Part shown: piece after piece, positions 1 to 64,000 of the stretch | Numbering within the stretch: position 1 is the first letter of the stretch | Layout: every line of letters begins with the position of its first letter | Assembly (NCBI GenBank): GCA_030584185.1 | Contig: CP129495.1 | Span: 639,608-703,607, forward strand | Direction of reading: 5' to 3' | From: Acidimicrobiia bacterium | GTDB taxonomy: Bacteria; Actinomycetota; Acidimicrobiia; Spongiisociales; UBA11373 | DNA length: 64,000 nt | The notes under the pieces: model-generated | The model's database searches: none | The model's input: only the letters and a program-made list of their open reading frames with translations | Told to the model about the DNA's origin: nothing | Program-made: the position numbers and the translations under genes

Positions 1-90
1 CGCGGGATCATCCCCGAGTCCACGGTGAGCCGGCGCGCCACGCTGGAGGACGTGTTCCTCGGGCTCACCGGCCGCACCCTGGTGGACTGA
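1..90 (+). CDS. ABC transporter ATP-binding protein, C-terminal end (truncated by window edge)
   Basis: Frame 1 reads RGIIPESTVSRRATLEDVFLGLTGRTLVD*; the 'LEDVFL.LTG' tail is typical of ABC-2 exporter ATPases; its TGA overlaps the next ATG (TGATG). Confidence 0.85.
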   Translation, partial: RGIIPESTVSRRATLEDVFLGLTGRTLVD

Positions 91-863
91 TGGCCGCCAC
101 CCCGCTGCGGGTTCTCGAGGCATCGGCCCGGGTGTATCGCCGCACCTGGCGGGGAAGCGTCGTCAGCACCTTCCTCAACCCGGTCCTGTTCCTGCTCGCC
201 ATGGGAATGGGCCTGGGCAAGCTGGTGGACGCCGGCGGAGGCGAAGCGACCCTCGACATCACCTACCTCAAGTTCCTCGCCCCTGGCCTGCTCGCCGCCA
301 CCGCCATGACCACCGGTGCCGGCGACTCAGCCTTCCCCGTGATGGCAGGCATCAAGTGGCGCAAGACGTTCGAGGCGGTCCTGGCCACCCCGGTTGGGGT
401 GCGCGACCTGGTGGTGGGACTGATCTCATGGGTGGGCGTCCGGCTGTTGTTCGTCACCCTCGTCTACTCGGGCGTGATGACCGCCTTCGGGGCAACCACG
501 GTGGTCGAGGGCCTGCTCGCCGTGCCGCCTGCGGTGCTCACAGGAGTGGCGTTCGCCGCAGTGATCGTCGCCTACACCGCCCGGCTCGAAGACGAACAGG
601 GACTCGCCAGCCTGTTCCGGTGGGGGATCACCCCGCTGTTCCTCTTCTCGGGGACGTTCTTCCCGGTATCGCAGCTGTGGGGATGGATGCAGCCCGTCGC
701 CTACACCACCCCCCTGTTCCACGGTGTGTCGCTGTGCCGAGGGCTGGCACTCGGAACCGGCTACGTCGTCCATCCGCTGTTCAGTGCCGCCTACCTTCTC
801 ACGATGCTCGGCCTCGGGCTGCTGGTGGCCAACCGCTACATGACCCGGAGGCTGGTCAAGTGA
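90..863 (+). CDS. ABC-2 type exporter permease (NodJ/DrrB-like)
   Basis: 257 aa, about six hydrophobic segments, 'FLFSGTFFPVSQL' and 'PLFHGV' motifs; coupled to the upstream ATPase. Confidence 0.9.
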   Translation: MAATPLRVLEASARVYRRTWRGSVVSTFLNPVLFLLAMGMGLGKLVDAGGGEATLDITYLKFLAPGLLAATAMTTGAGDSAFPVMAGIKWRKTFEAVLATPVGVRDLVVGLISWVGVRLLFVTLVYSGVMTAFGATTVVEGLLAVPPAVLTGVAFAAVIVAYTARLEDEQGLASLFRWGITPLFLFSGTFFPVSQLWGWMQPVAYTTPLFHGVSLCRGLALGTGYVVHPLFSAAYLLTMLGLGLLVANRYMTRRLVK

Positions 864-1669
864 CCGGTCCTGCAACACTCGTGCCGCGGGTCGCTCCTCC
901 GTTTATTCGTGGCAGCGCCGTTCGCATGCTGGAACGCAGTGCCCTCGTCTACCGGCGCATCTGGGTGCTGGTTCTCTCCGGGTTCTTCGAACCCATCTTC
1001 TATCTGTTCTCCATTGGGGTCGGGGTGGGAGCACTGGTGGGTGATGTGTCCGTGGGCGGCGGGCGCACCGTGGAGTACGCAGCCTTCGTGGCTCCGGCAC
1101 TGCTCGGGGCGTCGGCCATGAACGGCGCCATCTACGAGTCCACCTTCAACATCTTCTTCAAGCTCCGCTACGGGAAGGTCTACGACGCCATCCTCGCCAC
1201 ACCGATGGAGCCTCGGCACATCGCCGTCGGCGAGATCGCCTGGTCCCTGGGTCGCGGGCTGCTGTACGCCACCGCATTCCTGATCGTGATCACCGGATTC
1301 GGATACGTGGAGTCGGCGTGGGCGGTGCTGGCGGTGCCGGCGGCGGTGCTCATCGGGTTCGCCTTCGCCGCCCTGGGGATGGCCGCCACCACCTTCATGA
1401 AGTCGTGGCAGGACTTCGACCTGGTGAACATGGTCACCCTGCCGCTGTTCCTCTTCTCGGCAACCTTCTATCCGATCGACGTGTACCCGGAGGCGTTCCA
1501 GGCGTTCACCCGCCTTTCACCCCTGTATCACGGGGTCGAGCTGATCCGGGCGCTCACGCTCGGCACATTCGACTGGAGCATCGCCGCCCACGTCGGGGTG
1601 TTGCTCGGACTCGGGATGGTGGGAGCGGCGATCACGGCCCGCAGGCTGAACAAGCTGCTGCTCTCCTAG
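860..1669 (+). CDS. ABC-2 type exporter permease, second subunit
   Basis: GTG at 860 overlaps the previous stop (GTGA); C-terminal part of track ORF 356..1669; 'LFLFSATFYPI' and 'PLYHGVEL' motifs parallel the first permease. Confidence 0.88.
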   Translation: MTGPATLVPRVAPPFIRGSAVRMLERSALVYRRIWVLVLSGFFEPIFYLFSIGVGVGALVGDVSVGGGRTVEYAAFVAPALLGASAMNGAIYESTFNIFFKLRYGKVYDAILATPMEPRHIAVGEIAWSLGRGLLYATAFLIVITGFGYVESAWAVLAVPAAVLIGFAFAALGMAATTFMKSWQDFDLVNMVTLPLFLFSATFYPIDVYPEAFQAFTRLSPLYHGVELIRALTLGTFDWSIAAHVGVLLGLGMVGAAITARRLNKLLLS

Positions 1670-2871
1670 GGAGTGGTCGCCGCCCCGCGCCGCCCGACGG
1701 TCAGTACCAGCACCACACGCACCAGGTAGTCGACGAGGAACAGTGCCGCCAGGGCCACCGGCACCTCGCTGCGCACACCGAGCGCCAGCAGCACGGGAAC
1801 GGCATTCGCCACGACCGAGCGCATCGCCCCCTGACCGTGCATGCGGGCGAAGTTGGCGGTGAGCCTCTCCCCCGGGCCGGCCAGGACCGGGACCAGGTAG
1901 GCGAGCGAACCGAACAGCACCAAGCCGACCCCGGCCGCTCCCACGGCCGTGGCCCGAGCGTAGAGGAGATGACCTTCGGCGAGCAGGGTGTAGGCCTCGT
2001 GCCCCACCCATCCGGTGAGCCACAGCGATCCGCTCAGGATGAGCAGGGCGGGCAACCCACCCCGCAGCAGCCGGGCGATGCCCAGGCGACTCACGATCCC
2101 ACCGAGGATGAGCGCCGCTGCCGCCCCGACCAGGATGCAGCCGATGCCGACCACGGCTGGCCCCGACACGATCCCGGCGGTGAACAGGGCGAATGCGCCG
2201 ACACACAGCCAGAAGGCGGCGACCGCCTCCTTGCCCGACACCAGCTTGTGGCGGGCGGTCGTCGGGAGCAACGTGGGAAGCGTCCCCAGGATGCTGAACC
2301 CGACGAGGCCGACCAGGTTGAGGTGCATGTGGGCGGTGCGCAGATCGAGGTAGGAAGATCCCCCCACCCCGGAGCCGATGATGCCACCAAGGGTGACCCC
2401 TACTGCTCCCGAGGCAAGCGCAAGCAGGTAGAAGCGCGAGGCGAGATCGAACCTGCGCAGCAACGAACGACGAACGATGCCGACGAGGATCCAACCCAGT
2501 GCCACCAGGCCGATGCCGACCAGTGTGGCGCCGGAGATGGTCATCCAGTCCACTTCGTTGGCAACGCCGAGCACCGCCAGGAGGGCACCCACGGCAAGCG
2601 ACCATCGCTGCGCTGCAGCAAGGCGGGGATCGGCCGGAACCGACGCCGACCAGGTGGTCGAGAAGAGCTGGGTGGCGCCGGAGATTGCGAGAAGAACCGT
2701 GCCCGCCATGAATGCGTGGAGTGGACCCCACCAGGTGCCTTCACCACCGATGGCGCGCAGGACTCCCCAGATCGCAGCCCACGCCATGAAGATGGCCCCG
2801 AGGCGGAGTGCCGATGCGGCGACCCCGTGCGAACGCGCCACGCGTCGCTGCCTTCCCGTCTCGACCTGCAT
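1666..2871 (-). CDS. Polytopic membrane protein with intramembrane His motifs (NnrS-like / heme-copper oxidase subunit-like fold suspected)
   Basis: 401 aa, about 12 hydrophobic segments, 'PLHAFMAG' and 'AHMHLNLVG' motifs; start could also be the downstream GTG (VARSHG). Confidence 0.6.
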   Translation of the reverse strand: MQVETGRQRRVARSHGVAASALRLGAIFMAWAAIWGVLRAIGGEGTWWGPLHAFMAGTVLLAISGATQLFSTTWSASVPADPRLAAAQRWSLAVGALLAVLGVANEVDWMTISGATLVGIGLVALGWILVGIVRRSLLRRFDLASRFYLLALASGAVGVTLGGIIGSGVGGSSYLDLRTAHMHLNLVGLVGFSILGTLPTLLPTTARHKLVSGKEAVAAFWLCVGAFALFTAGIVSGPAVVGIGCILVGAAAALILGGIVSRLGIARLLRGGLPALLILSGSLWLTGWVGHEAYTLLAEGHLLYARATAVGAAGVGLVLFGSLAYLVPVLAGPGERLTANFARMHGQGAMRSVVANAVPVLLALGVRSEVPVALAALFLVDYLVRVVLVLTVGRRGAATTP

Positions 2872-2901
2872 GGATTCGAGGTTAGGCGGGGTGGGAGTCC
2901 A

Positions 2902-3217
2902 TCAGAGCCGACCGCCGGGGGTGGCCTCGAAGTCGTCGATGTCGAGCGCATGGCGAGGCCGCGGCGGGCGACGCCACGACGAGATACTCGCACCACAGTG
3001 GACCACGGCCCGCGAAGGGATGGACTCCCAGGGGGAGTGAAGCCTGCGAGCGCGACGCCGTACCACCCCTACGAGCAGAAGCGTGAGCACCGACAGGGCG
3101 ATGCCGAGCAGGGGACGCGCCAGACCCCGGGTGACCACGAGCCACCACACCCACGCCCCACCCAGGCCGTACACGAGAGTCAGGTAGGCAGCGATGATCG
3201 GAGAGTACCTGGGGCAT
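2902..3217 (-). pseudogene. Small membrane protein, apparently frameshifted in a C4 run just after the ATG
   Basis: ATGCCCCAGG at 3217; removing one C gives MPRYSPIIAAYLTLVYGLGGAWVWWLVV..., in frame with track ORF 2902..3174 (two TM-like segments). Confidence 0.4.
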
Positions 3218-3264
3218 GCACCCCGTATAGGGTGCCGGATCGACTCAGCCGATACTGGAGGACC

Positions 3265-3663
3265 ATGAACGCCAAGCTGTTCGCCGTCGCACTCCCCGTG
3301 TTCTTTGCCATCGACATGGTGTGGCTCGGCCTGGTCGCCAAGGGCTTCTACCGGCGCCAGCTCGGTGCCCTGATGCGCACCGACGTGAACTGGGCGGCCG
3401 CCATCGTCTTCTACCTGCTGTTCATCCTGGGCCTTGTCGTGTTCGTGGTGGCTCCAGCCGTGGACGCCGGCTCGTGGACTGAGGCGGTGTGGCGCGGGGC
3501 CCTGTTCGGGCTGGTGACGTACGCCACATACGATCTGACCAACCTCGCCACGCTTCGCGACTGGCCGCTTCCGATGAGCCTGGTCGACCTGGCCTGGGGA
3601 GCCGTCCTGGCGTCCTCGGTGGCGGTGGCAACCTACGGGATCGGAACCCGGCTAGGGGTGTGA
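3265..3663 (+). CDS. DUF2177-family small membrane protein
   Basis: GGAGG RBS before ATG 3265; 'DMVWLG', 'YATYDLTN.ATL.DWP' and 'VDLAWG' motifs; 132 aa. Confidence 0.85.
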   Translation: MNAKLFAVALPVFFAIDMVWLGLVAKGFYRRQLGALMRTDVNWAAAIVFYLLFILGLVVFVVAPAVDAGSWTEAVWRGALFGLVTYATYDLTNLATLRDWPLPMSLVDLAWGAVLASSVAVATYGIGTRLGV

Positions 3664-3758
3664 GCCGCACGGGCCGGAGAGGGCAGCGGGCGAGACTTTC
3701 CATCGGGGCCTGCCCCCGGTTGACTCCCATTTGCGGGGGAAGGAAAGACCGAAACGCA

Positions 3759-3810
3759 GCATCGCCCCCGAAAAGGGGGCGATGCAAGTGGAGGTGCGGG
3801 GAGTCGAACC
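3759..3810 (-). repeat. Displaced 3' fragment of tmRNA plus hairpin (att-like direct repeat, copy 1)
   Basis: 52 bp identical to 5478..5529 (gcatcgcccccgaaaagggggcgatgcaagtggaggtgcggggagtcgaacc); a further 10 bp match with 2 mismatches (3749-3758 vs 5468-5477). Confidence 0.95.
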
Positions 3811-3923
3811 TCGAGAGATGAGGCAGACCCGTGTTTCCTATTGAGGTCGTGGATCTGCTCCCCCGTGAGAGCGCCTCCCACTCGAGGAGCCAAGTCGCTT
3901 CAACAGCAACACAGGTCAGAGGA

Positions 3924-3960
3924 TTGACAAAATACTGCCGATACCGGTATAGTTTTGTCA
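3924..3960 (+). promoter_or_regulatory. Sigma70-type promoter (probably leaderless) with overlapping inverted repeat
   Basis: TTGACA 3924-3929, 18-bp spacer, TATAGT 3948-3953, ATG 6 nt later; TGACAAAA (3925-3932) / TTTTGTCA (3953-3960) inverted repeat; palindrome ATACCGGTAT 3941-3950. Confidence 0.8.
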
Positions 3961-4631
3961 TGTCACTGGTAGACGTTGCGGAGGCTGCTCAGCAACTGGG
4001 TGTGAGCCCGAGGCGAGTACGGCAGATGCTGGCCGACGAACTCGTGCCCGCGGTTCGTATCGGTCGAGCGTGGGCTGTGGAACAACGCCACGTCGACCAC
4101 CTCAAGAACCACCGAGCCTCCGCCGGGAGACCGTGGAGTCCTTCATCAGCATGGGCAGCCCTCGCCGCGGCCGATGGTCGTGAGCATTCGCTCTCTTCTG
4201 TTGATCGGTCGCGGGCTCGCCGCCGTCTCGGTCGGGCAGGGCTCGTTGGAATCGCCGAGAGGCTGGCAGCCCGAGCCGACTCCAGGCGATTCTATGGACA
4301 CCCCTCCGTACTGGAGCGGCTCGGAAACGCACCCGATGTCGTCCGCTCGGGGGTGAGTGCAGCAAAGGAGCATGGTGCCGATCTTCTCGCATGGGGTTTC
4401 CTGGAGGCGTACGTCCCGAGGTCCGCCGCGGACGGCATCATCAGCAAGTACGCACTCGACGAGGATGCCGAGCGGGCGAATATCGTCCTCAGGATCGTCG
4501 AAGACTCGGCGTGGCCGTTTGCTCCAGGTGAACGTTTCGCCCCCAGAGCGGTCGTCGCCATCGACCTACTCGAGTCGGGGGATGAGCGATCACGTCGATC
4601 CGGTCTGGCACTGGCACGGCAGTCGCCATGA
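3960..4631 (+). CDS. Excisionase-type HTH protein, putative AbiEi-like antitoxin/autorepressor
   Basis: N-terminus MSLVDVAEAAQQLGVSPRRVRQML...RIGRAWAV is an HTH_17-like pattern; C-terminus 'EAYVP...ANIVLR...AVVAIDLLES'; overlaps the next gene (ATGA). Confidence 0.7.
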   Translation: MSLVDVAEAAQQLGVSPRRVRQMLADELVPAVRIGRAWAVEQRHVDHLKNHRASAGRPWSPSSAWAALAAADGREHSLSSVDRSRARRRLGRAGLVGIAERLAARADSRRFYGHPSVLERLGNAPDVVRSGVSAAKEHGADLLAWGFLEAYVPRSAADGIISKYALDEDAERANIVLRIVEDSAWPFAPGERFAPRAVVAIDLLESGDERSRRSGLALARQSP

Positions 4632-5374
4632 TGGAGAGCCCCACTATCCAACGGGGACCCGTCCGGTTGCCGAGCCTCCCTGGGCAGGCTGATGAGTTGT
4701 GGGAAACGCTCATCGAGCTCTGGAAACGTCGCCCAGGCGGCTGGACTCTCATCGGCGGACAGATGGTGCTGTTGCACGCCCTGGAGAACCTTGCGACACC
4801 CCCGCGGATTTCGACCGATCTCGATGTCCTGGTGAATGCACGGCTGGTGACTGGCGCAACGGCTGAGTTCGCAGCCGAACTCTCAGCTTGGGGATTCGAC
4901 ATGGACGGTGCATCCCCAACCGGTGTTGCTCACCGCTACGTTCGCCACGGAGTGGCGATCGACGTCTTGGCGCCTGAAGGAGTTGGTGGCCGAGCCAACC
5001 TGACGACGACGCCGCCGAATCGAACCGTATCGGTTCCTGGCGGAACACAGGCTCTCGCTAGGACCGAGCTGTTGCCGGTCCTGACGGCAGCTAGCGAAGG
5101 ACTCGTGCCGAGACCTTCGCTGTTGGGGGCTCTCGTGGTGAAGGCGGCTGCCGTTGATGTTGACGATGCTCCCCAGGCGCAACTGCAAGACCTTGCCTTC
5201 CTTCTGACTCTCGTCGACGATCCCGTTGAGCTTGCGAGCCAGCTAACCCGCAAGGATCGGACTCGGATTCGATCCCGATCGGAGCTCTCCGACGGTTCAG
5301 ACGCGGTCTGGCGAACCCTGAGCCAAGAGCAGGCCGATCGAGCGAGAGCGGCACTCAGAATCCTCTCGGCCTGA
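4628..5374 (+). CDS. Nucleotidyltransferase-fold protein, putative AbiEii / type IV TA toxin
   Basis: 'LIGGQMV...STDLDVLV' (GG...DxD) NTase signature, 'IDVLAP', 'LVVKAAA', 'LQDLAFL'; 248 aa. Confidence 0.7.
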   Translation: MMESPTIQRGPVRLPSLPGQADELWETLIELWKRRPGGWTLIGGQMVLLHALENLATPPRISTDLDVLVNARLVTGATAEFAAELSAWGFDMDGASPTGVAHRYVRHGVAIDVLAPEGVGGRANLTTTPPNRTVSVPGGTQALARTELLPVLTAASEGLVPRPSLLGALVVKAAAVDVDDAPQAQLQDLAFLLTLVDDPVELASQLTRKDRTRIRSRSELSDGSDAVWRTLSQEQADRARAALRILSA

Positions 5375-5477
5375 TCACCTGCGTGATGGCCACCCCCAAC
5401 CACCCACCAACAGCACCCCCACCCACCCCGACCAACATCAGCCGGGCAACAAACAGAGCCTCCCCGCCCGAAACGGG

Positions 5478-5504
5478 GCATCGCCCCCGAAAAGGGGGCG
5501 ATGC
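5478..5504 (-). terminator. GC-rich hairpin directly after tmRNA (identical copy at 3759..3785)
   Basis: 11-bp perfect stem gcatcgccccc/gggggcgatgc with 5-nt loop; no clear U-tract. Confidence 0.6.
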
Positions 5505-5507
5505 AAG

Positions 5508-5857
5508 TGGAGGTGCGGGGAGTCGAACCCCGGTCCTCCGCCGTTTCGATGCCGGCATCTCCGAGCGCATCCGATGGAGTGGATTCGGGAGACGAGGCCC
5601 CATCGGAAGGTGGTCCCGTTCCCTATCCGGTGTGTCTCAGCCCGCCGCTACCGGAGTCCCGGCGGGAGCCTCCCCCATTGCGGCGCCCGGGTCCGGCGAG
5701 GGGGGAGCCCACCGGTCGGACGGGCTGCGCTAGTTAGGCAGCCAGTGCGAAGTTGTCTTCGGCACTTGTGTTTGATCCCGGTTCTTTAACGAGGACTCCG
5801 GGGACCTCGGCTCGCTTCCGGCACCTCCACCGTCGGAGTCGAAACCAGTTCACCCCC
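5508..5857 (-). ncRNA. ssrA: tmRNA, tag peptide (A)AEDNFALAA*
   Basis: 5' GGGGGTGAACTGGTTTCGAC; 3' GGTTCGACTCCCCGCACCTCCA; acceptor stem with G3.U wobble; tag ORF GCC GAA GAC AAC TTC GCA CTG GCT GCC TAA at 5763..5734; next to smpB; CCA not encoded. Confidence 0.97.
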
Positions 5858-5918
5858 GTGTTGGTGCCCACCAACTGTACAACGCGGTGCCGTCAAGACC
5901 AGTTCCCACCGAATGCCA

Positions 5919-6395
5919 TCAGTCGAGGCTCTTGTGACGGATCGCCCGCTGCATCTCGCGATCCGCCTGGCGGCGCTTGATCGTCTCGCGCTTGTCGAAA
6001 CGGACCTTGCCTTTGGCGAGACCCAACTCCACTTTGGCCAGACCCTTCTTGAAGTAGATCCGCAGCGGCACGACGGTGAGGCCCTTCTCGGCGACCTTGG
6101 CCGCCATCCGGTCGATCTCTGCTCGATGCAGCAACAGCTTGCGGGTCCGCTCCGGGTCGTGCCCCCCATCTCGGGCGAAGCCGTAGGGAGAGATCCGCAC
6201 CCCGAACAGCCAGAACTCGCCACCGTCGACGGCGGCGTAGGCGTCCTTGAGATCGACGAGCCCGGCGCGCATCGACTTGACCTCCGAGCCGGTGAGCGAC
6301 AGCCCCGCCTCCACCGTCTCCAGGATCTCGTAGTCGAAGCGGGCCCGCCGGTTGGTCGACACCACCTTGATTCCCGGCTCTGGGGTCTTGGCCAT
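5919..6395 (-). CDS. smpB: SsrA-binding protein SmpB
   Basis: 'NRRARFDYEILETVEAGLSLTGSEVKSMR', 'RTRKLLLHRAEI', 'KGKVRFDKRETIK'; ATG at 6395. Confidence 0.97.
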   Translation of the reverse strand: MAKTPEPGIKVVSTNRRARFDYEILETVEAGLSLTGSEVKSMRAGLVDLKDAYAAVDGGEFWLFGVRISPYGFARDGGHDPERTRKLLLHRAEIDRMAAKVAEKGLTVVPLRIYFKKGLAKVELGLAKGKVRFDKRETIKRRQADREMQRAIRHKSLD

Positions 6396-6420
6396 CGGCA
6401 GCCACCGCACCGCCGGGACC

Positions 6421-7302
6421 TCAGTCCCGGAGGAACCCCCACATTCCGAAGGCGCTACCCATGAGGCCGGTACCGGCCCCGAACCCGAGCACGATGATCG
6501 ACTGGCGCAGCATGAACTCGAACGGGACCACCACCGACGCCGGGTCGATGGCAGTGGAGAAGAGCCCGGCGATCGAGCCGCGAACCCCCCACACCAGCAA
6601 CACCGCCAGCGCAGCCCCGGCAATCCCCTCGAGCAGACCCTCGAGGAGGAAGGGAATCCGCACGAACCAGTTGCCGGCGCCGACCAGCTTCATGATCGAT
6701 ATCTCGTCGCGGCGGGCGAAGATGGCGATGCGGATGGTGTTGGCGATCAGCACCACCGCCGATGCTCCCAACACGACGACGATCCAGAAGGCGAAGGTGC
6801 GCAGGCGATCCGATCGAGCCACGAGGGCGTCGATCGCCTCATCGGCAGCGGAGACCTGTTGGATGCCCGGGATCACCACCAGACGGTCGGTGATCTCGGC
6901 GTAGGCGGCGGCCTCACGCGGGGCGATCCGCAGCGAGGCCGGCAGGACGGATGGGTCCTCCTCGACCACGTCGATCAGAGACTGCTGGTCGGCGAATAGC
7001 TCACGGAACTCGATGAGCGCCTCGGCCTTCGAGAAGTAGGTGACGCTCTCCACCTCCTCCCATGACTGCACCTCCGCCTGCAGGGCGTCGATGTCGTCCA
7101 GGCCGAGGTCGTCGGAGAGAAAGGCGATCACCCGAACGTTGTCGTCCCAACGCCCGATGTCCTCGTCTATCGACCAGCGCAGGACGATCGTGCCGAAGAC
7201 CAGGGTCAGCATCACGAACACGGCGACGACGGCGGCGAACACCACCAGCACGTTGCGGCGCAGATTGGACAGAGCCTGCCCGAGCAGGTACTGGAACCTC
7301 AT
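6421..7302 (-). CDS. ftsX: Cell division permease-like protein FtsX
   Basis: '[35 protein letters not shown]'; coupled to ftsE. Confidence 0.95.
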
Positions 7303-8054
7303 AGGCCGCCGTTCCCCGGGCTCTGCTCGTCGGCCTGTTTCCCATCGGGACCACCGTCGAAAGCCGGCATCTCACCCGTCTCGTACGAGCCCCGGCTCTG
7401 GTCGCGCACCACACGGCCCCGCTCCAAGGCCACCACCCGGCGCCGCATGGCATCGACGATGGCGTGATCGTGGGTCGCCATCACCACGGTGGTGCCGGTC
7501 CGGTTGATGCGGTCGAGAAGCCTCATGATCCCCACCGAGGTGGCCGGATCGAGGTTCCCGGTCGGCTCGTCGGCGAGGAGTATCAGCGGGCGGTTGACGA
7601 AGGCGCGGGCGATCGATACCCGCTGCTGCTCGCCACCAGACAGCTGGGTTGGGAGGCGGTCGGCCTTGGCTCCCAAACCGACCAAGTTGAGGACCTGGGG
7701 AACCTGACTGCGGATCACGTGCCTGGGGCGTCCGATCACCTCGAGGGCGAATGCGACGTTCTCGAAGACGGTCTTGGTCGGAAGCAGCTTGAAGTCCTGG
7801 AACACGGTGCCGATGGAGCGCCGCAGCAGGGGCACCTTCCATGAGGGGAGGCGGGTGATCGCCTTGCCCGCCACCCAGATCTCGCCTTCAGACGGCAGCT
7901 CCTGGCGGAGCATCAAACGGATCAGGGTCGACTTTCCCGAGCCGGAAGGCCCGACCAGGAACACGAACTCGCCCTTGTTGATCTCGAGGGAGACATCGCG
8001 AACGGCGACGGTTCCACCGTCGTACACCTTGGTGACGTCTTCGACCCGGATCAT
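7299..8054 (-). CDS. ftsE: Cell division ATP-binding protein FtsE
   Basis: Walker [10 protein letters not shown], 'VFQDFKLL', LSGGEQQRV, '[11 protein letters not shown]'; ATG at 8054. Confidence 0.96.
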
Positions 8055-8157
8055 GCAGCGCCCTCCCGGAGCGCGGCGCGACGGCATCCGCTCCGCGCCT
8101 CACGACCGGGGCGAGGTTAGTGGTGACCCGGTGCTGTGAAGCGGATTGGGAATCGGG

Positions 8158-9277
8158 TCATGAGGCCCCGGCCTGTTCGGCCTTCTCCCGCCGCCACTGC
8201 AGGTAGGCGTCCACGAAGGGGTCGAGTTCGCCGTCGAGGACACCCTGCACGTTGCCGACCTCCACTCCGGTGCGCAGGTCCTTCACCATCTGGTACGGCT
8301 GAAGGACATATGACCGAATCTGGCGACCCCAGGCGGCCTCGCCCTGGTCGCCCCGAATCTCGTCCAATTCGGCCAACTGGTCGCGCCGTGCAGCCTCAGC
8401 CAGCCTCGCAGCCAACAGGGCCATCGCCCGGTTCCGGTTCTGCAGCTGGGACCGCTCCGCCTGGCAGGCGACCACGATTCCGCTGGGCAGGTGTGTGATG
8501 CGAATCGCCGAGTCGGTCTTGTTCACGTGCTGCCCCCCTGCGCCCGAGGCGCGGAAGGTGTCGATCCGAAGATCGTCGGAGTCGATGGCGACGTCGGCGA
8601 TCTCCACCTCGGGGATGACGTCGACGCCTGCGAACGAAGTATGGCGGCGCGAGGCCGAGTCGAAGGGGCTGATCCTCACCAGCCGGTGCACGCCCCGCTC
8701 GCCCTCCAGCGTTCCGTAGGCGTGCTCGCCGCGGACCGAGATCGTCGCCGACCTGAGTCCGGCCTCTTCGGCCTCGATGACCTCGTCGACCTCTACGTCG
8801 AATCCGTGCAGCTCGAAGTACCGCAGGTACATGCGCAGCAGCATCTCGGCCCAGTCGGAGGCATCCACGCCGCCGGCCCCGGCATGTATCGAGACGATGG
8901 CGGGACGATCGTCGTAGGGGCCGAAGAACAGCGTCTCGCGCTCCAGGACGGCCAGGTCGGACCCGATGCGGGCCAGCTCGCCTGCCACCTCGGCAAGCAC
9001 CCGGTCGTCGCCCTCGTCCTCGGCCAGACCGAGCAGGATCTCGGCATCTTCGATGGCGGCCTCGGTGCGAGCCACGCGGTCGACGACCGCCTCGAACCTG
9101 GAGAGCGTCCGGGTCACCTCTCGGGCCCGGGCCTGGTCCTCCCACAACTCGGGTGCGGCCGCCTGCTCTCTCAGCGCGGGCAGCGCCTCCGACTTCGCCG
9201 CGACGTCAAAGGAACCTCCTGGCGTCGTCGAGACGGGCGCGCAGGTCGGCGATCGCTGCTCTGGGGTCGGTGTCCAT
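8158..9277 (-). CDS. prfB: Peptide chain release factor 2 with +1 programmed frameshift (about 372 aa)
   Basis: ATG 9277 gives MDTDPRAAIADLRARLDDARRFL, then CTT TGA C (9211..9205) preceded by AGGAGG (9220..9215); the +1 frame continues DVAAK... with SPF and GGQ motifs. Confidence 0.95.
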
Positions 9278-9310
9278 CGGAAGGTAACGGTAGCGACCGC
9301 GTGGGGCTCG

Positions 9311-11938
9311 CTACGCAGCCGCCCCATGGCACTTCTTGTACTTCTTCCCCGACCCGCAGGGGCAGAGCTCGTTGCGCCCCACCTTGCCCTCGGCCACCGC
9401 CTGCTTCTTGACAGGACCCCCGCTCCCGCCCTGAAGGCGCACCGAAGGCTGCGGAGCGTTCTGCCGCTCGACCATCTGGGCATGGAACAGATACCGAACC
9501 GAGTCCTCCTTCACCGACTCGATCATGTCGGAGAACATGTCGTAGGCCTCACGCTGATACTCGGTCAGCGGATCGCGCTGCCCCATCGCCCGCAGCCCCA
9601 CGCCGGAGCGCAGGTAGTCCATGTCGGCGAGCTGCTCGCGCCACTTGGTGTCGACGATCGACAGCACCACGGTTCGCTCCAGTTGCCGCTGCAGGTCGGG
9701 CCCGAACTGCTCGGCGCGCCTCGTGTAGGCCTCCTGAGCATGCTCCACCGCCCGGTCCACCACTGCACCGGCTTCGCGGGCTCCGGCCATCAGAACGGCC
9801 GAGTCGGGAATGGTCGGCACCACCAGCACCAGCCGGCGATGAAGCTCATCGACATCCCACTCGGAGGGGGACACCTCGTCGCTGACCACCGACTCGACCG
9901 TGCCGGCGACCACGTCCTCGATCCACTCGCGAACCAGCTCCTCGGTGTTCTCACCGGTGAGCACACGCTGGCGCCAGGCGTAGACGACCTCGCGCTGGCG
10001 GTTCATCACCTCGTCGTACTTGAGTACGTTCTTGCGGATCTCGAAGTTCTGCGACTCCACCTGGCTCTGCGCCCGCTCGATCGCCTTGGTCACCATCCCG
10101 TGCTCGATCGGCACGTCCTCGGGAATGCGAAGCCGGCGCATGATCCCCTGCACCCGATCCGTGGCGAACCGTCGCATCAGGTCGTCCTCGAGGGACAGGT
10201 AGAATCGCGACTCCCCTGGGTCGCCCTGGCGGCCGGAACGGCCGCGCAGCTGGTTGTCGATTCGCCGGGAGTCGTGCCGTTCGGTGCCCAGCACGTACAG
10301 CCCGCCCAGTTGGCGCACCTTCTCTCGTTCGGCACGGGTCTCGGCCAACAAGGCATCGTGGGCCCCGGCGTGTGCCTTGTCGTACTCGGGGGTACCCGGC
10401 GCCATGCCCCGCTTGATCATCTCCAGCTTGGCCATCTCGTCGGGATTGCCTCCCAGCTGGATGTCGACGCCGCGTCCCGCCATGTTGGTGGCGACGGTGA
10501 CCGCACCGATCCGGCCCGCCTGGGCGATGATCATGGCCTCCCGCTCATGCTGCTTGGCGTTGAGGACCTCGTGAGGGATCCCTCGCTTCTTGAGGGCGTT
10601 CGAGAGCCGTTCCGACTTCTCGATCGAGATGGTGCCCAACAGAACGGGCTGGCCGCGTTGGTGGCGATCGGTGATGTCCTCCACGAGCGCGTTGAACTTG
10701 GCGTCCTCGGTCATGTAGACCAGGTCCGGCTCATCGCGGCGGGCTACCGGAACGTTGGTCGGGACCTCCACGACGTCGAGCCCGTAGATCTCGTGGAACT
10801 CGCCAGCCTCGGTGAGGGCGGTCCCCGTCATTCCGGCGAGCTTCTCGTACAGGCGGAAGTAGTTCTGCAGGGTGATGGTGGCCAGGGTCTGGTTCTCCTC
10901 TTTGACCCTCACACCCTCCTTGGCCTCCAACGCCTGGTGCAGACCTTCCGAGTAGCGCCGGCCTTCGAGGATGCGTCCGGTGAACTCGTCGACGATCTTG
11001 ATCTCGCCGTTGGACACGACGTAGTCCACGTCACGGTGATACAGCGACTTGGCGCGAAGACCGGCGTCGAGGTGGTGGATGAGGTCGACGTTGGAGTGGT
11101 CGTACAGATTCTCCACGTCGAGCATCTTCTCCACCTGGGAGACGCCCTCCTCGGTGGTGATCACCTGGCGCTTGGCTTCGTCCACCTGGTAGTGGACGTC
11201 CGGGATGAGGCGCTGCACGATCCGAGCGAAGTCGCGGTACCACTTGGCCGACTCGCTGACCCGGCCGCTGATGATCAAGGGAGTGCGCGCCTCGTCGATC
11301 AGGATCGAGTCCACCTCGTCGACCACGGCGTAGTTGTGCCCTCGTTGCACCATGTGCGCCGGGTCCATCGCCATGTTGTCCCGCAGGTAGTCGAACCCGA
11401 ACTCGTTGTTCGTGCCGTAGGTGATGTCGGACAGGTACGCCGGGCGACGCTCGTGCGGCTGCATCGACGACTGGATCAGGCCCACCTCGAGGCCCAGGAA
11501 CCTGTGCACCCCACCCATCCACTCGGCGTCGCGCCGCGCCAGGTAGTCGTTGACGGTGACCACGTGGACGCCTCTTCCTTCCAGAGCGTTGAGGTAGACG
11601 GGCATCGTGGAGACCAGGGTCTTGCCCTCACCGGTCTTCATCTCGGCGATGGCATGACGATGCAGGGCTGCGGCCCCCAGCACCTGCACGTCGAAGTGTC
11701 GCTGTCCGAGCACCCGGCGGGCGGCCTCCCTCACCACGGCGTAGGCCTCGGCCTCGATGTCGTCGAGAGGTGCACCGTCGGCCAGCCGGGCGCGGAACTC
11801 CGACGTCTTGGATCGGAGGTCCTGATCGGAGAGCGACTGGGTGGCAGGCTCGAGGGCATTGACCGCGGCGACCACTCGCTCCAGGCCCTTGTATTTCTTG
11901 CCTTCGCCCGCGCTGAGGAGTTTCTTCAGCAAGGCCAT
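9311..11938 (-). CDS. secA: Preprotein translocase ATPase SecA
   Basis: 'EMKTGEGKT', '[14 protein letters not shown]', '[18 protein letters not shown]', C-terminal '[19 protein letters not shown]'. Confidence 0.99.
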
Positions 11939-11983
11939 CGGGACCTCATGATATCCCCGTGGGGTTCCTGGGGAACCGGGTCG

Positions 11984-13303
11984 TCAGACGGCCGTCGCCC
12001 GGTGGCGCTCCACCACCTCGAGCAACGACCCGGGATCCACCCCGACGTCGGACGGCAGGAGGTGAGCCGCAACCTCGTCGGCTGCGAACTCGATGATGCG
12101 GTCACCTGGAGCGATCGACCCGTCACCCTCACGAACGACGATCCCGCGGCGGCCAGCCCCTTCCGTGGTCACCACGACCACCACCTCACCGCCTTCGAGT
12201 CGAAGAAGCGACCCCGGCGGGTGGGTGCCCATCATCCCGATGAACAGCCGGACCACGTCGGCATCGTGCACGGTGCCCGCCCCCTCCAGGAGGAGACGAA
12301 GCGCCTTGCTCGGGGTACGGGCCGGGCGGTAGGGACGATGGGCTGTGACCGCCTCGTAGGTGTCGGCCACGGCCACGATCCTGCTGTAGAGGTGGGGGCG
12401 CCTGCCCCTCAGGTCGGGGTACCCGCCGCCGTCGACACGCACGTGATGCTCCAACGCCACGGCAGCGGCGACCTCCTGCCCGGGTCCGGTTGCAGAGAGG
12501 ATGGCGAGCGTTCCCTCCTGAGGATGGAGGCGGACCTGGGCCCACTCCTCGTTGCTCAACCGGCCCTTGTTGTGGAGAGCGGCCTCGTCGACGACCACCC
12601 GTCCGACGTCGTGGAGCATCGCAGACAGGCCGAGCATTCGCAGTCGATCACGATCCATCCCGATGAACCGGCCCAGGGAGAGGGCAAGCAGGCAGACGTT
12701 GATCGAGTGGTAGTAGGTGAGCTCATCGTGGTTGTGCACGGTCGCCATCAGCAGCGACGACCCCGGATCGGCAGCGGCTCCATCGAGGAAGGCGTCGACC
12801 ACGTCGAGCACCTCGACCAGGTGAAGCGTGCGACTGCGCGACACGCCACGCAGGGCATCGAGCGACTCCGAGTAGGCCCGCCGCAGCGTGGACAGTGGCT
12901 GGACGTCCACCTCTGCCATCGATACGGAGCGCTCGTTCAGCAAGACGGTGCCGCCTGCAGGAAGGTCGTCGGACCAACCGGCGACCAGCGTTGCGAGATC
13001 GGCGAGGTCCGAAGCCGTTGCCTCTGGCCGAATCGTGATCGTCTCGATGCGCCGCTGTTTCATGGCCTGCAAGAGGCTGTCGAACTCCGTGGAGGTGTTG
13101 GCCAGGACGTCGCGCCCCAGATAGAAGGCATCGCCCACCACGGAGATGACCGCCTCCTCTCCGGAGGCGGTGAGCACCTCGGCGGCGTCGTGCAGGGCGC
13201 CGACCGCCCAGTCCAGCGCAGGGTCACCGACCGGGTTCTGAGTCATGCGTCGGCCGGTGTGGAACAGGGCACGGAAGAAGTCGCGCGCCAGCAGCTCACT
13301 CAT
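11984..13303 (-). CDS. HD-GYP domain protein (putative cyclic dinucleotide phosphodiesterase) with N-terminal unknown domain
   Basis: 'HSINV', 'LHDVG', 'HPQEG', 'EHH...GGGYP', 'AVADTYEA' motifs; ATG overlaps the upstream stop (ATGA). Confidence 0.88.
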   Translation of the reverse strand: MSELLARDFFRALFHTGRRMTQNPVGDPALDWAVGALHDAAEVLTASGEEAVISVVGDAFYLGRDVLANTSTEFDSLLQAMKQRRIETITIRPEATASDLADLATLVAGWSDDLPAGGTVLLNERSVSMAEVDVQPLSTLRRAYSESLDALRGVSRSRTLHLVEVLDVVDAFLDGAAADPGSSLLMATVHNHDELTYYHSINVCLLALSLGRFIGMDRDRLRMLGLSAMLHDVGRVVVDEAALHNKGRLSNEEWAQVRLHPQEGTLAILSATGPGQEVAAAVALEHHVRVDGGGYPDLRGRRPHLYSRIVAVADTYEAVTAHRPYRPARTPSKALRLLLEGAGTVHDADVVRLFIGMMGTHPPGSLLRLEGGEVVVVVTTEGAGRRGIVVREGDGSIAPGDRIIEFAADEVAAHLLPSDVGVDPGSLLEVVERHRATAV

Positions 13304-14355
13304 CGCCGTCTCTCCAGGGCGAGTCGAGCATGGTCCCGGGCAACCTTCTCGGCGCCTACGGCGAAGCGCTTGCCTGCCATGCGGTGGAGTGCCTCGGTGG
13401 CGGCGGGAGTACTGCGTTCGGCGATCACCTTGACCAGTCGCCGGGCGTCGTCCGGGGTGGCACGCCCGGTGGCCAGATGGTCGGCCACCCTCAGCACCAC
13501 CTCGTCCGTGGGGATCGAGCGCAGCAGCGAGAGGGCCCCGTTGCGCACCCGCTGGCTCGGGTCGGCCAGTGCCTTGGAGAGCATCGGGACCGCCTCCTCG
13601 CCCTCAAGGGTGGCCAGGGCGCGGATGACCTCCACTCGAACCCGATCATCCGGATGATCTAGCACCGCCATCAGAGCGGGCACCCCGCTCTCTCTACCGG
13701 TGTTTCCGACCGCGATGGCGACGTTGCGCACGATGAACCAGCGGTGATCGCGCAGCCAAGGCGTGATGTATCGCACGTCGCTGCGCCCCACCATCGTCAG
13801 GTACTCGACCAGGTGCCTGCGGTTGACCGGCGGCTCGTCGAGGGTCATGGCGTCGATCAGGTACTGGACCAGCGGCTCGCCCCACGCCGAGAGCAGCGCG
13901 GCGGCCTCGTCGGGTCGCTCCGACTTGGAGAGCAGGGTCACCAGCTCATCGAGGATGTCGCTTCGCGAGAGGTCCCGCAGGGCGTCGTTGACGTGGACGA
14001 TGAACTCGGCGGGGAACACCGGGGCCTCGGTGACGGCGCGCATCCACACGCCGGCAACGGGGAAGTCGCCCTTGCGCACCGCGGCCACGACCTTGCTCGA
14101 CCAGGCCCTCAAGAGTCGCCGGAAACGCTCCGGGCGCTCCTCGACGCGCAGCAGGTCGCGAAAGGCCAGGATGACTGCGCGCGGGTCGTCGTCGGGACCG
14201 GGAAACTCCTCGGCCACCCGCTCCATCAGCTCGGAGTCGCCCGAGGTGGCGTCGACCGAGTCGAAGACCGCCCGCAGGTGTTCGAAGCGCTCGGTGTGGA
14301 GATCCTCGACCTGTGAGGGCGCGGTCCTGGTGGCGCCGTGGCTGGTCATGGTCAC
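13300..14355 (-). CDS. HEAT-repeat protein
   Basis: Tandem HEAT-like units 'WFIVRNVAIAVG', 'HPDDRVRVEVIRAL', 'DPSQRVRNGAL'; overlaps the genes on both sides. Confidence 0.8.
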   Translation of the reverse strand: MTMTSHGATRTAPSQVEDLHTERFEHLRAVFDSVDATSGDSELMERVAEEFPGPDDDPRAVILAFRDLLRVEERPERFRRLLRAWSSKVVAAVRKGDFPVAGVWMRAVTEAPVFPAEFIVHVNDALRDLSRSDILDELVTLLSKSERPDEAAALLSAWGEPLVQYLIDAMTLDEPPVNRRHLVEYLTMVGRSDVRYITPWLRDHRWFIVRNVAIAVGNTGRESGVPALMAVLDHPDDRVRVEVIRALATLEGEEAVPMLSKALADPSQRVRNGALSLLRSIPTDEVVLRVADHLATGRATPDDARRLVKVIAERSTPAATEALHRMAGKRFAVGAEKVARDHARLALERRR

Positions 14356-15002
14356 AACTCGATCAGGTTCTCCCGGATGGCGTAGAGCACCGCCTCGTTC
14401 CGGGAGTGGAGCCCGAGCTTGTCGAGCACGTTGCGAACATGGTTCTTCACGGTGTTCTCACTGATGTACAGAACGTGTCCGATCTCCTTGGAGGTCATGC
14501 CGGCGGCGACATGGCGCAGCACCTCGATCTCGCGGCCGGTGAGCGCCGGCTGGCGGGAGACGGTGAAATCCTGGTGGCGAAGCAGCTGGCTGAGGACGTC
14601 GAGCAGCTTTCCGGTCATGCCGGACGAGATGGCCGCTCCTCCGGCAGCGACTTCGCGCAGCGAGGCGGCAAGGACACCGAAGGACGCGTCCTTGACCAGA
14701 TACCCCCTGGCCCCGACCCGGATGCACTCCAGGAGGTCTTCTTCGGATTCGCTCCCGGTGAGCATCACGACCTTGCTCGACGGGCTGGCCGCTCGGATCT
14801 TCTCGACGACGTCGAGACCGGATAGCCCGGGCATCAGGATGTCGAGCACAACCAGATCGGGCTGCAGCCGCTCGGCGAGGGTGACGGCACCCTCCGCATC
14901 GGATGCCTCGCCGACCACCTCGAAGCCCTCTCGCGACAGGGCGGCGGCGAGGCCGGTGCGAAAGAGTTCGACGTCGTCTACGACCAGAACGCTGTTGCTC
15001 AC
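14352..15002 (-). CDS. NarL/LuxR-family response regulator
   Basis: Receiver 'VVDD...DILMP...K' plus LuxR HTH 'LTGREIEVL...ISENTVKNHVRNVLDKL'. Confidence 0.95.
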   Translation of the reverse strand: MSNSVLVVDDVELFRTGLAAALSREGFEVVGEASDAEGAVTLAERLQPDLVVLDILMPGLSGLDVVEKIRAASPSSKVVMLTGSESEEDLLECIRVGARGYLVKDASFGVLAASLREVAAGGAAISSGMTGKLLDVLSQLLRHQDFTVSRQPALTGREIEVLRHVAAGMTSKEIGHVLYISENTVKNHVRNVLDKLGLHSRNEAVLYAIRENLIEL

Positions 15003-15547
15003 TGTGGCTCTATCAGCCCCAGGCTCCCGCCGCGACGACGGTACAGAACCCCGTACCGATCGTTCTCCGCGTTGAGAAACAGATAGAAGCTGTGTCCAAG
15101 CAGTTCCATCTGAAGGGCTGCCTCCTGTGGGGTCATCGGTTTCACGGCGAACCGCTTCACCCGCTCGATGGCGAGACCGCGGTCCTCTTCTTCTTCGACC
15201 CCCGGAGTCGCCTCATTGAGCCGTTTCTCCGACCCGCGGCGATGCCGGGAGATGATCCTCTCCTTGTGGCGCCTGAGCCGCCTCTCGAACTTGTCGACGG
15301 CCACATCCAACGCCGTTCGCTCGTCACCCCCCGCCGACTCGACCCTCACCAGCTGTCCGGCGACGAGCGCGGTGAGCTCGACCCGAAACCTCTCCTCGGA
15401 GAGCCGGGGGTTGTGCTCCTCCGAGAACTCGACGTCCACCGACTCGGCCCCGTCGAAGACCCTGGCGGCGCGCCCGATCTTCTCGATGGCCAGATCCCGG
15501 ACCTCGTCGCCGAGGCTCATGTGGCTGGAGTGGACGCGAATCTCCAC
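14999..15547 (-). CDS. hpf: Ribosome hibernation promoting factor (long HPF)
   Basis: 'DVAVDKFERRLRRHKER' and C-terminal 'KPMTPQEAALQMELLGHSFYLF...YRR..G..GLIEP'; between comF and secA. Confidence 0.93.
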   Translation of the reverse strand: MEIRVHSSHMSLGDEVRDLAIEKIGRAARVFDGAESVDVEFSEEHNPRLSEERFRVELTALVAGQLVRVESAGGDERTALDVAVDKFERRLRRHKERIISRHRRGSEKRLNEATPGVEEEEDRGLAIERVKRFAVKPMTPQEAALQMELLGHSFYLFLNAENDRYGVLYRRRGGSLGLIEPQ

Positions 15548-15678
15548 GAATGGCTCCTTCGTTGCTCGATGGCGGCTCCCGAACCGGGAGGCTCGTGACG
15601 AGGCGGCTCCCGCCGGTGTGGCCCCATGGCCGAACCGGAGACGGCCGCCGGCCCGCAGCTGCGGTCCATACCCTGATG

Positions 15679-16245
15679 TTATCCCCGACCTGCGTCGTCG
15701 GAGGAGGGCCTCACAGCCGATGTGAGCGTCACCGCGACCGAGGCGCCGGTCGCCGCGGCGGCAGCCAGCAGCGTGTTGCCGGTGGTGACCACGTCATCGA
15801 CCAGCACCACCCCGGGAGGCACCGGCCCCTGGAGCCGGAACCGCGCCTGCCCGCGCCGGGCGCCGGCACCCCCGGCGCGCCGCCGCACCCATGCCGGCGG
15901 ACTCAGTGCCATCGACACCGGGATGCCACTGACCCTCGACGCCGCCCGTGCCAGCTCAAGGGCCGGATCGACGCCGTAACGCCATCGGCGCAGCATCACC
16001 CGGGGCACCGGCATCAGGGCCTGCGCTCCCGCCGGCAGGCGGTCGGCAAGCACCCTGCCGATCCCGGGTGGCACCACCCCGGAGTACTTGAGGAGGTGCA
16101 CGATTCGACGGGCCGCCCCCTCGTGGCGGAACACGGAACGCACCAGCAGGCCATCGATCCAACACTCCGCTGCCGGGGCCAGGGTGGAGTGGCAGGACGG
16201 GCACAGGCACCCGTCACCGGGAAGGCGACACACGAGACAGGCCAC
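15679..16245 (-). CDS. comF: ComF-family phosphoribosyltransferase-like protein
   Basis: N-terminal CxxC...CxxC, 'LKY.G', PRT loop 'VLVDDVVTTGNTL'. Confidence 0.88.
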   Translation of the reverse strand: MACLVCRLPGDGCLCPSCHSTLAPAAECWIDGLLVRSVFRHEGAARRIVHLLKYSGVVPPGIGRVLADRLPAGAQALMPVPRVMLRRWRYGVDPALELARAASRVSGIPVSMALSPPAWVRRRAGGAGARRGQARFRLQGPVPPGVVLVDDVVTTGNTLLAAAAATGASVAVTLTSAVRPSSDDAGRG

Positions 16246-16359
16246 TCGGGAAACCTATGCAGTGCCGCCCCGACATGGTACCCCCGTCATGACCACTTGG
16301 CGCATCGGACAAACACGGAGCGTTGTCGTATGATGCGACCCTTCGAGGGAGTGGCATCC

Positions 16360-18132
16360 ATGCCGGCCGACGTCAGCGTCGTCAGAGAGGCCCAGCGCCA
16401 GCGGCGCCTCCGCCGCATTGCCTGGGTCCTGGCCCCGCTGGTCGCATGGCTCTGGATGCGTGCGCTCTCCGGCAACCCGGTTTCGCCGGGCTGGCCCGCC
16501 TTCGGCCCCGAGGCCGTGATCTGGCTGCCGGCCCTGTTGATCATCCTGCTCCTCGGGGTGATGATCCTCGCCCCGATGCTCGGATCCGGCAGGAGCCCGG
16601 AGGTCGTGTTCCTCCCCGAGCAGATAGAGGTCGGCTTCGCCGACGTCAAGGGCATGGGACCGGTGCTCGAAGAAGTCGAGCACACCCTCGAGGTCTTCCT
16701 CAACCACCGGCACTTCCGCGACCACATGGGCGGCGAGCCGCGGCGCGGAATCCTCTTCGAAGGCCCGCCCGGCACCGGCAAGACCCTCACCGCCAAGGCC
16801 CTGGCACACGAAGCCGGCGTCCCGTTCCTCTTCGTCTCGTCGACCGCCTTCCAGAGCATGTGGTACGGGGCGACCGCACGCAAGATTCGCTCCTACTTCC
16901 GCCGGCTGCGCAAGGTCGCCCGACAGGAGGGTGGCGCCATCGGGTTCATCGAGGAACTGGACGCAATCGGAGGCCGTCGCGGTGGCATGGACCAGGCGAC
17001 TGCCACCGACCCGGGAGTCAGCCGTTCGATGATGTCGGAAGGCACCGGGGGGGTGGTCAACGAGCTACTCGTTCAGATGCAGAGCTTTGACGAGCCACCG
17101 CGTCTGATGAAGTGGAGCAACGGTCTGAGGCGACTGGCCAATCGGCTCCTGCCCCCCCACCGACAACTGAAGACCAGCCGCCCTCCGTTCTCCAACGTCC
17201 TGCTGATCGGTGCCACCAACCGGGCCGACACCCTCGATCCGGCTCTGCTGCGGCCGGGACGATTCGATCGGGTACTTCACTTCGGCATCCCGGATCGCCG
17301 TGGCCGCCGCCAGTTGATCGACCACTTCCTCAACCGCAAGGCCCATGACGAGACCCTGGACGACCTGGCTCGTGACGACCTGGCGGCCAGCACCATCGGA
17401 TACTCACCGGCTTCGCTGGAGAGGCTCTTCGACGAGGGGTTGTTGTTCGCCCTGCGAGATGGCCGCGACCGGCTCGCCGTGGGCGACCTGCGCCGCGCCC
17501 GCCTCGACGTCGAGGTGGGCCTCGCCGAGCCCACCGAGTACACGCCAGAGGAGCGCCACGCCATAGCAATACACGAGTCGGGCCATGCCGCAGTGGCCCA
17601 CCTGGTGGGACGGGGTCGCAAGATGGATCTGCTCTCGATCGTCAAGCGACGAGACGCCCTGGGAATGCTCGCCCACTCGGACACCGAGGAGAGATACACC
17701 CGTCGTCGCAGCGAGGCGTTGGCGCTCATCCAAATCGCACTTGGGGGGATGGTCGCCGAGGAGATCACCTTCGGGGAGTCGGGCAGCGGCCCCTCCGGCG
17801 ACCTGGCTTCGGCCACCAAGATCGCCGCCGAGATGGTCGGGGCCATGGGCCTGGGCGGGTCCCTGGTCTCGCTGCGGGCCGCCGAGGCGGGGCCGTTCGC
17901 CGGCGATCTGGTCGCCCGCGTGCTCGCCGACGAGCGAGGACGAGCCGCCATGGAGCGTCTCCTCGACGACCAGAAGCAACTGGTGACCACCCTGCTTCGC
18001 GAGAACCGTCACCTCATCGAAGCTCTCGCCGCCGCCCTCCTGGAACGCGACGAGCTGGTGACCCGCGAGATCGACGAGGTGATCGCCGCCGCGGTCGTCG
18101 CAAGACCCGTCCTCATCGACGTCACCGAGTGA
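16360..18132 (+). CDS. FtsH-like membrane AAA+ metalloprotease (paralog)
   Basis: Two N-terminal TM segments, Walker A GPPGTGKT, Walker B variant FIEELD, SRH 'ATNRADTLDPALLRPGRFDR', HESGH zinc motif; alternative start 16330. Confidence 0.88.
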   Translation: MPADVSVVREAQRQRRLRRIAWVLAPLVAWLWMRALSGNPVSPGWPAFGPEAVIWLPALLIILLLGVMILAPMLGSGRSPEVVFLPEQIEVGFADVKGMGPVLEEVEHTLEVFLNHRHFRDHMGGEPRRGILFEGPPGTGKTLTAKALAHEAGVPFLFVSSTAFQSMWYGATARKIRSYFRRLRKVARQEGGAIGFIEELDAIGGRRGGMDQATATDPGVSRSMMSEGTGGVVNELLVQMQSFDEPPRLMKWSNGLRRLANRLLPPHRQLKTSRPPFSNVLLIGATNRADTLDPALLRPGRFDRVLHFGIPDRRGRRQLIDHFLNRKAHDETLDDLARDDLAASTIGYSPASLERLFDEGLLFALRDGRDRLAVGDLRRARLDVEVGLAEPTEYTPEERHAIAIHESGHAAVAHLVGRGRKMDLLSIVKRRDALGMLAHSDTEERYTRRRSEALALIQIALGGMVAEEITFGESGSGPSGDLASATKIAAEMVGAMGLGGSLVSLRAAEAGPFAGDLVARVLADERGRAAMERLLDDQKQLVTTLLRENRHLIEALAAALLERDELVTREIDEVIAAAVVARPVLIDVTE

Positions 18133-18135
18133 CGG

Positions 18136-19383
18136 TCAGGTCCCCTGCTCCCAGGACGCCAGGTAGGACCGCTGCTCCTCGGTCAGATGCTCCAGCCCGC
18201 CCCCCAGACGCTCCAGTGCGATGGCCGCCACCTCGGCGTCGAGGTGGGCAGGAAGACGGTGAACCCTGGGCTCGAGTGAGTCCCTGTGGGTGATGAGCCA
18301 TTCGGCTGCGAGCGCCTGGTTGGCGAACGACATGTCCATGACCTCGGCGGGATGCCCCTCTGCGGCACCGAGGTTGACCAGGCGTCCATCGGCCACCACA
18401 TGCAGCCGCCTCCCGTCCTCCAGGAGCCACTCGTCCAACTCGTGGCGGAGCCGCCGGCGCCCGCGAGAACGGGCGGCCAGGGCAGCCAGATCGATCTCGA
18501 CATCGAAGTGGCCGGCATTGGCCATGATCGCCCCATCCTTCATGTGATCGAAGTGCTCGCCACGCAACACGTGGATGTTCCCGGTGACCGTGATGAACAG
18601 GTCCCCGATCGCGGCCGCCTCGGTGGCGTCGGTGACGCGATGGCCCTCCATCGCCGCAGCCAGCGCTCGAACCGGGTCGACCTCGACGACCACCACGTGG
18701 GACCCCATCCCCGCGGCTCGCGCCGCCACGCCTGCGCCACAGTCGCCGTAACCGATCACCACCACCGTCTTTCCTGCCAGCAGCAGGTTGGTGGCCCGGA
18801 TCACGCCGTCCAGCGCCGACTGCCCGGTGCCATGGCGGTTGTCGAACAGATGCTTGGTGGCCGAGTCGTTCACCGCCACCACCGGAAAGCGCAGGACACC
18901 CTCGGCTTCCATCGCACGAAGGCGGATCACCCCGGTAGTGGTCTCCTCGGTGGAACCGATCGGCGTCTGCGCCGGCCGCTCCTTGAGTAGCGTCGTGACC
19001 AGGTCTGCACCGTCGTCCATGGTCACGTCGGGGGCACCATCGAGCACCGTCCGGATGTGGTCGTAGTAGCGCCCCGAGTCCTCACCCCGGACTGCGTACA
19101 CGGAGATCCCTTCGGCCACGAGCGCTGCGGCCACGTCGTCCTGTGTCGACAATGGGTTGGATGCGCACAAGGCGACCCGGGCGCCACCGGCGCGCAGTGT
19201 CAGCATCAGGTTGGCGGTCTCGGCGGTCACGTGGAGGCAGGCCCCCACGGCGAATCCGTCGAGTGGGCGCTCCCTCTCGAAACGGGAGCGGATCGCCTGG
19301 AGTACGGGCATGCGGGTCGATGCCCACTCCACACGCAGCGCCCCCGCATCGGCCAGGGATGGGTCGGCGATGTCGTGCTTCAC
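18136..19383 (-). CDS. ahcY: Adenosylhomocysteinase
   Basis: 'CLHVTAETANL', 'SNPLSTQD', 'EETTTG', 'FDNRHGTGQS', 'GRLVNLGAAEGHP'. Confidence 0.98.
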   Translation of the reverse strand: MKHDIADPSLADAGALRVEWASTRMPVLQAIRSRFERERPLDGFAVGACLHVTAETANLMLTLRAGGARVALCASNPLSTQDDVAAALVAEGISVYAVRGEDSGRYYDHIRTVLDGAPDVTMDDGADLVTTLLKERPAQTPIGSTEETTTGVIRLRAMEAEGVLRFPVVAVNDSATKHLFDNRHGTGQSALDGVIRATNLLLAGKTVVVIGYGDCGAGVAARAAGMGSHVVVVEVDPVRALAAAMEGHRVTDATEAAAIGDLFITVTGNIHVLRGEHFDHMKDGAIMANAGHFDVEIDLAALAARSRGRRRLRHELDEWLLEDGRRLHVVADGRLVNLGAAEGHPAEVMDMSFANQALAAEWLITHRDSLEPRVHRLPAHLDAEVAAIALERLGGGLEHLTEEQRSYLASWEQGT

Positions 19384-20375
19384 GGTGCCTCCTCTGCAAG
19401 CATCTTCTTCAGCCGCTGAATCACGGCCACCGGCACCGGATCCACCCCGGCCCGCTCGGCGATCACCACCGAGACCAGGTCACCCACCAGCACCAGCGAG
19501 AACAGCCTGGTCAGTACGCCACCTCCGACAGCGGTTACCTCCCCGGCGATGTGGACACCTTCCATGAGCCGGCGGGTGAGGTGCAGGCGCTGTGCCATGC
19601 GAGGGCTGTCATGGGGGTCGTGGAGGAACACCACCCCCACCGCTTCGCCGGCCAGGTCGGGGAACGCGGTCCACCCGACGAGCTCGTTGTGGTTCAGTTC
19701 CGGCAGCACCGAGAACCATGCCGGAGCCTTCCCGTTCTCGTTGATCTGTGTCTTCCACCTCCCGGCTGCTGCGGAGGCGACCCCGGTGGCGCCGTAGATG
19801 ATGGCGGCACGGCCCGCGAGCTCTCCGGCGATGGTTTCTGCATGCTCGACGACTCCGCCTTCGAGCATGCCGTCCAGGGCTGTGGCCGCCTCGAGCAACC
19901 CCGAAGCCGTGGGACCGGCCACCCCCGAAGCCTCCAGGATCTGCAGCACGGCGCCCGAGAGGTAGCCGGCTGCGGCACGCGGCTGCGGCCCCGGGGGGAC
20001 CTCCAGGTGTGGCAGTCCGTGCTCCTCGGCCAGGGCGCGCAATGTCCCGCCGGTCGAAGTCGTGACCACCGGAAGGCCGGCCGCCAGTGCCGCCTCCACC
20101 CCGGTGAGGGTCTCCTCGGTGTCGCCGCTGTGCGAGACCGCCACCACCAGGGGACGAATCGCCGTGGCCCAGCCCGGCAGGCCGTAGGACTTGTGGACCG
20201 CCACCCGCCTTCCCTGAGAAGAAGCGAACACCTCGGCCACGTCACCTGCGAAGCCGGAACCACCCATCCCGATGATCAAGGCCTCCGAGGCGCGGGGTAC
20301 CGACGGTGGCGTGATGCTCGCAGCCCATCGCAGCTGCTCGGGAAGGTCGGCGATCAGTGCTCTCATCTCATCCAT
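19380..20375 (-). CDS. Bifunctional phosphoglucose/phosphomannose isomerase (SIS domain)
   Basis: 'GMGGSG', 'SHSGDTEET', 'RWKTQINENGK', 'PELNHNE'. Confidence 0.92.
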   Translation of the reverse strand: MDEMRALIADLPEQLRWAASITPPSVPRASEALIIGMGGSGFAGDVAEVFASSQGRRVAVHKSYGLPGWATAIRPLVVAVSHSGDTEETLTGVEAALAAGLPVVTTSTGGTLRALAEEHGLPHLEVPPGPQPRAAAGYLSGAVLQILEASGVAGPTASGLLEAATALDGMLEGGVVEHAETIAGELAGRAAIIYGATGVASAAAGRWKTQINENGKAPAWFSVLPELNHNELVGWTAFPDLAGEAVGVVFLHDPHDSPRMAQRLHLTRRLMEGVHIAGEVTAVGGGVLTRLFSLVLVGDLVSVVIAERAGVDPVPVAVIQRLKKMLAEEAP

Positions 20376-20559
20376 CGGCTTCTCCCTCCGCGAGGCTCCG
20401 TCCCTCTTCCGGGAGCATGATCGGCACTCCCCCTTCCACCCGATAGGCGAGTCGGCATCCGGCGCACACGAGTTCCGAGTTGTCGAGGCCCATGGCGCCG
20501 TGACACGCCGGGCAGACCAGGATCTCCAGGAGACGATCGGGGATCGCCTGGCCGCTCAT
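20368..20559 (-). CDS. Trm112-family small protein
   Basis: 'LLEILVCPACHG...LVC..C.LAY.V.GGVPIML'; 63 aa; overlaps both neighbours. Confidence 0.92.
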   Translation of the reverse strand: MSGQAIPDRLLEILVCPACHGAMGLDNSELVCAGCRLAYRVEGGVPIMLPEEGRSLAEGEADG

Positions 20560-21881
20560 GCGAGAACGGCCCGCACCCGGTCGACGAGGCCGGCCACGGC
20601 CTCGGGATCGGGCGCCTCCACGTTGAGCCTCAGTACGGGCTCGGTGTTGGACGGCCTGAGGTTGAACCACCGATCGCCCAGGTCGACGGTCAAACCGTCG
20701 AGGCGATCGTGATTCCCCGGAAACGCCTTGGCTGCCGCCTCGAGCGCTGCCGACTGATCATCCACCTCGAGGTTGAGCTCGCCGGATTGCGCGTAGGGCT
20801 CGTACTCCTTCCGGATCTCCGACAGTGGCCTGCCATCCTCCGACAGCAGGCGCATCAGCACCAGCATGGCCAACACCCCGCTGTCGGCCCGGTGGTGATC
20901 GCGGAAGTAGTAGTGGCCGGAGTGCTCGCCTCCGAACTCGGCGTCGGTCTCGGCCATCACCGTCTTGATGAAGGAGTGCCCCACCCGGGTTCGGATCGGA
21001 ACGCCTCCCTCGGCCAACACCCTCTCCGGAACCGCCCGGCTGCAGATCAGGTTGTGGACCACCCGGGCGCCGGGACGCCGGCGCAGGAACCAACTGGCGA
21101 TCATGGCGGTGATGGTGCTTCCCGAGAGGGGCTGCACGGCGTCGTCGATGAAGAACGCCCGGTCGGCGTCGCCATCGAACGCCACCCCGAGTGCAGGACG
21201 ACTCTCGGTCATCAGGCGCTCCAGGTCTCGGAGGTTCTCCGGGCGCAACGGATCCGGGTGATGGTTGGGGAAACTGCCGTCGGGGTCCAGGTACAACCCC
21301 GATAGCTCGGCCGGGATCGAGTCGAAGATGCGCGGGATCACGACACCGGCGACGCCGTTGCCCCCATCGACGGCCACGGTCATCGGGCCGATGCTCTCGG
21401 CTTCGACCACCCTCAGGACGTGATCCACGTAATCGCCTACCACGTCGCGCCGGGTGAGGGCACCAACTCCATCGGTGACGACCTGCCCGCTCTCGGCGAG
21501 TTGGCGCACCTCCGCCAACCCGGTCTCGGCACCCACTGGAGCGGCACCGGGCAGGCACAGCTTGATGCCGTTCCATCCCTTGGGATTGTGCGATGCGGTG
21601 ATCATCGCCGCAGGCTCCGAGAAGATGGCGGCAGCGTGGTAGGTCATGTCGGTGGCCACCATCCCCAACAAGTCGACGTCGGCTCCAGTGCCGGCAGCAC
21701 CGGCAGCAAAGGCGTCGGCAAGGGCCGGCGATGAATGCCGGGCGTCGTGCCCCACCGCCAGGCGCCCGGCGCCGGTCCAGGTGGCGAAGGCGGCACCGAT
21801 GCGTAGCGCCACCGTTTCATCCAGCTGAGACGGAACCAGGCCGCGCACGTCGTAGGCCTTGAATATGGCGGCGAGATCCAT
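20556..21881 (-). CDS. manB: Phosphomannomutase/phosphoglucomutase
   Basis: 'IFKAYDVRG', 'ITASHNP', 'FDGDADR', 'GGEHSGH', 'RPSNTEP'. Confidence 0.95.
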   Translation of the reverse strand: MDLAAIFKAYDVRGLVPSQLDETVALRIGAAFATWTGAGRLAVGHDARHSSPALADAFAAGAAGTGADVDLLGMVATDMTYHAAAIFSEPAAMITASHNPKGWNGIKLCLPGAAPVGAETGLAEVRQLAESGQVVTDGVGALTRRDVVGDYVDHVLRVVEAESIGPMTVAVDGGNGVAGVVIPRIFDSIPAELSGLYLDPDGSFPNHHPDPLRPENLRDLERLMTESRPALGVAFDGDADRAFFIDDAVQPLSGSTITAMIASWFLRRRPGARVVHNLICSRAVPERVLAEGGVPIRTRVGHSFIKTVMAETDAEFGGEHSGHYYFRDHHRADSGVLAMLVLMRLLSEDGRPLSEIRKEYEPYAQSGELNLEVDDQSAALEAAAKAFPGNHDRLDGLTVDLGDRWFNLRPSNTEPVLRLNVEAPDPEAVAGLVDRVRAVLA

Positions 21882-21949
21882 GAGGGAACCATTCTACGGC
21901 GGGGTGCGTACCCGGCCGACTGCTGCCGACCCTTAGACTCGCCCGAATC

Positions 21950-22663
21950 GTGCCTCCCAGGCTCACCATCGTGGTACCCGTTCACAACGAGGCTGGATTC
22001 CTGCCCGAGGCCCTGCCGCGGCTCATCGGCGTGGCCAGCGGGCTAGGGGATGACGTCGAGGTGCTGGTGGCCGAGAACGGCTCGACCGACAGCACCGCCG
22101 AGATCGCCCGATCATTCGCCGACGCCCACGGGCGCATCACGATCCTGAATCTGCCCGAGCCGGACTACGGAGCGGCGATGCGCGCCGGATTCCTGGCCGC
22201 AAGCGGGGAGTGGGTGGCCAACGTGGACATCGACTACTTCTCCGAGGAGTTCCTGAGAGCCGCCCTGGATCTGGGTGACGAAGCCGACGTGGTCCTGGCA
22301 TCGAAACGGGCCGTCGGGGCCGAGGACCGCAGGAGCCTGCTGCGCAGGCTCGGCACCTTCGGCTTCAACCTCCTGCTGCGAGCACTCTTCCGGTCGAAGG
22401 TGAGCGACACCCATGGGATGAAGGTGCTGCGCCGTTCGGTGGTCACCGAGATCGCTCCTGAGGTCATCTCGACACGCGACCTGTTCGACACCGAGTTGGT
22501 GATCCGTGCCGAGCGTGCCGGATACCGCATCGTCGAGGTCCCGGCACTGGTCGAGGAGATGCGAGAGGCACGCTCGTCGTTCCTCAAGAGGGTGCCGCGG
22601 ACGCTAGCCGGGCTGCTGCGGATCCGACGGGCGCTCCGTGGAGAGCGCCGATCGGCCCGCTGA
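21950..22663 (+). CDS. GT2 glycosyltransferase (polyprenol-phosphate sugar synthase-like)
   Basis: 'VVPVHNE', 'ENGSTD', DxD 'DID', 'DTHGMK', 'FDTELV'; GTG start. Confidence 0.88.
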   Translation: MPPRLTIVVPVHNEAGFLPEALPRLIGVASGLGDDVEVLVAENGSTDSTAEIARSFADAHGRITILNLPEPDYGAAMRAGFLAASGEWVANVDIDYFSEEFLRAALDLGDEADVVLASKRAVGAEDRRSLLRRLGTFGFNLLLRALFRSKVSDTHGMKVLRRSVVTEIAPEVISTRDLFDTELVIRAERAGYRIVEVPALVEEMREARSSFLKRVPRTLAGLLRIRRALRGERRSAR

Positions 22664-24799
22664 CCGGCGCCGCCGCAGCAGCACCCCGTACCCAGCCAAC
22701 GCAACCAGAGCGCTCAGGGTGAGAAACTTCCCGACGATCTCGGGCGCCTGCTCGGCGAACACGATCTCGACGTCCTCCTGTGTCGGGACCACCACCATCA
22801 GCGACGGGGCGGCGCGGTACGGGCCGGCGGCTCCGGAGGCCGTCCAGTTGGGGAAGTAAGAAACCTTCACCAGGTGGGGCACACCGACGGCGGTGGTGTG
22901 GAAAGCGATGCGATGGTGATCGACCACGAGATCGGTCACTTCCCCGGTGGACACCGCTCGGCGCTCCCGATCGGACACCTCGACGATCCGCCGCCACCCC
23001 GGAGGCCCTTCCTCCACCATGAGACGATCGAGGGCGGTGACGTCGTCGTACCAGTCCAGGCTGGCCTCGAAGAACCCCTCCTCACCCGACCATACGGCCG
23101 GCTCCGAAGAGGCGACCTCCACGAGAGAGGTCTCGGGCAGAGCGAACACGGTGAACGGCTCCGAGGTCGCCAGGACCTCGAGTCCGTGGTCGGTGGCCGC
23201 CTGGGCTGCCTCCTCGGTGAACGAGACGAAGTAGGTCACGCCGAACAGGGAGAGGTGCGCCACGCCGCGATCGAAATCCATCGAGTGATACCTGAGCCCG
23301 GACACCGGGTTGGAGGGCCGCAGGCTCACTTCGGCGGCGTTGAGGAAGTGGAAAGGGGTCGACAGAGCCGACTCGAAGAACAGTCCCTCCATCGAAGGGT
23401 GACCCTCCGACCAGTACGGGATGAGCATCAGCGACATCGGCGTGCCGTAACGGTTCATCTCGTTGTTGGCCTCCCACATCACCCTTCCCGGAGGCAGTGT
23501 GTCGATGGTCTCCATGAGGCCGCGGTACTCGGCCCAGTGATCCGTCTGCAGGATCGGGTCGCCCTCCGAGGTGAAGGCGAACACTTGCTTTCCCTCGTAT
23601 CCGGAGTAGTTCCAGCGCGCCCAACCGGGGGTCTTGTTGATGCCGCTGATGCCGAGAACGAGCATCGCCACCGCCGCCGCTGCCGCCAGCGCCCAGCGAG
23701 CGGTGTCCCCCCCGCGCATTCGACGGGCGAGCCACTGCACGCCTGCGCCGGCCCCGATTCCGGCGAGCAGGAACACGGCGTAGTACCAGTACGGCAGAAG
23801 GCGCGCGTTGTACAGCTTCCGGTAGTCGATGAACTGGATCAGGTAGTACCCGGAGACCGGGATCACCAGCAAGGCGATCAGCGGCCCCACGATGTGACGC
23901 CGGGAGATGGCCCAGCCCAGGCCGGCCACCGCCGGGACCAGCAGGGGCCAGAGCTCGCGCTGCAACACCGGCTCGATGCCCTTGACCGGGAACCAGCCCA
24001 TGTCGGTCGTGTACGGGATGGTCGCCAGCAGCGGCAGAGCCCAGAAGGCGGCAAGAGAGAACCCGACGCCCCAGGAGGTCGCCAGGTGGGTCGGCCCCCG
24101 CCGCCGAAAGAGCAGCGGCAAAGAGGCCAGCACCACGATCAGCGTCGTGATCACGTGCGAGAGCGCAGTCAACGCCAGGAGTACCCCGGCGCCGACCGTG
24201 AACCCCCGCCCCTCACGCACGTTGCGGATGACCACACCCAGATACGCCACCGAGAAGGCGAACGACCACGAGAAGGAGTACTCGCCTGCAAGCGTGGAGA
24301 GCGTGTTGCCGCCGTAGATGGAGAAGCTCTCCATGAAGATGAAGGTCCCCCCGGCCACCGCCCCCACCAGCGAGACCGGCCGGGTGAACCCGATGCCGCG
24401 GCACAGGACGTAAGAGGCGAACGGGAGTGCCACCAGGCCGGCGACCGTGACCAACTTGAAGGCGACGCCGTAGGGGAGGATCAGGTCGAGCAACACGATC
24501 ATCGATGCCGGAAGCGGAAAGTAGAAGTAGAGCACCGGCATCCCGGCGTACCAGTCGTTGGTCCACCCCAGGATTCGGCCATCGGAGAACAGCGTGTCCC
24601 GCATGTATGCGGGCAGGAAGACGTGAGCACCCATGTCGCCACCGGTCGGGGTGTTGGCGGTGAAGATCAGGTCCGGCCGCATCATGAGGAAGGCGACCAG
24701 TGCGGCAAGACCCAGAACCGACGGCGTCACCCAGCGGTGCCAGGACCAGCGCCCTGGGAGGGTGGCCTCACTGGGAGCGATGGGATGCTCGGCTATCAC
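22604..24799 (-). CDS. Multi-pass membrane protein of the 6-pyruvoyl-tetrahydropterin synthase-related / GT-C-like family
   Basis: 'GGDMGAH', 'WYAGMP..YFYFPL', 'GEYSFS'; about 12 TM segments followed by an extracellular domain; 731 aa. Confidence 0.75.
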   Translation of the reverse strand: MIAEHPIAPSEATLPGRWSWHRWVTPSVLGLAALVAFLMMRPDLIFTANTPTGGDMGAHVFLPAYMRDTLFSDGRILGWTNDWYAGMPVLYFYFPLPASMIVLLDLILPYGVAFKLVTVAGLVALPFASYVLCRGIGFTRPVSLVGAVAGGTFIFMESFSIYGGNTLSTLAGEYSFSWSFAFSVAYLGVVIRNVREGRGFTVGAGVLLALTALSHVITTLIVVLASLPLLFRRRGPTHLATSWGVGFSLAAFWALPLLATIPYTTDMGWFPVKGIEPVLQRELWPLLVPAVAGLGWAISRRHIVGPLIALLVIPVSGYYLIQFIDYRKLYNARLLPYWYYAVFLLAGIGAGAGVQWLARRMRGGDTARWALAAAAAVAMLVLGISGINKTPGWARWNYSGYEGKQVFAFTSEGDPILQTDHWAEYRGLMETIDTLPPGRVMWEANNEMNRYGTPMSLMLIPYWSEGHPSMEGLFFESALSTPFHFLNAAEVSLRPSNPVSGLRYHSMDFDRGVAHLSLFGVTYFVSFTEEAAQAATDHGLEVLATSEPFTVFALPETSLVEVASSEPAVWSGEEGFFEASLDWYDDVTALDRLMVEEGPPGWRRIVEVSDRERRAVSTGEVTDLVVDHHRIAFHTTAVGVPHLVKVSYFPNWTASGAAGPYRAAPSLMVVVPTQEDVEIVFAEQAPEIVGKFLTLSALVALAGYGVLLRRRRSAGRSALSTERPSDPQQPG

Positions 24800-24857
24800 G
24801 GCCAGGGGAGGCTAACGCCGACCGAGGGCAAGGCTGCGGTCCGCCGCGAACGACCGG

Positions 24858-25058
24858 TCAGCGGCGGCGGGCCTTCTCCAGCACGGCCGTCAGGTCGATC
24901 AGGCCGGAACCTGCCTCCCACCAGCGATGCTCGCAGCGATGGCACGAGTTGAAGGTGACATCGGTGTCGTCGGGCAATGTGATCTCGATCTGAATCGCGT
25001 CGCGCGCCCCGCACTTGCCGCACGGCACCGTCGACGCCTCTGTGGCGCGTCTCGCCAT
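24858..25058 (-). CDS. Small Zn-ribbon protein
   Basis: AGGAGG RBS; MARRATEASTVPCGKCG...SCHRCEHRWW; two CxxC; 66 aa. Confidence 0.75.
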   Translation of the reverse strand: MARRATEASTVPCGKCGARDAIQIEITLPDDTDVTFNSCHRCEHRWWEAGSGLIDLTAVLEKARRR

Positions 25059-25087
25059 CCCTTCCTCCTGCTCCACCGGAGACGATA

Positions 25088-25384
25088 TCAATCGGCAGCA
25101 CGAGTGCTGTGCTTTACCGGTTCCTCTTCCAGCTTGCCCACGTATCGAGATCGCCGCCGCCCGCCCTCCCGCCAGTAGGCGTACCAGTAGGGACCGTGCG
25201 GACAGCGGGTACACGACTCCTTGCCGCAGCGCACCCACTGGCGCCGCAGGGACACGCTCGGCGCCCCCGCCTCGAAGGAGACCCCCCGATTCTCCAGGCG
25301 CGCCCGGGCGAGGATGACGAGCCTCCGCAGCTCGTGCTCGTCCATCCCCATGACCGCGTCGAGGACGTCGCGGTCGATGGGCAC
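25088..25384 (-). CDS. Small Cys/His protein (DUF6788-like)
   Basis: 'VRCGKESCTRCPHGPYWYAYWREGGRRRSRYVGK'; GTG start 4 nt after the DUF3499 stop. Confidence 0.75.
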   Translation of the reverse strand: MPIDRDVLDAVMGMDEHELRRLVILARARLENRGVSFEAGAPSVSLRRQWVRCGKESCTRCPHGPYWYAYWREGGRRRSRYVGKLEEEPVKHSTRAAD

Positions 25385-25388
25385 GACG

Positions 25389-25616
25389 TCAAGCGACCTC
25401 GAGCGAGGCGAACAGCGGCCGCAACGCCCGGCGGCGATCGACCAGCGTCCACCCCACTGGCGGCGTCATGCGCGAGGCATGGTCCTCGCACATCGCATAC
25501 CCCCGCCCGGGCGTGGTCGGCTCGACCAGGTCGTCGAGCCAGATCGTTCCGTCGTCATAGTTGAACGACATCACGATCCCGGCGGGGGTGCCACAGCGAA
25601 CACAGCGTTCGGTCAT
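25389..25616 (-). CDS. DUF3499-family protein
   Basis: 'RCVRCG.PA...YDD.T.W...YAMCEDHA.R.TPPVGW'; sits at the conserved actinobacterial position upstream of manB. Confidence 0.85.
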   Translation of the reverse strand: MTERCVRCGTPAGIVMSFNYDDGTIWLDDLVEPTTPGRGYAMCEDHASRMTPPVGWTLVDRRRALRPLFASLEVA

Positions 25617-25622
25617 GTCGGC

Positions 25623-25645
25623 AGGATAATCACAATCATGTGATT
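25623..25645 (-). promoter_or_regulatory. TANNNT -10 box with adjacent 18-bp palindrome (putative operator)
   Basis: TATCCT (25628..25623) 6 nt before the ATG at 25616; AATCACA-N4-TGTGATT at 25628..25645. Confidence 0.55.
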
Positions 25646-25668
25646 CCGTGTCGAGTTGTCTCGCCTGG

Positions 25669-26043
25669 TCAGCCGGTGGCGAGGAGCCGGCGCACCGAAC
25701 GCCGGGACATCCGGCCCGCCAGGCGGCCCATCTCGGCACCGGATTCATCCCTGACGACCAGGAGTGGAACACCGCCGACTCCCGCGCCACGGAATCGCTC
25801 CGGCTCCAGTTCGAAGGCGACTTCTCTGAAGACCATCCCGGAGCCACGAAGCAGGCGCCGAGCCCGCTCGCAACGAGAACACCTCTCGGCGGTGAACAAC
25901 AGCACCCGGGCGTCGAAAGCCGAGAGGTCGAGATCGGCTCGGGACAGACGGCGTCGCTCTCCCGCCCTCCCCCACCAGGCAATCCCGAGACCGATAGCCA
26001 GAGCGACGCCTGCCAGCGCCACCCTCCCCAGCGCCTCACCCAT
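25669..26043 (-). CDS. Membrane-anchored thioredoxin/glutaredoxin-like protein
   Basis: N-terminal TM segment, 'LLFTAERCSRC' CxxC, cis-Pro 'GVP'. Confidence 0.75.
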   Translation of the reverse strand: MGEALGRVALAGVALAIGLGIAWWGRAGERRRLSRADLDLSAFDARVLLFTAERCSRCERARRLLRGSGMVFREVAFELEPERFRGAGVGGVPLLVVRDESGAEMGRLAGRMSRRSVRRLLATG

Positions 26044-27364
26044 CGAGTTCGACCGGTGAGCCGATGCCGAAGGCGACACCCTGGTCGCCCGACATCGTCC
26101 AGCCCACCATGAGCGGTTCGGGAGCGGAGACCAGGTAGCCGAGGGCGGTGCGCGTCGTCTCCAACCGAAGCAGGCGACCGGGATCGACCACGTGTCGCGA
26201 GTTGCGTACCTCGCCCGAGGTGAGGGTGCCGACGGTCACGGACAGGGGCTCGTCAGAGGTGTTGAGCAACCACAGGGCACCTTCGACGCCGGCCATGGTG
26301 CGCACGCCAGGGAGCAGCCAGGCGCGCGACCCGGTCGAGGAACCGGTGGTCACGGCCGTTCCGCCGGTACCTACTGCGGTCACCGCCACCGAGACCGGAC
26401 CGCTGGCGGTGACACGCGCCCCGAGAGCCTGTGCCGGCAGTTGGGACAGGTCGACGCGCAGCGGCGACTGGGCGGGCACCGTCAGGTCGAACTCTTCCGG
26501 GAAGGCCTCGGATTCGCCGAATAGGTCGATGGTGACCTCCACCGGAGACAGCCCCGGGTTGGCCACAACCAGGGCGGCGGCGACACCCTCGGTCTGGACG
26601 ACCGGGAGCTCCCAGGTGGGCGACAGGCCGGTTCCGTTCCAGAATGCCTCGTCGGTTCCGGACCCGTAGGCCATCACCGGGACGATGAGGCCGCTCTCGG
26701 TGCGCACCGAGACCACCAGGGACTGCCGCTGCCGGAAGACCTCCTGGAAGGAGACGTCGCGCCAGGAGCGGGGATTCACCGACACCGACCGCAGCCCGCC
26801 GAGTGCCTCCACCCCGATCTCGGAGAACGCTCCGATGCTCACTTTGGCCACCTCGGGAAACGGGTTGAACAACCTCAGCGTCAGGGTGTCGTCGTCCATG
26901 GTCGATCCACCGGCGAAGAACCACTCGTCTCCCCCATTGGTGATGCAGGCATCGCCCATCACGACATCCCCGAAAACGGTCACCGAGGCGGCCGACGGGC
27001 CTCCATCCATCTCGATGAAGCCCGCAGAGTCGCCCCTCGTGGCTATCTCGGAGAGGTTCAATCCGGCGGCACCGTACGGGAGGACGGCCAGGGAGGCGAG
27101 ATCGGGTGGCTCCCCGGGTATCGCGACGGGGAAGGTCAACGAAGCGGTTGCCTCCTCGATCGAGGCGACCGAAAAGTAGGAGTCGCGTTCGGTTCCTGCC
27201 TGTCCCCAAGGGCAGTACCAGATCGAGCTGTCGGCCGGCGAGCCGATCCCCGGCGGATCGATCACCAGCCCGGCGAGCGGCTCCGGCGGCTCCGCCGGAG
27301 CTGGCAGAAGGGCAACCAGAGCGCCGCCGGCAAAGAGCAGGACGAGGGTGACGATCCGCCTCAT
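26036..27364 (-). CDS. DUF5719-family secreted protein
   Basis: Signal peptide, 'WYCP', 'WFFAGGST', 'LRLFNPF', 'LVVANPG'; follows the large GT2. Confidence 0.75.
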   Translation of the reverse strand: MRRIVTLVLLFAGGALVALLPAPAEPPEPLAGLVIDPPGIGSPADSSIWYCPWGQAGTERDSYFSVASIEEATASLTFPVAIPGEPPDLASLAVLPYGAAGLNLSEIATRGDSAGFIEMDGGPSAASVTVFGDVVMGDACITNGGDEWFFAGGSTMDDDTLTLRLFNPFPEVAKVSIGAFSEIGVEALGGLRSVSVNPRSWRDVSFQEVFRQRQSLVVSVRTESGLIVPVMAYGSGTDEAFWNGTGLSPTWELPVVQTEGVAAALVVANPGLSPVEVTIDLFGESEAFPEEFDLTVPAQSPLRVDLSQLPAQALGARVTASGPVSVAVTAVGTGGTAVTTGSSTGSRAWLLPGVRTMAGVEGALWLLNTSDEPLSVTVGTLTSGEVRNSRHVVDPGRLLRLETTRTALGYLVSAPEPLMVGWTMSGDQGVAFGIGSPVELDG

Positions 27365-30156
27365 CGCCGCTCGCCTTCGGCACCGCCTCGGCGCACCCCG
27401 AACAGCACGGCGAGACCCAGCAGAGCCAGCCACACGGCGGCCCCGATCGCCTGGAGTCGACGGGGCAGGTGACCGGCGAACTCCACCCGGCCCGGGTTTC
27501 CCGAAAGGCGATTGGCCCATCCCTCCTGCTGCCAGTCGCCGGGCCCCCAACGCCAGTCGCCGTTGACGGCCACCACGACCTCGCCAGAGGCGCCATCGGG
27601 GGCGACGAAGCCGGTGCCTTGCTGCCACCAGGCCGAACCGTCACGCGACACCGCCAGGGCGGCCTTCACCTCGTTGCGATACACGGGGAAGTCGAGCGAA
27701 CGCAGCGGAACGATGTCGAGTTGGGTGTCGAAGAACGCCTGCAGTGGGCTCGGCTCGGCGAACACCACCCATCCGATGCCGAACCTGGCAAGCAGCTCCC
27801 CGGCACGGCGCTCCCCGCCTTCGACGATCGAGCCCAGTGCCTCATGGAAGGCGTCGTCCCCCATTCGAGGCGTGTTGAGGAGCGCCTCCCAGGTACGGGG
27901 ATACGGAGGAACGAACACCCGATATCCGAGCCCATCGAAGTCCCGCTCGTCGCCCGGTATCGATTCGGCCGGCCCGAACAGCAGGATGCGCGACGGCGCC
28001 GCGTCCTGCGTGTCGGCGAAGCGATAGATCCCGTCGAGGGTGTCCGGCGGCAGTCCTGCCCTCCCCGGGCCCGCCACGGTGACCGTACCGAGGACGAGCA
28101 GCACGGCTGCACTCCACGCCGCAGCCGCTCCCAGCGAGGCGGAGCCACCCCAGGCCCTCCTCCTCCTGCCTGCCTCTAGAGCGGCCCCGACCATGATGGC
28201 GAGGCCCAGCCCGGCCGTGGTCCCACCGAGCACCAGCATCTGCGAGCCGCCTCCGAGATCACCGCTTCGGGCTGCCGCCGCCCCGATGAGGCCGAGGAAC
28301 CCACCCCACAGGGTCAGTGCCCCGAGTTGCCGGTCTCCGGTGCCGATGACACCGACCGCGATCACCGCGATCAGGGCCACCACGAGCCAGGACGGCGCCC
28401 AGAAGGCCGGCTCCCCGGATCGCAGAAACTCCACCGGCCTGGAGTAGAGGATCCAGGGCATCAGCAGCGGAACGGCGGCGACGGTGGAGGCCAGCACCCT
28501 CCACAGGGCGGGTCGGCTGCGGGGCACCCCGACAAGTGCCGCGGCCACCACGACGAGCAGAGCCACCGGCAGGCTCGCCGGCGAGAACGCCGCGGCCGCC
28601 CCGACCAGCAGCGTGATCAGTGCCAGGCGCGGTAGCCGGCCCTCGGGTCCGATGTCGCCGAATGCGGCGGCCACAGCCCAGGGCAGAAGGGCAACTGCGG
28701 GAAGCACCGACCAGTGGGTCTCGGCCATCATCGCGCCCACGGCGACACCGGCCATGAGGGTGAGCCCGGCGAAGAGGCCGACGGCCGAATCCACGCCTCG
28801 ATGGACAAGCAGCCTCGAGAGGCCGAAGACGCCACCGATCGCCGCAGCCACGGTGATTGCGGCCACGGCGGCGCCGCCGCGGCCGAAGAGCAGCAACTGG
28901 ACCACTGCCGTCGCCGCCACCGAAGGGTGCAACACCTCGGGGGATCCGAACCCGGCCGGGTTCCAGCCACCGGCGTAGGCGTCCAGGGCGTCCAGAGCGC
29001 CCTCCGGTGGCAACAGGCTGAACGCTCCCATCGGCAGGCCGTCGCCCCAGATCTGACGGGTCGCCACCAGGGCGTACCCGACCACCACCAGCCCGGCGAA
29101 GAAGGCAGGATTGCGGATTCTCTGCTGCCCGGCCTCGACCGCCTCGGCGAATCCGGAGAGCACGCCCTCCGGGAAGCGACTGCGCACCTTCTCGGCCACC
29201 TCGTCCCAGAGGTGACGGAGCCGAGCCGAGCCGTTGACCTGGTATCGGAACAGTTCCTCGTCGCCCGCCTCACGGCCCCTGCGTGCCTGGAAGCGGGCCC
29301 TCAGTGCCGACGGAAGATGGAACAGGTTCCAGAACCCTGCGGCCAGGAGCCCCGGGAGTGCGAAGCGGCCCACGACCAGTCCGAGCACGCTCTCTGCGAG
29401 CCCCACCAGGAAGGCGACCGGAATCGCCCAGAGCAGGGTCAGCGGAGAGTAGGCCTTGATCATGGCCCGGGTCTCCCCTGCCCGCTCCCGCCAGCGAGGG
29501 GCCGGGTCGGGACCCTGGTACCCGACCACGCTCGAGGGCACCACGACGACCCGTCCCCCGCGCAACCTGGCACGCTGGCAGAAGTCGACGGCGGCCGATG
29601 TCGGCGACATCAGAAGGTCGATCCCGCCCAGACCGCGGAACAGGTCACGGCGGATCAGCATCGAAGTGTCCGAGACCGCAGCCACGTCACGGATCACGTC
29701 GTACTGGGCCTGATCCTGTTCGCCTGGCTGTAGACCGGAGTAGGGGGCGTCGAAGACGTCGGTCGAGTAGCCGACCGAGATGAGGAGCCTCGGATCGGAT
29801 GCATCGACCACCTTCGAGCCGGCCACCGAGGCGTCGACCCTCGCGCCATCGGCGACGAGCGCCGCCAGCGCCTCGGGTCGAGGGCGGGCCCGCTCGCGCA
29901 GGGCCCAGATGTAGTCCACCGCAGCCGGAACGGAGTCGTAGACGGCCTTCATGTGGGGACGCCAGGTGGCACCTGCTTCGGTTGCGGCGTGACGGACCTC
30001 GTCCGACCCGCCAACCACGATGACCCGGCTCGGCCCATACACTTGGTCTGCGATCGCCTCCAGACAGGGGCGGAGATGATCGGGGTCCTCGGCGGTGACC
30101 ACTGCCACGACCCCGGGCGCGGTTGGACTGGAGGTCGACTGGGGGTCCGTGGACAT
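27361..30156 (-). CDS. Large GT2 glycosyltransferase with multi-pass membrane domain
   Basis: N-terminal GT2 fold (VAGSKVVD..., 'VDFCQRARLRGGRVVVVP'), many TM segments, 'GGWNP.G.G', 'LPWA'; ATG at 30156; 931 aa. Confidence 0.82.
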   Translation of the reverse strand: MSTDPQSTSSPTAPGVVAVVTAEDPDHLRPCLEAIADQVYGPSRVIVVGGSDEVRHAATEAGATWRPHMKAVYDSVPAAVDYIWALRERARPRPEALAALVADGARVDASVAGSKVVDASDPRLLISVGYSTDVFDAPYSGLQPGEQDQAQYDVIRDVAAVSDTSMLIRRDLFRGLGGIDLLMSPTSAAVDFCQRARLRGGRVVVVPSSVVGYQGPDPAPRWRERAGETRAMIKAYSPLTLLWAIPVAFLVGLAESVLGLVVGRFALPGLLAAGFWNLFHLPSALRARFQARRGREAGDEELFRYQVNGSARLRHLWDEVAEKVRSRFPEGVLSGFAEAVEAGQQRIRNPAFFAGLVVVGYALVATRQIWGDGLPMGAFSLLPPEGALDALDAYAGGWNPAGFGSPEVLHPSVAATAVVQLLLFGRGGAAVAAITVAAAIGGVFGLSRLLVHRGVDSAVGLFAGLTLMAGVAVGAMMAETHWSVLPAVALLPWAVAAAFGDIGPEGRLPRLALITLLVGAAAAFSPASLPVALLVVVAAALVGVPRSRPALWRVLASTVAAVPLLMPWILYSRPVEFLRSGEPAFWAPSWLVVALIAVIAVGVIGTGDRQLGALTLWGGFLGLIGAAAARSGDLGGGSQMLVLGGTTAGLGLAIMVGAALEAGRRRRAWGGSASLGAAAAWSAAVLLVLGTVTVAGPGRAGLPPDTLDGIYRFADTQDAAPSRILLFGPAESIPGDERDFDGLGYRVFVPPYPRTWEALLNTPRMGDDAFHEALGSIVEGGERRAGELLARFGIGWVVFAEPSPLQAFFDTQLDIVPLRSLDFPVYRNEVKAALAVSRDGSAWWQQGTGFVAPDGASGEVVVAVNGDWRWGPGDWQQEGWANRLSGNPGRVEFAGHLPRRLQAIGAAVWLALLGLAVLFGVRRGGAEGERR

Positions 30157-30183
30157 GGGTTGGCATTGTACGAAGGGCGCGAG

Positions 30184-31104
30184 ATGACGAGGGTCACTCT
30201 GCTTTCGGGTGGCGTCGGTGGTGCCCGGGCGGCGAGGGGGTTCGCCGCAGTCCTCCCCGCCGAGGACCTCACCGTCGTGGTCAACGTGGGCGACGACGAT
30301 CGCATCCATGGGGTGCACGTCTCCGCCGACGTCGACACCGTCGTGTACACACTCGCCGGACGCGTCGGTCCACAGGGCTGGGGGCTGGCCGGCGACACCT
30401 TCAATGCCATGGAAGCGCTCGCCGCCCATGGCGTCGACACCACCTTCAGGCTCGGCGACACCGACCTCGCCACTTGCCTGTTCCGAACCGAGGCACTCGA
30501 CGACGGCGTGGCGCTCTCCGAGGTGACCCGTCGCATCGCGGCATCCCTCGGTGTGGTGCACTCGGTGCTCCCGGTCACCGACGGCGCGCTGCGCACCAGG
30601 CTGCGAACGACCGCAGGCCAGTGGCTCGCCTTTCAGGAGTACTTCGTGCTCCGGGGCCACCGAGACGAGGTCGCCGAGATCGAGTACGCCGGAGCCGGAC
30701 TGACCGCCCCGGCACCGGGAGTCCTGGAGGCGGTGGCCGGCGCCGACCTGCTGGTGATCGCCCCGTCGAACCCCCCGCTGTCGATCTGGCCGATCCTCGC
30801 CGTTCCCGGGATCCGCGATGCCGTCGCCGCGACGCGGCGGGTGATCGCCATCAGCCCGCTGTTCGCCGGGCGGGCGCTGAAGGGCCCCGCCGACCGGGTG
30901 ATGGCCTCTCTCGGCCTTCCCCCGGGAAACGCCGGTGTCATCGAGGCCTACCGAGGACTGCTCACCGACCTCGTCATCGACCAGGGTGACTCCAGGGATC
31001 TGGGAACCCTCGCCGGACAGGTTCGGATCCACTCCACCGACACCCGGATCCCGGGAAGGGACGAAGGGGCCCGTCTCGCCGAGTTCGTCCTGGGATTGCC
31101 ATGA
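30184..31104 (+). CDS. cofD: 2-phospho-L-lactate transferase (F420 synthesis)
   Basis: 'LSGGVGGAR', 'NVGDD', 'DVDTVVYTL', 'FRLGDTDLA', 'FQEYFV', 'PSNP', 'GPADR'. Confidence 0.95.
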   Translation: MTRVTLLSGGVGGARAARGFAAVLPAEDLTVVVNVGDDDRIHGVHVSADVDTVVYTLAGRVGPQGWGLAGDTFNAMEALAAHGVDTTFRLGDTDLATCLFRTEALDDGVALSEVTRRIAASLGVVHSVLPVTDGALRTRLRTTAGQWLAFQEYFVLRGHRDEVAEIEYAGAGLTAPAPGVLEAVAGADLLVIAPSNPPLSIWPILAVPGIRDAVAATRRVIAISPLFAGRALKGPADRVMASLGLPPGNAGVIEAYRGLLTDLVIDQGDSRDLGTLAGQVRIHSTDTRIPGRDEGARLAEFVLGLP

Positions 31105-31805
31105 CCCTCTCCATCCATCCGCTAGGGGGCATGCCCGAGGTGGAGCCGGGCGACGATCTGCCCCGGCTCCTGCTCGAGGCGGTTGGTGCCGCCGGTTTGC
31201 GACTCGAGACCGGCGACGTGCTGGTGGTCACCCACAAGGTGGTCTCCAAGGCGGAGGGAGCGGTGGCCCCGCTCGACGGCGATGAGGAGACTGCGTATCG
31301 CGCCCTGGTCCTGGAACAGGCCGATCGAGTCGTAAGGCGTAGGGGTCCGATGGTGATCGCCCGGACTCGCCACGGGTTCATCTGTGCCAACGCCGGCGTC
31401 GACCGCTCCAACGCCGCCCCCGGCACGGCGGTGCTGCTGCCCCACGATCCTGACCGTTCGGCACACGGAATACGCCTGGCACTGCGCGCCGCCACCGCGG
31501 TCGACGTCGCCGTTGTGATCACCGACACCTTCGGCCGTCCCTGGCGCCGCGGCCTGGTCGATGTCGCCATCGGCGTGTCCGGGATCGAGCCGCTGCTCGA
31601 CCTGCGGGGCACCCAGGATGCTCAGGGAAGGACCTTGACCGTCACCGAGGTGGCCGTGGTCGACGAGATCGCTGCCGCCGCCGACCTCGTGATGGGCAAG
31701 GCGGACGGGATCCCGGCCGCCCTGGTGCGCGGCCTCGGCGGAACGAGGGGTGAGGGCCGCGCCACCGACCTGGTGCGCCCGGCCGACGAGGACATGTTCC
31801 GGTAA
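31101..31805 (+). CDS. cofE: Coenzyme F420-0:L-glutamate ligase (stand-alone CofE, no nitroreductase domain)
   Basis: 'PEV.PGDDL', 'THKVVSKAEG', 'ANAGVDRSN', 'TDTFGRPWR.G'; 234 aa. Confidence 0.95.
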   Translation: MTLSIHPLGGMPEVEPGDDLPRLLLEAVGAAGLRLETGDVLVVTHKVVSKAEGAVAPLDGDEETAYRALVLEQADRVVRRRGPMVIARTRHGFICANAGVDRSNAAPGTAVLLPHDPDRSAHGIRLALRAATAVDVAVVITDTFGRPWRRGLVDVAIGVSGIEPLLDLRGTQDAQGRTLTVTEVAVVDEIAAAADLVMGKADGIPAALVRGLGGTRGEGRATDLVRPADEDMFR

Positions 31806-31826
31806 TCGAACCCAGGTGGCGGTCCC

Positions 31827-32711
31827 GTGCCCGAACTCCCCGACATCGTGGTCTACCTGGAACGACTGGAGGCGATCGCCGGCCACGGCCCACTGCTCCG
31901 CCTGAGGATCGCGTCTCCCTGGGTCCTGCGCACCTTCGCCCCTCCTCCCGAAGCCGCAGCCGGTCGAAAGGTCATCGCCTACCGACGAATCGGAAAGCGA
32001 ATCGTGCTCTGCCTCGAAGGCGACCTGAGCATCGTGATCCACCTGATGGTCGCCGGTCGATTGCGCCTGAGACCCCCGGGAGCAGCCATCCCGGGACGGC
32101 GCGGCCTGGCAGCCATCGACTTCCCCGGCGCCACGTTCCTGCTCACCGAGGAAGGGACCAAGAGGCGAGCCGCGATCCACCTGGTGGAGGGTGATGACGC
32201 CTTGGCCGCGCTCGATCCGGGAGGCGTCGAGCCGCTCGACTCGTCACCAGGTGAGTTCGCCGCCGCCCTGATGCGAGGGCGTCACACGCTGAAGCGCTCC
32301 CTGACCGACCCCAGGATCATTGCCGGGATCGGCGGAGCCTACGCCGATGAGATCATGCACCGGGCCCGGCTGTCACCCCTCGTCCTCACCGATCGACTCA
32401 CGGCCGAGGACATCGTCCTGCTCCATGCGGCGACGCAGGAGATTCTCACCGAGTGGACACAACGGCTCCGCTCCGAGGCGGGAGAGGGGTTCCCGGAGAA
32501 GGTGACCGCGTTCCACCCCGAGATGTCCGTTCACGGACGGTTCGGCCTGCCCTGTCCGGTGTGTGGGTCGCCGGTGCAGCGGATCGTTCACGCCGACAAC
32601 GAGACCAACTACTGCGCCCGCTGCCAGACGGGAGGCCGGATCTTCGCCGATCGCGCCCTGAGCAGGCTGCTCAAGCAGGACTTCCCTCGCGACATCGAAG
32701 ATCTCGAGTGA
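31827..32711 (+). CDS. Fpg/Nei-family DNA glycosylase
   Basis: N-terminal PE(LPD), 'HLMVAGRL', H2TH 'AGIGGAYADE', zinc finger CPVC...CARC. Confidence 0.92.
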   Translation: MPELPDIVVYLERLEAIAGHGPLLRLRIASPWVLRTFAPPPEAAAGRKVIAYRRIGKRIVLCLEGDLSIVIHLMVAGRLRLRPPGAAIPGRRGLAAIDFPGATFLLTEEGTKRRAAIHLVEGDDALAALDPGGVEPLDSSPGEFAAALMRGRHTLKRSLTDPRIIAGIGGAYADEIMHRARLSPLVLTDRLTAEDIVLLHAATQEILTEWTQRLRSEAGEGFPEKVTAFHPEMSVHGRFGLPCPVCGSPVQRIVHADNETNYCARCQTGGRIFADRALSRLLKQDFPRDIEDLE

Positions 32712-32715
32712 CGCT

Positions 32716-33651
32716 TCAGCCGGCCCGCGCCCACTCCACGGTCCGCTGCAGCCCCTCGGCCAGAGGCGTCCAGGGCTCCCACCCCAGCTCGCGCTTGGCA
32801 CGCGAAGGATCGATCACGGAGCGGTAGATGTCGCCCGGCTTGGCCGCGGCGTACTCGGGTCGCGACGGAAAGCCGGTGGCCCCAGCGATCAGTTCGTACA
32901 GGCGGTCGATCGAAGTGTCGGTTCCGGTCCCGACGTTCAAGAAGAAGCCGTCGGCGGTGTCGGCGGCCCGCACGAAGGCGTCGCACACGTCACCGACGTA
33001 GACGAAGTCCCTGGTCTGGCGCCCGTCGCCGAAGATCGTGGGTCGCCGGCCCTCCAGCATCGCCTGCACGAAGATGGCGACCACCCCGCCCTCGAGCGAG
33101 GCGTCCTGCCGGGGGCCGTAGACGTTGGCCAGGGCCAGGAGCGTGTACTCGAGGCCGTGCACCTCGCGATACCAGCGGAAGTAGTCCTCGACGATCTTCT
33201 TGGAGATGCCGTAGGGCGAAGCGGGGCTCTTCGCCGCTGTCTCCTTGGCCGGAAGCTTCACGCCGTCTCCGTACACGGCGCCTCCCGAAGAGGCGAAACA
33301 CACCTTCCGGGCACCGGCGGAGAGCGACGCCTGAAGCACGTTGAGGGTGCCGATCACGTTGATCTCGGCATCGTGGATCGGGTCGTCCATGGAGGGCCTC
33401 ACCTTGGACTGGGCGGCGAGATGGAAGACGACCTCGGGGCCGAAACGGCCCAGGACATCGGCCACTTCGGGGGCGCGTACGTCGGTGACGTGGACCTGCA
33501 CCCCGCGGTGCTTGGCGGCGGTGAGGTTCCCCATCTGGCCGCTGCTCAGGTCGTCGACGACGAGCACGCTCCAGTCGCGATCGCGCAGGACCTCGACCAG
33601 ATGGCTGCCGACGAACCCGGCACCGCCGGTCACCACTGCCCGTCTGGTCAC
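32716..33651 (-). CDS. NAD-dependent nucleotide-sugar epimerase/dehydratase (GalE-like)
   Basis: 'VTGGAGFVGSH', 'FHLAAQ', 'SSGGAVYG', YxxxK 'YGISK', 'NVYGPRQ'. Confidence 0.93.
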   Translation of the reverse strand: MTRRAVVTGGAGFVGSHLVEVLRDRDWSVLVVDDLSSGQMGNLTAAKHRGVQVHVTDVRAPEVADVLGRFGPEVVFHLAAQSKVRPSMDDPIHDAEINVIGTLNVLQASLSAGARKVCFASSGGAVYGDGVKLPAKETAAKSPASPYGISKKIVEDYFRWYREVHGLEYTLLALANVYGPRQDASLEGGVVAIFVQAMLEGRRPTIFGDGRQTRDFVYVGDVCDAFVRAADTADGFFLNVGTGTDTSIDRLYELIAGATGFPSRPEYAAAKPGDIYRSVIDPSRAKRELGWEPWTPLAEGLQRTVEWARAG

Positions 33652-33658
33652 GACACCC

Positions 33659-34705
33659 TCATTTCGGTGGAGAGAAGCTGACGCTACCCGGCGCCAGAAC
33701 GGTCGCCGGGGCAATCCTCACCCCCCGGTCGAGCTCGCATCCCGAACCCACCACGGCGCCGGGACCCACCATGGCGGCGCCGGTGACGATCGCCTCCTCG
33801 CCGACGACGGCGGCAGTGCCGATGACCGCCCTGTGCACGACGGCGCCGGCAGCGATCTCGGCCCCCGAGAGGATCACCGCCTCCTCGACGACGGCGGTGG
33901 ACGCCACCCGGGCGCCCTCGCCGACGAACGACCAGGCGCCGCGACCGGCGGGATGGTCGTGCGCCCGCTCTGGGCGGTGGAGTGCAGTCGCCCCGGCATG
34001 TACCGCGTCGTGCGCCGCCAGGTAGAGATCGGGGGTCCCGATGTCGATCCACTGTCCTTCGAGGATCACCGCTCCGAGTAGCCCGGCCGAAGCCAGATCG
34101 GGGAACACGGTTCGTTCGAAGGAGAGGGGTCCCACCGGGTACCTCTCGAACACCGAACGCTCCAGGGCGTACATCCCGGCATTGACGGTTCGCGCCGGAG
34201 CCTCGGACGGCGGCGGTTTTTCCACGAAACGCTGGACACGGCCCGAGTCGTCGGTCACCACTACCCCGTACGCCGAGGTGTCCTCGACCTCCACCAGGCC
34301 GAGGGTTGCCGGCCCGGCGGCATCGACGACCCGGCCCAGATCGGCCTCGACCACGACGTCGCCGTTGAGCACCAGGAATCTGTCCTCCAGCGAGTCCAGG
34401 ACGGCCCTCACCGGCCCGGCGGTGTCGAGCGGGGTGTCCTCGACGGCGAGACGAAGGTCGATGCCGGCCCGCGGGACGGCCACATACTCCTCCCAGCGCT
34501 CCAACAGGTGCCTGCCGACGGCGAGAACGACCTCTTCGACACCGACCCCGGCCAGCTGCCTCAGCTGATACTCGACGAAGGGAACCCCGGCAAGCGGAAG
34601 CAACGCCTTCGGAGAATCGTGGGTGAGGGGCCACATCCTGGTGCCCCGACCCCCGACGAGTAGAACGGCCTGGCGGGGCCGATCAGCCAGGGGGGACATC
34701 GGCAC
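33659..34705 (-). CDS. NDP-sugar synthase (mannose-1-phosphate guanylyltransferase-like) with LbH tail
   Basis: 'LVGGRGTRMWPLT...PKALLP', 'VLNGD', 'FVEKP', 'WIDIGTP'; hexapeptide repeats; start may be 34699. Confidence 0.9.
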   Translation of the reverse strand: MPMSPLADRPRQAVLLVGGRGTRMWPLTHDSPKALLPLAGVPFVEYQLRQLAGVGVEEVVLAVGRHLLERWEEYVAVPRAGIDLRLAVEDTPLDTAGPVRAVLDSLEDRFLVLNGDVVVEADLGRVVDAAGPATLGLVEVEDTSAYGVVVTDDSGRVQRFVEKPPPSEAPARTVNAGMYALERSVFERYPVGPLSFERTVFPDLASAGLLGAVILEGQWIDIGTPDLYLAAHDAVHAGATALHRPERAHDHPAGRGAWSFVGEGARVASTAVVEEAVILSGAEIAAGAVVHRAVIGTAAVVGEEAIVTGAAMVGPGAVVGSGCELDRGVRIAPATVLAPGSVSFSPPK

Positions 34706-35993
34706 CGAGGATGACCACGATCTCGACGTCGGCGGGCGTACGGCCCAGGATCACCTCGCCGTATCCGAGGGCATCGCGCACCGCCTGGGCCAGAGCCAGG
34801 TTGGAGGCTCCCGACACGATCTGAGTGACGGCGTAGTCGCTGCGGGCCGAGTCGATCGATCCCACGACGTCGAAGCCGGCGGAGGAGAGCTGGGTGCCGA
34901 CGGTGGCAGCCGAACCGGAGACACCGTTGCCGTTCTGAACCTGGATACGCGCTTCGGCGTCGGTCGTCATCTCGACGCCGCTGGCGAAGGCGTCGATGAC
35001 GTTGGAGGCGTCCGGTTCGACCCGGACCACGTAGGAGGTCCCACCCTCCGAGAAGTTTCTCACCGGCAGCGTCATCGACTCGACGCTGGCGCCATCGATG
35101 GACCGCATCGACCAGGCCAACTGGATGATCTCTTCGGCATCGAACGCCGAATCCGAGACCACGAAGCCTCCCAACGCATCGACCAGATCGCTGAAGCCCG
35201 AAGGCGACGAGGGCCGATCCACCTGGGTGAGGATGGCTAGCAGTACGTCCTGCTGGCGACGGGTCCGGCCGATGTCGCTGGCATCGACGCTCACCCATTG
35301 GCCGTTGCGGAACTCCTGGTACTTGCGACTGCGGGCGTAGGCGAGCGCCGTGTACCCGTCGAGGACCTGTGTTCCGGCACCCACCTCCAGTCCGGAAGAC
35401 AGATCGCGGGCGGGGTAGGGGAAGGTGAGGCGGATGCCTCCGATGGCGTCGATGATCGAGGCGAACCCGGCGAACTCGACCTGCAGGTAGTGGTGGATGG
35501 GGAGCCCGGTCTCGTCGGCGACGGCGGCGACCAGGTTGCCCGCTCCCGAGTTGAAGGTGGCGTTGACCCTGCCGACGGTGCCTCCGTAGTCGATGCGCAG
35601 GTCGCGCGGGATCGACAGGAGCTGCACCTTCCCTTCCTGCGGGAGTACCTGCATGAGGATGATGACATCGGCGCGCTGCCCTCCGGCAGGACCGAAGCCC
35701 TCCAGCGAGGTCAGGCTCTCCCGGCTGTCGCTGCCGACCAGGAGGAAGGTTCGCGGGGCCGACAGTTCTGGCGGCAGATCGGACAGCGGAACGTCGCCCT
35801 CGGGAAGGGTGGAGACCGCCGAGGAGACCTCACGCGCCGCCCAGAGGACCGCCCCCAGGGTTCCGAAGACGGCCAGGTTGGCCACGATCAGGAACCAGAC
35901 CAGGGCGCGCTTCATCCCCTTCTTGGGTGGGGTGGAAGGTGGAGGGGGCGGAGGGACCGGCGCCGGAGGACGCGGATGGGATGGCATGGTCAT
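34683..35993 (-). CDS. LCP-family glycopolymer transferase with LytR C-terminal domain
   Basis: 'LLVGSDSR', 'RADVI', 'SIPRD', 'ARSR', 'RTRRQQ'; C-terminal 'VQNGNGVSGSA'. Confidence 0.92.
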   Translation of the reverse strand: MTMPSHPRPPAPVPPPPPPSTPPKKGMKRALVWFLIVANLAVFGTLGAVLWAAREVSSAVSTLPEGDVPLSDLPPELSAPRTFLLVGSDSRESLTSLEGFGPAGGQRADVIILMQVLPQEGKVQLLSIPRDLRIDYGGTVGRVNATFNSGAGNLVAAVADETGLPIHHYLQVEFAGFASIIDAIGGIRLTFPYPARDLSSGLEVGAGTQVLDGYTALAYARSRKYQEFRNGQWVSVDASDIGRTRRQQDVLLAILTQVDRPSSPSGFSDLVDALGGFVVSDSAFDAEEIIQLAWSMRSIDGASVESMTLPVRNFSEGGTSYVVRVEPDASNVIDAFASGVEMTTDAEARIQVQNGNGVSGSAATVGTQLSSAGFDVVGSIDSARSDYAVTQIVSGASNLALAQAVRDALGYGEVILGRTPADVEIVVILGADVPPG

Positions 35994-36045
35994 GGGTGCG
36001 CCAGGAGGTTATAGCAGTGGTGGAGAACTGCGAGACAACGGCCGC

Positions 36046-36642
36046 TCAGGCGAGGGCGGCGACGCCGAGGTGCAGATCGAGAAAGCCGACCATCCGGGCG
36101 AAGGCATCGCGAGCCGCCGCATCGCTGTAGTCGGGCGAGCCGTCGTCCCAGAATCCGGGTTCGAGACCGCGGTACACAACGACGGCGCCCCCGGTCGGCT
36201 GCTCCGCGTCGTTGGTGGTCACCAGGAGAGCCGGCACGCCTGCGGGCAGTTCGAGGTCGGCGGGCTCCGGCGAGAGAAGCGCCAACACCGCCCCGGGCCC
36301 CGCCACCTGGACCGCCAGCGGCGAGCCGGTGCCGATACCCACCACTGCATGGGTCCCGCCGCGCGACCACTCGCCCCACCCGGCGCCGAAGGCGGCAACG
36401 GCGACCTCAAGATCCCCTGGCACCGCTCGGGGCACCACGGCGGCGTATCCGTGTCGCGCCAGGTGCCGCGCCAGGGCCTTGGTGGGAGACGAGGGCTCCG
36501 GATCGGGGGACGCCACCACCACACCGGGGTGGCGGCCTTCGGCATCGGGGCGCGCCAGGTAACAGGAACGGTGCGGGGGCGTCGGCAGCGGCTGGATCCC
36601 ATAGAGGATGGGAACCCGACCCTCGCCCTGGAGTACGGTCAT
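36046..36642 (-). CDS. Dienelactone hydrolase-like protein lacking catalytic residues
   Basis: 'YLARP...PGVVV', 'LARHGY', 'AARDAFARMVGFL' follow the family layout; the nucleophile elbow reads GIGTG and the His loop reads GLEPGF. Confidence 0.65.
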   Translation of the reverse strand: MTVLQGEGRVPILYGIQPLPTPPHRSCYLARPDAEGRHPGVVVASPDPEPSSPTKALARHLARHGYAAVVPRAVPGDLEVAVAAFGAGWGEWSRGGTHAVVGIGTGSPLAVQVAGPGAVLALLSPEPADLELPAGVPALLVTTNDAEQPTGGAVVVYRGLEPGFWDDGSPDYSDAAARDAFARMVGFLDLHLGVAALA

Positions 36643-36676
36643 CTCATCACCTCGGTGACCAGGCTAGCGAGGCGGC

Positions 36677-37384
36677 TCAGTCGGCCCGACGGCGGACCGT
36701 GTGGACCTCCCCCGAATCGAGCAGTACCTCCCCACGATCGGAAGCCACCACCAACCGCCCGGCGGAGTCGACGTCGGTGACCACGCCGGCACCGTCCGGC
36801 TCCCATGTGATGCCTGCTCCGATCGTGGAGCACAGCCGTCGGTACTCGTCCCGACCCCAGTCTCGCGGGCCTGCGGCGAGACGCTCCAGCAGGCGGTTCG
36901 CCCACCCCTCGCCCACCGCTCGAGCGGTATCGGGCCCCGGGTCGAACGCGAGGACGGAACCGATCCCCGGTGGCGGATCGGCCCACCACAGGTTGACACC
37001 GAGACCCACCACCACCACTCCCTCGGCGTGCTCGGCGAGGATGCCCCCCACCTTGTCGACTCCCGCCATCAGGTCATTGGGCCACTTGAGGAGCAGGCCC
37101 CCCTCCAGCACGTCGAGTGCCGACAGGCCGGCGACCAGGGGGACGAGGCTCAGTGTCTCGACCGGCCAGTCGGGCCTCCAGGCGAGAGAGGCGGCGACGG
37201 CCCTCGGGGCGTCGATCCATGGCGCCGACGACCGCCCTCTTCCGCGCCGCTGAGAGGCGGCGGTCACCAGCACCGGGGCATCGACGAAGCGCGCCCGGGC
37301 TTCGTCCTGGGTGGATGCGACCGAGTCGAGATGATGGGTGATCAGGGTGTAGCCATCCGGGGTGCGCCGCGAGTCGAACCCCAA
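36677..37384 (-). CDS. birA: Biotin-[acetyl-CoA carboxylase] ligase (no HTH); start uncertain
   Basis: 'STQD', 'QRRGRGR', 'LKWPNDL...KVGGIL', 'GLGVN'; divergent from pccB. Confidence 0.9.
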   Translation of the reverse strand: MGFDSRRTPDGYTLITHHLDSVASTQDEARARFVDAPVLVTAASQRRGRGRSSAPWIDAPRAVAASLAWRPDWPVETLSLVPLVAGLSALDVLEGGLLLKWPNDLMAGVDKVGGILAEHAEGVVVVGLGVNLWWADPPPGIGSVLAFDPGPDTARAVGEGWANRLLERLAAGPRDWGRDEYRRLCSTIGAGITWEPDGAGVVTDVDSAGRLVVASDRGEVLLDSGEVHTVRRRAD

Positions 37385-37404
37385 AGACCATACTCCGGGG
37401 ACCG

Positions 37405-38955
37405 ATGAGCACCGAGGAACGGATCGAGCGGCTGCGCCGGCTGCGCGACGAGCACGACCACGCAGGGAGCAGTCGCGCCGTGGACAAGCAGCACGAGGCC
37501 GGCAAGATGACTGCGGGCGAACGCATCGAGGCCCTCCTCGACAAGGGCTCGTTCGTCGAGCTCGACATGTTCGTGCGACATCGAGCCCGGGGCTTCGGGA
37601 TCGAGGACCAGCGGCCGCCGGGCGATGCGGTGATCACCGGATGGGGCACCATCGACGGCCGGCAGGTTTTCGTGTTCGCCGAGGACTTCACCGTTTTCGG
37701 GGGCTCTCTCGGGGAGGCGGTGAGCGAGAAGATCTGCAAGGTGATGGACCTGGCGATGGACACCGGTGCTCCCCTCATCGGCCTCAAGGACTCGGGTGGG
37801 GCGCGCATCCAAGAAGGCGTGTTCGCACTGGACGGATACGGGAAGATCTTTCGTCGCAACGTCCGGGCGTCGGGGGTGATCCCCCAGATCTCTGTGATCA
37901 TGGGACCGTGCGCCGGAGGAGCGGTGTACTCGCCCGCCATCACCGACTTCGTCTACCAGGTGGAGGGCACCTCCCACCTTTTCATCACCGGCCCGGACGT
38001 GATCAAGGCCGTCACCGGCGAGGACGTCACCTTCGACGAGCTGGGCGGGGCCGGCTCACATTCGACGATGTCCGGGGTCACCCACTTCGTCGCCTCCGAC
38101 GGCCGTCAGGCTCTGGAGGAGGTGCGGTACCTCCTCTCCTTCCTGCCGCAGAACAACATGGAGGCGGCCCCGTTCTTCACCCCCTCGGACCTCCCCGACC
38201 GCATGGATGAGGGGTTGACCACGATCGTCCCCGACTCCCCCAACCAGCCGTACGACATGACCGACTTGATCGCCCTGGTGGTCGACGACGGGGAGTTCTA
38301 CGAGGTCCACCAGCACTTCGCCCCGAACATCTCGGTCGGGTTCGCCCGGCTCGACGGGTACTCGGTGGGGATCGTGGGCAACAACCCGGCGTTCCTGGCC
38401 GGGACTCTCGACATCGATGCCTCGGTGAAGGCGGCGCGCTTCGTGCGCTTCTGCGATGCCTTCAACATCCCGATCGTCTCCTTCGTGGACGTCCCAGGAT
38501 TCCTTCCCGGCGTGGGACAGGAGCACGGCGGGATCATCCGTCACGGCGCGAAGCTGCTGTACGCCTACTGCGAGGCGACCGTCCCGAGGATCACGGTGAT
38601 CACCCGCAAGGCGTACGGAGGCGCCTACGTGGTGATGAACTCTCGCAGCGTCGGGGCCGACATCGCCTTCGCCTGGCCGACCGCCGAGATCGCCGTAATG
38701 GGAGCCCAGGGAGCCGTCAACATCATCCATCGGCGGGAGATAGCAGCGGCCGACGATCAGGATGCGGCCCGGGCCGGTCTCATCGCCGACTACGAGGCCG
38801 CCTTCTCCAACCCCTACGTGGCCGCCGAACGCGGGCTCATCGACGAGGTCATCGAGCCCAGGGAGACGCGGGTCCGCCTCATCCAGGCGCTCGAGATGCT
38901 GCGCACCAAGCGGGTGACCCTCCCGCCCAAGAAGCACGGCAACGTGCCTCTCTAG
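37405..38955 (+). CDS. pccB: Acyl-CoA (propionyl-CoA) carboxylase beta/carboxyltransferase subunit
   Basis: 'DSGGARIQEG', 'GPCAGGAVYSP', 'DVPGFLPG', 'RKAYGGAY', 'KKHGNVPL'. Confidence 0.93.
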   Translation: MSTEERIERLRRLRDEHDHAGSSRAVDKQHEAGKMTAGERIEALLDKGSFVELDMFVRHRARGFGIEDQRPPGDAVITGWGTIDGRQVFVFAEDFTVFGGSLGEAVSEKICKVMDLAMDTGAPLIGLKDSGGARIQEGVFALDGYGKIFRRNVRASGVIPQISVIMGPCAGGAVYSPAITDFVYQVEGTSHLFITGPDVIKAVTGEDVTFDELGGAGSHSTMSGVTHFVASDGRQALEEVRYLLSFLPQNNMEAAPFFTPSDLPDRMDEGLTTIVPDSPNQPYDMTDLIALVVDDGEFYEVHQHFAPNISVGFARLDGYSVGIVGNNPAFLAGTLDIDASVKAARFVRFCDAFNIPIVSFVDVPGFLPGVGQEHGGIIRHGAKLLYAYCEATVPRITVITRKAYGGAYVVMNSRSVGADIAFAWPTAEIAVMGAQGAVNIIHRREIAAADDQDAARAGLIADYEAAFSNPYVAAERGLIDEVIEPRETRVRLIQALEMLRTKRVTLPPKKHGNVPL

Positions 38956-38956
38956 G

Positions 38957-40717
38957 ATGCTCGCAATGCGCAGCGTGCTGGTGGCCAACAGGGGGGAGAT
39001 CGCCGTTCGGGTGATCCGCGGCGTCAAGGAGCTGGGGCTGCGCGCCGTCGCCGTCTACTCGGAGATCGACCGGGACGCCCTCCACGTCCGCCATGCCGAC
39101 GAGGCGTGGAACATCGGCCCCGCCCCTGCTGCAGAGTCGTACCTCGACATCGACGCCATCCTTCGGGTGGCCGCCGAGAGCGGTGCCGACGCCGTGCATC
39201 CCGGTTACGGGTTCCTCGCCGAGAACGCCGAGTTCGCCTCTCGGGTCATCCATGCCGGTCTCACCTGGGTGGGGCCGCCGCCGGCCGCCATCACCGCAAT
39301 GGGCGACAAGATCGCCTCGCGCAAGGTGGCCGAGCAGGCCGGCGTGTCAGGGGTGCCCGGGACCATGGAGCCCCTGCCCGACGCCGACGCGGTTCGTGCC
39401 GTCGCCACACGCTTCGGGTATCCGATCGCCATCAAGGCGGCTCACGGCGGTGGTGGAAAGGGGATGCGGGTGGTGCGCTCCGCGGCCGACCTCGACGAGG
39501 CGTTCGAGTCGGCGCGGCGGGAGGCCGACGCCTACTTCAAGAACCCGGAGGTGTACGTCGAGAAGTACCTCGAGCATCCACGCCATGTGGAGGCACAGAT
39601 CATCTTCGACAAGCACGGCAAGGGAGTGTTCCTCGGCGAGCGCGACTGCTCCTTGCAGCGGCGGCACCAGAAGCTGGTGGAAGAGTCTCCGTCCACCGCT
39701 CTGGACGACAAGCAGCGCAAGGCGCTGGGCAAGGCGGCGCTGGCCGTGGCCAAGGTTGCCGGCTACGAGAACGCCGGGACGGTCGAGTTCCTCGTCGATG
39801 CCTCTGGCAGCTTCTACTTCCTCGAGATGAACACCCGGCTTCAGGTGGAGCACACCGTCACCGAGATGGTGACCGGCATCGACCTGGTGAAAGAGCAGCT
39901 GCGGGTGGCGATGGGGGAGCCGCTGTCGTTCGGCGAGATCTCGGCCCGGGGCCATGCCATCGAGTTCCGCATCAACGCCGAGAACCCGGCGACCGGCTTC
40001 CTCCCCAGCCCGGGCCGGATCGTGGACTATCGCCAGCCGGGTGGCTTCGGCGTCAGGGTCGACAGCGGGTACGAGGCGGGCTCGGCCATCAGCCAGTACT
40101 ACGACAATCTGGTCGCCAAGCTGGTCGTCTGGGGCAGGGACCGCCAGGAAGCCATCGAGCGGTCGCGCAGGGCACTCGACGAGTACACGATCACGGGAGT
40201 CGAGACCACCATCCCGTTCCATAGGCTCGCCCTCGACCTGCCTGCGTTCACCGCCGGCACCCACCACACCCGCACCGTGGAGGAGGAGATGGACCTGACG
40301 GCGATCCGCCACCCATCCCCGTCGCAGCTGCCAGAAGACGAGGAGCTGGCGGAGCGATCGATGACCGTCGAAGTGGGCGGACGGCGGTTCGTCGTCAAGA
40401 CCTGGGCCCCCGAGACGCTTCCGGCAACCTCGACCTCGGGGCGGCGCCCGGCGCCGCGACGACGGCCACCCAAGCTCTCGCAGGCCCCGGCGGCTGGCAA
40501 CAGCGCGGGCGCCATCACCGCTCCCATGCAGGGGACGATCGTCAAGGTCCACAAGAAGGCCGGCGACCGCGTCGAGGCCGGCGACCCGCTGTTCATCCTC
40601 GAGGCGATGAAGATGGAGAACGAGATCCGGTCGCCTGCCGGCGGCGAGATGGTTGATCTGAGGGTCCAGCCCGGCGACAAGGTGGCGAGCGGCGCCGTGC
40701 TGGCGGTGGTGCGCTAG
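38957..40717 (+). CDS. Biotin carboxylase / biotin carboxyl carrier protein (AccA/BccA-type)
   Basis: 'VLVANRGEIA', 'HPGYGFLAEN', 'GGGGKGMR', 'EMNTRLQVEH', biotinyl 'EAMKME'. Confidence 0.96.
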   Translation: MLAMRSVLVANRGEIAVRVIRGVKELGLRAVAVYSEIDRDALHVRHADEAWNIGPAPAAESYLDIDAILRVAAESGADAVHPGYGFLAENAEFASRVIHAGLTWVGPPPAAITAMGDKIASRKVAEQAGVSGVPGTMEPLPDADAVRAVATRFGYPIAIKAAHGGGGKGMRVVRSAADLDEAFESARREADAYFKNPEVYVEKYLEHPRHVEAQIIFDKHGKGVFLGERDCSLQRRHQKLVEESPSTALDDKQRKALGKAALAVAKVAGYENAGTVEFLVDASGSFYFLEMNTRLQVEHTVTEMVTGIDLVKEQLRVAMGEPLSFGEISARGHAIEFRINAENPATGFLPSPGRIVDYRQPGGFGVRVDSGYEAGSAISQYYDNLVAKLVVWGRDRQEAIERSRRALDEYTITGVETTIPFHRLALDLPAFTAGTHHTRTVEEEMDLTAIRHPSPSQLPEDEELAERSMTVEVGGRRFVVKTWAPETLPATSTSGRRPAPRRRPPKLSQAPAAGNSAGAITAPMQGTIVKVHKKAGDRVEAGDPLFILEAMKMENEIRSPAGGEMVDLRVQPGDKVASGAVLAVVR

Positions 40718-40741
40718 ATCGGTCTCTCGGTTCGGAGCGCC

Positions 40742-41581
40742 TCACCCGAGAGTGATCATCAGGATGGAGCCTGCCGCCAGCACCAGGCCCAGCCGCTGCT
40801 TGGCCACTGTGCGCTCCCCGAAGAACACACGAGCCAGGGCGATGGTGACCGCCGGATAGAAGGCCATCACCACCACCACCAGCGAGAGCAACTCCTGGCG
40901 CACCGCCACCAGGAACAGCACGTTCGCCGCGATGTCGAGAAGCCCGGCGGCGCCGACGACGCCCCACGACCGGCCTTCGGGAAGCAGGGGCCTTCCGGCG
41001 ACCAGCGCCACCAGGGCCATCAACGCCAGAGAAGCAACGCGGGCGCCTGCCAGCGGCCACACACCCGATGAATCCCCGGTACGGGAGATCAGGATCCCGA
41101 ACAGCCCGAACCCGAGCCCGGCGATGCCCCCCAGCATTCCGGCGCGCAGGGCGGTGGCGCGTACCGCTGCAGTCCCGTCGCCGGACGGCAGCAGGATCAG
41201 AGCAGGCACGGCCAGGGCCATTCCCAACGCGGCGGCCCACCCCGGGCGTTCTCCGATGAGCAGGCCGAAGACCACGGGCACCACCGTCCCCACGACTGCG
41301 GCGGCGGGAGCCGCCACCCCGACCCTTGTCGTCGCCAGGGCGTGATAGAAGACGACCAGGCCGGCGGCTCCGAAGACGCCTCCGGCGGCTCCCCATCCCA
41401 GGGAGCCCCAACCAGGCGATCCCTCGGAGAACAACGGAGCGGCGGCGAAGATCGCCACCAGAGCCACCACATGGGACCCGATGACCACGGTCACCGCCGC
41501 CATGCGACGGGTGGCGAGAGCACCGAAGAAGTCGGCCACGCCAAAGGCGAGCGACGACAGCCCTGCCAGCAGCAGCGGCAT
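40742..41581 (-). CDS. EamA/DMT-family transporter
   Basis: About ten TM segments, 'GVADFFG', 'YPAVT..LAR..FGER'. Confidence 0.88.
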   Translation of the reverse strand: MPLLLAGLSSLAFGVADFFGALATRRMAAVTVVIGSHVVALVAIFAAAPLFSEGSPGWGSLGWGAAGGVFGAAGLVVFYHALATTRVGVAAPAAAVVGTVVPVVFGLLIGERPGWAAALGMALAVPALILLPSGDGTAAVRATALRAGMLGGIAGLGFGLFGILISRTGDSSGVWPLAGARVASLALMALVALVAGRPLLPEGRSWGVVGAAGLLDIAANVLFLVAVRQELLSLVVVVMAFYPAVTIALARVFFGERTVAKQRLGLVLAAGSILMITLG

Positions 41582-41602
41582 CAGATGACTCCAGCGATGT
41601 CG

Positions 41603-42963
41603 TCAGTCGGCGGCATCGGCCAGACTCTCGGCGAGCGACGGGTGCACCATCAACGTGTCGACCAGTGCATCCACCCGCAGGCCCGCCTGGGCGGCCAGCG
41701 CCAGGATCCCTATCAGTTCCGATGCGTGGTGTCCGACGATGGTCCCACCGAGCACGACGTGAGTGGCCGGGTCCGATATCACCTTCACGAAGCCGGTCGG
41801 GTTCCCCTGGATGAGGGCGCGCGGGTTGGCGGCGAACGGAACCTTGGTGATGCGTACCTTGCGCCCTGCCGCCCGGGCATCGGCCTCCTCGAGACCGACC
41901 GAGGCGATCTCCGGCTCGGTGAAGATCGCCTGGGCCACCGCCTCGCTCGCCGTGGGCCGCACCGGTAGCCCGAGGGCGTGACGGGCGATTCGGCGCCCGT
42001 GCATGGCGGCCACCGAGGCGAGCGGGATGCGGCCGGTGACGTCGCCGGCGGCGTACACGTGGGGCAGGGTCGTCCGCAGCATCTCGTCGACGACCACGTA
42101 CCCGTTCTCGGTGGCGATCCCGACCTCCTCCAGCCCGAGGCCGGTCGAGTTGGGGCGGGACCCGACGGCGAGCAGGACGTGACTCCCCTCGACCCTGCGC
42201 CCATCTTCGGTCGCCACGATCACGGCGTCACCCCTCACCTCGGCCGAAGAGGCGCGGGCCCCCTTGAGGAGATGCACGTCGCGCCCCAGGAAGTCCTCCT
42301 CCAGGACGGCGGCGACCTCGGGATCGCGATGCGGAAGAACCTGCTGTCGGCTGACCAGGAGCGTCACCCGGGATCCCAGGCTGGCGAACACGTGGACGAA
42401 CTCGACGCCGGTGACCCCCGAGCCGATGACGATCAGGTGCTCGGGCAGCTCGGGGAGGTGGTACGAGTGACGGGTGGTGAGGATCCGTTCGCCGTCCACC
42501 CTGGCCCAGGGCGGCTCCCAGGGCCGCGATCCGGTCGAGATCACGGCCATGTCGAACTCGATCTCCTGATCTCCCCCTGCGGCCTCGGCGATCGCACGGT
42601 GTGGCCCGACGAGCCGTGCCCGGCCCGTGATCATCTCCACGCCCTGCGATTCGAGCAACTCACGGGTGTCTCCGGCGAGCCGTTGCGCTATCGCCCGAGC
42701 GCGCTCCGAGAGCCCGGCCATGTCGACCGCAGGCAGCCCGACGCCGCCGATGCCGAGACGCGCCGCCGAGCGCAGCGAGTCGAGCCGCATCGAAGAGGCC
42801 ACCAGAGCCTTGGAGGGGATGCAGTCCCACAGGTGGGCCGCCCCGCCGATGATGTCGGATTCGACCACCGTTACCGCCGCTCCGTGGATGGCGGCGCCGG
42901 TGGCGGCGGCGACGCCTCCCGGACCGCCGCCGATCACCAGGAAACGCGGCCGTAGGTCGTCGG

Positions 42964-42967
<4 letters not shown>
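41603..42967 (-). CDS. lpdA: NAD(P)H-quinone dehydrogenase-type flavoprotein (LpdA-like)
   Basis: 'IGGGPGG', 'WDCIPSK' (one Cys only), 'GSGVTG.EF', 'AAGDVTG', 'HPSLAES'; ATG at 42967. Confidence 0.88.
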
Positions 42968-44550
<1,583 letters not shown>

Positions 44551-44627
44551 CGGTACACTCGCCGGGGTCGGGGGGATGCTACCCGGGGGAACCCCACCCG
44601 ACCCCGGGACGTCTGTGAGGACGCGGT

Positions 44628-47099
44628 ATGGGGACATCCATCCACGAAGCCGAGCATCTCGAACGGCAGGGTCGAAGGCTTCCCGCCGCCCTGATCCTGG
44701 TGGCGATCGCCGTCGTCGCCGGATCCTGGCTCTCGCTGTTCCTCTTTCTCGGAGCCAACACCGCCAACGGCACGCTCCAGGACCTGAAGCGTGCCTGGAT
44801 CCCGGACGTCGCCTCGATGGACCTCGACCTGCCCGACCTCTCCCGGCTCTCCTCGGTGTACACCGCCGACGGGGTGCTCCTCGGCCAGCTCACCGAACGC
44901 AACAGCCAGCCGGTGACGCTCGACGAGATCCCCAACCTCGTCATCGGGGCGGTCCTCTCCGCCGAAGACGACGACTTCATGGAGCACGGGGGGATCGACT
45001 TCACCTCCGTGGCGCGGGCCCTGATACAGGACCTGGGCGGCGGCCCGACCCAGGGCGGCTCCACGATCACGCAACAGGTGGTCAAGCAGAACTTCGTGGG
45101 GTCCGAGCAGACGCTGGAGCGCAAGGTCGCCGAGGCGGCGATCGCCATCGAGATGGAGCGCCGCTACTCCAAGGAGCAGATCCTCGAGTACTACCTGAAC
45201 TCGGTGTACTTCGGTTCCAACGCCTACGGGGTCAAGGCGGCTGCCCAGGAGTACTTCGGAAAGGAACTAGACGAGCTGACCATCGCCGAGGCCGCCGCCC
45301 TTCCGGTTCCGATCCGCAACCCATCCCTGTACGACCTCCGGCAGGAGGCGCTCCCGCTGAAGGCGCGCAACGCCGTGATCGACAACATGGTCGAGGAGGG
45401 GTACATCACGGCGGCCGAGGGTGAGGCCGCCCAGGCGGAGCCCTTGGTGACCATCGATCGCGTGGAGTTCCAGGATCCGGCCCCGCAGGTGCTGATCGCC
45501 GCCCGCGACGCCCTGCTCAACGACCCGAAGTACGGGCTCGGCGCCACCTACCTGCAGCGCAAGCGAGCCGTGTTCGGCTGCCCGGCCCACGACACCGAAT
45601 GCTCCGGTGGGGGCGGCCTCAAGATCTACACGACCGTCGATCACGGCCTGCAGCAGGAGGCGCGCCGGATCCTGCAGGAGTGGTTCCCACCGGGGACCGA
45701 CCTGCCGACCGGTGCCATCGCCATGGTGGACAATCGGACAGGGGCGATCGTGGTCATGGCATCCGGCCTCGACTTCGGCACCGACCTCGAGGCCGGACAG
45801 CGCCAGTACGACCTGGCGACCAAGGGACGCCGCAACCCAGGCTCCGCCTTCAAGCCTTTCGGCCTGGTGGCGGCCCTGGAACAGGGCATCACGCTGCGTT
45901 CATGGTGGGACTACACGACCCCGCAGGAGCTCGAGTTCGGCGGCGTCGAACCCTGGAACTGTTCCAACGCCGGCGACAACGAGCCGGGGATCCGGACCCT
46001 GGAGGAGGCCCTCTACCGCTCCACGAACACCGTGTTCTGCCAGGTGTCGATCGCCGTCGGGCCGGAGCAGATCGTCGAGGTGGCCCATCGCATGGGGATC
46101 CGGTCACCGCTCGGAGCCGTACCCGCCATCGTGCTCGGAGCCCAGGCGGTGAGCCCGCTGGAGATGGCGTCGGCGTACTCGACGATCGCCAACACCGGGC
46201 TGCGCGTGGACAACTTCCTGATCGAGCGGATCGAGGACGCCGACGGGAACGTGATCTACCAGCACCAGGTGGAGTCCGAGCAGGTGCTGGAACCGGCCCT
46301 CGCCGCGGCGGTGGTCAACACGATGGAGAAGGTGGTCACCTCGGGAACCGGCAGAGTCGCCGCTATCGGCCGGCCGGCGATCGGCAAGACCGGAACCCAC
46401 GAGACCTACCGCGATGCCTGGTACGTGGGGGCCATCCCGCAGTACACCACCTCGGTATGGGTCGGCTACCCCGACGAGCAGCGGGAGATGCGGGGACTGG
46501 TGGTGAAGCCCAATCGAACGGACAAGGAGACGATCGCCCGCATGTTCGGATCGAGTGCCCCGGCGCCGATCTGGAAGGAGTTCATGCTCATCGTCACCGA
46601 AGACCTCCCGGTCGCCGACTTCCTGCCCGACCCGCCCGGGATCGATGCCTACTACGCCACCCCGCGGGTCGACATGCCCGAGGTCGTCGGCCTCGAGCTC
46701 GAGGAGGCCACCGAGGCGATCTACAAGTCGGGCCTCGACTTCGAGGTGGAGTTGGTGAACTCCGATGAGCCCATCGACATCGTCGTCGCCTCCGACCCCG
46801 AGGCCGGACAGAAGGTCCGACAGGGCACCACGATCAAGATCGAGGTCTCCAACGGGCTGTCTCCGACGACTCCGCTGCCCGATCTCGTGGGATCCACACA
46901 GGTCGTGGCGGAAAACACCCTCGCCGCATTGCGCGACACGACCCAGATCGCCTTCACCTGGGTGATCGAGGATGCAGTCACCGCGGTCGAGGCCGACGAC
47001 GGGCTGGTGCGGGCCACGGCGCCGACGGCCGGTTCGGTGATCGATGCCGAGACCGTGATCGTGATCTCGGTGTGGCGCTACGAGGCGCCTGAACCCTGA
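44628..47099 (+). CDS. Class A penicillin-binding protein with C-terminal PASTA-like domains
   Basis: Transglycosylase 'AEDDDF', 'GGSTITQQVVK', 'RK..EA'; transpeptidase SAFK, STN, KTG motifs. Confidence 0.95.
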   Translation: MGTSIHEAEHLERQGRRLPAALILVAIAVVAGSWLSLFLFLGANTANGTLQDLKRAWIPDVASMDLDLPDLSRLSSVYTADGVLLGQLTERNSQPVTLDEIPNLVIGAVLSAEDDDFMEHGGIDFTSVARALIQDLGGGPTQGGSTITQQVVKQNFVGSEQTLERKVAEAAIAIEMERRYSKEQILEYYLNSVYFGSNAYGVKAAAQEYFGKELDELTIAEAAALPVPIRNPSLYDLRQEALPLKARNAVIDNMVEEGYITAAEGEAAQAEPLVTIDRVEFQDPAPQVLIAARDALLNDPKYGLGATYLQRKRAVFGCPAHDTECSGGGGLKIYTTVDHGLQQEARRILQEWFPPGTDLPTGAIAMVDNRTGAIVVMASGLDFGTDLEAGQRQYDLATKGRRNPGSAFKPFGLVAALEQGITLRSWWDYTTPQELEFGGVEPWNCSNAGDNEPGIRTLEEALYRSTNTVFCQVSIAVGPEQIVEVAHRMGIRSPLGAVPAIVLGAQAVSPLEMASAYSTIANTGLRVDNFLIERIEDADGNVIYQHQVESEQVLEPALAAAVVNTMEKVVTSGTGRVAAIGRPAIGKTGTHETYRDAWYVGAIPQYTTSVWVGYPDEQREMRGLVVKPNRTDKETIARMFGSSAPAPIWKEFMLIVTEDLPVADFLPDPPGIDAYYATPRVDMPEVVGLELEEATEAIYKSGLDFEVELVNSDEPIDIVVASDPEAGQKVRQGTTIKIEVSNGLSPTTPLPDLVGSTQVVAENTLAALRDTTQIAFTWVIEDAVTAVEADDGLVRATAPTAGSVIDAETVIVISVWRYEAPEP

Positions 47100-47163
47100 G
47101 GAATTCTTCGCGATCTGATTGCATCCAATTGATCTCAACTGGGGCTTGCTGTATGTAGATCGC

Positions 47164-47607
47164 ATGACCGCAGCGGTGCCCGGGAGTCTCCGTCGAGATG
47201 CCCGTCCTCCCATCGAGATGGATGCCGCGCCAGCCCCGGGCACCGATGCGGCCACTCGACCCACGGTGCGCCGTCGCCCCTGGATCACCGTCGTGAAGAC
47301 GGCCGGCGACGCCGACGGCCACCACCCCACCGATCCCGCCGTGCGACGCTTCTGGACGGCCGTGGTCGGTCCCGGAGCGGTCGCCGACCTGCTGCGCCTG
47401 GTGGCCGCCGCTTCCAGTGGCAGACCCCTAAGGCGTCCCCTGCACCTCGACACCCTGATCGCCGAAGGTCTGGTCACCGCCGCCGCCGGTGTGGTCGCCG
47501 CTCCGACGACCATCCCGCTCCTCGATGCCGGACAGCGCCGCCGCCTGCATCCGGCGCTGCGCGCCGAGTACTGCGCTCTTCTCGCCGCCACCGGCACCGT
47601 CGGCTAA
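47164..47607 (+). CDS. Hypothetical protein
   Basis: 147 aa with host-like codon usage, 'RRFWTAVVGPGAVADLLRL'; AT-rich intergenic region upstream; start could be 47218. Confidence 0.6.
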   Translation: MTAAVPGSLRRDARPPIEMDAAPAPGTDAATRPTVRRRPWITVVKTAGDADGHHPTDPAVRRFWTAVVGPGAVADLLRLVAAASSGRPLRRPLHLDTLIAEGLVTAAAGVVAAPTTIPLLDAGQRRRLHPALRAEYCALLAATGTVG

Positions 47608-47639
47608 ACCGCCGCCACTTCCCGCCGATGGGGAAGGTG

Positions 47640-49766
47640 ATGCCCTCATCGCCTGCCCGTCGACCGCTTCTGGCACTCTCCGGACTCGCCCTGGCGCTCG
47701 CCCTGCTGCCCGCCTTGCCGGCCTCCGCCGGCGGCGAATGGACCTTCTCGGGCGGCGGGTTCGGCCACTCGGTGGGGATGAGCCAGTTCGGTGCCTACGG
47801 AATGGCGCGGGGCGGCGCCACCTGGCAGGAGATCACCGGCCACTACTACACCGGCTCCACGGCGGGCCCGGTTCGACCCGAGCTGGCGGAGAGTCCCCTG
47901 TGGGTCAACCTGGTCACCGAGAAGAGCACGCTGACCTTCACGGTGCGCACCACCGGGAGCGCGCCCGGCGTTCCGGCACGGTTCGCTTCGAGTGCAGGAG
48001 CGCTCGAAGCCGGGACCGGCGACTCGGTGACCATCGGTCGCAACCCCGACGGAACCTGCACCACCTCTGCTCCTTCGGGGTCGTTCACCGGCGACTGTGT
48101 CATCGACGCCGAGTGGGACGGCTGGTCGGGGGCGCCAACCACGGCATTGGTGCTGGCAGGATGCTCCCTGACCAACTGGAACCTGACCTCGGGGAGCCGT
48201 TCGCAGCCCTGCACCTACGCCCGCGGATCGCTGCGGCTGCGTCCCGACAACAACACCAACACGATCGATGCCTCGGTCGAGATCGGCATGGAGGACTATC
48301 TGCTCGGGATCTCCGAGATGCCCTACTACTGGGGGCAGACCGGAGGCATGGCCGCCCTGGAGGCCCAGGTGGTCGCCGCCCGCTCATACGCATACGCCCG
48401 GGTCATCTCGCGCGGAGCGCCCGAGAGACGGCCCTGGTGCTGGTGCCACCTCTACGACACGCCCGTCGACCAGAGCTACGTCGGCTGGGGTCACGGGACC
48501 CAGGAGTGGATCGACGCCGTGCGCAACACCGCAGATCAGGTGCTGTACCACCCGGCGATCACCCGTGACGGCGCCCCCACCCCTCTGAACGCCTTCTACT
48601 CGTCGAGCACCTTCGGGCGCACCGAGAACTCGGAAGACGCCTTCACCGCCACACTGCCCTACCTGAGGGGTGTCGACGATCACTACGCCGGCATCCCCGA
48701 GGTCTTCAACGGCAACTTCAGGTGGACGACGACCTTCACCTCATCCCAGCTGGCGGCGCGCCTGCCAGGAATGAGCACGGTCACCGGCGCCACGATCACG
48801 AGGTGCTCCGCTTCGGGCGCCGCACTCGAGGTGACGTTCGACGGCAGCGGTGGGCCCCGGACCTTCCACGCCCGCCAGCTTCGCTCCTACCTGGGACTGA
48901 GATCGCAGCAGATCTTCGCCATCGGCGGCTCCGTCCCGACCGCGTCCGGCTGCACCGAGGCACCGCCCTCCCCCACGACGACGACCACGACCGCACCCAC
49001 CACCACCACCACCACCGTCCCCGACACCGCCACCACGACCACGGTCCCCGTCACGACAACGAGCACGACCACGACCACCGTCCCCGCCACCACGACCACC
49101 ACCACCACCACCGTCCCCGCCACCACGACCACCACCACCACCACCGTCCCCGCCACCACGACCACCACCACCGTCCCCGCCACCACGACCACCACCACCG
49201 TCCCCGCCACCACGACCACGACCACCACGACCACACCCGGTCGGACCGGGGCGTGCTCCCTGCCGGAGACCCCGATCGACGCCCTGGTGACCGGCGGCCG
49301 GACGCTGCGGTTCGGCGCCACCGGAGGCGACGTGGCCGAGCTCCAGCAGGTGCTGGCGGCACTGGGGATCTATGCCGGGCCGATCGACGGGGCCTTTGGC
49401 AGTGCCACCCTGAGTGCGGTCAAGACCTTCCAGAGAGGGCGCGGCCTGGTCGCAGACGGAATCGTGGGTGGGGTCACCCGCAGCACCCTGGTCGCCCTCC
49501 GTGAGGCGATCGGCAACGGCCTGGCGCTGGGTGGCGACCCGAGCCTGCTGCGTCGCGGGTCCCGCGGCGACTCGGTGAAGGCCCTCCAGCACCTGCTGTC
49601 GTTCCTGGGCTACGGGCCGGGACCTGTCGATGGATCCTTCGGTCTGCGCACCGACCTGGCCGTCACCGCGTTCCAGCGGGCCCGGAGCCTCGCCGTCGAC
49701 GGCGTGATCGGGGGAGCCACCCGGGCCGCAATCGCCAACGCTCTCGGGATCGGTGACTGCCGCTGA
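47640..49766 (+). CDS. Secreted SpoIID/LytB-domain protein with Thr-rich linker and two peptidoglycan-binding domains
   Basis: Signal peptide, 'GHSVGMSQFGA', 'EDYLLGISEMP', 'AQVVAARSYA'; PG_binding-like 'LQ..L..LG..GP.DG.FG..T..AV..FQ' twice. Confidence 0.88.
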   Translation: MPSSPARRPLLALSGLALALALLPALPASAGGEWTFSGGGFGHSVGMSQFGAYGMARGGATWQEITGHYYTGSTAGPVRPELAESPLWVNLVTEKSTLTFTVRTTGSAPGVPARFASSAGALEAGTGDSVTIGRNPDGTCTTSAPSGSFTGDCVIDAEWDGWSGAPTTALVLAGCSLTNWNLTSGSRSQPCTYARGSLRLRPDNNTNTIDASVEIGMEDYLLGISEMPYYWGQTGGMAALEAQVVAARSYAYARVISRGAPERRPWCWCHLYDTPVDQSYVGWGHGTQEWIDAVRNTADQVLYHPAITRDGAPTPLNAFYSSSTFGRTENSEDAFTATLPYLRGVDDHYAGIPEVFNGNFRWTTTFTSSQLAARLPGMSTVTGATITRCSASGAALEVTFDGSGGPRTFHARQLRSYLGLRSQQIFAIGGSVPTASGCTEAPPSPTTTTTTAPTTTTTTVPDTATTTTVPVTTTSTTTTTVPATTTTTTTTVPATTTTTTTTVPATTTTTTVPATTTTTTVPATTTTTTTTTPGRTGACSLPETPIDALVTGGRTLRFGATGGDVAELQQVLAALGIYAGPIDGAFGSATLSAVKTFQRGRGLVADGIVGGVTRSTLVALREAIGNGLALGGDPSLLRRGSRGDSVKALQHLLSFLGYGPGPVDGSFGLRTDLAVTAFQRARSLAVDGVIGGATRAAIANALGIGDCR
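49077..49219 (+). repeat. Intragenic tandem repeat encoding TVPATTTT(TT)
   Basis: accgtccccgccaccacgaccac starts at 49077, 49110, 49143, 49170 and 49197 (periods 33, 33, 27, 27). Confidence 0.92.
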
Positions 49767-49773
49767 CCGGCGG

Positions 49774-51042
49774 TCAGCGACCCGATGCGGATAGGACGGT
49801 CCAGATCGACCGCCCCAAGATCTCCAGGTCGAGCCACAACGACAGGTGCTTCACGTAGTACAGGTCGTAGGACAGCTTCTCCACCGTGTCGGCCTCGCTG
49901 TCGGCGTATCCGAAGTTGACCTGCGCCCATCCGGTGATTCCCGGGCGTACCAGGTGCCGCTGCGAGTAGAACGGGATCGTGGAGGCGAACACCTGGGCGA
50001 AAGCTCCCTGCTCCGGCCGGGGACCGACCAGGCTGAGATCGCCCTTGAGCACGTTCCACAACTGGGGCAGCTCGTCGAGTCGCAGACGCCTCAGCAGCCG
50101 GCCGACGCGGGTGAGCCGGCCGTCGTCGAGCGCGGCGAAGCGAGCCTCGCGGTCCGGCTCGGATCGCATCGTGCGGAACTTGTACAGGGTGAAGGCACGG
50201 CCGTTTCGTCCCACCCGGCTCTGCCGGAACACCACGGGGCCCCTCGAGTCGATGGCGATCGCCGCCGCGATCAACACTCCCAACACCAAGGCCACCGGGG
50301 ACACCACCACGGTGAGAGCGGTGTCCAGCACCCGCTTCACCCGCACATACGACGAACGGTCCTCGAGCGGGACCGTGATCTCCCATCCCTCCTGGATGTG
50401 GACGATGGGGAGCTTTCCGGTGTGGTCCTCGTACGCCGACACCAGCGATCGCATCGGGTATCCGGCCAGGTTGCACGAGGAGACGAAGCGCGCCATCCCG
50501 TCGCTGAGGACGGACCGCAGGTCCACGGCGATCGTCGTCCCCGGGCGGACCAGATCGACCGGAGGCCGGCCGGAGGCGGGGAGCACGGCGACCACGTCGG
50601 CGTGGGGCGATGCCAGCAGGTCTTCCACCAGCAGCTTCTCGTCGGTTATCACCACGAGTGGCTCCGTCCACGGTCGCATCCTGCGCAGGAACCGCTGCAC
50701 CAGACCGATCCCCAACCAGGCGAGCGTGGTCACCAGGACGTAGCGGCGGGACCAGAACACGCGGGAGAACACCAGGGTCACCGAGGTCACCGCCAGCATC
50801 ACCGTCGACATGGTGAGGGCGCGCCCGTACGAGGGACGCCTGACCGAGGCCGCTCCTGGCCGGAAGGCGAGGAAGAGACCGGCGGCAGCGCCGAAGGCGA
50901 TCGACCACAACATCGGCCAGGCCTGAGTTCGGGCCACCCAGGGCAGCGGGTGGCTGAACACCGTCAGGGAGGCGACCTCGAGGGCGAGCAGCAGCCCGAG
51001 GACGTCGAGCAGCACCGCACTCGCCAGCCTTCGGCGGGCCAT
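49774..51042 (-). CDS. Polyprenyl glycosylphosphotransferase (sugar transferase, WcaJ/WbaP-like)
   Basis: Four N-terminal TM segments; 'KRVLD', 'KFRTM', 'LDELPQLWNVLKGDLSLVGPRPE', 'RPGITGWAQV'. Confidence 0.93.
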   Translation of the reverse strand: MARRRLASAVLLDVLGLLLALEVASLTVFSHPLPWVARTQAWPMLWSIAFGAAAGLFLAFRPGAASVRRPSYGRALTMSTVMLAVTSVTLVFSRVFWSRRYVLVTTLAWLGIGLVQRFLRRMRPWTEPLVVITDEKLLVEDLLASPHADVVAVLPASGRPPVDLVRPGTTIAVDLRSVLSDGMARFVSSCNLAGYPMRSLVSAYEDHTGKLPIVHIQEGWEITVPLEDRSSYVRVKRVLDTALTVVVSPVALVLGVLIAAAIAIDSRGPVVFRQSRVGRNGRAFTLYKFRTMRSEPDREARFAALDDGRLTRVGRLLRRLRLDELPQLWNVLKGDLSLVGPRPEQGAFAQVFASTIPFYSQRHLVRPGITGWAQVNFGYADSEADTVEKLSYDLYYVKHLSLWLDLEILGRSIWTVLSASGR

Positions 51043-51080
51043 GGGGTGATCAGGGTACCCGTGAGCGTTTCCCCTGGGTT

Positions 51081-52517
51081 TCACGCCATGCGCCGCGCCA
51101 GCTCGACGATGGTGCGCACCCCGAAACCGGTGCCGCCCTTGGGGAGGTAGTGCTCCGCCTCGGTGGACCTGGCGGTGCCGGCGATGTCGAGGTGGGCCCA
51201 GGGCACGTCGCCGACGAACTCCTTGAGGAGGATGGCGGCGTTGATGGCACCACCCTGGCGCGGTCCGGTGTTCTTCATGTCGGCCACGTCGGAGTCGATG
51301 TTCTTGCGGTAGTCGTCGGGCAGCGGCATCCGCCACACCCGCTCGCCGGCGGCCGCGGCCGCCGCCGCCACCTGCTCGGTGGCGCCGTCGCTGCCGAAGA
51401 GCCCGGCGATCTTGTTGCCCAGGGCGACGCCGATGGCCCCGGTCAACGTCGCCAGGTCGACGATCAGGTCGGGGCCGTGCTCGACGGCGAGGGAGAGGCC
51501 GTCGGCGAGTACCAGCCTCCCCTCGGCGTCGGTGTTGAGCACCTCAATGGTCTTTCCATTGCGGATCCGCAGCACGTCGCCCGGGCGCAGCGCAGAACCG
51601 CTGGGCATGTTCTCGGTGAGCGGAGTGATGCCCACCACCTTCACCGGCAGACCCAAGGCGGCTATCGCCTTCATGGCGGCGAACACGGCGGCCGCCCCCG
51701 ACATGTCGGTCTTCATGGTCTCCATGCCATCCGACGGCTTGATGGAAAGCCCGCCCGAGTCGAAGACGATGCCCTTGCCCACCAGCGCCAGGAAGCCCTT
51801 CGCTCCCTCGGGGGCGTAGGTGAGCTCCACCATCCGAGGCGGGTTGGCGGCGCCGAGCGATACCCCGCGCAGGCCCCCGAATCCTTCGGCCTCGATCTGG
51901 TGCTCGTCGAAGACCCTCACCCCGAGACCCTGGGCTGCGGCGATCTCGCCGGCGATCGCCGCCAGTGCCTCGGGCGACTTCCCCATCGCCGGCTCGTTCA
52001 CCAGGTCCCGCGCCAGGCACACGGCGTCGCCGATCACGGCGCCGGTTGCCGTGGCGGACAGGTCGTCATCCGAGGCCCCGAGCAACACCACCCGGGCGAT
52101 ACGCGACGGCTTCTTCTCGGTCTTGTGCCGGTCGAAGGTGTAGGCGCCGAGCACGAAGCCGAGACCCACCGCCTCGGCCGATCCCGAGCCGTTGGCGGTG
52201 TGCAGGCTGGTGGCCACCGTCTCCATCCGGCTGCACTTGCCTGCAGCGACGCCGGCGGCCCGCCGGACCTGCTCGATGTCGGATGGGTCGCCCAGGCCGA
52301 CCATGACCACCCGCCGGTACGGGATCGACCCGCCACCGGGCACCGAGACCGACTGCCCCGCCTTCCCGGTGAACTCGGCGTCGTCGAGGTGGGAGCCCAG
52401 CCACGGGAGTCGCTCCATCACCCAGGCGGCGGCGTCGTCGAAGGATCGATCCGATCCCACTCCGACGACTATGGCATCCGCCTCGCCTCCGATCTCTCCG
52501 GTGACGAACTCGATCAT
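51081..52517 (-). CDS. pepA: Leucyl aminopeptidase (M17)
   Basis: 'GKGIVFDSGG', 'MKTDMSGAA', 'NTDAEGRLVLADG', 'HLDIAG'. Confidence 0.96.
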   Translation of the reverse strand: MIEFVTGEIGGEADAIVVGVGSDRSFDDAAAWVMERLPWLGSHLDDAEFTGKAGQSVSVPGGGSIPYRRVVMVGLGDPSDIEQVRRAAGVAAGKCSRMETVATSLHTANGSGSAEAVGLGFVLGAYTFDRHKTEKKPSRIARVVLLGASDDDLSATATGAVIGDAVCLARDLVNEPAMGKSPEALAAIAGEIAAAQGLGVRVFDEHQIEAEGFGGLRGVSLGAANPPRMVELTYAPEGAKGFLALVGKGIVFDSGGLSIKPSDGMETMKTDMSGAAAVFAAMKAIAALGLPVKVVGITPLTENMPSGSALRPGDVLRIRNGKTIEVLNTDAEGRLVLADGLSLAVEHGPDLIVDLATLTGAIGVALGNKIAGLFGSDGATEQVAAAAAAAGERVWRMPLPDDYRKNIDSDVADMKNTGPRQGGAINAAILLKEFVGDVPWAHLDIAGTARSTEAEHYLPKGGTGFGVRTIVELARRMA

Positions 52518-53065
52518 CGATCCTCCTCGGTCTTGGTCGGCGTCCACGTGCCCTCGGAGGCGCGTGCCAGTGCGTACAGGTAGTCGGCGAGGCGGTTCAG
52601 GTACGGAACCACCAGAGATCCCTCGATGCCGGCGGCGGCCGTGTGGGTCACGGCACGCCGCTCCGCCCGCCGCACGATCGTCCTCGCCAGGTCGATCGCC
52701 GCCGCAACCGGGTCGCCGCCAGGCACCACGAACTCGTTGGGCAGGCCCCCTGCGGCCTCGATGGCGTCGATCTGCGACTCGAGGGCGGCCACCATCTCGG
52801 TGGTGACCAGAGTGGAGCCGGCCTGCAGCCGGTCCCGCTTGGCTGGTGCGGTCGCCAACTCGGCGGCGACCACGAAGAGGTCGCGCTGCACTGCGAGCAG
52901 GTCCTGCGCCAGGTCGGGGTCGGCGGCGGCCCGGGCGATCCCGATGGCGGAGACCGCCTCGTCGACGGTGCCGTACGCCTCGGGCCCGGTGTCGTCCTTG
53001 GCGACCCGTCCCCCGTGGAACAAGCCTGTGGAGCCGTCGTCGCCGCGGCGGGTGTAGATCTTCAC
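52514..53065 (-). CDS. pduO: Cob(I)alamin adenosyltransferase, PduO type
   Basis: 'KIYTRRGDDGST', 'YGTVDE', 'RRAER', 'YLNRLADYL'. Confidence 0.93.
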   Translation of the reverse strand: MKIYTRRGDDGSTGLFHGGRVAKDDTGPEAYGTVDEAVSAIGIARAAADPDLAQDLLAVQRDLFVVAAELATAPAKRDRLQAGSTLVTTEMVAALESQIDAIEAAGGLPNEFVVPGGDPVAAAIDLARTIVRRAERRAVTHTAAAGIEGSLVVPYLNRLADYLYALARASEGTWTPTKTEEDR

Positions 53066-53110
53066 GGCAGAAAGTGTAAGGCCGTCACCGCAGAGGCCGG
53101 AAGGCTCCCG

Positions 53111-53770
53111 TCAGGCGCCGAGGGTGAGGCGCCCGGCGACGACCGCCCCCGCCCCGGTGAGGACCGCCAGATAGGACAGCCCGGTTGCGGCCATGACCGC
53201 CGGGTAGCCCCGCTCCCCCAGCGCCAGCCACACGCCGGCCATGAGCAGCGCCGTGGTCGCCGAGAGCGCCGCCCATCCCGGGCCGATGAAACCTTCGCCG
53301 GCGAGCGAGGCGCCGGCCACCAGGAGCACGCCGAAGTCGGCGGCCGCCCCGACCAGCCCGACCAGCGCCAGTGTCCGCAGCGACCGCCGGGGCAGCGAAG
53401 GGTCGACCAGGTACCAGTGCCCGAGCATCATCTCGGAGGTCACCCCCCCGAGCAGCACCGCCCCGGTGATCACCGACCACGGCGCCTCGCCCGAGCCGAG
53501 AGCAGCCACGACCAGGGCCGCACCGGCGAGGCCGGCCGCACCGGCGCGCAGAAGCGGCCGCCGCACCCCGACGAGGCCGACGACCAGGAGCCCGACTCCC
53601 GCCCAGGCCGCGGCGCCGCCACCGGCGGCCGCCGACGGGGCCGCGAAGAGCAAGGAGGCGCCGAGTGCCAGCCATGCGTATCCGACCCCGCCGATCCCCC
53701 AGCGGAAGACGAGCACCGCACCGCCGGCGAGACCGGCCGCCCAGGTGGCGAGCAGTGCCGCCGGCTCCAC
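53111..53770 (-). CDS. Hypothetical polytopic membrane protein
   Basis: 219 aa, hydrophobic; 'EMMLGHWYL' and 'ATGLSYL' motifs; 4 nt downstream of tkt. Confidence 0.7.
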   Translation of the reverse strand: MEPAALLATWAAGLAGGAVLVFRWGIGGVGYAWLALGASLLFAAPSAAAGGGAAAWAGVGLLVVGLVGVRRPLLRAGAAGLAGAALVVAALGSGEAPWSVITGAVLLGGVTSEMMLGHWYLVDPSLPRRSLRTLALVGLVGAAADFGVLLVAGASLAGEGFIGPGWAALSATTALLMAGVWLALGERGYPAVMAATGLSYLAVLTGAGAVVAGRLTLGA

Positions 53771-53774
53771 GCCG

Positions 53775-55721
53775 TCAGCGCCCCGAGAGCCAGTGCTCGA
53801 TCCGGGAGGCGACGGCGGGCGAGGTCAGGCCCATCTCTTCGGCGATCCGCTCCCAGGGGGCCGACGCCCCGAAACGGTCGATCCCGATGCGCAGCCCGTC
53901 GATGCCGACGAAACGCTCCCACCCGAACGGGGAGGCGGCCTCCAGAGACACCCGCGGGAGGCCGTCGCCGAGCACCGCCGTCCGGTACTCGTCGTCCTGT
54001 TCGAGGAACGCCTCCCAGCAGGGAAGGGAGACCACCTGCGCCGAGACGCCACCGGCGGCGAGCAGGTCGGCCGCTTCCAGCGCCACCCACACCTCGGAGC
54101 CGGTGGCGATCAGGACCAGGTCGGTGCCCGGGCGCAGCACGTAGCCGCCCCGATGGGCCGCCCCCTCCAGCCCGGTGCGATCGAGCACGGGGACTGCTTG
54201 CCTAGTGAGCACCAGGGCCGTCGGGCCCTCGGTGCGTTCCAGGGCCATCTCCCACGCCTCGGCGGTCTCGCCGGCGTCGGCGGGCCGCACCACGTGGAGC
54301 CCGGGGATCGCCCGGAGGGACGCCAGGTGCTCGATCGGCTGGTGTGTGGGACCGTCCTCGCCGAGGAACACCGAGTCGTGGGTGAACACGAAGATCGACG
54401 GCGCCCCCATGAGGGCGGCCAGGCGGATCGACGGCCTCATGTAGTCGCTGAAGACGAGAAAGGTCGCCCCGAAGGGCCTCAGGCCGCCGTGGATGGCGAT
54501 CCCGTTGACGGCCGCTCCCATGGCGTGCTCCCGCACCCCGAACCGGAGATTGTGGCCCGAGGGGCTGTCCTGGAACTCTCCCGCCTCGGCGATCAAGGTG
54601 TTGGTGGAGGGGGCAAGGTCGGCGGAGCCACCGATCAACCCGGGCATCTCGGAGGAGATCCTGTTGATCGCCCTGCCCGAGGCCTTGCGGGTCTCCACCC
54701 GCTCCCCCGGTTGGTATCCCAGGTCGCCGATCTCGATGGTGGGCGCCTGGAAGTGCCGCTCCCAGGCGGCGCGCCGTTCGGGGTCAGCGAAGGCCTTCTG
54801 GCTCCTCTCCAGCCATGCCTGGCGGGCGGCGCGCCCCCGATCCATCGCCGCCGCGAAGAACTCACGCACCTCGTCGGGAACCTCGAATTGGGGCAGGTCC
54901 CATCCGATCGACTCCTTGTAGGCGGTGATCTCGGCCGCTCCGAGGGGACTGCCGTGGGATGCGGCGGTGCCTTCGAGGGTCGGAGCGCCGTAGGCGATCC
55001 TGGTGTGGCAGGCGATCAGCGAGGGCCGGGGGTCGGCGGCGGCAGCCGTGATCGCCTGATCCACCGCCTGGCGGTCGTGCCCGTCGACGTCCAGGGTGTG
55101 CCAGCCGAAGGAGGTGAAGCGGGCGAGGACGTCTTCGGTGAAGGCGAGGTCGGTGCTCCCTTCGATCGATATCTCGTTGTCGTCGTACAGGAAGGTGATC
55201 CTCCCCAGGACGAGCCGCCCGGCCAGGGACGCCGCCTCGGAGGAGATGCCCTCCATGAGATCGCCGTCGCCGACGAAGGCGTAGGTGCGATGGTCGACCA
55301 GGTCTTCGCCGAGCGTGGCCCGCAGGTGCGCCTCGGCGATGGCCATGCCCACAGCGGTACCGAGACCCTGGCCCAAGGGACCGGTGGTCGTCTCGATCCC
55401 GAGGTGTGGCTCCCGCTCCGGGTGGCCGGGCGTCGCCGAACCCCACTGCCGGAATGCGGTGATGTCGTCCATCGTCACCGGGAACCCGCTCAGGTGGAGC
55501 AGCGAGTAGAGCAGCATCGAGCCGTGACCGTTGGAGAGGACGAACCGATCGCGGTCGGGCCAGAGCGGGTCGGAGGGGTCGACCCGAAGGTGGCGGCCCC
55601 ACAGGACCACGGCGATGTCGGCCATGCCCATCGGCATCCCGGGATGGCCACTGTCGGCCCTCTGGATGGCGTCGATGCTGAGGACGCGCAGGGTGTCGAC
55701 CGCTCGTTGCTCCGGGCTCAC
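53775..55721 (-). CDS. tkt: Transketolase
   Basis: 'SGHPGMP', 'LSNGHGSM', 'GDGDLMEG', 'GVREHAM', 'GEDGPTHQP'. Confidence 0.98.
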
Positions 55722-55754
55722 GCCCGGCAGGCTAACGAAACCCCACCCGGAGAC

Positions 55755-56840
55755 TCACTCCACGACCACCAGACCGCGCGGGGAACGGTTGAGCTCGTCG
55801 ATCCCATCGGCGGTGCACACGACGATGTCCTCGATGCGCAGCCCGAACTCGCCGGGGACGTAGATGCCGGGTTCGATGGAGAAAGCCATTCCCGGTTCGA
55901 GGGGGATCCGGTTGCCGGCGACGATGAAGGGGTGCTCGTGCACCTCCAGGCCGATCCCGTGGCCGGTGCGATGGATGAACCGCTCACCGAGCCCGGCGGC
56001 GTCGATCACCTGGCGGGCGGCGGCGTCGATGCTCTCGGCGGTGACTCCGGGCCGCACCGCGGAGCGTGCCGCCTCCTGGGCCTCCTCGAGCACGGCGTGG
56101 GCGGCCGCCACCGGCTCCCGGGGCGGGCCCATCGCGAAGGTCCGGGTGGTGTCCGAGTGGTATCCCCCCACTGTGCCGCCGAAGTCGACCACCACGGCGT
56201 CGCCCTCCACGATGGGGCGGCCACCGGGCTCGTGGTGGGGCGACGCCCCGTTGGGGCCGGCGGCGACGATCGCCGACCAGGCATGATCGTGGCCCTCTTC
56301 GACCGCCATCGCCTCCACCTTCGCTGCCAGCTGCCTCTCGGTGAGGCCGGAGAACCGGGTGGTCGCCAGGCGGACCGCCACCCGGTCGGCGGCGGCTCCC
56401 GCAGCGCGCAGCAGGTCGATCTCGGCGGGCTCCTTGCGCATGCGGAGCTCGCGGGTCAGCGGCGACGCCGGGGCGAATCCGGTGGCGGGCATCGCCTCCT
56501 GCAGGGAGAGCAGGAACACCGACCAGGTGTTGTCTCCGACGAGTGCTCGCCCAGGCGTACCCGCCAGGTCGACGACGATCTCCACCGGGTCCTCGGTCTC
56601 GTCCCAGGGCCGCACGGCGAACGCATCGCCCGGCACCTCCACCCGGGGCGCCTCCAGCCGAGGCACGACCAGGGTCGCCGGGCCGTCGGCGGGCACCACG
56701 AGCATTGTGAGCCGCTCCAGCTGGGGAGCGCTGTACCCGCTGAAGTAAGGGAGGTCGGCGCCGACGGACAGCAACAACAGGTCGATGCTGCGCTCCCCCA
56801 TCAGGGTCCGAGCACGGTCGAGGCGGGCGGCGTAATCCAT
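55755..56840 (-). CDS. Xaa-Pro peptidase family M24
   Basis: 'ASPHH', 'VVDFG...YHSDTTR', 'HRTGHGIGLEVHE', 'SIEPGIY', 'RIEDIV'. Confidence 0.95.
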   Translation of the reverse strand: MDYAARLDRARTLMGERSIDLLLLSVGADLPYFSGYSAPQLERLTMLVVPADGPATLVVPRLEAPRVEVPGDAFAVRPWDETEDPVEIVVDLAGTPGRALVGDNTWSVFLLSLQEAMPATGFAPASPLTRELRMRKEPAEIDLLRAAGAAADRVAVRLATTRFSGLTERQLAAKVEAMAVEEGHDHAWSAIVAAGPNGASPHHEPGGRPIVEGDAVVVDFGGTVGGYHSDTTRTFAMGPPREPVAAAHAVLEEAQEAARSAVRPGVTAESIDAAARQVIDAAGLGERFIHRTGHGIGLEVHEHPFIVAGNRIPLEPGMAFSIEPGIYVPGEFGLRIEDIVVCTADGIDELNRSPRGLVVVE

Positions 56841-56957
56841 GGGGAGAGGCTAGATGCGCGCTCCCGCTGGCGGTGTCACGGGGCGGGCGTCCCTGCCTGG
56901 GGAGGGGATTGCGAGGGTGGTCTGGGTTCTCGGTCCCCCACTCCTACCCCGCTGTCA

Positions 56958-56972
56958 GCACGCTGGCCGAGG
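56958..56972 (+). repeat. 15-bp direct repeat, left copy (GCACGCTGGCCGAGG)
   Basis: Identical to 58418..58432; companion motif TTGCGAGGGTG at 56909..56919. Confidence 0.85.
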
Positions 56973-57270
56973 CCAGTGCTCGCCAATGTCACCCGACAAC
57001 CAGACCACGACGAAGGGAAGACGACGGCCTCCCGAGCAGTCGGGTACGACCTCACAAGGTAGGTGGTGGCCATGACCAGGAGCAGCAGAAGCGACAGTTC
57101 GAGCGCATGACCCGAGACGCTACGACGAGGGTGTGACAGAACCCGGTATTTCCGACCCCACCACCAGCACCGCCCCCGTGGGGTCACAGGGGCGGACGGC
57201 TGGCCGATCTACCTGGCGGCTGTCGGTATGCGCTCGCTCAGGTCGCTTACTCCTGGCGGCAACACCGACT

Positions 57271-57465
57271 CTACAACGACACCACGACACGACCAGGGAT
57301 CACCATCACCGTCCTCGAGGAGTCGGTCAGCAGCACCCAACCGGCATCGAGCCGGTCGGCCGCAGTCCCCCCCCCCACTTGAATGGGGCGTTGACTCCCA
57401 GGATCGAGACGCACTCTCCGACTTGCACCCGGAGACAGCCCGCCGCTCGGAATCCTGATGGTCAT
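57271..57465 (-). CDS. Small hypothetical ORF (64 aa) containing a G10 tract
   Basis: ATG overlaps the stop of a 12-codon ORF (57500..57462); MTIRIPSGG...VVVSL*; may be decayed. Confidence 0.3.
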   Translation of the reverse strand: MTIRIPSGGLSPGASRRVRLDPGSQRPIQVGGGTAADRLDAGWVLLTDSSRTVMVIPGRVVVSL

Positions 57466-57499
57466 CGGCAGACCGACGACCACTCCCAGAAGGTCGCCA

Positions 57500-57712
57500 T
57501 CACAGCCCCATGACCTTCCGCCAGCACCGATCACAGACCCACCACAAACCATCATCGAGCAGAACCATCTCGCACCCGAGAGGCTGGAACCTCTCGCACA
57601 ACTCGCACCGACGACGAGACCGCCGAGGGGAGGGCGCCGTCCCCCGCCTCCGGCGGATGGCCGGCACCCCCTCACCCTTCGGAGATCCCCGCCGACCCTT
57701 GCGCCTACTCAT
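57500..57712 (-). CDS. Small basic protein with CxxC...CxxC
   Basis: ATGA overlap with the Rep-like stop; MSRRKGRR...CELC...CDRC...; 70 aa. Confidence 0.5.
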   Translation of the reverse strand: MSRRKGRRGSPKGEGVPAIRRRRGTAPSPRRSRRRCELCERFQPLGCEMVLLDDGLWWVCDRCWRKVMGL

Positions 57713-58335
57713 GCCGCCTCCCATGCCAGCCAACACGCATCACCACCCCGCTCAGAATCCCGCAGATCGAACGCCGACACCACCTCCACACCCGACGAGC
57801 CCGCCCACGACCTCGCCGCCTCCACAGCCGAGTTGTGAGGGTCTGGAACCTCCACCTCCACCCGGGCAGGCTGGAAGCCCTGAGCCACCGAGTACGCCTG
57901 CTCGCCACGACCAGCAGACCCCAGCCCCTTCGAGGCGTACGCATGAAGCGCCTTCGACGCATACCCCGAGGCCCCACGAGGGGAGTCCCACCGCTGCCAA
58001 TCGAACCCCCGATAACCACCACCGCCGCCGAACGACCAGGAGTCCTTCAGAGCCAGGAGCACCGACCGGGGGAGCACCGGGACGAGCACCATCCCGTTGT
58101 AGACCTCGAAGCCCATCCGCTCCGACCTCCGAGGCTGAACCTCCGGCATGAACGCATACGGCACCGCATCACCCATCGCCCGCTTCAGCCGACGAGCGAG
58201 GTTCGCCAAGTCGCCCTTCACCGCACCCCGATCCGACGCCCGATCCAGGTAGTCGTCGGAGTAGGTAGGCGACAACAGCACCCGCAGATCGTTCGCCACC
58301 ACGAACCTCCGAAGCCGCCCCACCGACCGCTTCAC
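57709..58335 (-). CDS. Rolling-circle replication initiator-like protein (phage G2P/inovirus-type Rep layout), HUH motif absent
   Basis: 'RS..RLRR...AN.L..LSPTY' (motif I), 'YAFMPE', 'GYASK..AYASK' (two YxxK), 'Y.VAQGFQP'; 208 aa; the frame stays open about 37 codons further upstream. Confidence 0.65.
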   Translation of the reverse strand: MKRSVGRLRRFVVANDLRVLLSPTYSDDYLDRASDRGAVKGDLANLARRLKRAMGDAVPYAFMPEVQPRRSERMGFEVYNGMVLVPVLPRSVLLALKDSWSFGGGGGYRGFDWQRWDSPRGASGYASKALHAYASKGLGSAGRGEQAYSVAQGFQPARVEVEVPDPHNSAVEAARSWAGSSGVEVVSAFDLRDSERGGDACWLAWEAA

Positions 58336-58376
58336 ATTGTCACGCCGCCGGTCGTCGTGGTCGAGTTGTGAGGGTG

Positions 58377-58383
58377 TATCAAG
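58377..58383 (-). other. Putative double-strand-origin nick motif CTTGATA
   Basis: Minus strand reads ...gttCTTGATAcaccctcacaa...; matches the phiX174/pC194-type nick heptamer; CCCGATCGGG palindrome just upstream. Confidence 0.5.
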
Positions 58384-58417
58384 AACAGGGGAGGCAGCCC
58401 GATCGGGTGTGCTTAGC

Positions 58418-58432
58418 GCACGCTGGCCGAGG
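58418..58432 (+). repeat. 15-bp direct repeat, right copy
   Basis: Identical to 56958..56972; companion motif TTGTGAGGGTG at 58366..58376. Confidence 0.85.
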
Positions 58433-58594
58433 GGACGGCGACGTCTTCAGTGCCTCAGCACCCCTGTCGGGACTTCGCCATCAGCTTCTGCCTCACGCTG
58501 TGACGACTCGGCCCCGCGCGATGTCGGAAATGCTGTGCACGCGCCATTACGAACGGACGGGACTTCCACTTCGACCCCGGTCGGAGGCCGTGGA

Positions 58595-58864
58595 TCAGTG
58601 CGTCTCGGGTCCCGTCACGTGTTGTTTGCGACGGGTCGAAGACAGGCCCGCGGCTACCAGAACTCCGACCGCAGCGCCTACGCCTACGTTCGCTGCACTA
58701 ATCACCACCGCGCTCACCCCGGTCCACAGACCCTCTCCCGCTTCGGCCGCGTAGTAGATGCCGGCCGCAGCGGCGACCATCGCCGTAGAGGCCCATAAGC
58801 CTCGCCTGTGGCGATGCAGGACTGCTCCCACCAGGACACCGACGATCAGGAGTGTGGGGTTCAT
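58595..58864 (-). CDS. Small membrane protein (89 aa)
   Basis: GGAGG RBS; MNPTLLIVGVLVGAVL...; three hydrophobic segments; 25 nt downstream of the secreted-protein gene. Confidence 0.7.
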   Translation of the reverse strand: MNPTLLIVGVLVGAVLHRHRRGLWASTAMVAAAAGIYYAAEAGEGLWTGVSAVVISAANVGVGAAVGVLVAAGLSSTRRKQHVTGPETH

Positions 58865-58889
58865 GACTTCTTCCTCCGCTCGGTAACAC

Positions 58890-59789
58890 TCAATAGGGGT
58901 CGTACCAGTGCCCTGTGGACAACAGCCAACTGCATCCACCCCACTTGTACAGAGCCCACGATGCCCACGAGGCAGGATCACCTGTTGCCTTGAACTCGAC
59001 AGTATGTTCGGTCCACGCGTCGATGGACAGGCAGAAGGTGCCATTGCGATACAGCCCATATGTGTGGAGACCCCGGTCGCACGACCCTGTGAAGTAGTAC
59101 GAGGATGAGTAGGTGGACCAACCGGAAGGGATGAACGGGGTCCACGACGACCACCGATTCCACGCCGTGGCGCAGGAGCCAGACCAACTCCATTGCTCAT
59201 TGCTGTATGTCTTCGCGACGTAGATGCCCACGGGGTCAGTGGTGTGACCTCGCATGAACCCCCGGTACTCGTAAGACGTGGCCGCAGCCGGCCCGGCTAG
59301 TGACTCCGATGTAGATGAAGCGTGTTCATCTACCAGGCCGGCGTCGGTCGCTACTCCCACCGGCAGCCAAGCACCTTCGAGCGTCTGGGAGCACTTGTCG
59401 AAGAAGAATCCGATCTCGCGCTCAACGTAGATCACCCCATCGAGCTTTGGTGCCTGAGCCGAGTCCACTGATCCCGAGAACTCGCACCCCGCCTCGCCAT
59501 CTCGCCACACTCGCTCTCCCAGGACCTCGGTCACCGAGTACTGGGGGTCGTAGTCGAGCAGGGCTGCTGACTGCGTGGCTGCGTCGAACATCGAATCGTG
59601 ATACCGATATTCGACCCGTCCGTCCGCGAACTTGACCGCGTCGAACATGACGCCTGCGACGAACGTGTCTACGGTTCCTGCGACAGCGTCACCGCCCAGC
59701 GACTCGCTTCCACCTGCGACGCCTACCGCGGCCGTACCGAGCGCTGTCAGTATCAGCACCGCCCCAACCAACAGCTTCGGAGGAACCAT
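58890..59789 (-). CDS. Secreted hypothetical protein with Trp/Cys-rich C-terminal domain
   Basis: AGGAG RBS, signal peptide MVPPKLLVGAVLILTALGTAAVGVAG; six Cys (four in the last ~95 aa); 299 aa. Confidence 0.78.
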   Translation of the reverse strand: MVPPKLLVGAVLILTALGTAAVGVAGGSESLGGDAVAGTVDTFVAGVMFDAVKFADGRVEYRYHDSMFDAATQSAALLDYDPQYSVTEVLGERVWRDGEAGCEFSGSVDSAQAPKLDGVIYVEREIGFFFDKCSQTLEGAWLPVGVATDAGLVDEHASSTSESLAGPAAATSYEYRGFMRGHTTDPVGIYVAKTYSNEQWSWSGSCATAWNRWSSWTPFIPSGWSTYSSSYYFTGSCDRGLHTYGLYRNGTFCLSIDAWTEHTVEFKATGDPASWASWALYKWGGCSWLLSTGHWYDPY

Positions 59790-60225
59790 GGCAACTCCTT
59801 TCCTCGGCATGGGTACCTCTCGGGTTCCTGGACTGCCCCCTCAGCCTTGGGTGATCCCAAGTTCTGCTAGGTTTGCCCAGAGTTTACCACACCGTTCGAA
59901 TGTTGCCAGGGCAACTCTGACCCATCAGGTGTTGGCAGGGCCGCTTCGGGACCCCCGACCTCACCGTCGAGCCTCGGATGACGCTTTCGGACGCTTTCGC
60001 GGCGAGGGCGGCCCGCCGGAGTTCGACGACCTTCACGCATTCTCACCCACTGATTCCGAGAGAGGACACCCATCCGATCAACGCGACTGACGGCTTCGTC
60101 CGTGTGGTACCCGATGTGAATTCGTCGGCAACCGGTAGGTTCGAATCGGTGGTGACCAAGACACCGGTCCACGGTGGTCGTGCCGTCGCTGACGGCGCCA
60201 GACGGACGGTGACGGTCGCTCGGCC

Positions 60226-60669
60226 CTAGCCGGGGAACAGCGTGGCGGTGTCGGCGAGCTCACCGGTCGAGTACGACCAGTCGTAACGGAGCGAACTCTC
60301 GGATCGGATCAGGTGCACCAGGCCGTCGTCGGAGCAGATGTCCCCGGGGTTCACGATGATGGTCTCTCGGGCCGTGACCGACACTCCGTCGATCTCGAGG
60401 AGGGTCAGGGTGCCGGCACAGTCGTATCCGGGGTAGCTGATCTCGGCAAAGACTTCGCCGACGGAGGAACTGCCGTTGAAGGCGATCCGGACACCGTATG
60501 ACCGGCTGTCGACCTGGGCAGCCGACCATTCGGATGCGAGGTCCTGGAAGAAGACTTCGGAGGAGACCTCGCTGGAATCCGGGGTGCTGACCGCCGGCGC
60601 ATCATCGCCTCCGCAAGCTGAAACGGCGAGGATCACCGCGACGACCGACAAGAGCCTGGCGTACCTCAC
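60226..60669 (-). CDS. Hypothetical lipoprotein
   Basis: Lipobox VSA-C, acidic linker, beta-rich domain with two Cys; 147 aa. Confidence 0.78.
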   Translation of the reverse strand: MRYARLLSVVAVILAVSACGGDDAPAVSTPDSSEVSSEVFFQDLASEWSAAQVDSRSYGVRIAFNGSSSVGEVFAEISYPGYDCAGTLTLLEIDGVSVTARETIIVNPGDICSDDGLVHLIRSESSLRYDWSYSTGELADTATLFPG

Positions 60670-60830
60670 GCTCCCCCTCTCGGTGTTGCTGCCAGGACGA
60701 TACTCCGCTCCCCGTCTCGGCGGCGACCGCCAAGAGGATCCGGTCGGTTGGGATCACCGCTTGTGGGGGTGATCGCCGGCCGGTGTCCTCGGGCAACCTC
60801 CCCATGCCGTGGCTGAGAGGCAGGACACCA

Positions 60831-61625
60831 TCACTCCGCCGAGCGCCGCATCAGCGTGTGACTCGCCAACGCCTTGACCGCGTCGAAGCCGCGGGCGTCG
60901 TACATCGAGCGAGTGCCTCGGAAGTGACGCGCCTCTGCGGCCTGCACGGCGTCGGAGTGGGGGTAGGCCTCGATCCATGCCACGCCGCGCCGGGCGGCAT
61001 CGGCGATCACGCGGTCGAGAAGCACCCCGGCGACACCGTGCCGACGGTACGGCGGTGCGACCACGTAACAGGAGACGCCGATCACGCTCTCCGGGACGGG
61101 ACCCTCGGGATCGACGTGGCGCAACGCCAACGGCGAGTCGGAGCCGGGCAGATCCGCGTAGTTGGCGCGAATCGAGGCATTGACCCATCCTGCCGGCCTG
61201 CCGTCCACGTAGGCCAGGTAGCCGAAGGTGCCGCCGCTGCGGAGGCGCTCGATCATCACCTGCCTGGTGGTACGCCACGGCGCCTCAGGTTCCTCGTCGG
61301 TCGGCGGTCGGTGGGGTGACAGGCAGTAACAGGATGCCCAGTCGGGATCGCCGGCGAAGCCGTCGTGGTCGAAGAGCTGCAACCAGTCGTCGATCCGGTC
61401 GCTCGACACCGGATGGACGGTGATCTCCCCGATCGCCTCGAGGCGTTCGGTGCTTCCGGTGAGCCGCTCGGTCGCCTCGGCGTAGTTGCGTGCGAAGTTG
61501 CGCAGCGCCTCCTCGGGATACTGCGTCTGGTGATCGGCGCGCACATGGGCGACGAAGGCGTCGGCGATCGCCTCTACATCGTCCCCCTCGAATGTCCCGT
61601 CGCCGGCGTAACACACCACCTGCAT
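60831..61625 (-). CDS. GNAT acetyltransferase with small N-terminal (DUF1059-like) domain
   Basis: 'WASCYC', 'GYLAYVDGRPAGW', 'VSCYVVAPPYRRHGVA..LL', 'IEAYP', 'FRGT.SMY...GF'. Confidence 0.85.
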   Translation of the reverse strand: MQVVCYAGDGTFEGDDVEAIADAFVAHVRADHQTQYPEEALRNFARNYAEATERLTGSTERLEAIGEITVHPVSSDRIDDWLQLFDHDGFAGDPDWASCYCLSPHRPPTDEEPEAPWRTTRQVMIERLRSGGTFGYLAYVDGRPAGWVNASIRANYADLPGSDSPLALRHVDPEGPVPESVIGVSCYVVAPPYRRHGVAGVLLDRVIADAARRGVAWIEAYPHSDAVQAAEARHFRGTRSMYDARGFDAVKALASHTLMRRSAE

Positions 61626-62152
61626 CACGGACTCCTCGGCCGAGGGGCCGATGCTATTCGGATGAGCCGCTCGAATCTGGAGACGGAGGGCACCGCTCCA
61701 GTTTCGAAGTCCTCGGACGTCCACGACGCTCCCCGGGCGAGGGTGTGGCTCCCCAGTCCTCCTGCAGGGATCCGTCTCGACACGAAACACGCCACGTCGA
61801 AGACAAGGACCGGCCCACTTCGGGGTGGCTCGACGACGATGGCCCGAGCGCCTCCACGACGCGTCGAGGGACCGGACCGACTCGATCCGAGACAATCAGG
61901 GCAGCCCTCGTCGCTGGGGTATCGCGGTCCCATGACGCAGGGAGCATGCCGCTGAGGTCGCCCCATCACAGGCCGCCGACGGAGACGAACTGCTTGTCGC
62001 GTCGATCTGATCGAACGCCTTGGTGCACCGGGGTGAATTCTTCGAGCTCCGGTCAGGGGGTTCCGGCTACTGCGATTGCACCTAGCCGGTAGGACGCCTC
62101 TTGCCGCGCCTCTGTGGCTAGCCGTGAGGAAGCCCGAGGACACGATCCTTGC

Positions 62153-63619
62153 CTACCCGCACAGCGCGGCGAGTGCCGGCTCGCAGAAGGCGACCTGGCC
62201 GCCGACGATGGTCGCCAGCACATCGATCCCGAGCAGGCCGTCGGCCTCCACCTCGAGGGGGTTCTCCGACAGCACCACCAGGTCCGCCAACTTTCCGGGA
62301 GCGAGGCTGCCCTTGACGTCCTCGTCGAACGTTCCGTATGCGGCCTCGATGGTGATGAGGCGAAGTGCCTCTTCGACGGTGATCCGCTGATCGAGCATCC
62401 AGGGTGCAGGGGCCACACCGCTCTCGCCGATTCGGGTCGCCGCCTCGTACAACCCCCCGACCGAGGATGCGGGCGTCCATGGCATGTCCGTCCCTCCGAT
62501 CACCTTGACGCCGGCGTCGAGCAAGTCTCGCCAGCGGCCGAGCCAAGCGACCCGGTCGGGTCCCACGGCTGCCGCAGCGCGGCCCCAGAACTCGTTGCCA
62601 AGCCAATCGGAGGTGAACCAGGTGAGCTGGATAGAAGCGATGATCCCGAGATCGCTCATCCGCTGGATCTGGTCGTCGCGCAGCACCATGGCGTGTTCGA
62701 TTCGGTGACGGTGAGAGATGTTCGACTCGCCGTCGAGCGCGGACTCGAAGGCATTGAGGACCAGATCGTGGGCTCCGTCACCCGAGGTGTGGATCGCTAT
62801 CTGCCACCCGGCGGCATGGAGGTCGCCCACCATCGCCGTCAGCTCTTCCTGGGTCCACGAGGCATGCCCGAAGTAGCCGGGCTCGTCGGAGTACTGCTCA
62901 CCGAGGAGGAACATCGACGGGCTTGCCCGGTCGACGAACACCTTGGCCCCTGCGATCCGGAGGTGGGGGCTGTACTCGTCGCGCGGGGTGTAGCCGGCGA
63001 ACCACATCCCGTAGTGATCGTCGTGGAAGTTGACCGGGAGGTAGGCGTTCACCCGTATCGGGAGTTCCCCCGCTTCGTCGAGTCGAACCAGCTCGTCGAG
63101 TCGCTCCTGGTTCACGAACATCTCGGAGATGCTCGTCCAGCCACCTTGCAGGACGGCTGCGATCGCCTCCTGGGGCTCTTCCAGGCCCTCCATCACCCGG
63201 TCGCCGATCCAGTGGGCGTGCGAGTCGATGAAGCCGGGGAGGAGGGCGCGGCCTTCGAGATCGATCATGACCGTGGAGGGCCCCTGGACGGCCAGCGCGT
63301 CGTCGACAGAGCCCACGACGGTGATCACTCCCCCGGTTACGGCGAGCGCCTCCGCCACGGGGATCTCCGCCTCCATCGTGATGACCGGACCGTTGATGAA
63401 GATCATGTCGGCCTCTGGGGGAGGCGGCGCAGTCGTGGACGATGAAGTCGAAGTCGTGGCGGGAGTCTGCGTCGGCTCCGGCGGAGGCGACGTCGTGGTC
63501 GCAGGTTTGGTGGTCGTGGTGTTCGAAGCCGTGGTCACGGCCGCGTCGTCCCCACAGCCGAAGGCGACCACCACCAGCAGTCCCGCGATCGCCACCAGCT
63601 TTCGCGTGGGCATGTCCAT
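62153..63619 (-). CDS. Lipoprotein amidohydrolase (YtcJ / amidohydrolase-3-like)
   Basis: Lipobox AFG-C, Thr/Pro linker, 'PGFIDSHAH', 'KVFVD', 'AIHTSGD', 'RHRIEH', 'GGTDMP', 'PGKLADLVVL'. Confidence 0.88.
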   Translation of the reverse strand: MDMPTRKLVAIAGLLVVVAFGCGDDAAVTTASNTTTTKPATTTSPPPEPTQTPATTSTSSSTTAPPPPEADMIFINGPVITMEAEIPVAEALAVTGGVITVVGSVDDALAVQGPSTVMIDLEGRALLPGFIDSHAHWIGDRVMEGLEEPQEAIAAVLQGGWTSISEMFVNQERLDELVRLDEAGELPIRVNAYLPVNFHDDHYGMWFAGYTPRDEYSPHLRIAGAKVFVDRASPSMFLLGEQYSDEPGYFGHASWTQEELTAMVGDLHAAGWQIAIHTSGDGAHDLVLNAFESALDGESNISHRHRIEHAMVLRDDQIQRMSDLGIIASIQLTWFTSDWLGNEFWGRAAAAVGPDRVAWLGRWRDLLDAGVKVIGGTDMPWTPASSVGGLYEAATRIGESGVAPAPWMLDQRITVEEALRLITIEAAYGTFDEDVKGSLAPGKLADLVVLSENPLEVEADGLLGIDVLATIVGGQVAFCEPALAALCG

Positions 63620-64000
63620 GAGGTCCTCCCCCGCCTCGAGTGCCGATCCACGCTCGCAGTCGTCGAGCGACGAGTCAAGCGGTGTCGCCAGTGAACCTAG
63701 AGGATCCCCCAGGCATGAGGACGACGCAGCGCAGACGGCCTCGGCTGACGGTTCCGCACCCTGACGGACGAAGTCGCTACTGCTCCCAGCCGTCCACCCG
63801 GGGCGCTGGTGGCATGGTCCGCTCCGCTCGACCGGGCATCATCACTTCTGCTGTGGCTGCCAGGAGCCGCAGGCAGCCGCCGTACCCAAGGGCAGTCGGA
63901 CGGTATCGGCCCGAGGCCTCGGCCCATGTGACAACTGCGAGCCCTGGGGTTGCGCGTCGCAATCTCGTCCCTCCGGATGGCAACCCGGAACCGTTGAACC

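What the first reader, a model, noticed from the sequence alone, without database searches (positions are those of the whole stretch)
3759..5529. Integrase-less 1.7-kb island at tmRNA that carries only a toxin-antitoxin-like pair
Seen: a 52-bp exact duplication of the ssrA 3' end flanks just two coupled genes, with no recombinase or transposase. Established: ssrA 3' ends are common integrase targets, and AbiE/type IV NTase modules (AbiEii, MenT) act in phage defence and element stabilisation. Inference: either the remnant of a larger island kept by addiction, or a minimal defence cassette mobilised in trans by another element's integrase.
Basis: partly seen in the sequence, partly recalled or inferred. 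Interest (0 to 1): 0.66.

Follow-up and report, generated by a model that had tools for sequence, protein, structure and literature searches.

The report
Integrase-less toxin-antitoxin islet at tmRNA gene
A 1.7-kb piece of foreign DNA sits in the end of the tmRNA gene of an uncultured wastewater Acidimicrobiia bacterium, carries only a previously unnamed MenT/AbiE-like toxin-antitoxin pair and no recombinase, and is a clear example of a known kind of worn-down or hitch-hiking genomic islet.

Summary
An exact 52-bp direct repeat (3759-3810 and 5478-5529) brackets two overlapping genes beside ssrA. The repeat is the last 23 nt of ssrA plus its 29-nt terminator hairpin. No recombinase lies between the copies.

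The cargo is foreign: GC3 is 0.65 against 0.88 in neighbouring genes. p2 matches no HMM library, but its predicted fold is that of the MenT1/MenT3 nucleotidyltransferase toxins and it keeps the GG...S-x-D-x-D motif. p1 has an excisionase/MerR-type HTH and a weakly AbiEi-like C-terminal domain. A conserved palindromic promoter precedes p1.

The pair is invariant in 80 of 80 related loci and sporadic among relatives. It lies next to tRNA 3' ends far more often than chance. In some genomes it sits beside diverse tyrosine integrases; in at least 11 others only att-like repeats flank it.

The host genome's three AbiEii hits also lie in integrase-less, tRNA-repeat-bounded islands.

Best reading: a CIME-like islet, made by site-specific integration, that has lost its integrase and is held by addiction. 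I cannot exclude that it never had one. Eight metagenomes show it fixed and single-copy; these data could not show excision. This is a known kind of element carrying a new toxin-antitoxin family.

The parts
5505..5857 (-). ssrA (tmRNA gene), intact. Its last 23 nt lie inside the gene-proximal repeat copy.
   Evidence: Rfam RF00023, 145.7 bits, model positions 1-374. ARAGORN 5507-5857, tag AEDNFALAA.
5478..5529 (.). Gene-proximal att copy (called attR here): the ssrA 3' end (5507-5529) plus the terminator hairpin (5478-5504).
   Evidence: Exact 52-bp repeat. Two copies in the genome. Hairpin fold.
3759..3810 (.). Distal att copy (called attL here): an orphan 23-nt ssrA 3' fragment (3788-3810) plus the same hairpin (3759-3785).
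   Evidence: The similarity continues to 3749 and 3813 with 3 mismatches.
3811..3923 (+). Non-coding end of the islet on the p1 side (P arm).
   Evidence: Read directly from the sequence. No ORF conserved in relatives. No match in relatives' ssrA loci.
3924..3959 (+). Promoter TTGACA-18-TATAGT overlapped by a palindrome: GACAAAA at 3926, ATACCGGTAT at 3941, TTTTGTC at 3953. It ends at the ATG of p1, so the mRNA is probably leaderless. Presumed operator of p1.
   Evidence: 11/12 promoter match, 1 found against 0.1 expected. The heptamers occur only 3 and 2 times in the 2.2-Mb genome. The same architecture is conserved upstream of p1 in nearly all Acidimicrobiia loci.
3960..4631 (+). p1, 223 aa: an N-terminal excisionase/MerR-type winged HTH plus an alpha/beta C-terminal domain. 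Presumed antitoxin and autorepressor.
   Evidence: HTH_17, E 9e-7, above the cut-off. AF2 pLDDT 91. The N-terminal domain superposes on Pukovnik Xis, RdfS and BldC; the whole protein matches AbiEi 6y8q weakly. 16 of 36 homologues give sub-threshold AbiEi_2 hits.
4628..5374 (+). p2, 248 aa: MenT/AbiEii-like nucleotidyltransferase, presumed toxin.
   Evidence: No HMM hit. AF2 pLDDT 83, pTM 0.85. Foldseek: MenT1 E 2.2e-6, TglT/MenT3 E 1.9e-3. Invariant G43 G44, S62 T63 D64 L65 D66, D112, K172, D180, D188. Motif aligned to the genome's own AbiEii.
5375..5477 (+). Non-coding end of the islet next to ssrA (P' arm), rich in C/CCCAC runs.
   Evidence: 81% identical over 80 nt to the stretch right after ssrA in a genome of another genus (G044, loci L105/L128). 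There it is followed by a second ssrA fragment with no cargo.
3265..3663 (+). Chromosomal flank: DUF2177 membrane-protein gene, convergent with ssrA.
   Evidence: PF09945, E 6e-48. In G023 (L113) a 66%-identical homologue lies 137 bp after ssrA with nothing in between.
5919..6401 (-). Chromosomal flank: smpB, directly upstream of ssrA.
   Evidence: PF01668, E 8e-57.

Best explanation
**What it is.** The segment 3811-5477 is a horizontally acquired islet. It entered the 3' end of ssrA by site-specific recombination between an element-borne copy of the ssrA end plus terminator and the chromosomal site. That event left the 52-bp att repeat on both sides and rebuilt an intact tmRNA gene.

**Cargo.** Its only cargo is one operon, probably transcribed as a leaderless mRNA from a strong promoter that carries a palindromic operator.
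- p1 is inferred to bind that operator through its Xis/MerR-type HTH and to repress the operon. It is also inferred to neutralise p2 through its C-terminal domain.
- p2 is inferred to be a MenT/AbiEii-type nucleotidyltransferase toxin. By analogy with MenT1 and MenT3, it would add nucleotides to tRNA acceptor ends and stop translation. It may be held in check by antitoxin-induced phosphorylation of S62 or T63.

**How it reached its present form.** The islet has no recombinase. It is most likely the residue of a small integrase-bearing element of the kind that carries the same module elsewhere, reduced by deletion in a streamlined 2.2-Mb genome. The addictive pair penalises its loss, which would keep it in place. 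In the terms of the field it is a cis-mobilizable element (CIME): attL and attR are retained, and it could move only if a matching integrase were supplied in trans.

**Shown:** the repeat, the foreign composition, the fold and motifs, the conserved operon and operator, the association with tRNA ends and integrases, and the lack of a recombinase.

**Inferred:** toxicity, antitoxicity, the tRNA target, addiction and the decay history.
For: 1. **Anatomy of an att-bounded insertion.** The 52-bp repeat is exact and starts at the T-loop GGTTCGA. ssrA is intact.
2. **Foreign origin.** GC is 63.1% against 68.6% for the genome. GC3 is 0.65 against 0.88-0.89 in secA, ftsX and DUF2177.
3. **Accessory distribution.** p2 occurs in 4 of 41 genomes searched, this one included. 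None of the other 27 ssrA loci examined in the family has it there. G023 shows ssrA, 137 bp, then DUF2177; 125 bp is predicted here after attL x attR recombination.
4. **Toxin-antitoxin nature.** The p2 fold matches MenT1 and MenT3. The GG...S-x-D-x-D motif aligns with AbiEii, and K and D residues are invariant. These correspond to the residues described for MenT1 (T39, D41, K137, D152) and MenT3 (S78) in PMC11375011. The p1 gene is directly upstream in 80 of 80 loci. The promoter palindrome is conserved. Distant homologous pairs sit on actinobacterial plasmids.
5. **Habitual cargo of integrative elements.** Eleven of 80 loci have a tRNA gene within about 250 bp with its 3' end facing the pair, where roughly 1 is expected by chance (my estimate). 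Five more have tRNA-Arg, integrase, p1, p2 in that order. Tyrosine integrases are adjacent in about 14 loci and are mutually diverse, at 23-39% identity between clades.
6. **Integrase-less versions recur.** At least 11 loci carry 19-258-bp direct repeats 1.5-2.8 kb apart around just the pair. They are scattered over the p1-p2 tree.
7. **The same genome shows a series of decay stages.**
   - A 2.2-kb islet with only AbiEi/AbiEii lies behind a 32-kb tRNA-Met island.
   - A 5.6-kb tRNA-Ile island holds two AbiE pairs, one truncated to 94 aa.
   - Cargo-less att arrays follow tRNA-Pro, tRNA-Tyr and tRNA-Lys.
   - All 3 PF08843 hits of the genome lie in these integrase-less islands.
8. **Precedent.** The CIME definition and accretion are described in PMC5704250. 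ssrA islands with tandem direct repeats and suspected CIMEs are described in PMC3146451. Degenerate elements and partial tRNAs within islands are described in bioRxiv 10.1101/2020.12.28.424599.
Against: - **The islet does not look old.** The repeat copies are 52/52 identical and the codon composition has not drifted towards the host's. Loss of an integrase would therefore have had to be quick and clean, leaving no pseudogene fragment in the 149-bp and 103-bp spacers.
- **No direct ancestor was found.** None of the 80 related loci examined lies at ssrA, so no integrase-bearing ssrA-targeting version of this element is known.
- **No current mobility was seen.** In 8 metagenomes the islet has the same depth as its flanks and no joints appear. 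However, contigs built from 31-mers cannot resolve junctions across a 52-bp repeat.
- **p2 is undetectable by the DUF1814/AbiEii HMM, and p1 is only marginally AbiEi-like.** The toxin-antitoxin assignment rests on a predicted fold, motifs and context. Toxicity is untested.
Confidence: 0.6

Rival explanations
1. The islet never had its own integrase. On this reading the two-gene unit with its att copy is a minimal cassette that circulates as a 1,719-bp circle, or as part of a tandem composite. A recombinase encoded elsewhere inserted it in trans, much as integron cassettes or CIME-ICE accretions are handled.
For: - The repeats are perfect and the composition is unameliorated, which suggests a recent event.
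- The spacers hold no integrase debris.
- Units of the same size (1.5-2.3 kb between repeats) recur at unrelated sites and in unrelated clades.
- In L063, three att-bounded cassettes without an integrase sit in a row behind tRNA-Gly. Together they hold the p1-p2 pair beside an AAA/DUF4143 gene, an HTH_3 plus DUF6036 nucleotidyltransferase pair, and a PIN-domain gene.
- The P' arm is shared with a cargo-less unit at ssrA in another genus.
- The genome encodes possible trans-acting recombinases: three full-length island-type tyrosine recombinases and four large serine recombinases. The open frames of two of the serine recombinases end in or at tRNA genes.
Against: - No circle or empty-site junction was seen, although the available contig data could not have shown one.
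- No recombinase in this genome is linked to ssrA; the nearest lies 48 kb away.
- No near-identical cassettes were found at different sites, which would be the signature of recent cassette traffic.
- The same module does occur directly beside integrases in other genomes.
Confidence: 0.25
2. The pair is not a toxin-antitoxin system. On this reading p2 is a small-molecule or nucleic-acid nucleotidyltransferase with a benign accessory role, for example a resistance-type adenylyltransferase. p1 is then simply its transcriptional regulator.
For: - The fold search also returns ANT(2'')-Ia and other minimal nucleotidyltransferases, though more weakly (4wqk, E 0.024).
- p2 matches no toxin HMM.
- Toxicity is untested.
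Against: - The best structural matches are MenT1 and MenT3.
- The S/T-x-D-x-D phospho-acceptor and catalytic motif, and the invariant K172, are those of MenT/AbiEii.
- The genes are strictly coupled, with the partner first (80 of 80 loci).
- The operon carries an autoregulatory palindrome.
- The pair occurs on plasmids and in att-bounded islets alongside other toxin-antitoxin modules.
Confidence: 0.07
3. The two proteins themselves move the element. On this reading p1 (an Xis-like DNA binder) and p2 (a metal-dependent DxD enzyme) form a new kind of integration machinery. The repeat would then be a long target-site duplication made at tRNA or tmRNA 3' ends.
For: - The pair is the only content of many repeat-bounded units, at different tRNA, tmRNA and non-tRNA sites.
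- The repeat always matches the local target.
- The p1 HTH is of the excisionase type, with 36% identity to Pukovnik Xis over the domain.
Against: - p2 has the Pol-beta nucleotidyltransferase fold of tRNA-modifying toxins, not a recombinase or transposase fold.
- In other loci the flanking repeats are 100-260 bp long and only 84-94% identical. That fits att regions of related elements, not target-site duplications.
- The similarity here decays at the repeat edges.
- Most loci of the family have no flanking repeat at all.
- Canonical integrases sit next to the module in several clades.
Confidence: 0.03

Closest known systems
MenAT / AbiE nucleotidyltransferase toxin-antitoxin systems (M. tuberculosis MenT1/MenA1 and MenT3/MenA3; S. 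agalactiae and L. lactis AbiEi/AbiEii; DUF1814, PF08843)
   Same: - Pol-beta nucleotidyltransferase fold; the best structural hits are MenT1 and TglT/MenT3.
- The GG...[ST]-x-D-x-D motif plus conserved Lys and Asp.
- Antitoxin gene first, overlapping the toxin gene.
- The antitoxin has an N-terminal DNA-binding domain, a second domain, and a palindromic operator.
- Found in mobile contexts.
   Different: - Not detected by the PF08843, NCBIfam or PADLOC models in any of 26 members.
- p2 is 248 aa, between MenT1 (crystallised chains of 184-195 residues) and MenT3/AbiEii (289-290).
- The antitoxin's HTH is the excisionase/MerR type (HTH_17), not the AbiEi_4 winged helix. Similarity to AbiEi is sub-threshold.
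- Activity, target and mode of neutralisation are untested.
Cis-mobilizable elements (CIMEs) and tandem accretion at att sites (ICESt1/CIME of Streptococcus thermophilus; review PMC5704250)
   Same: - attL and attR are retained, with no integration or transfer genes.
- It sits in the 3' end of a conserved RNA gene.
- The same genome shows tandem stacking of an integrase-bearing island and an integrase-less islet at tRNA-Met.
   Different: - Here the islet stands alone at ssrA, with no partner element.
- Mobilisation has not been shown.
- It is extremely small, with a toxin-antitoxin pair as its only content.
Dehalococcoides ssrA genomic islands (PMC3146451) and ssrA-targeting islands in general (Williams 2002 and 2003, cited)
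   Same: - Integration at the ssrA 3' end with a direct repeat at the far boundary.
- Arrays of repeats downstream of ssrA occur in related genomes (L105, L108, L118, L124).
- The authors of PMC3146451 also suspected integrase-less units in such arrays to be CIMEs.
   Different: - The Dehalococcoides islands are 10-kb-scale, use a 20-bp repeat, and carry a serine-recombinase integration module.
- Here the repeat is 52 bp, runs 29 nt past the gene through its terminator, and no recombinase is present.
Tycheposon islands of Prochlorococcus (bioRxiv 10.1101/2020.12.28.424599)
   Same: - A streamlined genome.
- Islands next to tRNA and tmRNA genes.
- Partial tRNA copies marking successive integrations.
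- Degenerate remnants without intact integrases.
   Different: - A different phylum, and the recombinases involved here are unknown.
- The cargo here is toxin-antitoxin modules rather than nutrient-uptake genes.

Membership tests
MenT/AbiEii (DUF1814) nucleotidyltransferase toxins | Pol-beta-type nucleotidyltransferase fold resembling solved MenT/AbiEii-family toxins | tested here: met
   AF2 model with pLDDT 83 and pTM 0.85. Foldseek against PDB: MenT1 8an5_B E 2.2e-6 (TM 0.47/0.61), 8an4, and TglT/MenT3 6j7r E 1.9e-3.
MenT/AbiEii (DUF1814) nucleotidyltransferase toxins | Conserved catalytic motifs: GG, [ST]-x-D-x-D, Lys, Asp | tested here: met
   G43 G44, S62 T63 D64 L65 D66, K172 and D180/D188 are invariant in 26 sequences. 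hhalign places GG...R-I-S-T-D-L-D on GG...R-M-T-K-D-L-D of the genome's own AbiEii. Residue roles are taken from PMC11375011. The correspondence of the Lys and Asp positions rests on order and spacing only.
MenT/AbiEii (DUF1814) nucleotidyltransferase toxins | Match to the family's sequence models (PF08843, NCBIfam, PADLOC AbiE) | tested here: not met
   No hit for p2 in Pfam, NCBIfam, PADLOC or PHROGs. 0 of 26 family members hit any nucleotidyltransferase family at E <= 1. No PDB sequence match, even with a profile.
MenT/AbiEii (DUF1814) nucleotidyltransferase toxins | Toxic on expression, neutralised by the adjacent gene product, modifies tRNA 3' ends | not testable with these tools
   Needs expression and tRNA sequencing.
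AbiEi-type antitoxins | Two-domain protein with an N-terminal winged HTH and a C-terminal antitoxicity domain, encoded directly upstream of the toxin | tested here: met
   AF2 model with pLDDT 91 shows a winged HTH (residues 1-50) and an alpha/beta domain (60-220). The gene is upstream and overlapping in 80 of 80 loci.
AbiEi-type antitoxins | Sequence or structure match to AbiEi families (PF13338, PF09407, PF09952; PDB 6y8q) | tested here: inconclusive
   Window protein against AbiEi_2: E 0.17. Of 36 homologues, 16 give sub-threshold AbiEi_2 hits (best 8e-4) and 8 give AbiEi_4 hits (best 4e-4). Foldseek against 6y8q: E 0.16, probability 0.63. hhalign against the genome's own AbiEi found nothing.
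AbiEi-type antitoxins | Negative autoregulation through inverted repeats in the promoter | tested here: inconclusive
   A conserved palindrome spans the -35 to -10 region in nearly all Acidimicrobiia loci and in the window. Binding and repression were not tested.
tRNA/tmRNA-integrated genomic island (Islander-type) | Direct repeat of the t(m)RNA gene 3' end bounding the insert, with an intact gene at one end | tested here: met
tRNA/tmRNA-integrated genomic island (Islander-type) | An integrase gene inside the island | tested here: not met
   Only p1 and p2 lie between the repeats. The genome's PF00589 and PF00239 hits all lie elsewhere.
tRNA/tmRNA-integrated genomic island (Islander-type) | Foreign composition and absence from relatives (empty site) | tested here: met
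   GC3 0.65 against 0.88. p2 in 4 of 41 genomes searched, this one included. G023 has ssrA, 137 bp, then DUF2177. No same-genus genome was available, so the exact empty site was not seen.
Cis-mobilizable element (CIME) | Retains attL and attR but lacks integration and transfer genes | tested here: met
   Definition from PMC5704250.
Cis-mobilizable element (CIME) | Derived by decay from an integrase-bearing element | tested here: inconclusive
   Integrase-p1-p2 arrangements exist in other genomes. None is at ssrA, and there is no integrase debris here.
Cis-mobilizable element (CIME) | Can be excised or mobilised by a related element's integrase | not testable with these tools
   Only 31-mer contigs were available. 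The islet has the same depth as its flanks in 8 runs and shows no joints.

The most novel reading that the evidence does not exclude
Nucleotidyltransferase-type toxin-antitoxin pairs (AbiE, MenT-like, DUF6036-like) may not be accidental survivors. They could be the characteristic cargo of a widespread, recombinase-in-trans cassette system at tRNA and tmRNA 3' ends. In that system, att-bounded cassettes of 1.5-2.5 kb would be stacked, shuffled and stabilised much as in a chromosomal integron. In this particular family, the antitoxin's excisionase-type HTH would double as a recombination directionality factor, coupling excision of the cassette to release of the toxin.

Hints, none decisive:
- All four such modules of this genome lie in integrase-less att-bounded islands.
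- At least 11 other loci of the family are repeat-bounded.
- L063 holds a stack of toxin-antitoxin cassettes.
- The p1 operator lies within 150 bp of the att core.
- Earlier notes of this scan list about 35 similar AbiE cassettes in other phyla (leads only).
Probability: 0.1. Interest if true: 0.7.

Novelty: new variant of a known kind. Interest (0 to 1): 0.36.

Why it matters
**The islet itself is ordinary.** Integrase-less, att-bounded remnants (CIMEs) at tRNA and tmRNA genes are described in the literature.

**Two things are worth keeping.**

1. **An unnamed toxin-antitoxin family.** The cargo defines a sizeable family that no library names.
   - It has about 1,800 clusters at 50% identity and was found in 220 places in the species-representative genome collection.
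   - RefSeq annotates both genes of a distant homologous pair as 'hypothetical protein'.
   - By fold and motifs it is a new branch of the MenT/AbiEii tRNA-targeting nucleotidyltransferase toxins, paired with an antitoxin that uses an excisionase-type HTH.
   - Adding it to toxin-antitoxin and defence-system catalogues would name many genes in Acidimicrobiia and other Actinomycetota.

2. **A compact natural series of island decay.** This single streamlined genome holds a 32-kb island with an integrase, islets with only toxin-antitoxin cargo, a truncated toxin gene, and cargo-less att arrays. Every nucleotidyltransferase toxin-antitoxin module sits in such an islet. That makes it a good place to test whether addiction modules are what is left when islands erode, or whether such cassettes are trafficked in trans.

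Tried and rejected
- **HMM searches.** Pfam, NCBIfam, PADLOC and PHROGs on p2 found nothing.
- **PDB sequence searches.** Single-sequence and profile searches gave only noise.
- **Metagenome scans for att sites.** Two scans of JGI metagenome contigs found 0 matches. One used a degenerate 65-nt pattern covering attL, attR, attB and attP. The other used the 52-bp core.
- **Looking for excision in public runs.** Only Logan contigs built from 31-mers were available. They break at the 52-bp repeat, so empty-site and circle junctions cannot be seen. Islet-to-flank depth ratios were about 0.8-1.2 and uninformative. No Nanopore run was listed.
- **Short contigs of p2 homologues.** I tested whether the many contigs of about 1.7-1.9 kb carrying p2 homologues were circles. 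The one I could read (L096) was just a fragment, and no DNA was served for the closest homologue's 1,784-bp contig.
- **Distal tRNA repeat for the tRNA-Arg elements.** I searched for one behind the tRNA-Arg, integrase, p1, p2 elements and behind other tRNA-adjacent loci. With up to 3 mismatches in 20 nt within 9 kb, only L026 (tRNA-Leu) showed one. Those elements are larger, or their att sites are short.
- **P' arm in other genomes.** Among 401 genomes of the order, only G044 has it; the other hits are low-complexity noise.
- **Array units versus islet arms.** The arms of the ssrA islet are not related to the tRNA-Tyr, tRNA-Lys or tRNA-Pro array units.
- **Rejected: assembly artefact or local duplication.** Identical unitigs occur in 8 runs and the composition is foreign.
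- **Rejected: IS607-like serine recombinase for p1.** An N-terminal MerR-type HTH raised this possibility. There is no Resolvase match, and the C-terminal fold gives no recombinase hit.
- **Phage records.** They hold no homologue of p2.

Full report
**1. The observation**

The tmRNA gene lies on the minus strand at 5505/5507-5857 (Rfam 145.7 bits, full-length model; ARAGORN, tag AEDNFALAA). smpB is immediately upstream of it (PF01668).

The repeat finder returns an exact 52-bp direct repeat at 3759-3810 and 5478-5529, spaced 1719 bp. It extends to 65 nt with three mismatches at the edges. A whole-genome pattern search allowing three mismatches finds only these two copies in 2.21 Mb.

The repeat is not purely 'the ssrA 3' end'. 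It is the last 23 nt of the gene, from GGTTCGA in the T-loop to the discriminator region, plus 29 nt downstream. Those 29 nt form an 11-bp-stem terminator hairpin.

Between the copies lie two genes and nothing else. p1 is at 3960-4631 and p2 at 4628-5374, with an ATGA overlap. The non-coding remainder is 149 bp and 103 bp.

The same four unitigs (left flank, repeat, islet, right flank) occur without a single difference in 8 of 8 bioreactor, sludge, biofilm and wastewater metagenome runs, which come from seven studies. The structure is therefore not an assembly artefact.

**2. The islet is foreign and accessory**

- Its GC content is 63.1% against 68.6% for the genome.
- Third-position GC of p1 and p2 is 0.65, against 0.88-0.89 for secA, ftsX and the adjacent DUF2177 gene.
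- p2 homologues occur in only 4 of the 41 genomes searched (this genome plus 40 from its family and order), and never at ssrA in the others.
- In the other 27 ssrA loci examined in the family, ssrA is followed by a lineage-specific terminator hairpin.
- In one genome of another genus (G023, L113) the DUF2177 homologue (66% identity) lies convergent, 137 bp after ssrA. Recombination between the two repeat copies here would leave 125 bp.
- No same-genus genome was available, so the exact empty site was not seen.

**3. The toxin candidate, p2**

p2 (248 aa) matches nothing in Pfam, NCBIfam, PADLOC, PHROGs or PDB sequences, as a single sequence or as a profile. It nevertheless belongs to a well-conserved family:
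- 1,203 hits in the word-indexed search, with the best 120 at 60-77% identity (the window's own protein aside) and 235-257 aa;
- 1,784 clusters at 50% identity with E <= 1e-3 in the exhaustive search.

An AlphaFold model built on 26 sequences (pLDDT 83, pTM 0.85) finds these best PDB matches:
- the M. tuberculosis toxin MenT1 (8an5_B, E 2.2e-6; also 8an4);
- a fungal nucleotidyltransferase-like protein;
- TglT/MenT3 (6j7r, E 1.9e-3);
- CCA-adding enzymes further down the list.

Invariant residues include G43 G44, S62 T63 D64 L65 D66, D112, K172, D180 and D188. A profile comparison with a bona fide AbiEii of the same genome aligns '...WTLIGGQ...PPRISTDLDV' with '...WVVKGGM...SARMTKDLDL'. This places S62 at the position of the phospho-acceptor (MenT1 T39, MenT3 S78) and D64 and D66 at the metal-binding aspartates described in PMC11375011.

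**4. The antitoxin candidate, p1**

p1 (223 aa) has an above-threshold HTH_17 domain. It also has sub-threshold excisionase matches (TIGR01764, PHROG excisionases).

Its model (pLDDT 91) shows two parts:
- an N-terminal winged helix that superposes on mycobacteriophage Pukovnik Xis (36% identity), the RdfS excisionase and BldC;
- an alpha/beta C-terminal domain.

The whole-protein match to AbiEi (6y8q) is weak (probability 0.63). Sixteen of 36 homologues give sub-threshold AbiEi_2 hits and 8 give AbiEi_4 hits.

**5. Operon and operator**

The p1 gene is directly upstream of p2 in 80 of 80 related loci. Upstream of p1 is an 11/12 sigma-70-type promoter (TTGACA-18-TATAGT, 3924-3953; 0.1 expected by chance). 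It ends 6 nt before the ATG, so the transcript is probably leaderless.

A palindrome overlaps the promoter. Its outer heptamers occur only 3 and 2 times in the whole genome. The same -35/palindrome/-10/ATG architecture (consensus TTGCAtAAtacTTCCG-n4-CGGTAgtATTatGa-ATG) is conserved in nearly all Acidimicrobiia loci.

Distant homologous pairs (28-33% identity) sit on Arthrobacter, Rhodococcus and Tsukamurella plasmids. In the one region I inspected (Tsukamurella), both genes are annotated 'hypothetical protein'.

Taken together this is the anatomy of an autoregulated, antitoxin-first toxin-antitoxin operon of the MenT/AbiE kind. By sequence it is a separate family. Toxicity, neutralisation and the tRNA target are inferred, not shown.

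**6. How the module travels**

Among the 80 best loci from species-representative genomes:
- Eleven have a tRNA gene within about 250 bp of the pair (Ala, Gly, Met, Lys, Val). The tRNA 3' end faces the pair in every case. Roughly one such locus would be expected by chance (my estimate).
- Five more have tRNA-Arg, tyrosine integrase, p1, p2 in that order.
- A tyrosine recombinase is adjacent in about 14 loci. These integrases are only 23-39% identical between clades. The module is therefore promiscuous cargo rather than the partner of one integrase.
- At least 11 loci resemble the window. Direct repeats of 19-258 bp lie 1.5-2.8 kb apart and enclose the pair with little or nothing else and no integrase. 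Some repeats are tRNA 3' ends; some are not.
- On a p1+p2 tree the four kinds of context (integrase-adjacent, repeat-bounded, tRNA-adjacent, none) are interleaved.

In several loci the repeats are long and imperfect (163 bp at 84%, 202 bp at 94%, 251-258 bp at 86-88%). That fits att regions of related elements stacked in tandem, not target-site duplications.

L063 is such a stack behind tRNA-Gly. Three att-bounded cassettes sit in a row with no integrase in the array:
- an uncharacterised small ORF;
- an AAA/DUF4143 gene plus p1-p2;
- an HTH_3 plus DUF6036 nucleotidyltransferase pair, and a PIN-domain gene.

**7. The host genome shows the same pattern elsewhere**

Searching every tRNA and tmRNA 3' tail against the genome reveals several islands:
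- **tRNA-Met.** A 32-kb island contains an integrase. Behind the next att copy lies a 2.2-kb islet that holds only AbiEi (199 aa) and AbiEii (285 aa, PF08843 E 3e-28).
- **tRNA-Ile.** A 5.6-kb island without an integrase holds two AbiEi/AbiEii pairs, one with the toxin truncated to 94 aa, plus one unknown gene.
- **tRNA-Asn.** An 18.6-kb island contains an integrase.

All three PF08843 hits of the genome are in these integrase-less islands. With p2 at ssrA, every nucleotidyltransferase toxin-antitoxin module of this genome lies in an att-bounded island that lacks a recombinase.

The genome also has cargo-less tandem arrays of [tRNA 3' end + terminator + about 100 nt]: 130 bp x5 at tRNA-Pro, 166 bp x5-6 at tRNA-Tyr and 168 bp x3 at tRNA-Lys. 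The Tyr and Lys units are about 70% identical to each other.

Relatives show similar arrays after ssrA (L108 101 bp x3, plus L118, L124 and L105). The 103-bp end of the window's islet next to ssrA is 81% identical over 80 nt to the stretch after ssrA in G044, a genome of another genus. There a second ssrA fragment follows 137 nt after the ssrA 3' end with no cargo. This arm therefore belongs to a family of ssrA-targeting elements or their scars.

**8. Recombinases and mobility**

The genome has five PF00589 hits: one of Xer size, one fragment and three in or near islands. It has five PF00239 hits, four of them large serine recombinases. The open frames of two of those end inside or at tRNA genes. 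None is near ssrA; the nearest is 48 kb away.

In eight metagenomes the islet's unitig depth equals that of its flanks: 481 against 510/514, 30.7 against 31.6/30.4, and so on, with 15.1 against 18.3/18.4 the lowest ratio. No joints appear. Thus it is single-copy and fixed. However, 31-mer contigs cannot resolve junctions across a 52-bp repeat, so rare excision cannot be excluded. Scans of JGI metagenome contigs for any att variant found nothing.

**9. Interpretation**

The best-supported account is a CIME-type islet: the product of site-specific integration at ssrA, now without a recombinase, whose only cargo is an addictive toxin-antitoxin operon.

I favour derivation by loss of an integrase (about 0.55-0.6) for three reasons:
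- integrase-bearing versions of the module exist;
- this genome displays intermediate and end stages of decay;
- deletion bias in a 2.2-Mb genome, combined with post-segregational killing, predicts exactly such 'last survivors'.

Against this, the repeats are perfect, the codon usage is unameliorated and there is no integrase debris. That keeps the alternative alive at about 0.25. On that alternative the unit is a minimal cassette that was inserted in trans and never had its own integrase.

Two further readings are unlikely:
- p2 is a benign nucleotidyltransferase (about 0.07);
- the two proteins move the element themselves (about 0.03).

The fold, the motifs, the long imperfect repeats in sister loci and the neighbouring canonical integrases all argue against these two.

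**10. Comparison with what is known**

The element type is described in the literature:
- CIMEs and accretion (PMC5704250);
- ssrA islands with tandem direct repeats and suspected CIMEs in Dehalococcoides (PMC3146451);
- degenerate elements and partial tRNAs in Prochlorococcus islands (bioRxiv 10.1101/2020.12.28.424599);
- tmRNA as a multi-element hotspot in E. coli (PMC10121019).

Earlier notes of this scan list about 35 integrase-less AbiE cassettes at tRNA repeats in other phyla. I treat these as leads only. They agree with the pattern I verified independently within this genome and this protein family.

What is new is the toxin-antitoxin family itself: a MenT-like toxin invisible to current HMMs, paired with an antitoxin bearing an Xis-type HTH. 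Also new is the clear within-genome regularity that nucleotidyltransferase toxin-antitoxin modules are what integrase-less t(m)RNA islets contain.

**11. Verdict**

This is a known kind of element carrying a new variant of a known toxin-antitoxin type. Interest is modest (0.36).

Noticed in passing
G000:C1:1848697-1850966 (same genome, outside the window): A second integrase-less mini-islet of 2.2 kb, bounded by 43-48-bp copies of the tRNA-Met 3' part. It holds only AbiEi (199 aa) and AbiEii (285 aa, PF08843 E 3e-28). It is stacked behind a 32-kb island (1816456-1848744) that contains a tyrosine integrase.
   Followed up: partly
G000:C1:1430618-1436308 (same genome, outside the window): A 5.6-kb island bounded by 30-bp tRNA-Ile 3' repeats, with no integrase. 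It holds two AbiEi/AbiEii pairs, one with its toxin truncated to 94 aa, plus a 389-aa protein with no Pfam match.
   Followed up: partly
G000:C1:210574-211169; 1681867-1682800; 1560903-1561400 (same genome): Cargo-less tandem arrays of [tRNA 3' end + terminator hairpin + about 100 nt]. They follow tRNA-Pro (130 bp x5), tRNA-Tyr (166 bp x5-6) and tRNA-Lys (168 bp x3). The Tyr and Lys units are about 70% identical to each other and both end in ATAGAAGAC before GGTTCGA. Their origin is unexplained; they could be att scars, amplified mini-elements or slippage products.
   Followed up: partly
L108:1825-2100; L118:1820-2150; L124:1845-2200; L105:1820-2072: Related genomes carry two or three copies of the ssrA 3' end, 100-300 bp apart, directly after ssrA with no genes between (a stretch of L124 reads N). 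Many relatives' contigs end 30-300 bp after ssrA (L098, L100, L105, L114, L116, L120, L122), which suggests strain-variable DNA there.
   Followed up: partly
L063:5658-13751: Behind tRNA-Gly lie three cassettes separated by 250-bp att-like repeats, with no integrase in the array. One holds a small unknown ORF. One holds an AAA_14/DUF4143 ATPase plus the p1-p2 pair. One holds an HTH_3 plus DUF6036 nucleotidyltransferase pair and a PIN-domain gene.
   Followed up: partly
G000:C1:279005-280618 and 594762-596972 (same genome): The open frames of two large serine recombinases run into tRNA genes on the opposite strand. One covers tRNA-Leu (280484-280569). The other ends 10 nt inside tRNA-Ala (596963-597036) and spans a copy of a tRNA-Met 3' tail at 596815. 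These may be serine-recombinase elements that target tRNA ends.
   Followed up: no
L046:10780-10880 (also L021, L049, L050, L055): In the tRNA-Arg, integrase, p1, p2 elements of Ilumatobacteraceae, p2 is followed by iteron-like direct repeats (GGTGTCC-CTGATGTCC-CCTGTGTCC-GTTGATGTC). The pair may therefore sit at the edge of a larger, possibly replicative integrative element. No distal att repeat was found within 9 kb.
   Followed up: no
L139:2301-3693 (Tsukamurella tyrosinosolvens plasmid NZ_LR134450.1): A distant homologous pair (p2 32% identical) with the same overlapping two-gene layout sits on a 302-kb plasmid. RefSeq annotates both genes as 'hypothetical protein', so the family is unnamed even there.
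   Followed up: no

What the first reader, a model, noticed from the sequence alone, without database searches (positions are those of the whole stretch)
56909..58432. Candidate minimal rolling-circle element bounded by a duplicated origin-like sequence
Seen: the same two-part signature at both ends: exact GCACGCTGGCCGAGG (56958, 58418; 1,460 bp apart) and CACCCTC[A/G]CAA on the minus strand 38 vs 41 bp away. Only the upstream copy has CTTGATA and a CCCGATCGGG palindrome, directly before a Rep-like ORF. No integrase, transposase, capsid or pI/Zot ATPase. Established: phiX174/pC194-type Reps nick at CTTG^ATA, and integrated RCR elements can be released between an initiation and a termination origin. 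Inference: a ~1.46-kb Rep-only replicon, phage satellite or RC-transposon-like unit, possibly undescribed in Acidimicrobiia. Strongest novelty candidate in the window.
Basis: partly seen in the sequence, partly recalled or inferred. Interest (0 to 1): 0.75.

Follow-up and report, generated by a model that had tools for sequence, protein, structure and literature searches.

The report
Tiny Rep-only plasmid integrated in chromosome
A 1,460-bp circular replicon that carries a single replication-initiator gene has inserted into the chromosome of an uncultured Acidimicrobiia bacterium by one crossover inside that gene, which gives a host to a previously undescribed family of ~1.3-kb circular DNAs whose initiator lacks the usual two-histidine (HUH) motif.

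Summary
GCACGCTGGCCGAGG occurs exactly twice in the window (56958, 58418), 1,460 bp apart, around a Rep-like ORF.

The N-terminal 39 codons of the Rep lie at the left end (57073-56957, minus strand) and the other 235 codons at the right end (58432-57712). The 15-mer reads L-G-Q-R-A in the same frame in both copies. Closing the circle at the 15-mer therefore restores a 274-aa Rep, colinear with relatives that sit alone on circular metagenome contigs of 1,293, 1,304 and 1,335 bp.

The Rep belongs to the ORF2/G2P (PF23343) group of rolling-circle initiators, by profile-profile comparison and by predicted fold. Its clade has Y/F-N-G/S where HUH should be.

The "duplicated origin" reading is not supported. 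The 15-mer is the crossover point in a variable linker of rep and is not conserved in the family. The conserved origin-like block (CTGTTCTTGAT..CCCTCACAACTCGAC) occurs once as a whole.

Integration split rep, and no recombinase gene is nearby. Eight independent assemblies show only the integrated form. The copy is most likely stranded after short-homology recombination; programmed, reversible integration is not excluded.

Verdict: a new variant of a known kind, of moderate interest.

The parts
56958..56972 (+). Left copy of the 15-bp crossover core (attL-like), GCACGCTGGCCGAGG. On the minus strand it reads L-G-Q-R-A of Rep.
   Evidence: Exact match, one of only two in the window. Same reading frame as the right copy.
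58418..58432 (+). Right copy of the 15-bp core (attR-like).
   Evidence: The flanks beyond the core are not similar to each other.
56958..58417 (.). One unit length (1,460 bp) of the integrated circular replicon. Equivalently 56973-58432, since the crossover may lie anywhere in the core.
   Evidence: Circularising here gives an open 274-aa Rep ORF. Relatives are 1,293-1,335-bp circles. GC skew is -0.2 to -0.3 across 57200-58400.
56957..57073 (-). Rep N-terminal fragment, codons 1-39 (MATTYLVRSYPTAREAVVFPSSWSG...GLGQRA), ATG at 57073. In the integrated state the frame runs on into chromosomal DNA to a stop at 56876-56878.
   Evidence: tblastn of the joined Rep: residues 1-39, 100%. Aligns with the N-termini of L001, P0003, P0008 and P0009. 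The motif is also encoded upstream of the truncated gene calls in L004 and L007.
57709..58432 (-). Rep C-terminal fragment, residues 35-274 plus stop. It holds motif 1 (LLSPTY), the HUH-position strand (EVYNGMVLV) and the tyrosine motif (YASKALHAYASK). No start codon lies before the GTG at 58335. An in-frame TGA lies in the chromosomal flank at 58447-58449.
   Evidence: Homologues. Alignments. hhalign against the HUH relatives gives probability 100%.
58358..58388 (-). Candidate double-strand origin inside the rep ORF: CTGTTCTTGATACACCCTCACAACTCGACCA. It holds a pC194/phiX174-like CTTGAT(A) followed by the CCCTCACAACTCG motif.
   Evidence: Best-conserved DNA between the window and L001. Also present in L089 and, more loosely, in L091. 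Nicking has not been shown.
57828..57844 (-). Second direct copy of the CCCTCACAACTCG motif, inside the rep 3' half. It is read in a different frame (D-P-H-N-S) from the first copy (P-S-Q-L).
   Evidence: Exact 13-mer twice in the element and nowhere else in the window. The longest three-way identical DNA runs between window, L001 and L089 are these two motif copies.
57074..57708 (-). 633-nt non-coding part of the circle, between the rep stop and the rep start. It is rich in perfect hairpins, has a run of ten G on the rep-sense strand (57367-57376) and an inverted, 2-mismatch copy of the motif at 57593-57605. Candidate single-strand origin and rep promoter.
   Evidence: DNA fold -150.5 kcal/mol, z = -4.35 against shuffles. 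Not conserved in sequence with L001. Motif copy.
58398..58407 (.). CCCGATCGGG palindrome between the core and the CTTGATA.
   Evidence: Read directly. Not conserved in L001 or L089.
56909..56919 (+). Chromosomal TTGCGAGGGTG, the look-alike of the element's TTGTGAGGGTG. It lies outside the element and is probably coincidental.
   Evidence: borderline (22 of 5,000 position-restricted shuffles; not above chance as a free alignment).

Best explanation
Window 56958-58417 is one unit length of a 1,460-bp circular rolling-circle-type replicon whose only gene is a replication initiator (Rep). It entered the chromosome by a single reciprocal (Campbell-type) crossover at a 15-bp sequence, GCACGCTGGCCGAGG, shared by the replicon and the intergenic region upstream of the M24 peptidase gene.

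Shown:
- The crossover lies inside rep. The first 39 codons now sit at the left end and the remaining 235 at the right end, and the 15-mer is duplicated at both junctions.
- Free relatives are 1.29-1.34-kb circles carrying only this Rep.
- The Rep belongs to the ORF2/G2P (PF23343) group of HUH-superfamily initiators. It keeps motif 1 and the tyrosine motif (YASK....YASK). Its whole clade has Y/F-N-G/S in place of H-U-H.

Inferred:
- As a free circle the Rep nicks the rep-sense strand in the conserved block CTGTTCTTGAT..CCCTCACAACTCGAC inside its own gene.
- The displaced G-rich strand is converted back to duplex from the hairpin-rich 633-nt non-coding region.
- Integration was not programmed. 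It was short-homology (illegitimate) recombination at a chance-shared 15-mer.
- Because it removed a conserved N-terminal element of Rep, the copy is a stranded, probably inert, recent fossil. An integrant with intact rep and origin would keep nicking the chromosome, so rep-disrupting integrants are the ones expected to survive.

The confidence given (0.6) is for the whole statement, including the unprogrammed mode of integration. That the locus is an integrated Rep-only circle with a split rep I hold at about 0.9.
For: Split gene:
- The joined ORF is open for 319 codons, 274 aa counted from the ATG.
- tblastn places residues 1-39 at 57073-56957 and residues 35-274 at 58431-57712, overlapping by LGQRA.
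- P0009 reads ...GLGHSALSTP... straight across the junction.
- The N-terminal residues Y5, Y10, P11, A13, E15 and A16 are invariant among the close relatives. The motif is also present in the HUH relatives.

Free circles:
- L001 has a 121-bp terminal overlap, giving 1,304 bp.
- L089 has a 30-bp overlap, giving 1,293 bp. L090, from another run, is a rotation of it.
- L091 has a 29-bp overlap, giving 1,335 bp. L092 and L093 show a period of about 1,321 bp.

Rep identity:
- phmmer hits to PF23343 proteins.
- hhalign probability 100%, E = 3.8e-41.
- AlphaFold model of P0003 with pLDDT 83.9. It matches ORF2/G2P, gene A and microvirus Reps in BFVD at E down to 6.6e-9.

HUH-less clade.

Origin block.

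Structured non-coding region.

The 15-mer is not a dedicated site:
- It is poorly conserved or absent in relatives.
- Four chance-shared 14-mers occur between the element and 62 kb of the window, which extrapolates to dozens of shared 15-mers per genome.
- An unrelated contig in X2 and X3 carries an 18-mer that includes it.

Other points:
- No recombinase gene nearby.
- Only integrated-form contigs in 8 runs, including depths of 520x and 207x.
- The junctions are real: independent assemblies span them with no differences.
Against: - The two rep fragments carry no stop or frameshift and keep every family-invariant residue. That fits a recent event, but equally a copy that is still used.
- The chromosomal flank has a 10/11 look-alike of the element's TTGTGAGGGTG at nearly the same distance from the core (22 of 5,000 shuffles). 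This could mean the target was recognised rather than hit by chance.
- In the circular form the core lies in a small hairpin (CTGGCC-GA-GGCCAG on the + strand) that is kept in L089, as some recombination or nick sites are.
- Only contigs were available, not reads, so rare excision products would have been missed.
- No empty site could be examined.
- Nicking, the single-strand intermediate and the activity of an HUH-less Rep are all untested.
Confidence: 0.6

Rival explanations
1. Programmed, reversible integration. The 15-mer is a true attachment site inside rep, so integration splits the gene and excision restores it, as attP inside the integrase gene does in SSV1-type fuselloviruses. The reaction is catalysed either by the Rep itself through strand transfer, like TrwC or AAV Rep acting on origin-like targets, or by a recombinase supplied in trans.
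For: - The exact direct repeats bracket exactly one unit.
- Both rep fragments are intact.
- The two-part resemblance of the target (core plus TTGYGAGGGTG at 38/41 nt) is borderline significant.
- A small hairpin over the core in the circular form is also seen in L089.
- HUH enzymes can integrate DNA at origin-like targets (review PMC5714925).
Against: - The core is not conserved in the family and is missing from the P0003/P0008 branch.
- Only one integrated copy is known, against four or five free circles.
- No recombinase lies in or near the element.
- No circle or empty-site contig was found in 8 runs, including 520x depth.
- The family-conserved nick-like block lies about 30-70 nt from the core, not in it.
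- The split removes a conserved N-terminal part of Rep, so the integrated copy could not supply its own enzyme.
Confidence: 0.22
2. The two 15-mers are an initiation origin and a termination origin, and the resident Rep releases the intervening 1.46 kb by rolling-circle replication, as a mini-replicon or an IS91/Helitron-like RC transposon.
For: Direct repeats flank a Rep ORF. A CTTGATA lies next to the right copy. RCR initiators can terminate at a second origin copy (established knowledge of the pC194 and phiX174 families, from memory).
Against: - The origin-like conserved block accompanies only one of the two 15-mers.
- The 15-mer is coding sequence of a variable linker.
- The resident rep is cut in two and has no start codon before residue 67.
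- The unit is a circular permutation with rep across the junction, not a gene sitting between two ends.
- There is a single copy in the window.
Confidence: 0.05
3. Assembly artefact: a free small circle wrongly joined into a chromosomal contig.
For: The source is a metagenome-type genome. Small, high-copy circles can confuse assemblers.
Against: Independent Logan assemblies of at least 10 runs from several studies span both junctions with no differences. A 15-bp overlap is shorter than any assembler k-mer in use.
Confidence: 0.02

Closest known systems
Small cryptic rolling-circle plasmids that carry only rep (for example pRQ7 of Thermotoga, 846 bp, and the pC194/pUB110 family; named from memory)
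   Same: A circular replicon of about 1.3-1.5 kb with a single initiator gene. A CTTGAT(A)-type sequence in a conserved block. A structured non-coding region that could serve as a single-strand origin. A two-tyrosine YxxK motif.
   Different: - No sequence match to any of 72,556 PLSDB plasmids.
- The Rep belongs to the ORF2/G2P group rather than Rep_1 or Rep_2.
- The HUH histidines are absent.
- The candidate origin lies inside the rep ORF.
- The host is an uncultured Acidimicrobiia bacterium.
Inovirus/plectrovirus-type initiators, Pfam PF23343 REP_ORF2-G2P (for example the replicase of Ralstonia phage p12J)
   Same: Homologous by profile-profile comparison and by predicted fold. The HUH-bearing actinobacterial relatives P0004 and P0005 hit PF23343. 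P0005 matches the p12J replicase at 30% identity.
   Different: - The window Rep does not reach the Pfam model at all.
- It lacks HUH and has a 5-residue RSER insertion before that strand.
- The replicon has no coat, Zot/pI or integrase genes.
phiX174 gene A and its origin
   Same: The origin is embedded in the initiator's own coding sequence. The motifs are similar: phiX CAACTTGATA (from memory) against CTTGATA..CACAACTCGAC here. Fold hits include 'replication gene A protein' and microvirus initiators.
   Different: There are no capsid genes. The genome is a quarter of the size. No HUH.
SSV1-type integration (attP inside the integrase gene, split on integration) and chromosomally integrated RCR plasmids such as pT181 (bioRxiv 10.1101/2025.09.14.675889, listed)
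   Same: The element's key gene is cut in two by integration and would be rebuilt on excision. An RCR plasmid resides in a chromosome.
   Different: There is no integrase here. The split gene is the replication initiator. Unlike pT181 (IS257-flanked, from memory), no IS elements flank the copy. Nothing shows that the split is a programmed feature.

Membership tests
HUH-superfamily rolling-circle initiators (ORF2/G2P group, PF23343) | Significant match to the family profile | tested here: inconclusive
   No direct Pfam hit, even at E <= 10, for the 208-aa ORF, the joined 274-aa Rep or P0003. The clade profile nevertheless matches PF23343-bearing relatives with hhalign probability 100%, E = 3.8e-41, and phmmer E = 7e-5 in 5.8 billion sequences.
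HUH-superfamily rolling-circle initiators (ORF2/G2P group, PF23343) | Motif 2: H-hydrophobic-H on a beta strand (metal binding) | tested here: not met
   The aligned strand reads EVYNGMVLV. In the clade it is Y/F/L-N-G/S/T/P-M, and there is no histidine in the region. In the P0003 model this segment is strand 152-158.
HUH-superfamily rolling-circle initiators (ORF2/G2P group, PF23343) | Motif 3: catalytic tyrosine(s), YxxK, on a helix | tested here: met
   Y191/K194 and Y199/K202 (YASKALHAYASK). Y199 and K202 are invariant in all 40 aligned sequences, as Y206 and K209 of P0003. The segment is helix 195-213 in the model.
HUH-superfamily rolling-circle initiators (ORF2/G2P group, PF23343) | Motif 1 (hydrophobic-TLTY/F-like strand) and the overall fold | tested here: met
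   LLSPTY aligns with LWTLTY. Foldseek against BFVD gives E = 6.6e-9, probability 1.00 and TM-score 0.5-0.6 to ORF2/G2P, gene A and microvirus initiators. The PDB gave only weak AAV Rep and RRM-like hits. The model is of the relative P0003, not of the window protein itself.
Rolling-circle plasmid | Exists as a free circular molecule | tested here: inconclusive
   Relatives do: L001, L089/L090, L091 and L093. For the window's own element only the integrated form was seen, in 8 runs of contigs.
Rolling-circle plasmid | Double-strand origin with a nick site cut by Rep; single-strand intermediate; single-strand origin | not testable with these tools
   Candidates only: the conserved CTGTTCTTGAT..CCCTCACAACTCGAC block, strong strand skew and a hairpin-rich non-coding region with z = -4.35.
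Integrative element with site-specific att sites | Direct repeats of a core at both junctions | tested here: met
   An exact 15-bp repeat at both junctions.
Integrative element with site-specific att sites | Own recombinase, and an att core conserved among relatives | tested here: not met
   No recombinase in the element or within about 5 kb. The core is 13/15 in L089, about 11/15 in L001, and its segment is absent from P0003 and P0008.
Integrative element with site-specific att sites | Empty site in related genomes | not testable with these tools
   The closest peptidase in 185,579 species genomes is 65% identical. Peptidase-transketolase synteny is kept, but the upstream side is not syntenic.
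IS91 / ISCR / Helitron-type rolling-circle transposon | Intact HUH transposase between distinct ori and ter ends; multiple copies | tested here: not met
   The gene is split across the ends as a permuted circle. There is a single copy in the window. No relatives were found in 185,579 species genomes.
Filamentous phage or phage satellite | Coat and assembly genes, or a demonstrated helper | tested here: not met
   Rep is the only gene in the element and in the free circles. There is no PHROG hit and no match in 50,697 phage records. Dependence on a helper cannot be tested here.

The most novel reading that the evidence does not exclude
The 1.3-1.5-kb circles are an undescribed class of minimal replicons of Acidimicrobiia, possibly satellites of inovirus-like elements. 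Their initiator works without the HUH metal-binding histidines. They lysogenise by a reversible recombination at a site inside their own rep gene, so that integration switches replication off and excision rebuilds the gene, with the Rep or a host enzyme acting as recombinase.
Probability: 0.12. Interest if true: 0.85.

Novelty: new variant of a known kind. Interest (0 to 1): 0.55.

Why it matters
**Host link.** The copy ties a family of anonymous ~1.3-kb circular contigs from metagenomes to a bacterial host, an abundant wastewater and bioreactor Acidimicrobiia lineage. This kind of link is usually missing for such elements.

**Size.** The family sits near the lower size limit for autonomous DNA replicons: one gene, with the candidate origin inside it.

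**Active site.** Its initiator is clearly homologous to HUH endonucleases but has lost both histidines in a conserved way. This raises a testable question about how metal binding and catalysis are achieved.

**Integration.** The copy is a clean natural example of a rolling-circle plasmid captured by the chromosome through a 15-bp identity, with the initiator gene cut. Only such disabled integrants may be tolerated.

**Possible use.** A 1.3-kb replicon could serve as a vector backbone for high-GC Actinomycetota if it proves functional.

Tried and rejected
- **Family libraries.** Pfam, PHROGs and NCBIfam scans of the ORF and of neighbouring ORFs gave nothing for Rep.
- **tRNA or RNA gene as target.** No tRNA lies near the site and there is no Rfam match in 56000-61000.
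- **Extended homology of the flanks to the element (older remnant or tandem copy).** None beyond chance.
- **Promoter and terminator scan of 56700-58700.** No sites.
- **Rep relatives in collections.** None in species genomes or viral contigs. The metagenome scan found only one distant HUH relative (L008).
- **Empty site.** The closest genomes are too distant, at 65% peptidase identity.
- **Circle or empty-site forms.** Eight runs were laid, contigs only, and none showed them.
- **Exact look-up of the joined Rep and of the fragments among 15 billion proteins.** None is present, not even the fragments the window encodes, so the test is uninformative.
- **PDB.** By sequence nothing; by fold nothing below 1e-3.
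- **PLSDB and phage records.** No tblastn match.
- **dif/XerCD-type site.** Rejected by inspection: the GC-rich core has no resemblance to dif (from memory, not computed).
- **Literature.** Five searches found no description of this family or of PF23343.
Full report
**1. The observation**

The 15-mer GCACGCTGGCCGAGG is exact at 56958-56972 and 58418-58432 and nowhere else in the 64-kb window. The nearest other sites have two mismatches. The bases next to each copy differ, so the repeat is exactly 15 bp.

- TTGCGAGGGTG at 56909 and TTGTGAGGGTG at 58366, which lie 38 and 41 nt from the repeat.
- CTTGATA on the minus strand at 58383-58377.
- CCCGATCGGG at 58398-58407.

The second half of the "two-part signature" is weak. 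As a free local alignment of the two left flanks it scores 17 against a shuffle mean of 16.2. With position restricted to +-3 nt, 22 of 5,000 shuffles reach a 10/11 match.

**2. What the ORF is**

The 208-aa ORF 57709-58335 (minus) matches no model in Pfam, PHROGs or NCBIfam. A search of 5.8 billion proteins gave two kinds of hit:
- Two close relatives, P0002 and P0003, at 54-57% identity, on contigs of 1,425 and 1,703 bp.
- Distant relatives at 27-29% identity that carry Pfam PF23343, "Replication-associated protein ORF2/G2P".

A full HMMER scan of 1.84 billion representatives added P0008-P0014 and P0017 to the close clade, and some 230 more distant proteins.

Three further results make the protein a rolling-circle initiator:
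- The profile of the close clade matches the profile of the PF23343 relatives with hhalign probability 100%, E = 3.8e-41.
- An AlphaFold model of P0003 (pLDDT 83.9, pTM 0.82) matches predicted structures of ORF2/G2P proteins, "replication gene A protein" and microvirus initiators at E down to 6.6e-9. The PDB gave only weak AAV-Rep and RRM-like hits.
- One HUH relative, P0005, matches the replicase of the filamentous Ralstonia phage p12J at 30% identity.

**3. The key finding: the gene is split and the unit is a permuted circle**

The relatives have an N-terminal segment (Y..YP.A.EA.V....W.G) that the 208-aa ORF lacks. That segment is encoded at the other end of the unit, on the minus strand from the ATG at 57073 down to the left 15-mer (MATTYLVRSYPTAREAVVFPSSWSGCRVTLASTGLGQRA).

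Read on the minus strand, the 15-mer is L-G-Q-R-A in the same frame in both copies. Joining 56958-58417 into a circle gives a frame that is open for 319 codons, with a 274-aa Rep counted from the ATG.

Confirmation comes from three directions:
- tblastn of the joined protein against the window gives residues 1-39 at 57073-56957 and residues 35-274 at 58431-57712, both at 100%.
- The joined protein is colinear with the relatives. P0009 reads GLGHSALSTP straight across the junction.
- In the integrated state the C-terminal fragment has an in-frame TGA in the chromosomal flank (58447-58449) and no start codon before the GTG at 58335.

The N-terminal motif is also encoded upstream of the truncated gene calls in the HUH relatives L004 and L007. 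It is therefore a conserved part of the protein, and the split has probably inactivated the gene.

**4. Free relatives are tiny circles**

- L001 has a 121-bp terminal overlap, giving a 1,304-bp circle with one gene, a 292-aa Rep.
- L089 has a 30-bp overlap (1,293 bp). L090, from another run, is a rotation of the same circle.
- L091 has a 29-bp overlap (1,335 bp).
- L092 and L093 repeat with a period of about 1,321 bp.

None of these circles carries anything recognisable except Rep. The window element, at 1,460 bp, is the same kind of object caught in a chromosome.

**5. The 15-mer is a crossover point, not an origin**

- The flanks beyond it are unrelated.
- In the relatives the equivalent stretch is 13/15 identical in L089 and about 11/15 in L001. 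The segment is missing altogether from P0003 and P0008. It lies in a variable linker of the protein.
- Chance sharing is expected. The element shares four 14-mers with the other 62 kb of the window. That extrapolates to dozens of shared 15-mers in a genome of a few Mb.
- An unrelated contig in two runs carries an 18-mer that includes the core.

**6. The conserved DNA lies elsewhere**

The conserved block is CTGTTCTTGATACACCCTCACAACTCGACCA (58388-58358, minus). It is the best-conserved DNA between the window and L001. It is present in L089, and more loosely in L091.

Its 13-mer CCCTCACAACTCG occurs a second time, at 57841-57829. There it is read in another frame: P-H-N-S instead of P-S-Q-L. These two copies are the longest runs of three-way DNA identity between window, L001 and L089. 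That points to constraint at the DNA level.

This block is the best candidate for the double-strand origin. Its CTTGAT resembles the pC194/phiX174 nick sequence (from memory). Nicking is inferred, not shown.

The 633-nt non-coding part folds far better than shuffles (z = -4.35). The rep-sense strand is strongly G-rich. Both fit a single-strand intermediate.

**7. The motif variant**

Where the relatives have HGLHVHF, the window Rep and its whole clade have, for example, GFEVYNGMV, preceded by an invariant Q-P-x-R-S-(E/A) insertion. There is no histidine in the region. In the model this stretch is the expected beta strand and the tyrosine motif the expected helix.

The clade is conserved at 28-57% identity to the window Rep, and it sits on circles that must replicate. 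The change is therefore a functional variant, not decay.

**8. Integration state and mechanism**

No integrase, transposase or phage gene lies in the element or within about 5 kb. The neighbours are:
- on one side, transketolase and an M24 peptidase;
- on the other side, small membrane, secreted and lipoprotein ORFs, a GNAT acetyltransferase and an amidohydrolase.

No tRNA or Rfam RNA marks the site.

At least 20 public runs from sludge, bioreactors, biofilm and soil hold every sampled word of the stretch across the locus. In the eight runs I laid, including depths of 520x and 207x, one contig spans both junctions with no differences, and no circle or empty-site contig appears. This rules out an assembly artefact. 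It also suggests that the integrated form is fixed and that excision is at most rare. Only contigs were available, not reads.

The closest genomes in the species collection are too distant to show an empty site.

I therefore favour a single, unprogrammed crossover at a chance-shared 15-mer. The survival of this integrant would be explained by the break in rep. The intact reading frames mean the event is recent, or the copy is still used. A programmed, reversible integration is kept as a rival at about 0.2.

**9. Comparison and novelty**

The thing works like a minimal rolling-circle plasmid. It is a relative of the inovirus ORF2/G2P initiators, but it fails the HUH criterion and the Pfam threshold. 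It has no match in PLSDB or in phage records. Five literature searches found no description of it.

I rate it a new variant of a known kind, with interest 0.55.

Noticed in passing
window 58433-60800: The block to the right of the element has lower G+C (0.59-0.65 against 0.70-0.77 to the left). It encodes a small membrane protein (58595-58864, minus), a 306-aa secreted protein and a 147-aa lipoprotein, none with a family match. Synteny with the nearest Acidimicrobiia genomes stops at the 5' end of the peptidase gene. It may be a variable region or an island.
   Followed up: partly
L092 1455-2108: The ENA contig that carries the P0012 element continues, after a 92%-identical repeat of its first 155 bp, into a different Rep with a zinc-finger-like CPVCG and a normal HUH (GHHAHLW). 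This is either a co-integrate or tandem of two small replicons, or a chimeric assembly.
   Followed up: no
L004 6001-8155; L006 6001-8311: The HUH-bearing actinobacterial relatives of this Rep sit next to a large serine recombinase, beside a run of small unannotated ORFs, in long chromosomal contigs. These look like integrated inovirus-like or small integrative elements.
   Followed up: partly
window 57828-57844 and 58358-58388: The same 13-mer, CCCTCACAACTCG, is translated in two different frames (PHNS and PSQL). Both peptides are conserved in the nearest relatives. A third, inverted copy with two mismatches lies in the non-coding region at 57593-57605.
   Followed up: partly
window 5507-5857: tmRNA gene on the minus strand, tag peptide AEDNFALAA.
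   Followed up: no
window 53241-57062 (+): A 1,273-aa open frame runs antisense across the transketolase and peptidase genes and into the element. It is a high-G+C artefact, not a gene.
   Followed up: no
window 56956-56973 and 57158-57175: One unrelated contig in each of runs X2 and X3 shares two 18-mers with the window, in opposite orientations. One of them includes the 15-bp core. I treated them as chance matches in G+C-rich metagenomes.
   Followed up: no
L004 ~5890-6000; L007 ~3110-3218: The gene calls for P0004 and P0006 start too late. The conserved N-terminal W/Y..L.(Y/C)P.AAEGGG motif is encoded in frame upstream of both.
   Followed up: yes
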